From: Candidatus Pelearchaeum maunauluense
GTDB lineage: Archaea; Thermoproteota; Nitrososphaeria_A; Caldarchaeales; Caldarchaeaceae
DNA: 24,000 nt
NCBI GenBank assembly: GCA_030059675.1
Contig: JANVYQ010000013.1
Span: 219-24,218, forward strand
Direction: 5' to 3'
The notes under the pieces were generated by a model. That model did not search any database. It saw nothing but the letters and a program-made list of their open reading frames with translations, and was not told the DNA's origin. This document shows, piece by piece, positions 1-24,000 of this stretch; within the stretch, counting starts at the first letter, position 1; every line of letters starts with the position of its first letter. Made by a program: the position numbers and the translations under genes.

Positions 1-144
1 GTAGAGCACGTAGGATATTGCGTCTAGTATTGAGGTCTTACCTGAGCCGTTCTCGCCCACTATCACCGTGAGCCCTTCTGTGAATTTCAGCTCGGTATCC
101 CTGTGTGAGATGAAGTTTCTCAGCTTCAGCTCGCGCACTATCAC
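1..144 (-). CDS. rad50: Rad50 ATPase, N-terminal fragment (continues beyond the left edge)
   Basis: Absent from the ORF track because it runs off the window. Minus-strand translation from GTG at 144..142 gives VIVRELKLRNFISHRDTELKFTEGLTVIVGENGSGKTSILDAISYVLY, the Rad50/SMC N-terminal Walker A region (GENGSGKTS). The GTG start overlaps the mre11 stop (GTGA), the usual mre11-rad50 coupling. Confidence 0.85.
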   Translation of the reverse strand, partial: MIVRELKLRNFISHRDTELKFTEGLTVIVGENGSGKTSILDAISYVLY

Positions 145-1271
145 TTGCTTGACACCTCACCAGCCTCGCTGAGTATCGTCTCCTCCAGCTCCTCCTCGCC
201 GCCCCTCTTGAAAGCGTCATAGATTCTCAGCGCAAGCTCAATATCACGCTCCCCAAACCCCCTACCCAGCATATATTCCCTGACTATTGAGCGAATATCA
301 AGCGAGCGCTGTATCTTCTCTAGACTAAACTCGCCTACTTCCTCATGAACCTCAAAACGGTGGTAGAGAACATCCCCGCCCAGCTTCTCCAGCAGTATGC
401 GCGCAACTTTACCAGCATCAACACCACGGCCTGAGACTGCTAGATGTACTATGGGCTTCTTGGCGAGGGTATGCGACCACCGCCTAACCTCATCCAACGC
501 GGCGGAAAGCTCCTCCTCTCTCGTCTCCACCATGCGCTGCGGCCTCACGCAGCTCAGCGTTATCTCGTGTAGTATGGGCTCTTCTTTGGATAGGTCGGCT
601 AAGTAGAAGCCCTTACCCATGCTCTCCCAGTCGGCTATCTCCGCGCGTGAGAGTATCTCCAGGGAGCCTGGGTATGCTGCGATGGTGTTGTGTATGTTTA
701 GTTGTTGGCGTCTGTGTTCGTGGCCTAGTGCGTAGTAGCTGTAGCCCTTGGGTAGTTTGGCGATTCCAGCCCGTCCCCCGCGCTCAAGGGGTATGTGCGC
801 TACTAGGACGCGCTTCTTCCCCGTCTCGTCAGCGGGACGCGCTATACTGTTAATGGCTTCCTCAAACATGCTGGGAGGAAGCTTATCAAGACCAGCAAAC
901 ACAACAGCGCCCGAGGATAAGGATAGCTCAACTCTCTTCTGGCCTATGTGGATTAAGTTATCAAACAACGCTGTCGGCGGGAGCTCGTCAAGCCTCCTTG
1001 GATAGTCGTGGTCTCCCAACACGTGGAGAACTTTAACGCCCTTCTCCGCGAGCTGTGATAGTATTTTCTTAGCCCATGTCAGGGCTTTTACAGGCGGCCT
1101 AGGCGTGTCAAATAGGTCTCCAGCTATTATCACCGCCTCAACATGCTCGCGTAGTGCGTGTTCCACAGCCTCGGCAAACGCTTCGTATATGTCGTTCTCC
1201 CTCTCACCCAGGCCGTACTGCCTATACCCAAGATGAACATCAGCCATATGTGCGATAAGCGCCATCCCCAA
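141..1271 (-). CDS. mre11: Mre11 nuclease (calcineurin-like phosphoesterase)
   Basis: 376 aa ORF with Mre11 phosphoesterase motifs: HMADVHLG, IIAGDLFD, VLGDHD, ALGHEH. It sits immediately upstream of rad50 and is translationally coupled to it. The true start may be M3 or M9. Confidence 0.9.
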   Translation of the reverse strand: MGMALIAHMADVHLGYRQYGLGERENDIYEAFAEAVEHALREHVEAVIIAGDLFDTPRPPVKALTWAKKILSQLAEKGVKVLHVLGDHDYPRRLDELPPTALFDNLIHIGQKRVELSLSSGAVVFAGLDKLPPSMFEEAINSIARPADETGKKRVLVAHIPLERGGRAGIAKLPKGYSYYALGHEHRRQQLNIHNTIAAYPGSLEILSRAEIADWESMGKGFYLADLSKEEPILHEITLSCVRPQRMVETREEELSAALDEVRRWSHTLAKKPIVHLAVSGRGVDAGKVARILLEKLGGDVLYHRFEVHEEVGEFSLEKIQRSLDIRSIVREYMLGRGFGERDIELALRIYDAFKRGGEEELEETILSEAGEVSSK

Positions 1272-1355
1272 TACCAGCGCGGCATGGCTGGATTTATCTT
1301 ACTCTCCCCATCGTGTAGCTTGATATAGCGCTCAAACTACCTGGGAGATACGGTA

Positions 1356-2957
1356 TTGAGCAACAGGGATATTACTACGGCGCTGGAGTTCCATGAGCTG
1401 ACCAAACACTCCTACACTAGCGTGAGGACTAGCACGCATAGGCTTGATTTGCATAATAGGCCATATCCGTTCAAGGTGTATCTTGAGGCTAAGCGCGTGG
1501 AGCTTCCCCGCGAGTTCCCCAAGCCCAGCCTCCCCACCTTGGAGGCGTTGGCTGGTAAGAACTTAAGAGAGAAGCGGGGAGAGCTGGATATAGCGGGGCT
1601 CGCTGAGATACTATACTTCTCCGCTGGAATAACACGCGTGCTTCGCAACCCCTTGGGCGAGTTCTATTTCAGAGCAGCGCCAGCAACAGGGGCTCTCTAC
1701 CCGATTGAGCTCTACATAGTTTCAGGCGACATCCCTGGGCTTAGAGCGGGTGTTTATCACTTTGACCCAGGCGAGTTTATCCTCAACACACTACGCGAAG
1801 GGGATTATCGCGATTATTTGAGTAGAGCGGCTGGCGAAGAGCAGGCAGTAAGAGATGCGCCCGCGACTGTTGTTATGACATCAATAGCATGGCGTAATGC
1901 TTGGAAGTATCAAGTCCGCTCTTACCGCCACTGGTTCTGGGACTCTGGAGTTATAGCGGCCAACATGCTAGCCGTCTCCGTCTCTGAGATGATAGGAGCG
2001 CGCGTGATTATGGGGTTTGTGGATGAGATGGTGAATAAGCTACTATGCGTCGGCGGCTCGGTTGAGGAGGCAGCTATAGCGCTCATACCGCTAGCCGCTT
2101 CAGCGGGGGAGAAGGCTCCCAAGAAGAGGAGACGCGTATCCCAGGAGGAGCATAAGACGATGCCGCTCTCGCGGTACATCATAAACTATCCAGCTATATG
2201 GCAGATGCATAAGGTATCGTCGCTAACCTCTGTTGAGGAGGTCAAGGAATGGAGGGGGCAGAGAGTAGAGCAGGTTGAAGATAATTATGAGGGAGAGACC
2301 TATAAGCTTGAGGGCTGGGATGATGTTTCGTCCCCTCCTCTTTGGGAGACTATACTTAAACGCGGCTCCACGCGGAGGTTCGCTCAAAAGCCAATAAGCG
2401 AGAAACACCTAGCCACTATACTTGGATACTCAACACGCGGCCTGGATGCCGATTTCCTAAATAGTGGAGCAAGCCTCATAGATGTTTACCTCATAGCCTC
2501 CTCGGTTGACGGCATACCAGCGGGGGCTTACTACTACGATAGGAAAAACAGCACGCTACTCCTACTCAAGCGCGGGGCGTTTAGAAGGATAGCTGGGTAT
2601 CTCTGTCTTGAGCAGAAGCTGGGCGAGGACGCCAGTGTGGTCTTCTTCCTCATGACAAGGCTTAATCAAGTCCTACGTAGACTGGGTAATCGCGGCTATA
2701 GGGCATGCCAATTTGAGGCTGGCGTGGTCGCTGGCAGGATGTACCTGGCGGCATACGCGTTAGGTTTGGGAGCTACTGGGCTGACTTTCTACGATGACGA
2801 GATTACGGAGTTCCTCTCACCCCATGCAAGAGAGAAGAGTAACATGCTGACTGTTGCTGTTGGCTTTCCCGCGTATAAGGCTAGGAGCGGAGAGATTCTG
2901 CTGGGCGTCGTGAAGCATGAGAGAAGGATGGAATACCCGCAGATAGGGAGGGGCTAG
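1356..2957 (+). CDS. Tandem SagB/ThcOx-type dehydrogenase (two nitroreductase-fold domains)
   Basis: 533 aa with a TTG start. The N-terminus EFHELTKHS plus FRAAPATGALYPIELYIV and GVYHFDP is the SagB-type dehydrogenase signature. The second half starts like a classical nitroreductase (LWETILKRGSTRRFAQKPIS) and repeats the SagB pattern (GAYYYD ... YRACQFEAGVVAGRMYLAAYALGLGATG). A lysine/arginine-rich linker (KAPKKRRRVSQEE) separates the halves. Confidence 0.7.
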   Translation: MSNRDITTALEFHELTKHSYTSVRTSTHRLDLHNRPYPFKVYLEAKRVELPREFPKPSLPTLEALAGKNLREKRGELDIAGLAEILYFSAGITRVLRNPLGEFYFRAAPATGALYPIELYIVSGDIPGLRAGVYHFDPGEFILNTLREGDYRDYLSRAAGEEQAVRDAPATVVMTSIAWRNAWKYQVRSYRHWFWDSGVIAANMLAVSVSEMIGARVIMGFVDEMVNKLLCVGGSVEEAAIALIPLAASAGEKAPKKRRRVSQEEHKTMPLSRYIINYPAIWQMHKVSSLTSVEEVKEWRGQRVEQVEDNYEGETYKLEGWDDVSSPPLWETILKRGSTRRFAQKPISEKHLATILGYSTRGLDADFLNSGASLIDVYLIASSVDGIPAGAYYYDRKNSTLLLLKRGAFRRIAGYLCLEQKLGEDASVVFFLMTRLNQVLRRLGNRGYRACQFEAGVVAGRMYLAAYALGLGATGLTFYDDEITEFLSPHAREKSNMLTVAVGFPAYKARSGEILLGVVKHERRMEYPQIGRG

Positions 2958-4147
2958 GACTGAGCCAGCTCCCTAGCCAAGATATCAACCCCGTCATCGA
3001 CGGTGCAGCCGAGAGCGCGTAGTGAGCCCGCTAGCGCAGCGATTGTGGGCAGGAGATAACGTGCACTGGCCGTAACGCCCATGTGGCCTATTCTTATCAC
3101 GCGCTTCTCCGAGTCGTTTATCCCGCCAGTTATCATTATTCGGTAGCGCTCAAGCATGAGCTTTACTAGTTCCTCTGCCTTTCCAGCAGCTTCGCGCGGT
3201 AGTTTGAGGGCTGTTACGGTTGGTGATGCGAATTCTTCCTTGGGCAGTATCTCCAGCCCCATGCTCCTCACAGCTTTTCTAAACGCGCGCGCAACCCTTT
3301 TGTGCCGCGTATAACGTTTTTCCAAGCCCTCCTCCACAGCGGCGCGCGAAGCCTCGCGTAAAGCTAGGACTGAGTAGGTATTTACCGTTGTTGGGTATGG
3401 ATGTCCATAGTCGCCCCACATGGAGATATAGTTGCGCCAGACCTCAAGGTTGGTGAACCAGCTGCGCGGCTTCTCGCGTCTCCTCTCAAAGGCTTTCAGA
3501 ACCTCGCCGCTTATAGCAACTGGAACCGCGCCAGGCATGGCTGCTAGACACTTATTCGGATAGCCCACGCAGAAGTCTATACCCCATCCATCCACATCTA
3601 TATTCACACCACCGTAGGACGAGATAGCATCAACCAGAGTTAATACTCCATGCCTCCGCGCTATGCGCACATACTCCTCTACTGGGCTCAGAGTCGCTGT
3701 TGATGTTTCGTTATGAACTAACAAGACCGCCTTGACTTCCTTATGATTTTCTAGAGTATTTTCAAGCTCGTCAGGGCTTACTACGGAGCCGATGTCCGAT
3801 TTGATTGTGATAACGTTAGCACCACAATACCTAGCCACCTCGCCGAACCTATCTCCAAAGAACCCGCTGCTCACGCAGATAACAGTATCACCAGGCTCAA
3901 CCACACTCGCTATACCCAGCTCCAGCGCGAGCGTCCCAGGGCCTGGAACAATTATTACATCACTCTTCTCCGTGTTGAATATCTTTCTAGATAGCTCTAT
4001 GGTCTCGTCGTAGATGGATTTCCACTCCCCGCCATAGTGGGCGTGAGGAGGAGAGCAGAGCACGCGCTGCACATCTGGATGGAGTTCTGTTGGCCCTGGT
4101 ATCATCAGTATCCGCCTATCCATGAAGTAGCGCCATTCCTCGGCCAA
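2954..4147 (-). CDS. Class V PLP-dependent aminotransferase (serine-pyruvate/alanine-glyoxylate type)
   Basis: 397 aa. MIPGPTELHPDVQRVL at the N-terminus, overall length and the GYPNKCLAAMPG region (the position of the PLP lysine) fit the AGXT/class V family. The ORF-track start is TTG at 4147; ATG at 4123 (MDRRILMIPGPTE) is the more likely real start. Confidence 0.8.
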   Translation of the reverse strand: MAEEWRYFMDRRILMIPGPTELHPDVQRVLCSPPHAHYGGEWKSIYDETIELSRKIFNTEKSDVIIVPGPGTLALELGIASVVEPGDTVICVSSGFFGDRFGEVARYCGANVITIKSDIGSVVSPDELENTLENHKEVKAVLLVHNETSTATLSPVEEYVRIARRHGVLTLVDAISSYGGVNIDVDGWGIDFCVGYPNKCLAAMPGAVPVAISGEVLKAFERRREKPRSWFTNLEVWRNYISMWGDYGHPYPTTVNTYSVLALREASRAAVEEGLEKRYTRHKRVARAFRKAVRSMGLEILPKEEFASPTVTALKLPREAAGKAEELVKLMLERYRIMITGGINDSEKRVIRIGHMGVTASARYLLPTIAALAGSLRALGCTVDDGVDILARELAQS

Positions 4148-4179
4148 TCTAATACCCCGCCTCCCTGCTTCGTTAGCAT

Positions 4180-4189
4180 CTCTAAATAA
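4180..4189 (-). promoter_or_regulatory. Candidate TATA box for the aminotransferase gene
   Basis: The minus strand reads TTATTTAGAG, about 35-60 nt upstream of the candidate start codons (4147 TTG, 4123 ATG). Confidence 0.35.
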
Positions 4190-4346
4190 CCGTTAATCGC
4201 CGATTATACAACGCTTCGCAGATTATCTCCTTTAAGCATCTCCGCCGACTATCGTTAAGCATATTTAGTTGATTATGCGTCTTGGTCATGAGATATAGTA
4301 AAAACCTCACGCGGCGTAATAGCAAATTAAGTTGGGCGGCTCTATG

Positions 4347-4751
4347 TTAGGGAGCTGGCGCGCTGTCTATCGCGTCGTTGGCCAGCTTATCTGCTCCCCG
4401 ATTATCCTCCCTCCCCACGTGGATTATCTCAAAACTGTCAAACTCGGAAGCCATCTTGGAGGCCTTCTCAAACAGCTCTCTTATGCGCTCGTTCCTCACA
4501 CGATACTCCCCGCGCATCTGCTTAACCAGCAACTCGCTATCAGAATGCACCACAACATCCCTAACACCCAGCTTATAAACCGCCTCCAGCGCCATGATTA
4601 GAGCATGATACTCGGCTTCATTATTCGTCTTCACGCCCAGATACTTACTTATCCTATGCTCGTCGTCGTTGAGATAGATTATAACGCCAGCTCCCGCTGG
4701 GCCTGGATTACCACGCGCAGCCCCGTCTATGTAGATGTATGCTTTCTTCAA
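4347..4751 (-). CDS. rnhA: Ribonuclease HI (type 1 RNase H)
   Basis: IYIDGAARGNPGPAGAGVII, NNEAEYHALIMALE, HSDSELLVKQ and REDNRGADKLAN carry the RNase HI D-E-D-D catalytic pattern. The ORF track starts at TTG 4790, overlapping L10e. I prefer TTG at 4751, giving (M)KKAYIYIDGAARGN, a typical RNase HI N-terminus, 8 nt after the L10e stop. Confidence 0.85.
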   Translation of the reverse strand: MKKAYIYIDGAARGNPGPAGAGVIIYLNDDEHRISKYLGVKTNNEAEYHALIMALEAVYKLGVRDVVVHSDSELLVKQMRGEYRVRNERIRELFEKASKMASEFDSFEIIHVGREDNRGADKLANDAIDSAPAP

Positions 4752-4758
4752 GCCTACA

Positions 4759-5265
4759 TTACTGAGCCTTGGCGAGCACCTGGCGTTCAACTATGTAATA
4801 CTTCTTCGGGAGCTTCTTTGCGGCCAGCTCAAGAGCCTCCCTAGCGCGTTGAACGCCGTCGGCATATACTAGAACTCTGAAGACAGGCCGACCTGGCTCC
4901 ACGCGCGCTGCCCTCCCTACTGGCTTGCCGAAGGCGCGGCGCATACCCTCCTGAAGCCTATCCGCGTGAGCTCCGAATATCATCTTATTCTCGCGCAGGA
5001 TATGATGCGGATGCGCCTTAAGCTCTGCGAAGAAGTTCTCACCCAGCTTATCCGTCAGGAACTTGTTAAGCGTAATCCTAGCAGACTCTAGGGCAACATC
5101 CCTAATCTGGAGGCTTGTCTCTGGCATTAGGAGGAGCTCATGCGTGTAATCCTCGCGGTACGTCCCTGCGGAGAACTTTGTTATCCTGATGGGTGGTGGT
5201 CCGTGGATATACTCGTGCCTAGTGTAGGGCATCCCTTCTATTGCGCGGTAGTTCTTGGCCTTCAA
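4759..5265 (-). CDS. rpl10e: Ribosomal protein L10e (uL16)
   Basis: 168 aa. KAKNYRAIEGMPYTRHEYIHGPPPIRITKF matches the L10e N-terminal consensus. TTG start preceded by GGTGAG. Confidence 0.9.
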   Translation of the reverse strand: MKAKNYRAIEGMPYTRHEYIHGPPPIRITKFSAGTYREDYTHELLLMPETSLQIRDVALESARITLNKFLTDKLGENFFAELKAHPHHILRENKMIFGAHADRLQEGMRRAFGKPVGRAARVEPGRPVFRVLVYADGVQRAREALELAAKKLPKKYYIVERQVLAKAQ

Positions 5266-5310
5266 CGCCTTCTCACCTCACCAGCCTAACCTACCCCATG
5301 GCACCCACAA

Positions 5311-5928
5311 TTAAGGATTTAGCTTATGATGCCTCTCCCCCGTAGGCGCTGGCTCGCGGACGAATATTCGGTATTTCTCCTCCTTATTCATCAGCTCGTC
5401 CAGTATTCTCTTGCTTATTGAGCCTGGGGGGTCTAGTAGCCCTACCCTGTTCTTAACGTCCTCGTAGCTCTCAAAGGGCTTTGCATCCCGTTCTTCCAGT
5501 AGTTTTTGGAGCATCTTCTTCCCAACCCCTGGTATTAGCTCTAGCGCATGTAGCCTGGGCGTTAGTGGGTTGCTCTTGTTGAAGAAATCCACGAAGCGCT
5601 GCTCGTTCTCGTTTACGACCCGCTGTATCGTTGCTTCTAGGTTTAGCCGCGCCGTCTCGGTGAGGTCCTCAATACCTATGCGCCTGACGATGCGTATAAG
5701 CTCGCGGGGGGCGTCTCTTCCTATGTATATGCGCATCCCTATCTTGGGCTTGTATCTCTCGGAGACCGCAGCCTCCAAGAGTGTGAAGTACTCCTCACCA
5801 AGGAGCTGGACGATAAACTCGCTCTTTCCTATAGCGTGGTGGGTTGCCAGGCGCCTTCTCTGGGCTGCGGGAAAAATGTCAAGCACATAAGCATAATCCT
5901 CGTATCGCTTCGGCTTTGTCTTCTGCAT
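5311..5928 (-). CDS. DUF655-family protein (OB/helix-hairpin-helix nucleic-acid-binding protein conserved next to rpoF and L21e)
   Basis: 205 aa. YEDYAYVLDIFP at the N-terminus and a C-terminal HhH-like LELIPGVGKKMLQKLLEER. Its position downstream of L21e-RpoF is the conserved archaeal neighbourhood for this family. Confidence 0.7.
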   Translation of the reverse strand: MQKTKPKRYEDYAYVLDIFPAAQRRRLATHHAIGKSEFIVQLLGEEYFTLLEAAVSERYKPKIGMRIYIGRDAPRELIRIVRRIGIEDLTETARLNLEATIQRVVNENEQRFVDFFNKSNPLTPRLHALELIPGVGKKMLQKLLEERDAKPFESYEDVKNRVGLLDPPGSISKRILDELMNKEEKYRIFVREPAPTGERHHKLNP

Positions 5929-5968
5929 GGGATTTCACGTCGCAGCCCATAATGAGCCAAACAGGCCT

Positions 5969-6349
5969 TTACTCCTTAAGCTCGCCGTCAAGCGCCTGCT
6001 TGACCAAGCTCACGATACCCTGCATCTTCTCCTCCGAGAATAGGAGGAACGAGACTAGGCGCTTGTATCCGCTTAGGATTGCCCGAAGCTCCTCCACGCT
6101 TGTCGGGCATGAGTCGGCAACCTGCACGGCCTCCCCGCGTGTGAGGCCGTAGCTTGAGGGGTCCATGAGCTTCTTGATGAGGAGCTCCGCCTGGTCCGCG
6201 CGTAGCCTTGAGTATTTCCTGACGTAGCTTAGGGTGCGCATCTGTAGGGGATTTAGGGCTGTCTCATGCTCAGCCAATATACGCTCAACTACCGCAATGG
6301 GAACCTCGGTCTTAGATAGGATTTTCCGCGCCACTACGCGCTCACCCAT
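5969..6349 (-). CDS. rpoF: RNA polymerase subunit Rpo4 (RpoF)
   Basis: 126 aa. Size, helical character and conserved position directly after L21e (16 nt overlap) and before DUF655. The call rests mostly on synteny. Confidence 0.65.
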   Translation of the reverse strand: MGERVVARKILSKTEVPIAVVERILAEHETALNPLQMRTLSYVRKYSRLRADQAELLIKKLMDPSSYGLTRGEAVQVADSCPTSVEELRAILSGYKRLVSFLLFSEEKMQGIVSLVKQALDGELKE

Positions 6350-6630
6350 GGCTTGAGATGGTCTGGGAGAACAGAAATCTCCTTTGGCTTATCTCCCTGC
6401 ATCACCCTAACCACGTAACCATGCCCCCTCTTCTCCACGACAGTGCCTATCTTACCATGATAACGGCGGTGGGGCATACCCTTCTGGACACTTGGCTCTA
6501 TAACCACCAGAACCTTATCTCCTGGTTTATACTCGGTTAGGTAGATGTCAGGCCGTGGCCCGCTCCGCGCGCCGCGCGGCCTGGTTGTAAGACTCCTAGT
6601 CTTCCTCCTAAATCCCCTAGACCTTGCCAA
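6334..6630 (-). CDS. rpl21e: Ribosomal protein L21e
   Basis: 98 aa. ARSRGFRRKTRS ... YKPGDKVLVVIEPSVQKGMPHRRYHGKIGTVV is the L21e signature. TTG start with GGTGA 8 nt upstream. Confidence 0.9.
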   Translation of the reverse strand: MARSRGFRRKTRSLTTRPRGARSGPRPDIYLTEYKPGDKVLVVIEPSVQKGMPHRRYHGKIGTVVEKRGHGYVVRVMQGDKPKEISVLPDHLKPWVSA

Positions 6631-6672
6631 CCGCCTTCACCAATCTCTGGTAATCTTAGTGCCTCTAGCCCC

Positions 6673-6680
6673 TATATAAA
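6673..6680 (-). promoter_or_regulatory. TATA box of the L21e-rpoF-DUF655-L10e-RNase HI operon
   Basis: The minus strand reads TTTATATA, centred about 46 nt upstream of the L21e start codon. This fits a transcription start about 25 nt downstream and a short leader carrying a Shine-Dalgarno sequence. Confidence 0.55.
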
Positions 6681-6713
6681 GGAGGATTACGCACGGCTCT
6701 GGCTTATAGCTCT

Positions 6714-8054
6714 TTAGGCCTCCACGACCACGACTGAGAGGTTGATCTTCTGAGGCCTCGCTCCCAGGGCTTCGGCTATGTTTGGCTTTGTCCTTCCTCC
6801 GTCGCCGTCTATCAGCTCCTTTATATACATCCCGCCCTGCGCCCTAATCGTAAAGACCACCTCGCGGGCGCTCCTCTGCTCTGCGCGGAGCTCGTATAGC
6901 GTCTTGTGCCGTAGCTTGTCTGCGCGCCGCGCCAGCACGCGTGTTGGTGTTCTCTGCTCTATCACGATATTCCTAAAACGCTCCTCAACCTCGCGGAGCT
7001 TCCCGCCATCTATATCGCTGTCAAACTCAACCTCAGCGACGTAGGTCTTTGAAGCGTGTGGGGACATGGCCTTAAGCTCCCTCACCTCCTTACGCGATGC
7101 CCTCCTAAGGCCGCGCACCTCAACAGCGCCGGCCGCGTGCTCGTTAATTAGGCGCTCAAGCTCGCTGAAGTCCAGAAGCCTTCTGCGCGGGCTTTTCAGC
7201 TCCAATACGAATGGCCTCCCAGTCCCCTCTACAAGCGCATCCACATCCTCGCGCCCCGCCGCGTGGAATTTGTAATCCAGGGCCTCGGCGTAGCTTGTTG
7301 CGGGTATTCCTATGAGCTCGCTCACGCTTGTCTCATATTCCTTGCCCGTATAGTTGCATGATGGGCATCCACGTCCCCAGCATCTACGGCAGTGCCAAAC
7401 GGCCTGGGGTAGGTCGCGCCTATGTTTTAGGTAAGAGCCGCGTATGAATAGTGGGTTGGACTTAATCTCAAACCTGTCGTTGAAGAAGTCTATTATCACG
7501 GTGATGTCTGGCATGTCGTAGCTGACTTTAGCGTTGGTGGAGGATTGGATTATCTTACCCACCTCGCGGGTTATGTCGTTCTTTATGTCCTCGCCGCTTG
7601 TTATGCCGAACTCGGAGCGTATTCGGTCTTCGCGTTCCCTTACGTCAGGCGGTATAGACGCGCCCAGCAGGAATGAGCCAAACTCATACTCGCGTAGCTC
7701 TTCTAGTATTTTCTCTGCAAGCTTGTTGAATCTCTCCTCGCTTAGTAGGCCGCCGCAGATATGGCAGGGCTCCGTCTCCACCTTCACCCCCTTTCTCCTC
7801 TCTAGGATGAGCTGAGCCTGGCGCAGGCCGCCTTTTTCGGCCAGGATTCTCAGCTCATCAAAACCCCGTTCATCACCCAGCGAGGCCGAGGCATCAGCCT
7901 CCATCGCGAGAACAGTCTTTAGAGCCGAGCCGCGCTGTTTATTACTCATCCCCTGAGCCAGGCGTGCAAACTGCCGCCCCAAGCAATAGTCGCAGAGCGG
8001 ATACTTGGCAAGCAGCTTGAGCGTTTTCTCCAATAAACGCGTCTGCTCAAACAT
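6714..8054 (-). CDS. pus10: tRNA pseudouridine(54/55) synthase Pus10
   Basis: 446 aa. N-terminal zinc motif LCDYCLGRQFARL plus CHICGG, THUMP-like middle region and archaeal Pus10 length. Confidence 0.8.
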   Translation of the reverse strand: MFEQTRLLEKTLKLLAKYPLCDYCLGRQFARLAQGMSNKQRGSALKTVLAMEADASASLGDERGFDELRILAEKGGLRQAQLILERRKGVKVETEPCHICGGLLSEERFNKLAEKILEELREYEFGSFLLGASIPPDVREREDRIRSEFGITSGEDIKNDITREVGKIIQSSTNAKVSYDMPDITVIIDFFNDRFEIKSNPLFIRGSYLKHRRDLPQAVWHCRRCWGRGCPSCNYTGKEYETSVSELIGIPATSYAEALDYKFHAAGREDVDALVEGTGRPFVLELKSPRRRLLDFSELERLINEHAAGAVEVRGLRRASRKEVRELKAMSPHASKTYVAEVEFDSDIDGGKLREVEERFRNIVIEQRTPTRVLARRADKLRHKTLYELRAEQRSAREVVFTIRAQGGMYIKELIDGDGGRTKPNIAEALGARPQKINLSVVVVEA

Positions 8055-8078
8055 TAGAGACCACCAACGATTAGCGTG

Positions 8079-9419
8079 CTATTTTTGTAGGAGCTGTTTT
8101 GGAAGCTTCCACTGCGCCCTCTTCAAGCTTTTCATCATCTTCTTTGACATCTGATAGTTCTTCAGCAATTCCTTAACATCGCGCTCAAGCGTCCCAGAGC
8201 CGCGGGCTATTCTACGCGCGCGAGAGTCGTCTATTATGCTTGGGTTAGTCTTCTCTTCCTGCGTCATGGATTGTAGTATTGCGGTCCATTTCTTGATACG
8301 CTCCTCCGCTTTCTCCAGCTCTGCTTCAGGCAGGTCGGCCATACCAGGTATGGGCAGCTTGGAGAGTATCTTCCTTAGAGGGCCTAGCTTACGCATGTCG
8401 CGGAGCTGGTTAACCATATCCTCCAGGGTGAACCGCCCGCTCATCAGCGCTTTGATTCTCTCCTCGCTTGTCTCCAGCTCGGCTAGTTTAACTCGCTCAA
8501 CCAGGCTCTCTATGTCTGGCATTCCGAGGAGTGAGGCTATGTAGCTTGATGGGCTGAAGGACTCAAAGTCCTCCACGCTCTCTCCTACGCCTATGAACTT
8601 TACCTTAGCGCCTGTGGCCGCTACCGCTGAGAGCGCCCCGCCGCCTTTTGCCGAGGTGTCCAGCTTGGTAACTATTATTGAGCCGAAGCGTGTTGCTTTG
8701 TGGAAAGCCTCGGCGTGGGCGCTGGCCTGCTGGCCTATCGTGCCGTCTATGACCAGCATGGCCTCGTCGGGCTTGATTGCATTCTCCATCTCGCGCATCT
8801 CCTGCATCAGAGACTCCTGCTCCTTATGCCGCCCCGCCGTGTCTATGATTATCACATCCAGGTTCTGTTTCTTAAGCTCCTCAACACCTCTGCGCGCTAT
8901 CCCCACAGCGTCGCCTGAGCCTGGCTCCCCGTATAGCGGTATCTGACGCGGCTCCAGGAGCTGTCTCAACTGCTCATAGGCGCCTGGCCTATAGGTGTCG
9001 GCGCATACAACCCCAACCTTATAGCCGCTCTTCTTCAGGTAGTTGGCAAGCTTGGCCGCTGTCGTGGTCTTCCCAGAGCCCTGAATGCCCAGAAGCATGA
9101 TAACATACGGATGCTTACCGCCTGTAGTGAATTTGGGCGGCCTCTCACCTAGGAGAGCGGTAAGCTCCTCATACACTATCTTGACAATCTGCTCCTTCCT
9201 GCTTATCCCCTGCGGTAGCTTCTCCTCCAGCGCGCGCCGCCTAATCCTGTCCGAGAGCTCCTGAACAAGCTCAACGCGAACATCCCCCATTATGAGGCCG
9301 CGTTGGATACCCCTAACAAGCTCCTCCACAGCCCTCTGGTCAGCCCCTGGGCCTGCGAGGAACTTGCTTATCGCGTCTTTAATCGCCTTGCCTATAGCCA
9401 TCTGAGGGCTCAATCCCAT
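8079..9419 (-). CDS. srp54: Signal recognition particle protein SRP54
   Basis: 446 aa. GTPase motifs GIQGSGKTTTAAKLA, DTAGR and TKLD, plus a methionine-rich C-terminal M domain (LMSGRFTLEDM, MRKLGPL). Confidence 0.95.
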   Translation of the reverse strand: MGLSPQMAIGKAIKDAISKFLAGPGADQRAVEELVRGIQRGLIMGDVRVELVQELSDRIRRRALEEKLPQGISRKEQIVKIVYEELTALLGERPPKFTTGGKHPYVIMLLGIQGSGKTTTAAKLANYLKKSGYKVGVVCADTYRPGAYEQLRQLLEPRQIPLYGEPGSGDAVGIARRGVEELKKQNLDVIIIDTAGRHKEQESLMQEMREMENAIKPDEAMLVIDGTIGQQASAHAEAFHKATRFGSIIVTKLDTSAKGGGALSAVAATGAKVKFIGVGESVEDFESFSPSSYIASLLGMPDIESLVERVKLAELETSEERIKALMSGRFTLEDMVNQLRDMRKLGPLRKILSKLPIPGMADLPEAELEKAEERIKKWTAILQSMTQEEKTNPSIIDDSRARRIARGSGTLERDVKELLKNYQMSKKMMKSLKRAQWKLPKQLLQK

Positions 9420-9440
9420 CTCCCCAACCTATGCTGGCAG

Positions 9441-9448
9441 TATTAAAG
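9441..9448 (-). promoter_or_regulatory. TATA box for srp54 (leaderless geometry)
   Basis: The minus strand reads CTTTAATA, centred about 26 nt upstream of the srp54 ATG at 9419. Confidence 0.45.
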
Positions 9449-9477
9449 TTAGGGCTCATAATCGCGCGGGTAAAACC

Positions 9478-9485
9478 TTATTTCA
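9478..9485 (+). promoter_or_regulatory. TATA box for the surface-protein gene
   Basis: TTATTTCA lies about 36 nt upstream of ATG 9518, which is itself preceded by GGGGAGG (9511-9517). Confidence 0.4.
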
Positions 9486-9517
9486 TACCCTACACGCTAA
9501 TAGCTCCAAGGGGGAGG

Positions 9518-10702
9518 ATGCCCACTCCGCTCACAGCACCGCTTCTTACGATGGCGCTTCTTCTACTGGCTTACCAAAGCCCATACACTATAAACACCCC
9601 CATAGACGATGGGGAGGTTGATGTCGTAATAGTAACGCCGTATGGTGTTGTGTTTAACCTAACAGCGATAGATGGCGTGTTTGAAATGAGCCGTCTCGTA
9701 AGGGGAGTATATAGCTTAACAGCCTACTGGATGGACATACCCATCGGGTTCTTCGCGGTAGAGCTACGCGATGGTAATAAAGCCGCTAACGTGAGGCTAG
9801 CCATTCTATCGCCCAGCATACAGCTCACCGACCTTAAGAACAGACCCTTAAACCAGGCCATAATACGCTATACAGGCCCAGCGGGCATAGCTGGCGAGAT
9901 AAGAACAACAGACGGAACAGCAGCACTGCCACCACTACCAGCAGCAGTCCAATACACGATACAAATCACCTGGAAATCACCAGCATACAAGACAGAGAGC
10001 AGCACAACCATAAGGACATCACTGGACGGCCTAGATAGGATGGGCAGAATCAAGCTCCCCGTGGGCGATGTGTTGTTGAAGGTTGTGGATACTATGGGAA
10101 GACCTATAGCTGGGGCCGCAGTATTCCTGAACGAGGCAAGAGCAAAAACAGACGCGGAAGGCAGGGCTTTATTCGCACAAGTCCCCCTAGAGAGCGATGG
10201 GAAGCCTATAGATTATAGGGTCGTCGTGAGAGACGGAGACGAGATACTGTTTGACGATTTTGTAAGACTCTCAACAACCACACCTGAGATAACAATCGTC
10301 GTAGGACTACGCGACCTCTCAATATTCGTCAGAGGCTCAGCCGGCCAGCCACTGGCTCATACAATCATCAAGCTATATAGAGAAGATAAGCTAGTAACGG
10401 TAAAAGCAACCGACAGGTCGGGCTTCGCCAAGCTGGAGCAACTAGTCCCAGCTGAATATAGTCTGGAAGTGGATTGGCGCGGCTATACTGCGCAGAGGAG
10501 CATATCACGGGAGGAGCTTATGGCTGGGCGGCCAATAATGATAACCCTACCACCCTACATAGAGATACTAGGAATCCCACTAACGTTTGGGACGTTCATA
10601 GCGTTCTTAGCTGGAATTATAGCATTGATAATACTCCTAGTCCTAGGAGTTATAGAGCTCCTTCTATGGCGCGGCAGGAGGCTGGGAATCTACCGCGCAT
10701 AA
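9518..10702 (+). CDS. Secreted, C-terminally membrane-anchored protein with repeated carboxypeptidase-regulatory-like beta-sandwich domains
   Basis: The ORF track starts at 9431. ATG 9518 gives a signal-peptide-like N-terminus (MPTPLTAPLLTMALLLLAYQ) and has a GGAGG upstream. There are at least three repeats of the pattern V.D..GRPI.GA.V ... TD..G.A....P...Y, e.g. VVDTMGRPIAGAAVFLNEARAKTDAEGRALFAQVPL. The C-terminus is a TM helix (FGTFIAFLAGIIALIILLVLGVIELLLW) followed by RGRRLG. Confidence 0.6.
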   Translation: MPTPLTAPLLTMALLLLAYQSPYTINTPIDDGEVDVVIVTPYGVVFNLTAIDGVFEMSRLVRGVYSLTAYWMDIPIGFFAVELRDGNKAANVRLAILSPSIQLTDLKNRPLNQAIIRYTGPAGIAGEIRTTDGTAALPPLPAAVQYTIQITWKSPAYKTESSTTIRTSLDGLDRMGRIKLPVGDVLLKVVDTMGRPIAGAAVFLNEARAKTDAEGRALFAQVPLESDGKPIDYRVVVRDGDEILFDDFVRLSTTTPEITIVVGLRDLSIFVRGSAGQPLAHTIIKLYREDKLVTVKATDRSGFAKLEQLVPAEYSLEVDWRGYTAQRSISREELMAGRPIMITLPPYIEILGIPLTFGTFIAFLAGIIALIILLVLGVIELLLWRGRRLGIYRA

Positions 10703-10744
10703 TTTAAAGCTCAGCCAACACCGCAAACAACCACCGAGCGGAAA

Positions 10745-11668
10745 ATGAAGATACTCATAACAGGCTCAGAGGGCTTCATAGGCAAGCACCTAACAGAATA
10801 CCTAAACTCAAGAGGCTACAGCGTCATACGCGTGGATAAAGCCCAGACGGCTGAGATAAGGATAGACCTAACCGAGCCTGAAGCGGTTTTTAATAGATTG
10901 GGAGAGTATTCTTTTGACGCGGTAGTGCACCTAGCTGCCATAGCTGACATACCAGCAACGCTCAAAGACCCCTACACATGCTACCGCGTCAATTGCTTCG
11001 GCACGCTCAACATGCTTGAGCTGGCTGCACGCAAGTCGGTGAGCCGCTTCATCTACCTATCCTCAGCCAACTACTATGGAGCGCCCGATAAAGTTCCCGT
11101 ATCTGAGGAAGACCCGCCAAACCCCAGAACACCATACGACTACTCCAAAGTCGTAGGCGAGAAGCTCGTGGATAGCTACCACAAGCATAAGGGACTGCCC
11201 ACAGCGATACTTAGGCCATGGAAGACCTTCGGCGAATACGAGCAGGAGAACAAGGTTGTTCCTCGCTTTATTAAAGCATGCCTAATGGGCGAGCCGATAC
11301 CGCTTTATAACGAGGGACGCGACGCGACAGACCCATACCACGTGGAGAACCTATGCTACGCAATAGAGCTATGCCTCACAAAAGAAGCGGCAATAGGCAA
11401 GGCGTATAACGTTGGAACAGGAAATAGGATAACGATACGCGAGCTGGCAGAAACAATAAAAAGACTAACAAACTCAACATCAACCCTCCAACCCCTCCCA
11501 CCAAGAACAAAAGAAGAAGAAAAACCCCAAGTAAGCATCCCCTCAATCCAAAAAATAACAAAAGAACTAAACTACCAGCCAAAACTAACCCTAGAACAAG
11601 GACTAAACAGAGTCATACAACACATCAAAACTAAAACCTTTAAGAAAAACCAGAACAAACAATTATAG
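10745..11668 (+). CDS. NAD-dependent epimerase/dehydratase (extended SDR, UDP-sugar 4-epimerase-like)
   Basis: 307 aa. MKILITGSEGFIGKHL Rossmann motif, the YDYSK catalytic Y-x3-K, and a C-terminal ELNYQPKLTLEQGL typical of the family. Confidence 0.85.
   Translation: MKILITGSEGFIGKHLTEYLNSRGYSVIRVDKAQTAEIRIDLTEPEAVFNRLGEYSFDAVVHLAAIADIPATLKDPYTCYRVNCFGTLNMLELAARKSVSRFIYLSSANYYGAPDKVPVSEEDPPNPRTPYDYSKVVGEKLVDSYHKHKGLPTAILRPWKTFGEYEQENKVVPRFIKACLMGEPIPLYNEGRDATDPYHVENLCYAIELCLTKEAAIGKAYNVGTGNRITIRELAETIKRLTNSTSTLQPLPPRTKEEEKPQVSIPSIQKITKELNYQPKLTLEQGLNRVIQHIKTKTFKKNQNKQL
11639..11646 (+). promoter_or_regulatory. Possible TATA element for tRNA-Ala, inside the 3' end of the epimerase CDS
   Basis: TTTAAGAA is centred about 35 nt upstream of the tRNA 5' end, slightly further than ideal. 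Confidence 0.3.
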
Positions 11669-11677
11669 AAGATCAAC

Positions 11678-11778
11678 GGGCCGGTAGATCAGCGGAAGAT
11701 CGCCCGCCTTGCACGCGGGAGGTCGCGAGTCAGTCCCTGATGGGGCTGGCCGATAAGGTTCAAATCCCGCCCGGTCCA
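11678..11778 (+). tRNA. tRNA-Ala(UGC) with a 29-nt non-canonical intron in the T-arm
   Basis: Hand fold: acceptor GGGCCGG/CCGGTCC with the G3:U70 Ala identity pair; D-arm GATC-AGCGGAA-GATC; anticodon arm CCCGC-CTTGCAC-GCGGG (anticodon TGC); variable loop AGGTC. The T-stem 5' strand GCG|GG is interrupted by AGTCAGTCCCTGATGGGGCTGGCCGATAA (11728-11756), followed by TTCAAAT-CCCGC and discriminator A. No encoded CCA. Confidence 0.85.
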
Positions 11779-11780
11779 TT

Positions 11781-11804
11781 GGGGTTTCAAAACCCCCCGG
11801 CCCA
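11781..11804 (+). repeat. Degenerate copy of a tRNA 3' half (T-arm-like hairpin plus acceptor 3' strand)
   Basis: GGGGTTTCAAAACCCCCCGGCCCA begins 2 nt after tRNA-Ala. It resembles the tRNA 3' end GGTTCAAATCCCGCCCGGTCCA (about 18 of 23 positions by eye, allowing one indel). It ends in CCGGCCC-A, the perfect complement of the tRNA 5' acceptor strand GGGCCGG. Confidence 0.45.
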
Positions 11805-12149
11805 CGTTTAAACAAGCAAGCGTAAAAGGGAAAAAATAGGGAGGAGGTGGCCAGGCATTATCTGACCACCTCAAGTATAGCCTGCTTCCTGCTAATAGCA
11901 AAGCCTACAAGATTTCTGAACCGCTTTATGCTAGCCCTTCTGTAGAATGTATAGTATTATGTTGATAGTCTTTCTACGCCGTAGTCAGCAGTTTCAAGAT
12001 AGATAGACTTCAGATGGAGGGGGTTTCCCCAGGCCTAAGGCTCTTCCAAGAGCTCATGGGGGCTTGGGAGGTTCACCCTGACAGGTGATGAGGCTGACGA
12101 GGGCTCCGATGAACCCATGAGGAGCCCCGAGGTTGATGAATCCCAAGAC

Positions 12150-12506
12150 CTACGTATGCCCATGAAAGACTACGCAGGTCAGAACCCTTTTGTAACATCT
12201 TCTATTGATGGTAAATCGTCGCTTCATTGTTCTTTTGTAAATCTTAGCTTCTATTTCGAGCTTCTTTAGTAACTCGGCTGTATATCTAATGATTCTGCAG
12301 TTAGCATTTAAAATTCGTATACGTCCAAGATTGGCTGCGTCTTTGGCAACGCTGCCTTCAGCATCTGCTAGTCCTCTTATGAACGCGGCCATGCATTCCT
12401 TGCAGTGCTCTACGTAAGGCTTAAGCCTCTCTATATCTACAGGCTTCCTCAGCAGCTCGTAAAATTCTCTGCTATATATCTTGACTATCCATCGCTGAAG
12501 ACTCAT
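12150..12506 (-). pseudogene. LAGLIDADG homing endonuclease remnant (C-terminal half of a two-motif, I-DmoI-like enzyme)
   Basis: 118 aa with a single LAGLIDADG motif (AAFIRGLADAEGSV). As I recall the I-DmoI sequence, the layout parallels its second half: KIYSREFYELL ... CMAAFIRGLADAEGS ... IRILNANCRIIRYTAELLKKLEI against RVSSKKLYYYF ... QIAFIKGLYVAEGD ... LRIWNKNKALLEIVSRWLNNLGV. No first-motif domain is readable upstream in any frame. The segment is visibly more AT-rich than its neighbours. Confidence 0.7.
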
Positions 12507-12648
12507 AAGGGGACAGTTGCAGGGCTACGACCAGCACATGAACCTAGTTCTAGAAGGCGCCGAAGAGCTTCTGGCATAATGGGCAATCAAATAAGCTAGG
12601 CATGATAGTCGTCCGCGGCGACAACATAGTTATGGTTTCTCCTTCTAC

Positions 12649-12656
12649 CATAAAGA
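12649..12656 (+). promoter_or_regulatory. TATA box for the L37e-like gene (leaderless geometry)
   Basis: CATAAAGA is centred about 28 nt upstream of ATG 12681. An in-frame TAA at 12651-12653 prevents any longer ORF. Confidence 0.45.
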
Positions 12657-12680
12657 AGGAAGAGTAGAGGGGATTATTGG

Positions 12681-12821
12681 ATGGTAAAAGGCACGCCCTC
12701 GATGGGTAAATTTCACACACCCACGCATGGACGATGCAGACGATGCGCTCATTGCGGCTTCGGCTCTACGAAGACCTGGCGTAAATATAGATGGCTCAAA
12801 AGCCTCAAAGAAAGAATGTAG
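12681..12821 (+). CDS. Ribosomal protein L37e-like small protein with shortened zinc-ribbon region
   Basis: Absent from the ORF track (46 aa, under 60). Translation: [46 protein letters not shown]. The N-terminal KGTPS.GK...T.TH.RCRRC and the later CGFG....RKY.W match the L37e consensus as I recall it (Sulfolobus and Haloarcula L37e). The roughly 12 residues between the two Cys pairs, including the third Cys, are missing. Confidence 0.7.
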
Positions 12822-12855
12822 CACCTAATTCTCGTAAGCAACACTTGCATCTGTC

Positions 12856-15639
12856 TCACCCAGCTACAAGCTTTCTTATGACGTATTGCAGTATCCCTCC
12901 ATGTTTATAATACTCCACCTCTATCGGCGTTTCTAACCTTGCAATCACGTTAAATGTTATCTCTGTTCCATCATCTTTCTTTGCTTTTACTTTGAGTTTC
13001 TTTCTTGGTGTTAGGCCGTCTGCTATTCCCTCTATGTCGTATGTCTCGTGTCCTGTTAAGCCTAGTGATTTCCAGCTCTGGCCTTCTTCAAACTGTAGTG
13101 GTAGGACGCCCATTCCTACTAGGTTGCTTCTGTGTATTCTTTCGTAGCTCTCTGCTATCACGGCCCTAACGCCTAGGAGGCGTGTTCCTTTGGCAGCCCA
13201 GTCGCGTGAGCTTCCCGCTCCGTATTGCTTTCCTGCCAGGATTATGAGTGGTATGTTCTGCTGCATGTAGCGCATAGCAGCGTCATAAACGGGCATGACC
13301 TCCCCAGTTGGGTGGTAGAGCGTCCACCAGCCCTCCTTATCGGGAACGAGCTGGTTCCTCAGCCTGATGTTGGCGAACGTCCCCCTTATCATGACCTCGT
13401 GATTACCCCGCCGCGCGCCGTATGTGTTAAAATCAACCGGGTCTACACCCATGTCTATGAGGTATCTTCCAGCGGGGCTTGCTGGCGGTATTGCGCCTGC
13501 TGGGGATATGTGGTCTGTTGTTACCCTGTCTCCAAGCAGAACCAGTACCCGCGCCCCCTTTATGTCCGTCGGCGACGGTGGCTCCAGCTTGATGTCGCTG
13601 AAGAATGGGGGCTCGCGTATGTATGTGGAGCGGGTGTCCCACTCGTATATCTCGCCTCTAGGTGATTCTAGGCTCTCCCAACGCTCATCACCCCTAAAGA
13701 CGTCGGCGTATTTACGCTTGAACATCTCTGGGTCTAGAGACTTCCTGATGGTTTCTTTGATTTCTTCCATACTGGGCCATATGTCGCGTAGGTAGATTGG
13801 GTTGCCGTTTTTGTCGCTTCCTATGGGCTCGTTGAGCAGGTCTATGTCCATACGCCCAGCCAGGCCGTAGGCAACAACCAAGATGGGCGACATTAGGAAA
13901 CTAGCCCTAACCAACGGGTGGATTCTGCCTTCAAAGTTTCTATTACCGCTTAGAACGGCGACGGTGTAGAGGTCGTTATCCTTTATTGCCTTGGCAACGA
14001 CTTCGGGAAGCGGGCCGCTATTACCTATGCAGGTAGTGCATCCATAGCCGACGACGTTATACTTAAGGCTCTCAAGATACTTGGCCAGCCCTGCCCTCTC
14101 AAGATATTCTGTTACTACCATGGAGCCTGGCGCTAGGCTTGTTTTGACGTAAGGCTTCACGCTTAGACCTTTTTCCACTGCCTTCTTGGCTAGGAGGCCA
14201 GCTCCTATCATTACTGCAGGGTTTGAGGTGTTTGTGCAGCTTGTTATGGCTGATATGACTACTGCTCCATGCGTTATCTCGGTCTCTTCACCATCTACAC
14301 GGAGCTTGACGCTGGGCAGCCCCACTTTGCGGGCTACGGACTGGGCTCCAGCCGCGCCTCCTCCCTCATAAAACCAGACATGGTCATCCTCCACCTCAAC
14401 GGATATACCCCTCTGCTTAAGGTAGCTGCTCATTATCTCAATAAACCGCTTCTTCGCCTCGCGTAGTGGTATCCTGTCCTCTGGATTGGCAGGCCCAGCT
14501 ATTGAGGGCTCAACCTCGCTCATATCCAGCTCTATGACGGCGCTATACCGCGGCTCGCTGGCCTCGTCGTAGAAGAGGGCCTGGGTCTTGGCGTATTTCT
14601 CAACGAGCTTGATATGCTGCTCCTCGCGGCCTGTGAGTCTGAGGTATGATATTGTCTCCTCGTCTATCGGGAAGAACCCTACCGTAGCACCGTATTCTGG
14701 GGCCATGTTGGCTACGGTGGCCCTGTCAGCTATGCTGAGCTTCTTGAGGCCTGGGCCGTAGTATTCAACAAACTTGCCTACAACTCCGTGTTTTCTGAGC
14801 TTCTCGGTTATCGTCAGCACCAGGTCTGTTGCTGTTGAGCCGCGGGGTAGCTCGCCGTCAAGCCTTACCCCCACAACCTCTGGGATGGGCATGTAGTATG
14901 GCTGGCCCAGCATAACCGCTTCTGCCTCAATCCCCCCAACACCCCAGCCGAGAACACCCAGCGCATTAACCATAGGAGTATGCGAGTCAGTGCCAAGCAG
15001 GGTGTCGGGAAAAGCCACACCATCACGAACATCAACAACACGCGCCAAATACTCCAGATTAACCTGATGAACAATACCCCGACCAGGTGGCACAACCCTG
15101 AAATTCTTGAAAGCCTGCTGAGCCCACTTAAGGAACAGATACCTCTCGCGATTCCTCTCAAACTCCTTCTCAATATTGAGACTAAAAGCAGTAGGGGAGC
15201 CGAAGAAGTCAACCTGTATTGAGTGGTCTATTACTAGATCAACTGGGACCAGCGGGTTTATCTTGCTTGGGTCGCCTCCCAGTCTTCGCAGGGCTGAACG
15301 CATGGCCGCGAGGTCCACTACCGCGGGCACGCCTGTAAAGTCTTGTAGAAGAACGCGAGTCGGCTTAAATGGGATTTCAGAGGATTTGGAAGAAACACCA
15401 GGCCTCCAAGAAGCCAGACTCCTAACATCATCCTCGGTTACTATCTCATTATCCACGTTGCGCAGAATATTCTCCAGTAAAACTCTGATACTATAAGGAA
15501 GCTCTGACAGGGTTGTTAAGCCTTTCTTTTCCAGGCTCCTGAGGCTGTAGTATTTTACCTCCAGCCCGTCGGAAGCTAGAGTAGCCTCTACATGGCTCCT
15601 GAGCATCCCACCGCCCTTAAGGCTGCCTGTGAATACCAT
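12856..15639 (-). CDS. acnA: Aconitate hydratase (AcnA/IRP type)
   Basis: 927 aa. Fe-S ligand regions ITSCTNTSNP and GCTTCIGNSG, GTDSHT, and the C-terminal swivel domain (GKQYGAGSSRDWAAKG). Confidence 0.95.
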   Translation of the reverse strand: MVFTGSLKGGGMLRSHVEATLASDGLEVKYYSLRSLEKKGLTTLSELPYSIRVLLENILRNVDNEIVTEDDVRSLASWRPGVSSKSSEIPFKPTRVLLQDFTGVPAVVDLAAMRSALRRLGGDPSKINPLVPVDLVIDHSIQVDFFGSPTAFSLNIEKEFERNRERYLFLKWAQQAFKNFRVVPPGRGIVHQVNLEYLARVVDVRDGVAFPDTLLGTDSHTPMVNALGVLGWGVGGIEAEAVMLGQPYYMPIPEVVGVRLDGELPRGSTATDLVLTITEKLRKHGVVGKFVEYYGPGLKKLSIADRATVANMAPEYGATVGFFPIDEETISYLRLTGREEQHIKLVEKYAKTQALFYDEASEPRYSAVIELDMSEVEPSIAGPANPEDRIPLREAKKRFIEIMSSYLKQRGISVEVEDDHVWFYEGGGAAGAQSVARKVGLPSVKLRVDGEETEITHGAVVISAITSCTNTSNPAVMIGAGLLAKKAVEKGLSVKPYVKTSLAPGSMVVTEYLERAGLAKYLESLKYNVVGYGCTTCIGNSGPLPEVVAKAIKDNDLYTVAVLSGNRNFEGRIHPLVRASFLMSPILVVAYGLAGRMDIDLLNEPIGSDKNGNPIYLRDIWPSMEEIKETIRKSLDPEMFKRKYADVFRGDERWESLESPRGEIYEWDTRSTYIREPPFFSDIKLEPPSPTDIKGARVLVLLGDRVTTDHISPAGAIPPASPAGRYLIDMGVDPVDFNTYGARRGNHEVMIRGTFANIRLRNQLVPDKEGWWTLYHPTGEVMPVYDAAMRYMQQNIPLIILAGKQYGAGSSRDWAAKGTRLLGVRAVIAESYERIHRSNLVGMGVLPLQFEEGQSWKSLGLTGHETYDIEGIADGLTPRKKLKVKAKKDDGTEITFNVIARLETPIEVEYYKHGGILQYVIRKLVAG

Positions 15640-15674
15640 GATTTAACTCTGTGGCAACAGCTAGATTATGAGGC

Positions 15675-16079
15675 CTAATCTTCTGAAGGTTCTGGAGAGT
15701 AGAGCTCAGCCAGTATATCCCTTACCGATATTACGCCTACCAGCTCCTTATCAGAATTAACCACTACCACATGCCTTATCTTATGCTGGTCCATCGTCTT
15801 CGCCGCTTCTTCCAGCGTCGCATCCTCATGCAGCGCTATTATATCACGCTTGCACAACGTGCCTACCTTCGCGTCAAGGCCCTTACCCACAGCCAACGCT
15901 CTTATAACATCCCTCTCAGACAGGACGCCGACCATCTTCCCGCCCTCCATAACCACGAGAAAGCCTATGTTCTCAACCGCCATCAGCTTGATAACATCAT
16001 GCACAGTACTATCTCCATCTATGGTTATTGGCTTCTTCCTAACCATATCCTTCAGTCTCATTAAAACCTCAGAATACAT
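15675..16079 (-). CDS. CBS-domain pair protein
   Basis: 134 aa with two CBS repeats (GFLVVMEGGKMVGVLSERDVIRAL; HVVVVNSDKELVGVISVRDIL). TATATAT at 16088-16094 lies only about 12 nt from ATG 16079 but about 30 nt from ATG 16061 (M7). The real start may therefore be 16061, with a leaderless transcript. Confidence 0.8.
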   Translation of the reverse strand: MYSEVLMRLKDMVRKKPITIDGDSTVHDVIKLMAVENIGFLVVMEGGKMVGVLSERDVIRALAVGKGLDAKVGTLCKRDIIALHEDATLEEAAKTMDQHKIRHVVVVNSDKELVGVISVRDILAELYSPEPSED

Positions 16080-16110
16080 GATGGTGGTATATATCGTCTA
16101 ACCAGATTAT

Positions 16111-16228
16111 TGGTGCGGGGGGTGGGATTTGAACCCACGAACCCCTTCGGGAGCAGGTCTTGAGCCTGCCGCTTTCAAGGGGAGCTTTCCTTTGTTGCTC
16201 CTCTTTGACCAGGCTCGGCTACCCCCGC
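16111..16228 (-). tRNA. tRNA-Leu(CAA) with an approximately 30-nt non-canonical intron in the D-arm; CCA encoded
   Basis: Minus-strand hand fold: acceptor GCGGGGG/CCCCCGC; anticodon arm GCAGG-CTCAAGA-CCTGC (anticodon CAA); long variable arm TCCCGAAGGGGTTC; T-arm GTGGG-TTCAAAT-CCCAC; discriminator A plus CCA. The D-arm GCCGAGCCTGGTCAAAG|GCG is interrupted by AGGAGCAACAAAGGAAAGCTCCCCTTGAAA (about 16173-16202), which carries a GGAGC/GCTCC hairpin. Confidence 0.85.
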
Positions 16229-16256
16229 CCAGAGTATATTATCCTGCTGCTGGTTT

Positions 16257-16535
16257 TTAGGGTTTTGTTATTGTTCTTAGCTCTTCGTGTAATGTTGTGA
16301 GGGCTTGGGCTAGTTTTGTCTCTCTTCTTAGGGTTATCAGCTTAACGCCTTCCAGGTTTGCCGACTGTATTAAGCCTAGGTTTTCCAGGTTGGCTGTTAC
16401 CCGCGCTACTGTTGATGGCGCCAGTCCTGTCATCCTCGCGAGGTGGTTTTGGCTAAATCCCTTGCCGCGGTTCTCTATCAGGAATTGTATGAGCTTGGCA
16501 TGTGCTTTTGATGCGAATATCTCGTCAAGCTTCAT
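16257..16535 (-). CDS. Small winged-helix transcriptional regulator (MarR/ArsR-like)
   Basis: 92 aa. The HTH segment FSQNHLARMTGLAPSTVARVTANLENLGLI. It begins 4 nt after the pyrH stop, so it is probably co-transcribed with pyrH. Confidence 0.6.
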   Translation of the reverse strand: MKLDEIFASKAHAKLIQFLIENRGKGFSQNHLARMTGLAPSTVARVTANLENLGLIQSANLEGVKLITLRRETKLAQALTTLHEELRTITKP

Positions 16536-16538
16536 GCG

Positions 16539-17228
16539 CTATCCCCTTACTATTGTCCCAGCGCTTCTGCCGAGTATAGCCTCCCTGACCGTCTCCAGCT
16601 TGCTGCCATTCACGTAGTAGAGCGGTATCTTGACTCTCTTTAGCATGGCGAGGCCTACGGCATCTATTACTGGATACTCGCCAGCCCGCTGTGAGAAGCC
16701 CTGCATCATGCTCTCCAGCTCCTCGTAGGAGAGCTGCTTTATGAGCCGCGCATCTTTTGAGCGCTTGGGGTCTTCTGTGTATATTCCATCAACGTCTGTC
16801 GCGACTACTATCCGCTCCGCTTTTATGAGCGAGGCCGCTAGGGCTGAGACGGCCATGGTTGACTGGCCTGGCTGCATGCCTCCTGTTATTACTATCTTTC
16901 CCCTGCCTGTTAGGGTTTTTAGCTCTTCCATGGATGTTGGTATTGCTTGCTCGGCCGTGTCGCCTAGTGCCAGTGCTAGGAGCTCCGCGTTGGCTCTTGT
17001 GAGCCTTACCGCGAGCATGTCGCATCTTGTTTCATCAGCCCCCAGCTCTCGCGCGGCCCTTACGTAGCGTCTAGCGACATGGCCGCCGCCGACCACGATA
17101 ACCCACTTACCAGAGCCATCATAAAGCTCGCGGATGAGCCGCGCATACTCCCTAAGAAGTCCGATATCCACATCCTCACCAAAGAGGAGGTGCCCGCCCA
17201 GCTTGATGACTATGTTCAAAGACCCCAT
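16539..17228 (-). CDS. pyrH: UMP kinase (archaeal uridylate kinase)
   Basis: 229 aa amino-acid-kinase fold: IVIKLGGHLL, VVGGGHVARRY, ITGGMQPGQSTMAVSALAA, ATDVDGIYTEDPK. Confidence 0.85.
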   Translation of the reverse strand: MGSLNIVIKLGGHLLFGEDVDIGLLREYARLIRELYDGSGKWVIVVGGGHVARRYVRAARELGADETRCDMLAVRLTRANAELLALALGDTAEQAIPTSMEELKTLTGRGKIVITGGMQPGQSTMAVSALAASLIKAERIVVATDVDGIYTEDPKRSKDARLIKQLSYEELESMMQGFSQRAGEYPVIDAVGLAMLKRVKIPLYYVNGSKLETVREAILGRSAGTIVRG

Positions 17229-17393
17229 CCAAGGGTGTTTTGGGTGTATGAGAGGCTTAAAGGGTTAACGTCTCTCGGTGGGGAAACCTATTTTATTAAG
17301 GAGAGGGATTCTTAGGTTTGATTGAGTGGGTTGAAGCTGGCTTTGCATAGCCTATCCTAGTTGGTGGCTCCTTTTCTGCGGGGTTTCTTAGCC

Positions 17394-18653
17394 ATGAGTT
17401 TATCGGGGAGAGATTCGGTTACCCTTTACAAGTTTAGGCGCATGCTGGAGGAGTTGGAGCGGAAGCAGGGCAGGGGGACGGAGCTGGTAACGCTCTACAT
17501 ACCGCCTGACAAGCAGATATCCGACGTAATCTCTTATCTCAGGCAGGAATACGCAACAGCGTCCAACATCAAGTCAAAGCAGACACGAAAGAATGTGCAG
17601 GACGCTATTGAGAGCGCCATACAGAGGCTAAAGCTCTTCCCATCACCAGGGAAGACGGGCTTGGTGATATTCAGCGGCGTAATACCCCAGAACGGCCCTG
17701 GAACCGAGCGTCTAGAGGTTTATCATATAATACCGCCTGAGCCGATATCCATATTCCTATACAGGTGCGACAGCAGGTTTCATGTGGAGCATCTGAAAGA
17801 CCTTTTGAAGGAGAAGGATGTCTACGGCGTTATAGCGATTGATAACGAGGAAGCCGCTATAGCGGTGATTAAGGGGCGTAGCATAGCTCAGCTAAAGACA
17901 TTCACCTCTGGTGTTCCTGGGAAGCACCACGCAGGAGGCCAATCGGCGCGGCGTTTTGAGCGCCTAAGGGAGATGAGCCTAAACGAGTTCTACAAACGCG
18001 TAGGAGAACACGCCAACGAGATTTTCCTACAATATCATGGGATTAAGGGGATAATAATAGCTGGCCCTGGGCCTACGAAGGAGATATTCGCTGACGGGGA
18101 TTATCTCCACTATACTCTCAGGGATAAGATACATATCGTTGATACGGCTTATTCGGGTGAGAGCGGCGTACGCGAGGCTATAGCTAAGTCTTCAGAGTTT
18201 CTACGCGAGCTTAGGCTTGTTGAGGAGCAGAAGCTCATACAGCAGCTTATGTACGAGGTTACGCGGCCAGATAGCCGCGCGGTGTATGGCGAGAAGTATG
18301 TCCGCGAGGCTCTTAGGAAGAATATGCTGGAGAAGCTCTTCATAATTGAAGATTTGGATAAAAACGAGGTAACGCTGACATGCCAGAACTGCGGCAACAC
18401 CAGCATCTTCACACTTAGCCAGGAGGAGATGCAGTCCGAGCTTCCCAAGAGGCTTGGGGAGCCGTGCCCCAAATGTAATAACTCTACTATGACGATTAAG
18501 GAGATTAAGCCGCTTATAGATGTGCTCATCTCGGAAGCGGAGAACATGGGGACGCGTATTGAGCTAATCTCCTCGGAGCATGAGCAGGGCGAGATGTTTA
18601 AGAGAGCGTTCCAGGGGATAGCTGGTCTTCTCCGCCATCGGGGAGGAAACTAG
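17394..18653 (+). CDS. prf1: Peptide chain release factor aRF1
   Basis: NIKS motif (TASNIKSKQTR) and GGQ motif (HHAGGQSARRFERLRE). The ORF track starts at TTG 17361; ATG 17394 (MSLSGRDSVTLYKFRRMLEEL) matches the usual aRF1 N-terminus. The C-domain carries a C-x2-C ... C-x2-C insertion. Confidence 0.9.
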   Translation: MSLSGRDSVTLYKFRRMLEELERKQGRGTELVTLYIPPDKQISDVISYLRQEYATASNIKSKQTRKNVQDAIESAIQRLKLFPSPGKTGLVIFSGVIPQNGPGTERLEVYHIIPPEPISIFLYRCDSRFHVEHLKDLLKEKDVYGVIAIDNEEAAIAVIKGRSIAQLKTFTSGVPGKHHAGGQSARRFERLREMSLNEFYKRVGEHANEIFLQYHGIKGIIIAGPGPTKEIFADGDYLHYTLRDKIHIVDTAYSGESGVREAIAKSSEFLRELRLVEEQKLIQQLMYEVTRPDSRAVYGEKYVREALRKNMLEKLFIIEDLDKNEVTLTCQNCGNTSIFTLSQEEMQSELPKRLGEPCPKCNNSTMTIKEIKPLIDVLISEAENMGTRIELISSEHEQGEMFKRAFQGIAGLLRHRGGN

Positions 18654-18657
18654 CTGT

Positions 18658-19554
18658 ATGGATAAGGCGGCTCTGCTGGGCCATTACAGCAGGCCAGATG
18701 TGATGGAGAGCATCATAGCATTCTCACGCGGTAGGTGGCTAGCCCTACACTGCGCGGAGCGCGGCAGCGATGGAAAACCAAAAATGGTTAGATACGAGCC
18801 TAATGGCAGAACACCACTAAAAATAAGCAACACGGAAGACTTTAGACGCGTGCTGCTCAGCTGCGACACGCCACGAACATTCTACGCCTCTATACATAGA
18901 TACTCTCTGCTGGAGAGGGCTGAGGATGTGCGGGACATGGATAACATAATATCCACTATGCCCACATGGGATATAGACCCTGTTGATGGATGTTGGGAGG
19001 ATGTTGTAAGGGCTGCCGTGAGTTTGGTTGGTGTTTTGGAGGAGCTGGGGGTTTCGCGCTCGGTTATTGTGAAGTGGAGCGGCGAGGGCGCTCATATCCA
19101 TATACACGGCGAGGCGTTCTCCGAGGATGTTAGGAGGAGATTCCATCCACTAGATATAGCATACGCGGCAACCGAGTATGTCTTACATAGGGCTGGTGAA
19201 ATTCCCCTAGGTGTGAAGGTAGAGAATAAGATTGACCCCCAGCGGGTATTCACCTGCCCGCTCTCCCTGCATAGAGAGCTTAACCGCGTATGTGTATGCA
19301 TAAACCCCAGCGAGCTATACTCGTTCAGCGTGGAATGGACTAGCCCAGAAAACTACCGCCATTATCAAGGCTGGCAGGAATACGTGGATGGGGAGGCCGA
19401 CGAGCTGGCCGAGAAAGCGCTACAAGCCATAGGCCCATACCCGCACCACGCGAGACGGAGGCAGCGGCGAAGGCATCCGCCACTAGACCAACACATAACA
19501 AGAACCCTGCAAAAACTATCAGGAATCGCTGAAGATGATGAAGGAGCTGGGTAG
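18658..19554 (+). CDS. Archaeo-eukaryotic primase (AEP) catalytic subunit, PriS-like
   Basis: 298 aa. AEP motifs in the canonical order: motif I TWDIDPVD (D105, D107), motif II KWSGEGAHIHI (S141-G-x-G-x-H146), motif III KIDPQRVFTCPLSLH (D193 ... H205). The N-terminal region follows the PriS pattern (RTFYASIHRY upstream of motif I). The C-terminal tail is arginine-rich (ARRRQRRRH). It starts 4 nt after the aRF1 stop. Confidence 0.55.
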   Translation: MDKAALLGHYSRPDVMESIIAFSRGRWLALHCAERGSDGKPKMVRYEPNGRTPLKISNTEDFRRVLLSCDTPRTFYASIHRYSLLERAEDVRDMDNIISTMPTWDIDPVDGCWEDVVRAAVSLVGVLEELGVSRSVIVKWSGEGAHIHIHGEAFSEDVRRRFHPLDIAYAATEYVLHRAGEIPLGVKVENKIDPQRVFTCPLSLHRELNRVCVCINPSELYSFSVEWTSPENYRHYQGWQEYVDGEADELAEKALQAIGPYPHHARRRQRRRHPPLDQHITRTLQKLSGIAEDDEGAG

Positions 19555-19563
19555 AAACTAGGG

Positions 19564-20763
19564 CTATGTCTCCAGCCCGAATTTCGTCTCCCACATCTGT
19601 TGCGCCAGCTTCCCCTCGCGGGTGAATAGGTGATATTTTTCCCGCGCCTCCTCCCGCGCCTCCTGATGCCTCTCCAAGAACTTAACAACCTTCTCTATCA
19701 GTATCTCCTTCATCTCACCGCTCAGCAGCTTACCGCTCATATAGTCCTGGCGTAGCTGCTCCACCTTCTTGTCGTCTTCCTCAAAGAAGTAGTATAGCCA
19801 CTGGTACGCCACGTCCACGTCTGGGTTTCCACCGTATTTGCGGTGTAGCTCTACCGTGGGCTGCCCACCTGAGAACGCTTGCCATATCTTCTTCCTCACG
19901 CTCTTAGCATCATCATTTAGGAAGATTGCCGTCTCGCGCTGCGATGCGCTCATCTTACCCTCAGGCCCGCTCAGCGGCATCAGGAACTTACTATGTATAG
20001 CGGCCGTCTTGAAGTAGCCTAGGCTCTCAGCTATGTCGCGCTGAACACGCCAGTACGGGTCTTGGTCTATCGCAGCGGGTATGAGGCAGCGCCTCCTCTC
20101 AAAGAACGCTGGGACTATCTGGATGGCTGGGTAGAATATCATGCCGATGTTCGTCTGGTGGTCAAAGCCGAAGACAGCCCTAACCCAGCTAAAATTCACC
20201 TTCCGCGCAACCCTGATGGCGAGAGGATACATATTCCCGATGAAGTCAACATCCTGGAAGATGAAAGTCCTGTCTGGGTCAAAGCCAACAGCTATGATAT
20301 CCAGTATATTCTCATAAGACCAGCGCCGCGTTTCCTCAAGCGTCAGGCCACGCTTCTCCTCCAAGAACTTCTCGTCATCAGTTATCTGGATGTATAGGTT
20401 GACTTTGAAGCGTTCCTGTAGCCATTTGGTAAAGTGGAAGGGAATTATATGCCCTATGTGCATGGGGCCGCTCGGCCCCCTGCCCGTGTATAGGAAGAAC
20501 CCCCTCCCAGCCTCGTAGTCGTCTAGGGCATGGTTTAGGTCGCGGTGGGAGAAGAATATTCTACGCCGCAGCATGTGGTTGCTTCCGCCCGCCAGGCTCA
20601 CCAACCGCTGGAGAAGCTCGTCGGTTATCAGCTCCGTCCCAAACTCCTTGACAAGCCGCTCATAATCTACCTGGCCCCTAACCTCCCAGGGGGTTACGGT
20701 AAAGTCTGTTTCTTGTTTATTGTTTTTGGGCTGTCCAAAGAGAGCCACCTGCCATGCCCTCAC
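19564..20763 (-). CDS. trpS: Tryptophanyl-tRNA synthetase (archaeal/eukaryotic type)
   Basis: 399 aa. VTPWEVRGQVDYERLVKEFG at the N-terminus, a HIGH-class motif (PMHIGHIIPF) and a KMSKS-class motif (GKMSAS). Confidence 0.9.
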   Translation of the reverse strand: MRAWQVALFGQPKNNKQETDFTVTPWEVRGQVDYERLVKEFGTELITDELLQRLVSLAGGSNHMLRRRIFFSHRDLNHALDDYEAGRGFFLYTGRGPSGPMHIGHIIPFHFTKWLQERFKVNLYIQITDDEKFLEEKRGLTLEETRRWSYENILDIIAVGFDPDRTFIFQDVDFIGNMYPLAIRVARKVNFSWVRAVFGFDHQTNIGMIFYPAIQIVPAFFERRRCLIPAAIDQDPYWRVQRDIAESLGYFKTAAIHSKFLMPLSGPEGKMSASQRETAIFLNDDAKSVRKKIWQAFSGGQPTVELHRKYGGNPDVDVAYQWLYYFFEEDDKKVEQLRQDYMSGKLLSGEMKEILIEKVVKFLERHQEAREEAREKYHLFTREGKLAQQMWETKFGLET

Positions 20764-20832
20764 CTACCTCTGGCCATCGGGCTCTGTGTGCGGTTCTTAA
20801 AAACGTTTCTAGACGATGGAGGAGACTGATAG

Positions 20833-21219
20833 CTATCGCTCCTCAACCGCCACGCCCTGCTCTCTGAGCAGCTCCAAGACCCTTTCCAGATGCTCATCCC
20901 TGACTAGTATGTGGTCTGTTGAGTAGGATGAGAAGACGAGTATGGGGATTCTCTTCTCTGCCAACATACCCGCGACGCAGGCTAGGAATCCCACGGTCTC
21001 AAACGGGATTACCGCGTCAAACGTCAGGACACGCCAGCCGAGGCTTGCTTCTATAACACTCCCCTCGTCTTATCTAGACTGCTCAACCACTACGGTTATC
21101 TCCCTCTTATCAACTATGTTGGCCAGCGCCTATGGGTGCGGCTTCCTAGATTTTATCACCGCGAACCTCTCCCGCCAGACATACGCCCTAGCATCGCCGA
21201 GATAGCTGCTCAGCCCCAC
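20833..21219 (-). pseudogene. ACT-domain (ACT_7-like) gene interrupted by two in-frame stop codons
   Basis: One minus-strand frame reads (V)GLSSYLGDARAYVWRERFAVIKSRKPHP-TAG-ALANIVDKREITVVVEQSR-TAA-DEGSVIEASLGWRVLTFDAVIPFETVGFLACVAGMLAEKRIPILVFSSYSTDHILVRDEHLERVLELLREQGVAVEER-TAG. The last 78 aa match the ACT_7-type pattern (G.L.F..vG.la.i...La...I.i...S.y.TD.ilV). Internal stops are TAG at 21132..21130 and TAA at 21072..21070. There is no frameshift. Confidence 0.65.
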
Positions 21220-21245
21220 ATAATCTTGAGAGGCTCCAGGAAATA

Positions 21246-22169
21246 TTATCCTTGTCTCAGCGTTTCGTAGAGCATCTGCTTAAAGAGGATGGAATTCGCC
21301 TCGCGGCAGATTATCGTATTCGGCTCACGGTGCTTCATGACTACTGACGTGCCTCGCATTATGGTGTCTGCCCTGTCTATAACCATGAGCATCTCCTCCT
21401 TGCGTGTTATTATCTCTGGGTTTAGGGCTGCCGCCACTGTTAGCGGGTCTGGGAGGTAGATTCCTGGGAAGCCCTGTGTCTTTGTGAAGCTGAGGAGCTG
21501 CCGCGTTATCTTCGTGAAGAACTCCGCGGCCTCAGTCTTCCACCCTCCCACAGCGCTAACCTCCTCCTCATAAAGGCCACCATGCCGAACAACCACATCC
21601 CAGCCCACTACCAAGGGCTTAAAGCCAGACTGCAACACGATATGCGCGGCCTCAGGGTCAACCCAGAAGTTATACTCAGCGGTGGGCGTTACGTTCCCCA
21701 AGCATGTGGGAGAGCCTCCCATTACGTAGAGCTGCCGTATCTTCTTGGGCAGCTCCTCGTCTAGGCGTAGGGCCAGCGCTATGTTGGTGAGCGGCCCTAG
21801 GGCTATTAGCGTATACTCTCCTGGGCTTGAGTTGGCCAGCTCCACTATCGCCTGTGCCGCGTGCTTGTTTTCTGGCTGTATTGTGGGCTGGGGTAGCTGG
21901 CTATTACCCATGCCGTCGAGTCCATGAACCTCGTGGGCGTAGCGCCACGTCTTCACCAGTGGGCGGCGGCACCCAGGATAGACTGGCACCCTACCCCTGG
22001 AGAAGCGCTCAACAACATACAAAGCATTTCTAACCTCATGCTCAAACTCCACATTACCAGCAACCACTGTCACCGCATCAACCCTAGCCTCGCGGCTCCT
22101 CAAAGCCATCAACAGAGCCACCGCATCATCACTCGCAGTATCAGTATCTATTATGAGCTTAAGCAACAC
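21246..22169 (-). CDS. Inosine/uridine-preferring nucleoside hydrolase family protein
   Basis: 307 aa. N-terminal aspartate cluster IIDTDTASDDAVALLMAL (the DxDxxxDD signature), and family-typical length. Confidence 0.85.
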   Translation of the reverse strand: MLLKLIIDTDTASDDAVALLMALRSREARVDAVTVVAGNVEFEHEVRNALYVVERFSRGRVPVYPGCRRPLVKTWRYAHEVHGLDGMGNSQLPQPTIQPENKHAAQAIVELANSSPGEYTLIALGPLTNIALALRLDEELPKKIRQLYVMGGSPTCLGNVTPTAEYNFWVDPEAAHIVLQSGFKPLVVGWDVVVRHGGLYEEEVSAVGGWKTEAAEFFTKITRQLLSFTKTQGFPGIYLPDPLTVAAALNPEIITRKEEMLMVIDRADTIMRGTSVVMKHREPNTIICREANSILFKQMLYETLRQG

Positions 22170-22290
22170 CGCACCACCATCACACTCTCCTAACTATAGT
22201 AATGAATATTTTGTCTAGGGGGAGAGTAGCCATGCTAGATAGCTGCTTATATACAGCCTCCTATTAAAAACTGTTGGAGAGGATTCTATC

Positions 22291-22512
22291 TTGTCGGAGG
22301 AGCTTCCTGAGATGCTTAAGATTATGCTTGAGCTGCGTAAGGAGATGAAAAGGCCAGAGAAGAGGATAGGCTACATGCGTTTGAAGAGGTTTGTGGGCGA
22401 GATGCATGGCTACGAGGATAAAACGAAGAACGCTCAACTTGAGAACGCGGCTGTTGTAAATACGGGATTTGAGTCATCTGCAAGGGAATCCGTAATGCCA
22501 GAAGTCTGGTAA
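22291..22512 (+). CDS. Hypothetical small protein
   Basis: 73 aa ORF with a TTG start (or ATG at codon 8). The N-terminal half is charged and helical. I recognise no family. AT-rich TATA-like sequences (GCTTATATAC, CTATTAAAAAC) lie 20-50 nt upstream. Confidence 0.35.
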   Translation: MSEELPEMLKIMLELRKEMKRPEKRIGYMRLKRFVGEMHGYEDKTKNAQLENAAVVNTGFESSARESVMPEVW

Positions 22513-22605
22513 GATTCTTAGAAAAGGCGAATATTTTCCAGTTAAGCCTCTTAAGACAATCATAAAAGGGAGCTATGCTCTTTCTGGCTGGTAGATGAGA
22601 GAGGG

Positions 22606-23037
22606 ATGAGTAGCGCCATAGTCAGTAAGCGTTTCTCGGATGAGTTCTCGGCGCTCCTTGACAGAACCGTCAAGGTGGCGACTAGTCACGGAACTTACGA
22701 GGGCCGCTTGTTGGCTTACAACCCAAGCGATTATAGTGTGTGGCTCTCCGACGCCAGGGACGAGAGGGGCGGGAGCCTTCCAAAGGTCTTCATCAACGGC
22801 CAGAGCATATCAAGGATAGAGCTTCTTGAGGCGGGGCCAGACATGATGAAGCTCGTTGAGCGTCTCAACAGGCTCTTCCCAAACCTAGTTACATACCTTA
22901 GGGAGAGCGATACCATCCTCGTGATGGATAGGATTCGCGTCACGCGGAGCGGCGTGGTTGGCGAGGGGCCTGCGGCTGAGAAGGTTAAGCGGGTTTATGA
23001 GGAGTTTATGAAGGAGGAGGAGGCGAAGAAGGGCTGA
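22606..23037 (+). CDS. Sm-like (LSm) protein with a C-terminal extra domain (SmAP3-like architecture)
   Basis: 143 aa. Sm1-like LLDRTVKVATSHGTYEGRLLAYNPSDYSVWLSDARD and Sm2-like KVFINGQSISRIELLE, followed by about 65 further residues. Two-domain Sm proteins of this size are described in Crenarchaeota. Confidence 0.55.
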   Translation: MSSAIVSKRFSDEFSALLDRTVKVATSHGTYEGRLLAYNPSDYSVWLSDARDERGGSLPKVFINGQSISRIELLEAGPDMMKLVERLNRLFPNLVTYLRESDTILVMDRIRVTRSGVVGEGPAAEKVKRVYEEFMKEEEAKKG

Positions 23038-23144
23038 AGACAGGCTTCCGACAGCCGTCATACGCGCATACAGTAGCAGCAGGGCTATTCTAGTCCCTTT
23101 ATGAATAAATTCTGCTTTCACAGCTTGAAGAGGGCGAGGACTGT

Positions 23145-23780
23145 ATGTCTGAGGCTTTCCGAAAGGCTCTGAACCACATACAGGAGCAGAAGAAGAAAGG
23201 AGTTGAGGATGTGGTTATTCAGGAGAAGCTTCCAGAGTTTAGGGATGGCGCATTCGTGGTTAACCGCTACATACCATCAAACCCGCCCCTGCTGGGGATG
23301 GCCGCGAAAGACCTCAAGCTGGACATTAACAGGGAGAGTCTACGCCTCGTGGAGAAGTTCGCGAAGAGGAGGGGGCTTACGATGAAGGTCTCTGGCGATG
23401 ATATATTCCTGGTGAATAAGGAGGGCGCGCAGGTTGCGTGGCTTAAGCGCGACACCTATGCGGCGGCCGATCCAGAGTTGTTCCAGGATATTGGGAAGGT
23501 GCTTTACAGGGTTTCGCCTGACCTGCTTAGCGAGCTGGAGCTTATGGATGGATGGCAGGCCGCGGTTGCGCGCCTGCTGGCCGACCGCCGCCTCCTAGAC
23601 AAGCTCTTCGTCGCAATCTTCTTCCTAATCTCACCTTTCCTCTGGACTACTCTTGCTCTCTTCCTAACCCCATCGCTGGCGTTTCCGCGCGAGTTCCTGA
23701 TAGGCGCTGGCGTTGTAGGGCTTGCGCTAACCGCGTACCTCGTGAGGCTATACCTGCGCGAAAACTTCCCAAAAGGATAG
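23145..23780 (+). CDS. Hypothetical membrane protein (soluble N-terminal domain plus two C-terminal TM helices)
   Basis: 211 aa. Hydrophobic segments LFVAIFFLISPFLWTTLALFL and FLIGAGVVGLALTAYLV near the C-terminus. I recognise no family. Confidence 0.45.
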   Translation: MSEAFRKALNHIQEQKKKGVEDVVIQEKLPEFRDGAFVVNRYIPSNPPLLGMAAKDLKLDINRESLRLVEKFAKRRGLTMKVSGDDIFLVNKEGAQVAWLKRDTYAAADPELFQDIGKVLYRVSPDLLSELELMDGWQAAVARLLADRRLLDKLFVAIFFLISPFLWTTLALFLTPSLAFPREFLIGAGVVGLALTAYLVRLYLRENFPKG

Positions 23781-23781
23781 T

Positions 23782-24000
23782 CTAGGGAGCGTATCCCAGC
23801 GCGGCCTTCTGGTCAAAGAGGGCTGCGCATGAGTTGCAGCATAGGTAGTATTCCCGCTCCTCTATCGTCCTCTTTATCGGGCGTCCCTCAATCTCCTTGC
23901 CGCATACTACGCAGAAGACTCTTATCCCCGCGCCTGGCTTCAGCCTAGGCCCAGGCTCGTCTTTGAGCACGCCTACGACGATGTTCGTCCTTATTCCCTG
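23782..24000 (-). CDS. TRASH-domain metal-binding protein, probably the C-terminus of an Lrp/AsnC-TRASH regulator (partial; continues beyond the right edge)
   Basis: The Cys pattern CVVCGKEI-x-YYLCCNSCAALF fits TRASH (C-x2-C-x19-22-C-x3-C). The ORF track starts it at GTG 23970, but the frame stays open to the window edge (QGIRTNIVVGVLKDEP...), which resembles the end of an Lrp/AsnC ligand-binding domain. Confidence 0.6.
   Translation of the reverse strand, partial: QGIRTNIVVGVLKDEPGPRLKPGAGIRVFCVVCGKEIEGRPIKRTIEEREYYLCCNSCAALFDQKAALGYAP

Follow-up and report, generated by a model that had tools for sequence, protein, structure and literature searches.

Can a ribosomal protein L37e (eL37) that has lost the middle of its zinc ribbon still serve the ribosome, or is the gene that encodes it on its way out? 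The question is raised by a gene of only 46 codons in a stretch of 24,000 nucleotides from 'Candidatus Pelearchaeum maunauluense', to which we refer as a whole as the window. The sequence-only reading of this DNA had left three answers standing, namely a decaying duplicate, a zinc-independent alternative paralog and an unusually minimal sole L37e.

The product is an L37e, a variant of a known and already annotated protein with a fresh loss of 36 nt. Its translation is exactly the 46-residue peptide that had been read from the letters, start codon, stop codon and reading frame are intact in an ORF check, as had also been claimed, and the proposed homology is borne out by the HMM search: Pfam Ribosomal_L37e (PF01907) matches with E = 4e-9 and 36.8 bits, against a cutoff of 27.6. 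A comparison with PDB sequences returned 55 solved eL37 chains at E ≤ 0.01, and their alignments to the 46-residue protein fall into two pieces, one from the N-terminus through CRRC and the other from C-A-x-C-G-F-G onward, with the middle missing. The gene had been thought to be unlisted, but GenBank already holds an identical protein, MDJ0270763.1, under the name '50S ribosomal protein L37e'. Its source is the metagenome-assembled genome (MAG) 146_bin.21 of 'Candidatus Pelearchaeum maunauluense' (Caldarchaeales), a set of 21 contigs with a reported completeness of 95.6% and contamination of 0.97%; the published methods name Illumina libraries (stated for samples from Chile) and assembly by metaSPAdes with a k of at most 77 (PMC10547907). 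In 90% protein clusters the 46-residue protein is a singleton, and an exact look-up of it on contigs returned no record and no independent assembly of the locus. The features that surround the gene are collected in Table 1.

Table 1. Coordinates in the window of the short L37e gene and of the features around it, from the tRNA gene on the left to acnA on the right.
Feature	Position (nt)	Strand	Basis or remark
tRNA-Ala(UGC), left boundary of the variable slot	11678-11778	+	Rfam tRNA, 43.8 bits; anticodon read by eye
Spacer of unknown origin, tRNA to LAGLIDADG remnant	11779-12149		Unmatched
Remnant of two-domain LAGLIDADG gene	12150-12506	-	Pfam LAGLIDADG_3, E=1e-12
Junction where LSm similarity to all relatives starts (~LSm codon 28)	12497-12505		blastn breakpoints; L117 DNA alignment
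LSm pseudogene, first piece LIRGQLQGYDQHMNLVLEGAEELLA, then premature TAA	12502-12576	+	tblastn and profile matches
Extra T giving a +1 frameshift in LSm	12577	+	Comparison with L117
LSm pseudogene, second piece (29 residues), then stop codon	12578-12668	+	Profile match, E=1.6e-13
Shine-Dalgarno-like GAGGGGAT	12667-12674	+	6 nt upstream of L37e ATG
rpl37e (eL37) with 36-nt in-frame deletion	12681-12821	+	ATG ORF, product 46 aa
acnA (aconitate hydratase), intact, convergent with L37e, right slot boundary	12856-15639	-	Pfam; blastn to L116, L105

Aligned with its seven closest relatives, which are 57-58 residues long and 78-85% identical to it outside the gap, the L37e of the window shows a single clean gap of 12 residues, CR[RCGRHSFNYRRD]RCAHC, and every residue that is invariant among the relatives outside this gap is retained. 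In the nucleotide alignment exactly 36 nt are missing, with ends in repeated Arg-Cys codons (CGA TGC), and the point of deletion falls in codons 20-22 (12738-12746). What has been lost is a conserved, Arg-rich segment, i.e., the basic beta-hairpin between the two zinc knuckles together with one cysteine; the second and third cysteines are merged, and the three that are left are arranged as C19-x2-C22-x2-C25 instead of the C-x2-C-x11-C-x2-C of a four-Cys zinc ribbon. The absence of about 12 in-frame residues and of one zinc ligand had been seen correctly from the letters. The canonical spacing had been given as C-x2-C-x14-C-x2-C, but the spacer is x11 in 104 of 104 L37e genes from the fetched loci (24 genomic and 80 metagenomic, some redundant), none of which is short, and it is x11 in a Sulfolobus structure alignment as well. 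Among GTDB species representatives, 19 of 19 have a full-length L37e. An intron, an intein or a split gene as the cause of the gap was considered and rejected, because the sequence is absent rather than inserted and because the LAGLIDADG remnant lies on the opposite strand.

The consequences for the fold were modeled with AlphaFold2, using the same 8-sequence alignment for both forms. A full-length relative is predicted with a pLDDT of 76-86 over residues 11-40 and with beta-bridges, and the 46-residue form with a pLDDT of about 50 and no beta-structure. Since zinc and rRNA lie outside the AlphaFold2 model, what this result shows is a predicted loss of an autonomous fold element, the sole one of eL37, which is predicted to be gone from the 46-residue form.

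The gene had been said to have no Sm neighbour, but an LSm sequence lies directly upstream of it, though truncated and frameshifted. The Sm-L37e tandem, its co-transcription and the frequent presence of adjacent tRNA genes are established (PMC3710371, PMC10221803). In the window the two genes are co-oriented, with 12 nt from the end of the LSm coding sequence to the ATG of L37e. Dropping T12577 restores ELLANGQSNKLG, which equals in length the corresponding ELLSNGQSNRLG of locus L117. The first ~27 LSm codons were not found in the entire 24-kb window by a profile search with filters off (best N-terminal score -1.1 bits). A resemblance of 'LSDHLKYSLL', near 11850, to the LSm N-terminus is faint and not significant, and was set aside. 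The LSm gene is clearly dead, being both truncated and frameshifted.

The neighbour on the other strand had been called a decayed homing endonuclease, which agrees with what we find: it is a half-gene with one LAGLIDADG domain left, compared with homologs that are mostly 240-450 aa long. An exhaustive HMMER search matched these homologs via their C-terminal half (e.g., residues 135-248 of 284). Specifically, what survives is the second domain (motif AAFIRGLADAEGSV), without the N-terminal domain or the C-terminal tail; full-length homologs extend about 35 aa past the remnant's stop. The two-domain LAGLIDADG proteins P0216, P0217 (284 aa) and P0220 (315 aa) have second domains 46-56% identical to the remnant; proteins of the P0217/P0220 type comprise in addition an N-terminal extension, a first domain with the motif LAYVIGAVLGDGY and a C-terminal stretch of ~35 residues, whereas the remnant has neither that first domain nor that stretch. 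The ORF is probably a pseudogene fragment. A protein of 80 aa, P0214, is 100% identical to residues 39-118 of the remnant and is apparently a shorter call of the same ORF. Searches of the viral and plasmid collections gave no relatives of the remnant, no fetched locus holds a homolog of it, and the PDB sequences gave no informative match.

The junction between the LAGLIDADG and LSm remnants (Table 1) is also the 5' end of the former, and an in-frame stop codon stands immediately upstream of the LSm piece. Most simply, one deletion between a divergent LAGLIDADG gene and LSm would have removed the 5' ends of both together with the intergenic promoter region; going by the lengths of the homologs, we estimate that it would have taken several hundred bases, about 0.6-0.7 kb. 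On the far side of the LAGLIDADG remnant, the spacer next to the tRNA gene has no blastn or tblastn match in the fetched loci and no Rfam match, and part of it is probably what decay has left of the 3' end of the LAGLIDADG gene.

With its upstream gene cut short, how would the short L37e be expressed? In 12 of 12 relatives (L003, L006, L007, L009, L012, L013, L017-19, L023, L117, L118) a TTTAAA[AT]G box stands ~35 nt upstream of the TTG start of LSm, and this box is likely to be the BRE/TATA promoter of the LSm-L37e operon. Across Caldarchaeales the box upstream of LSm has G/A-rich flanks and precedes a TTG start codon, and gene callers are inconsistent on where LSm starts. Nowhere in the window does the + strand contain this box. 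The nearest near-match, TTTAAAAT at 12307 (+), lies 374 nt upstream of the L37e ATG and could drive read-through transcription of L37e. A 'TATA-like CATAAAGA' upstream of the ATG had been put forward as the promoter, but these letters (12649-12656) are inside the LSm codons T-I-K-K, agree with the TTTAAAWG of the relatives at 4 of 8 positions and are not among the sites of the window within 2 mismatches of it, and we do not retain the suggestion. For translation, relatives have GGAGG/GGGTGA-type motifs at the Shine-Dalgarno position of L37e, and GAGGGGAT, judged by its letters and its placement, may act as a ribosome-binding site. A scan for bacterial promoters and terminators was left aside as inapplicable to archaeal promoters. 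Elsewhere in the slot, a TTTAAAC motif (11807-11813, +) just after tRNA-Ala is followed by a 32-codon GTG ORF (11847-11945) with no recognisable homology; the motif may be the relic of a promoter, or may start transcripts that read through the slot.

The position of the gene bears on whether it is a duplicate. An LSm-L37e pair convergent with acnA is found in many Caldarchaeales loci (L003-5, L007-9, L012-15, L017-19, L023, L119-128), so that the L37e of the window, judged by gene order, is at the ancestral Caldarchaeales position and is orthologous by position. The proposal of a duplicate or paralog in an unusual tRNA-flanked island is thus only half right: the position is the ancestral LSm-L37e-acnA one, but the slot itself is indeed variable among the closest relatives. 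Specifically, the slot (11779-12872, ~1.1 kb) holds the LAGLIDADG remnant, the LSm remnant and the short L37e in the window, a FUR-family regulator and a Mn-catalase in L116 (3291-4996) and L105, and nothing in L106-108, where tRNA-Ala is directly beside acnA.

On both sides of the slot, L116 (from a Brothers-volcano metagenome) and L105 share the gene order of the window at 90-92% nucleotide identity, with Aminotran_5, RNase H, L10e, DUF655, Rpb4, L21e, Pus10, SRP54, a CarboxypepD_reg protein and an epimerase on the left, and acnA and a CBS protein on the right. Homology to L116 resumes at 12873, and the last few acnA codons differ among relatives. The flanking genes are all intact, with lengths as in L116, dS of 0.23-0.46, dN/dS of 0.02-0.11 and 94-99% amino-acid identity. 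Because the flanks are intact and constrained, the damage is limited to the slot and is no sign of poor assembly overall.

The tRNA-Ala(UGC) gene at the left boundary carries a 29-nt insertion in its T-arm (11728-11756), which its L116 ortholog lacks in a base-level alignment; the insertion folds as its own hairpin and is presumably a non-canonical intron. An apparent breakpoint inside this tRNA proved to be merely the insertion, the tRNA being complete in the window and in L116. Integration of a mobile element at the tRNA was likewise rejected: the slot shows no att-like direct repeats and no composition shift, and the tRNA is complete in both genomes. The L116 ortholog has compensatory T-stem changes (CGGGG/CCCCG against GCGGG/CCCGC), and ARAGORN misses the gene that Rfam detects. 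ARAGORN also misses a second tRNA (16114-16228, -), Leu(CAA) from its anticodon loop; its variable arm is long, and its D-arm carries an insertion of ~34 nt. Farther to the right, a 298-aa ORF (18658-19554, +) beside eRF1 has a borderline score for a LigD primase-polymerase domain, 27.6 bits with the cutoff at 27.4.

To place the lesions in time we compare the window with the LSm-L37e pairs of its relatives. The nearest LSm found, that of L117, is 84% identical and intact and is followed by a full-length L37e, and the next nearest pair, in L118, is intact and full length too. Because the nearest pair is intact and full length, the short form is not a lineage trait, a possibility that had been left for relatives to decide; all L37e examined are full length, which refutes it at the available resolution. 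In L118 (a Logan contig) the full-length L37e after LSm, at 4673-4985, is uncalled by the gene predictor, a short gene of this kind being often missed. L117 comes from the same metagenome as L116 and was considered as the LSm-L37e locus of the L116 organism, but its dS against the window is >1.5 (saturated), compared with 0.23-0.46 for the flanks, so that L117 is not the 91%-identical organism. The LSm-L37e of the L116 organism, whose flanks are ~91% identical, was not found. P0003 and P0008 were candidates for the L37e of the genus WAQC01 but were set aside, since they come from Calditenuis and from a different lineage with the order OCD-LSm-L37e-acnA.

The LSm fragment of the window has the consensus residue at every position that is ≥70% conserved among 44 unique relatives (23 positions, counted by hand), and dN/dS against L117 is 0.04-0.06 (0.06 for the LSm fragment), the same as between intact genes. 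From ~55 unchanged non-synonymous sites we estimate a neutral divergence since inactivation of at most about 0.05, much less than separates the window from L116. What is left of LSm and L37e has no further decay in its codons, so the lesions are recent. The dead LSm fragment is as clean as L37e, and the clean codons of L37e are therefore uninformative on continued selection.

Apart from the 46-residue protein itself, no second L37e or LSm of this MAG (accessions MDJ027...) appears among the listed members of related clusters, these being up to 15 members for each L37e cluster matched by the L37e of the window and for the seven closest LSm clusters; this counts as moderate evidence against a second copy. 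A native L37e could lie in the unbinned part of the genome (roughly 4%), and since the closest relatives have their LSm-L37e outside the slot, the genus may have a working copy at another place.

The explanation we favor, and to which we would give an even chance of being right, is that of a recently crippled rpl37e copy in a decaying operon at its ancestral position: a zinc ribbon that would no longer form and the loss of the native promoter point to a crippled copy. The ends of the 36-nt deletion in repeated codons are typical of slippage or of a microhomology-mediated deletion, by which it probably arose, and the truncated protein should be unable to form the zinc ribbon. The gene would also have lost its native promoter, given that the TTTAAAWG box upstream of LSm is gone and that Sm and L37e are normally co-transcribed. 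Such a copy would be on its way to loss and not an adapted zinc-free ribosomal protein, and a working L37e would probably be found in the roughly 4% of the genome that the MAG lacks. Decay is favored by the presence of three indel-type lesions within about 330 nt, beside a dead LAGLIDADG gene. Of the earlier phrase 'decaying duplicate', the adjective fits best, because the co-transcribed LSm and the adjacent LAGLIDADG gene are clearly dead, but the noun is unproven. Against decay speak an undamaged ORF with its start codon, stop codon and Shine-Dalgarno-like motif, the retention of all invariant residues outside the gap, and the lack of a second L37e or LSm among the listed cluster members, with the MAG reported as 95.6% complete. 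By chance, one deletion in three is in frame, so the intact frame of L37e is weak evidence either way. In the passages cited here, Galperin et al. warn that short ribosomal proteins should be declared pseudogenes only if the evidence is clear, and L37e is not among the frequently lost archaeal ribosomal proteins that these passages name (10.1101/2021.01.31.429008).

The points against decay are also those in favor of the 46-residue protein being the organism's only L37e and still at work, with SmAP1 lost together with the hairpin region and a new promoter upstream, for which the near-consensus TTTAAAAT offers a candidate; since the passages just cited do not name L37e among the frequently lost proteins, a sole copy would need to be functional. 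Its two basic segments that thread 23S rRNA, at the N- and the C-terminus, would then be joined directly by CRRCAHC, and the ribosome would tolerate the loss of the hairpin. This we regard as possible but doubtful: the short form is a singleton among all L37e examined, its deletion removes a conserved Arg-rich segment and the only element confidently predicted to fold, the native promoter box is gone and the neighbours are freshly dead, and the lesions are too recent for conservation to show continued selection. It is, correspondingly, rather unlikely that the ribosomes of a free-living thermophilic archaeon work with an L37e of 46 residues that has three cysteines and no zinc-ribbon hairpin, after one local event that also destroyed the Sm gene and the operon promoter. 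Alternatively, the lesions may be unrepresentative of the population, through an assembly or consensus error or because metaSPAdes chose a defective minority haplotype, most cells having an intact LSm-L37e. The locus is known from a single MAG of one sample, in a singleton cluster and with no independent assembly, the slot is known to vary between strains or species, and assembly graphs branch at such sites, and three indel-type lesions within about 330 nt stand against 20 kb of clean flanks. However, microhomologies of 6-9 nt do not collapse the graphs that metaSPAdes builds at such k, Illumina reads seldom contain single-base insertions, the junctions are not repeats, and the one between LAGLIDADG and LSm is simply explained by one real deletion; we consider an artefact or a minority haplotype improbable. 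The zinc-independent paralog of the sequence-only reading, maintained beside a canonical L37e for times of zinc scarcity like the bacterial C-minus forms, could appeal to the missing zinc ligand and, by analogy, to the FUR-family regulator in the corresponding slot of the closest relative, outside the window. It is nevertheless very improbable, as the listed cluster members include no canonical partner, the locus is the primary ancestral one and not a secondary one, the hairpin is deleted and three cysteines are kept where cysteines would have been substituted, the form occurs in one genome with no sign of an evolved family, and the adjoining genes are pseudogenes.

Either way the locus has something to tell. 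If the gene is a freshly damaged copy, which is the more likely case, it is a ribosomal marker that scores above the Pfam threshold and would be counted as present in HMM-based completeness estimates, yet is probably defective, and it points to a small hypervariable site in Caldarchaeales, beside a tRNA gene. Should the 46-residue protein instead be the only L37e, it would be a natural experiment in which the zinc ribbon of a near-universal, deeply buried ribosomal protein of archaea and eukaryotes proves dispensable; the two rRNA-threading tails would be sufficient, the Sm protein linked to L37e could be lost as well, and the case would have a bearing on what 50S assembly requires of eL37.

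Among known systems, the bacterial C-minus paralogs (L31, L33, L36 and S14, type B) resemble the L37e of the window in being zinc-ribbon ribosomal proteins without a complete set of zinc ligands. They are maintained beside a C-plus copy and are regulated by Zur, and Makarova and colleagues are said to have described in 2001 that they keep the length of the fold and substitute the cysteines. In contrast to such fold-length paralogs, the L37e of the window has its hairpin deleted, has no known partner, is a singleton and sits at the primary locus. The closer comparison is with eL37 itself (PF01907; Haloarcula marismortui, 1S72 chain 1, and a chain of PDB 8HKU). The copy in the window has C-x2-C-x2-C in place of C-x2-C-x11-C-x2-C, 12 residues fewer and, in the prediction, no confident folded core, but shares KGTPSxGK...PTH.RCRRC and C.HCGFG...YRW. 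Like other archaeal eL37 genes it lies downstream of an Sm gene with a Shine-Dalgarno-type signal, and outside the gap it is 78-85% identical to its Caldarchaeales orthologs. The archaeal SmAP(LSm)-rpl37e operon, for which co-transcription was shown in Haloferax, is conserved, whereas the Sm gene of the window is 5'-truncated, frameshifted and without the TTTAAAWG box; the gene order, the orientation and the nearby tRNA gene are nonetheless the same (PMC3710371).
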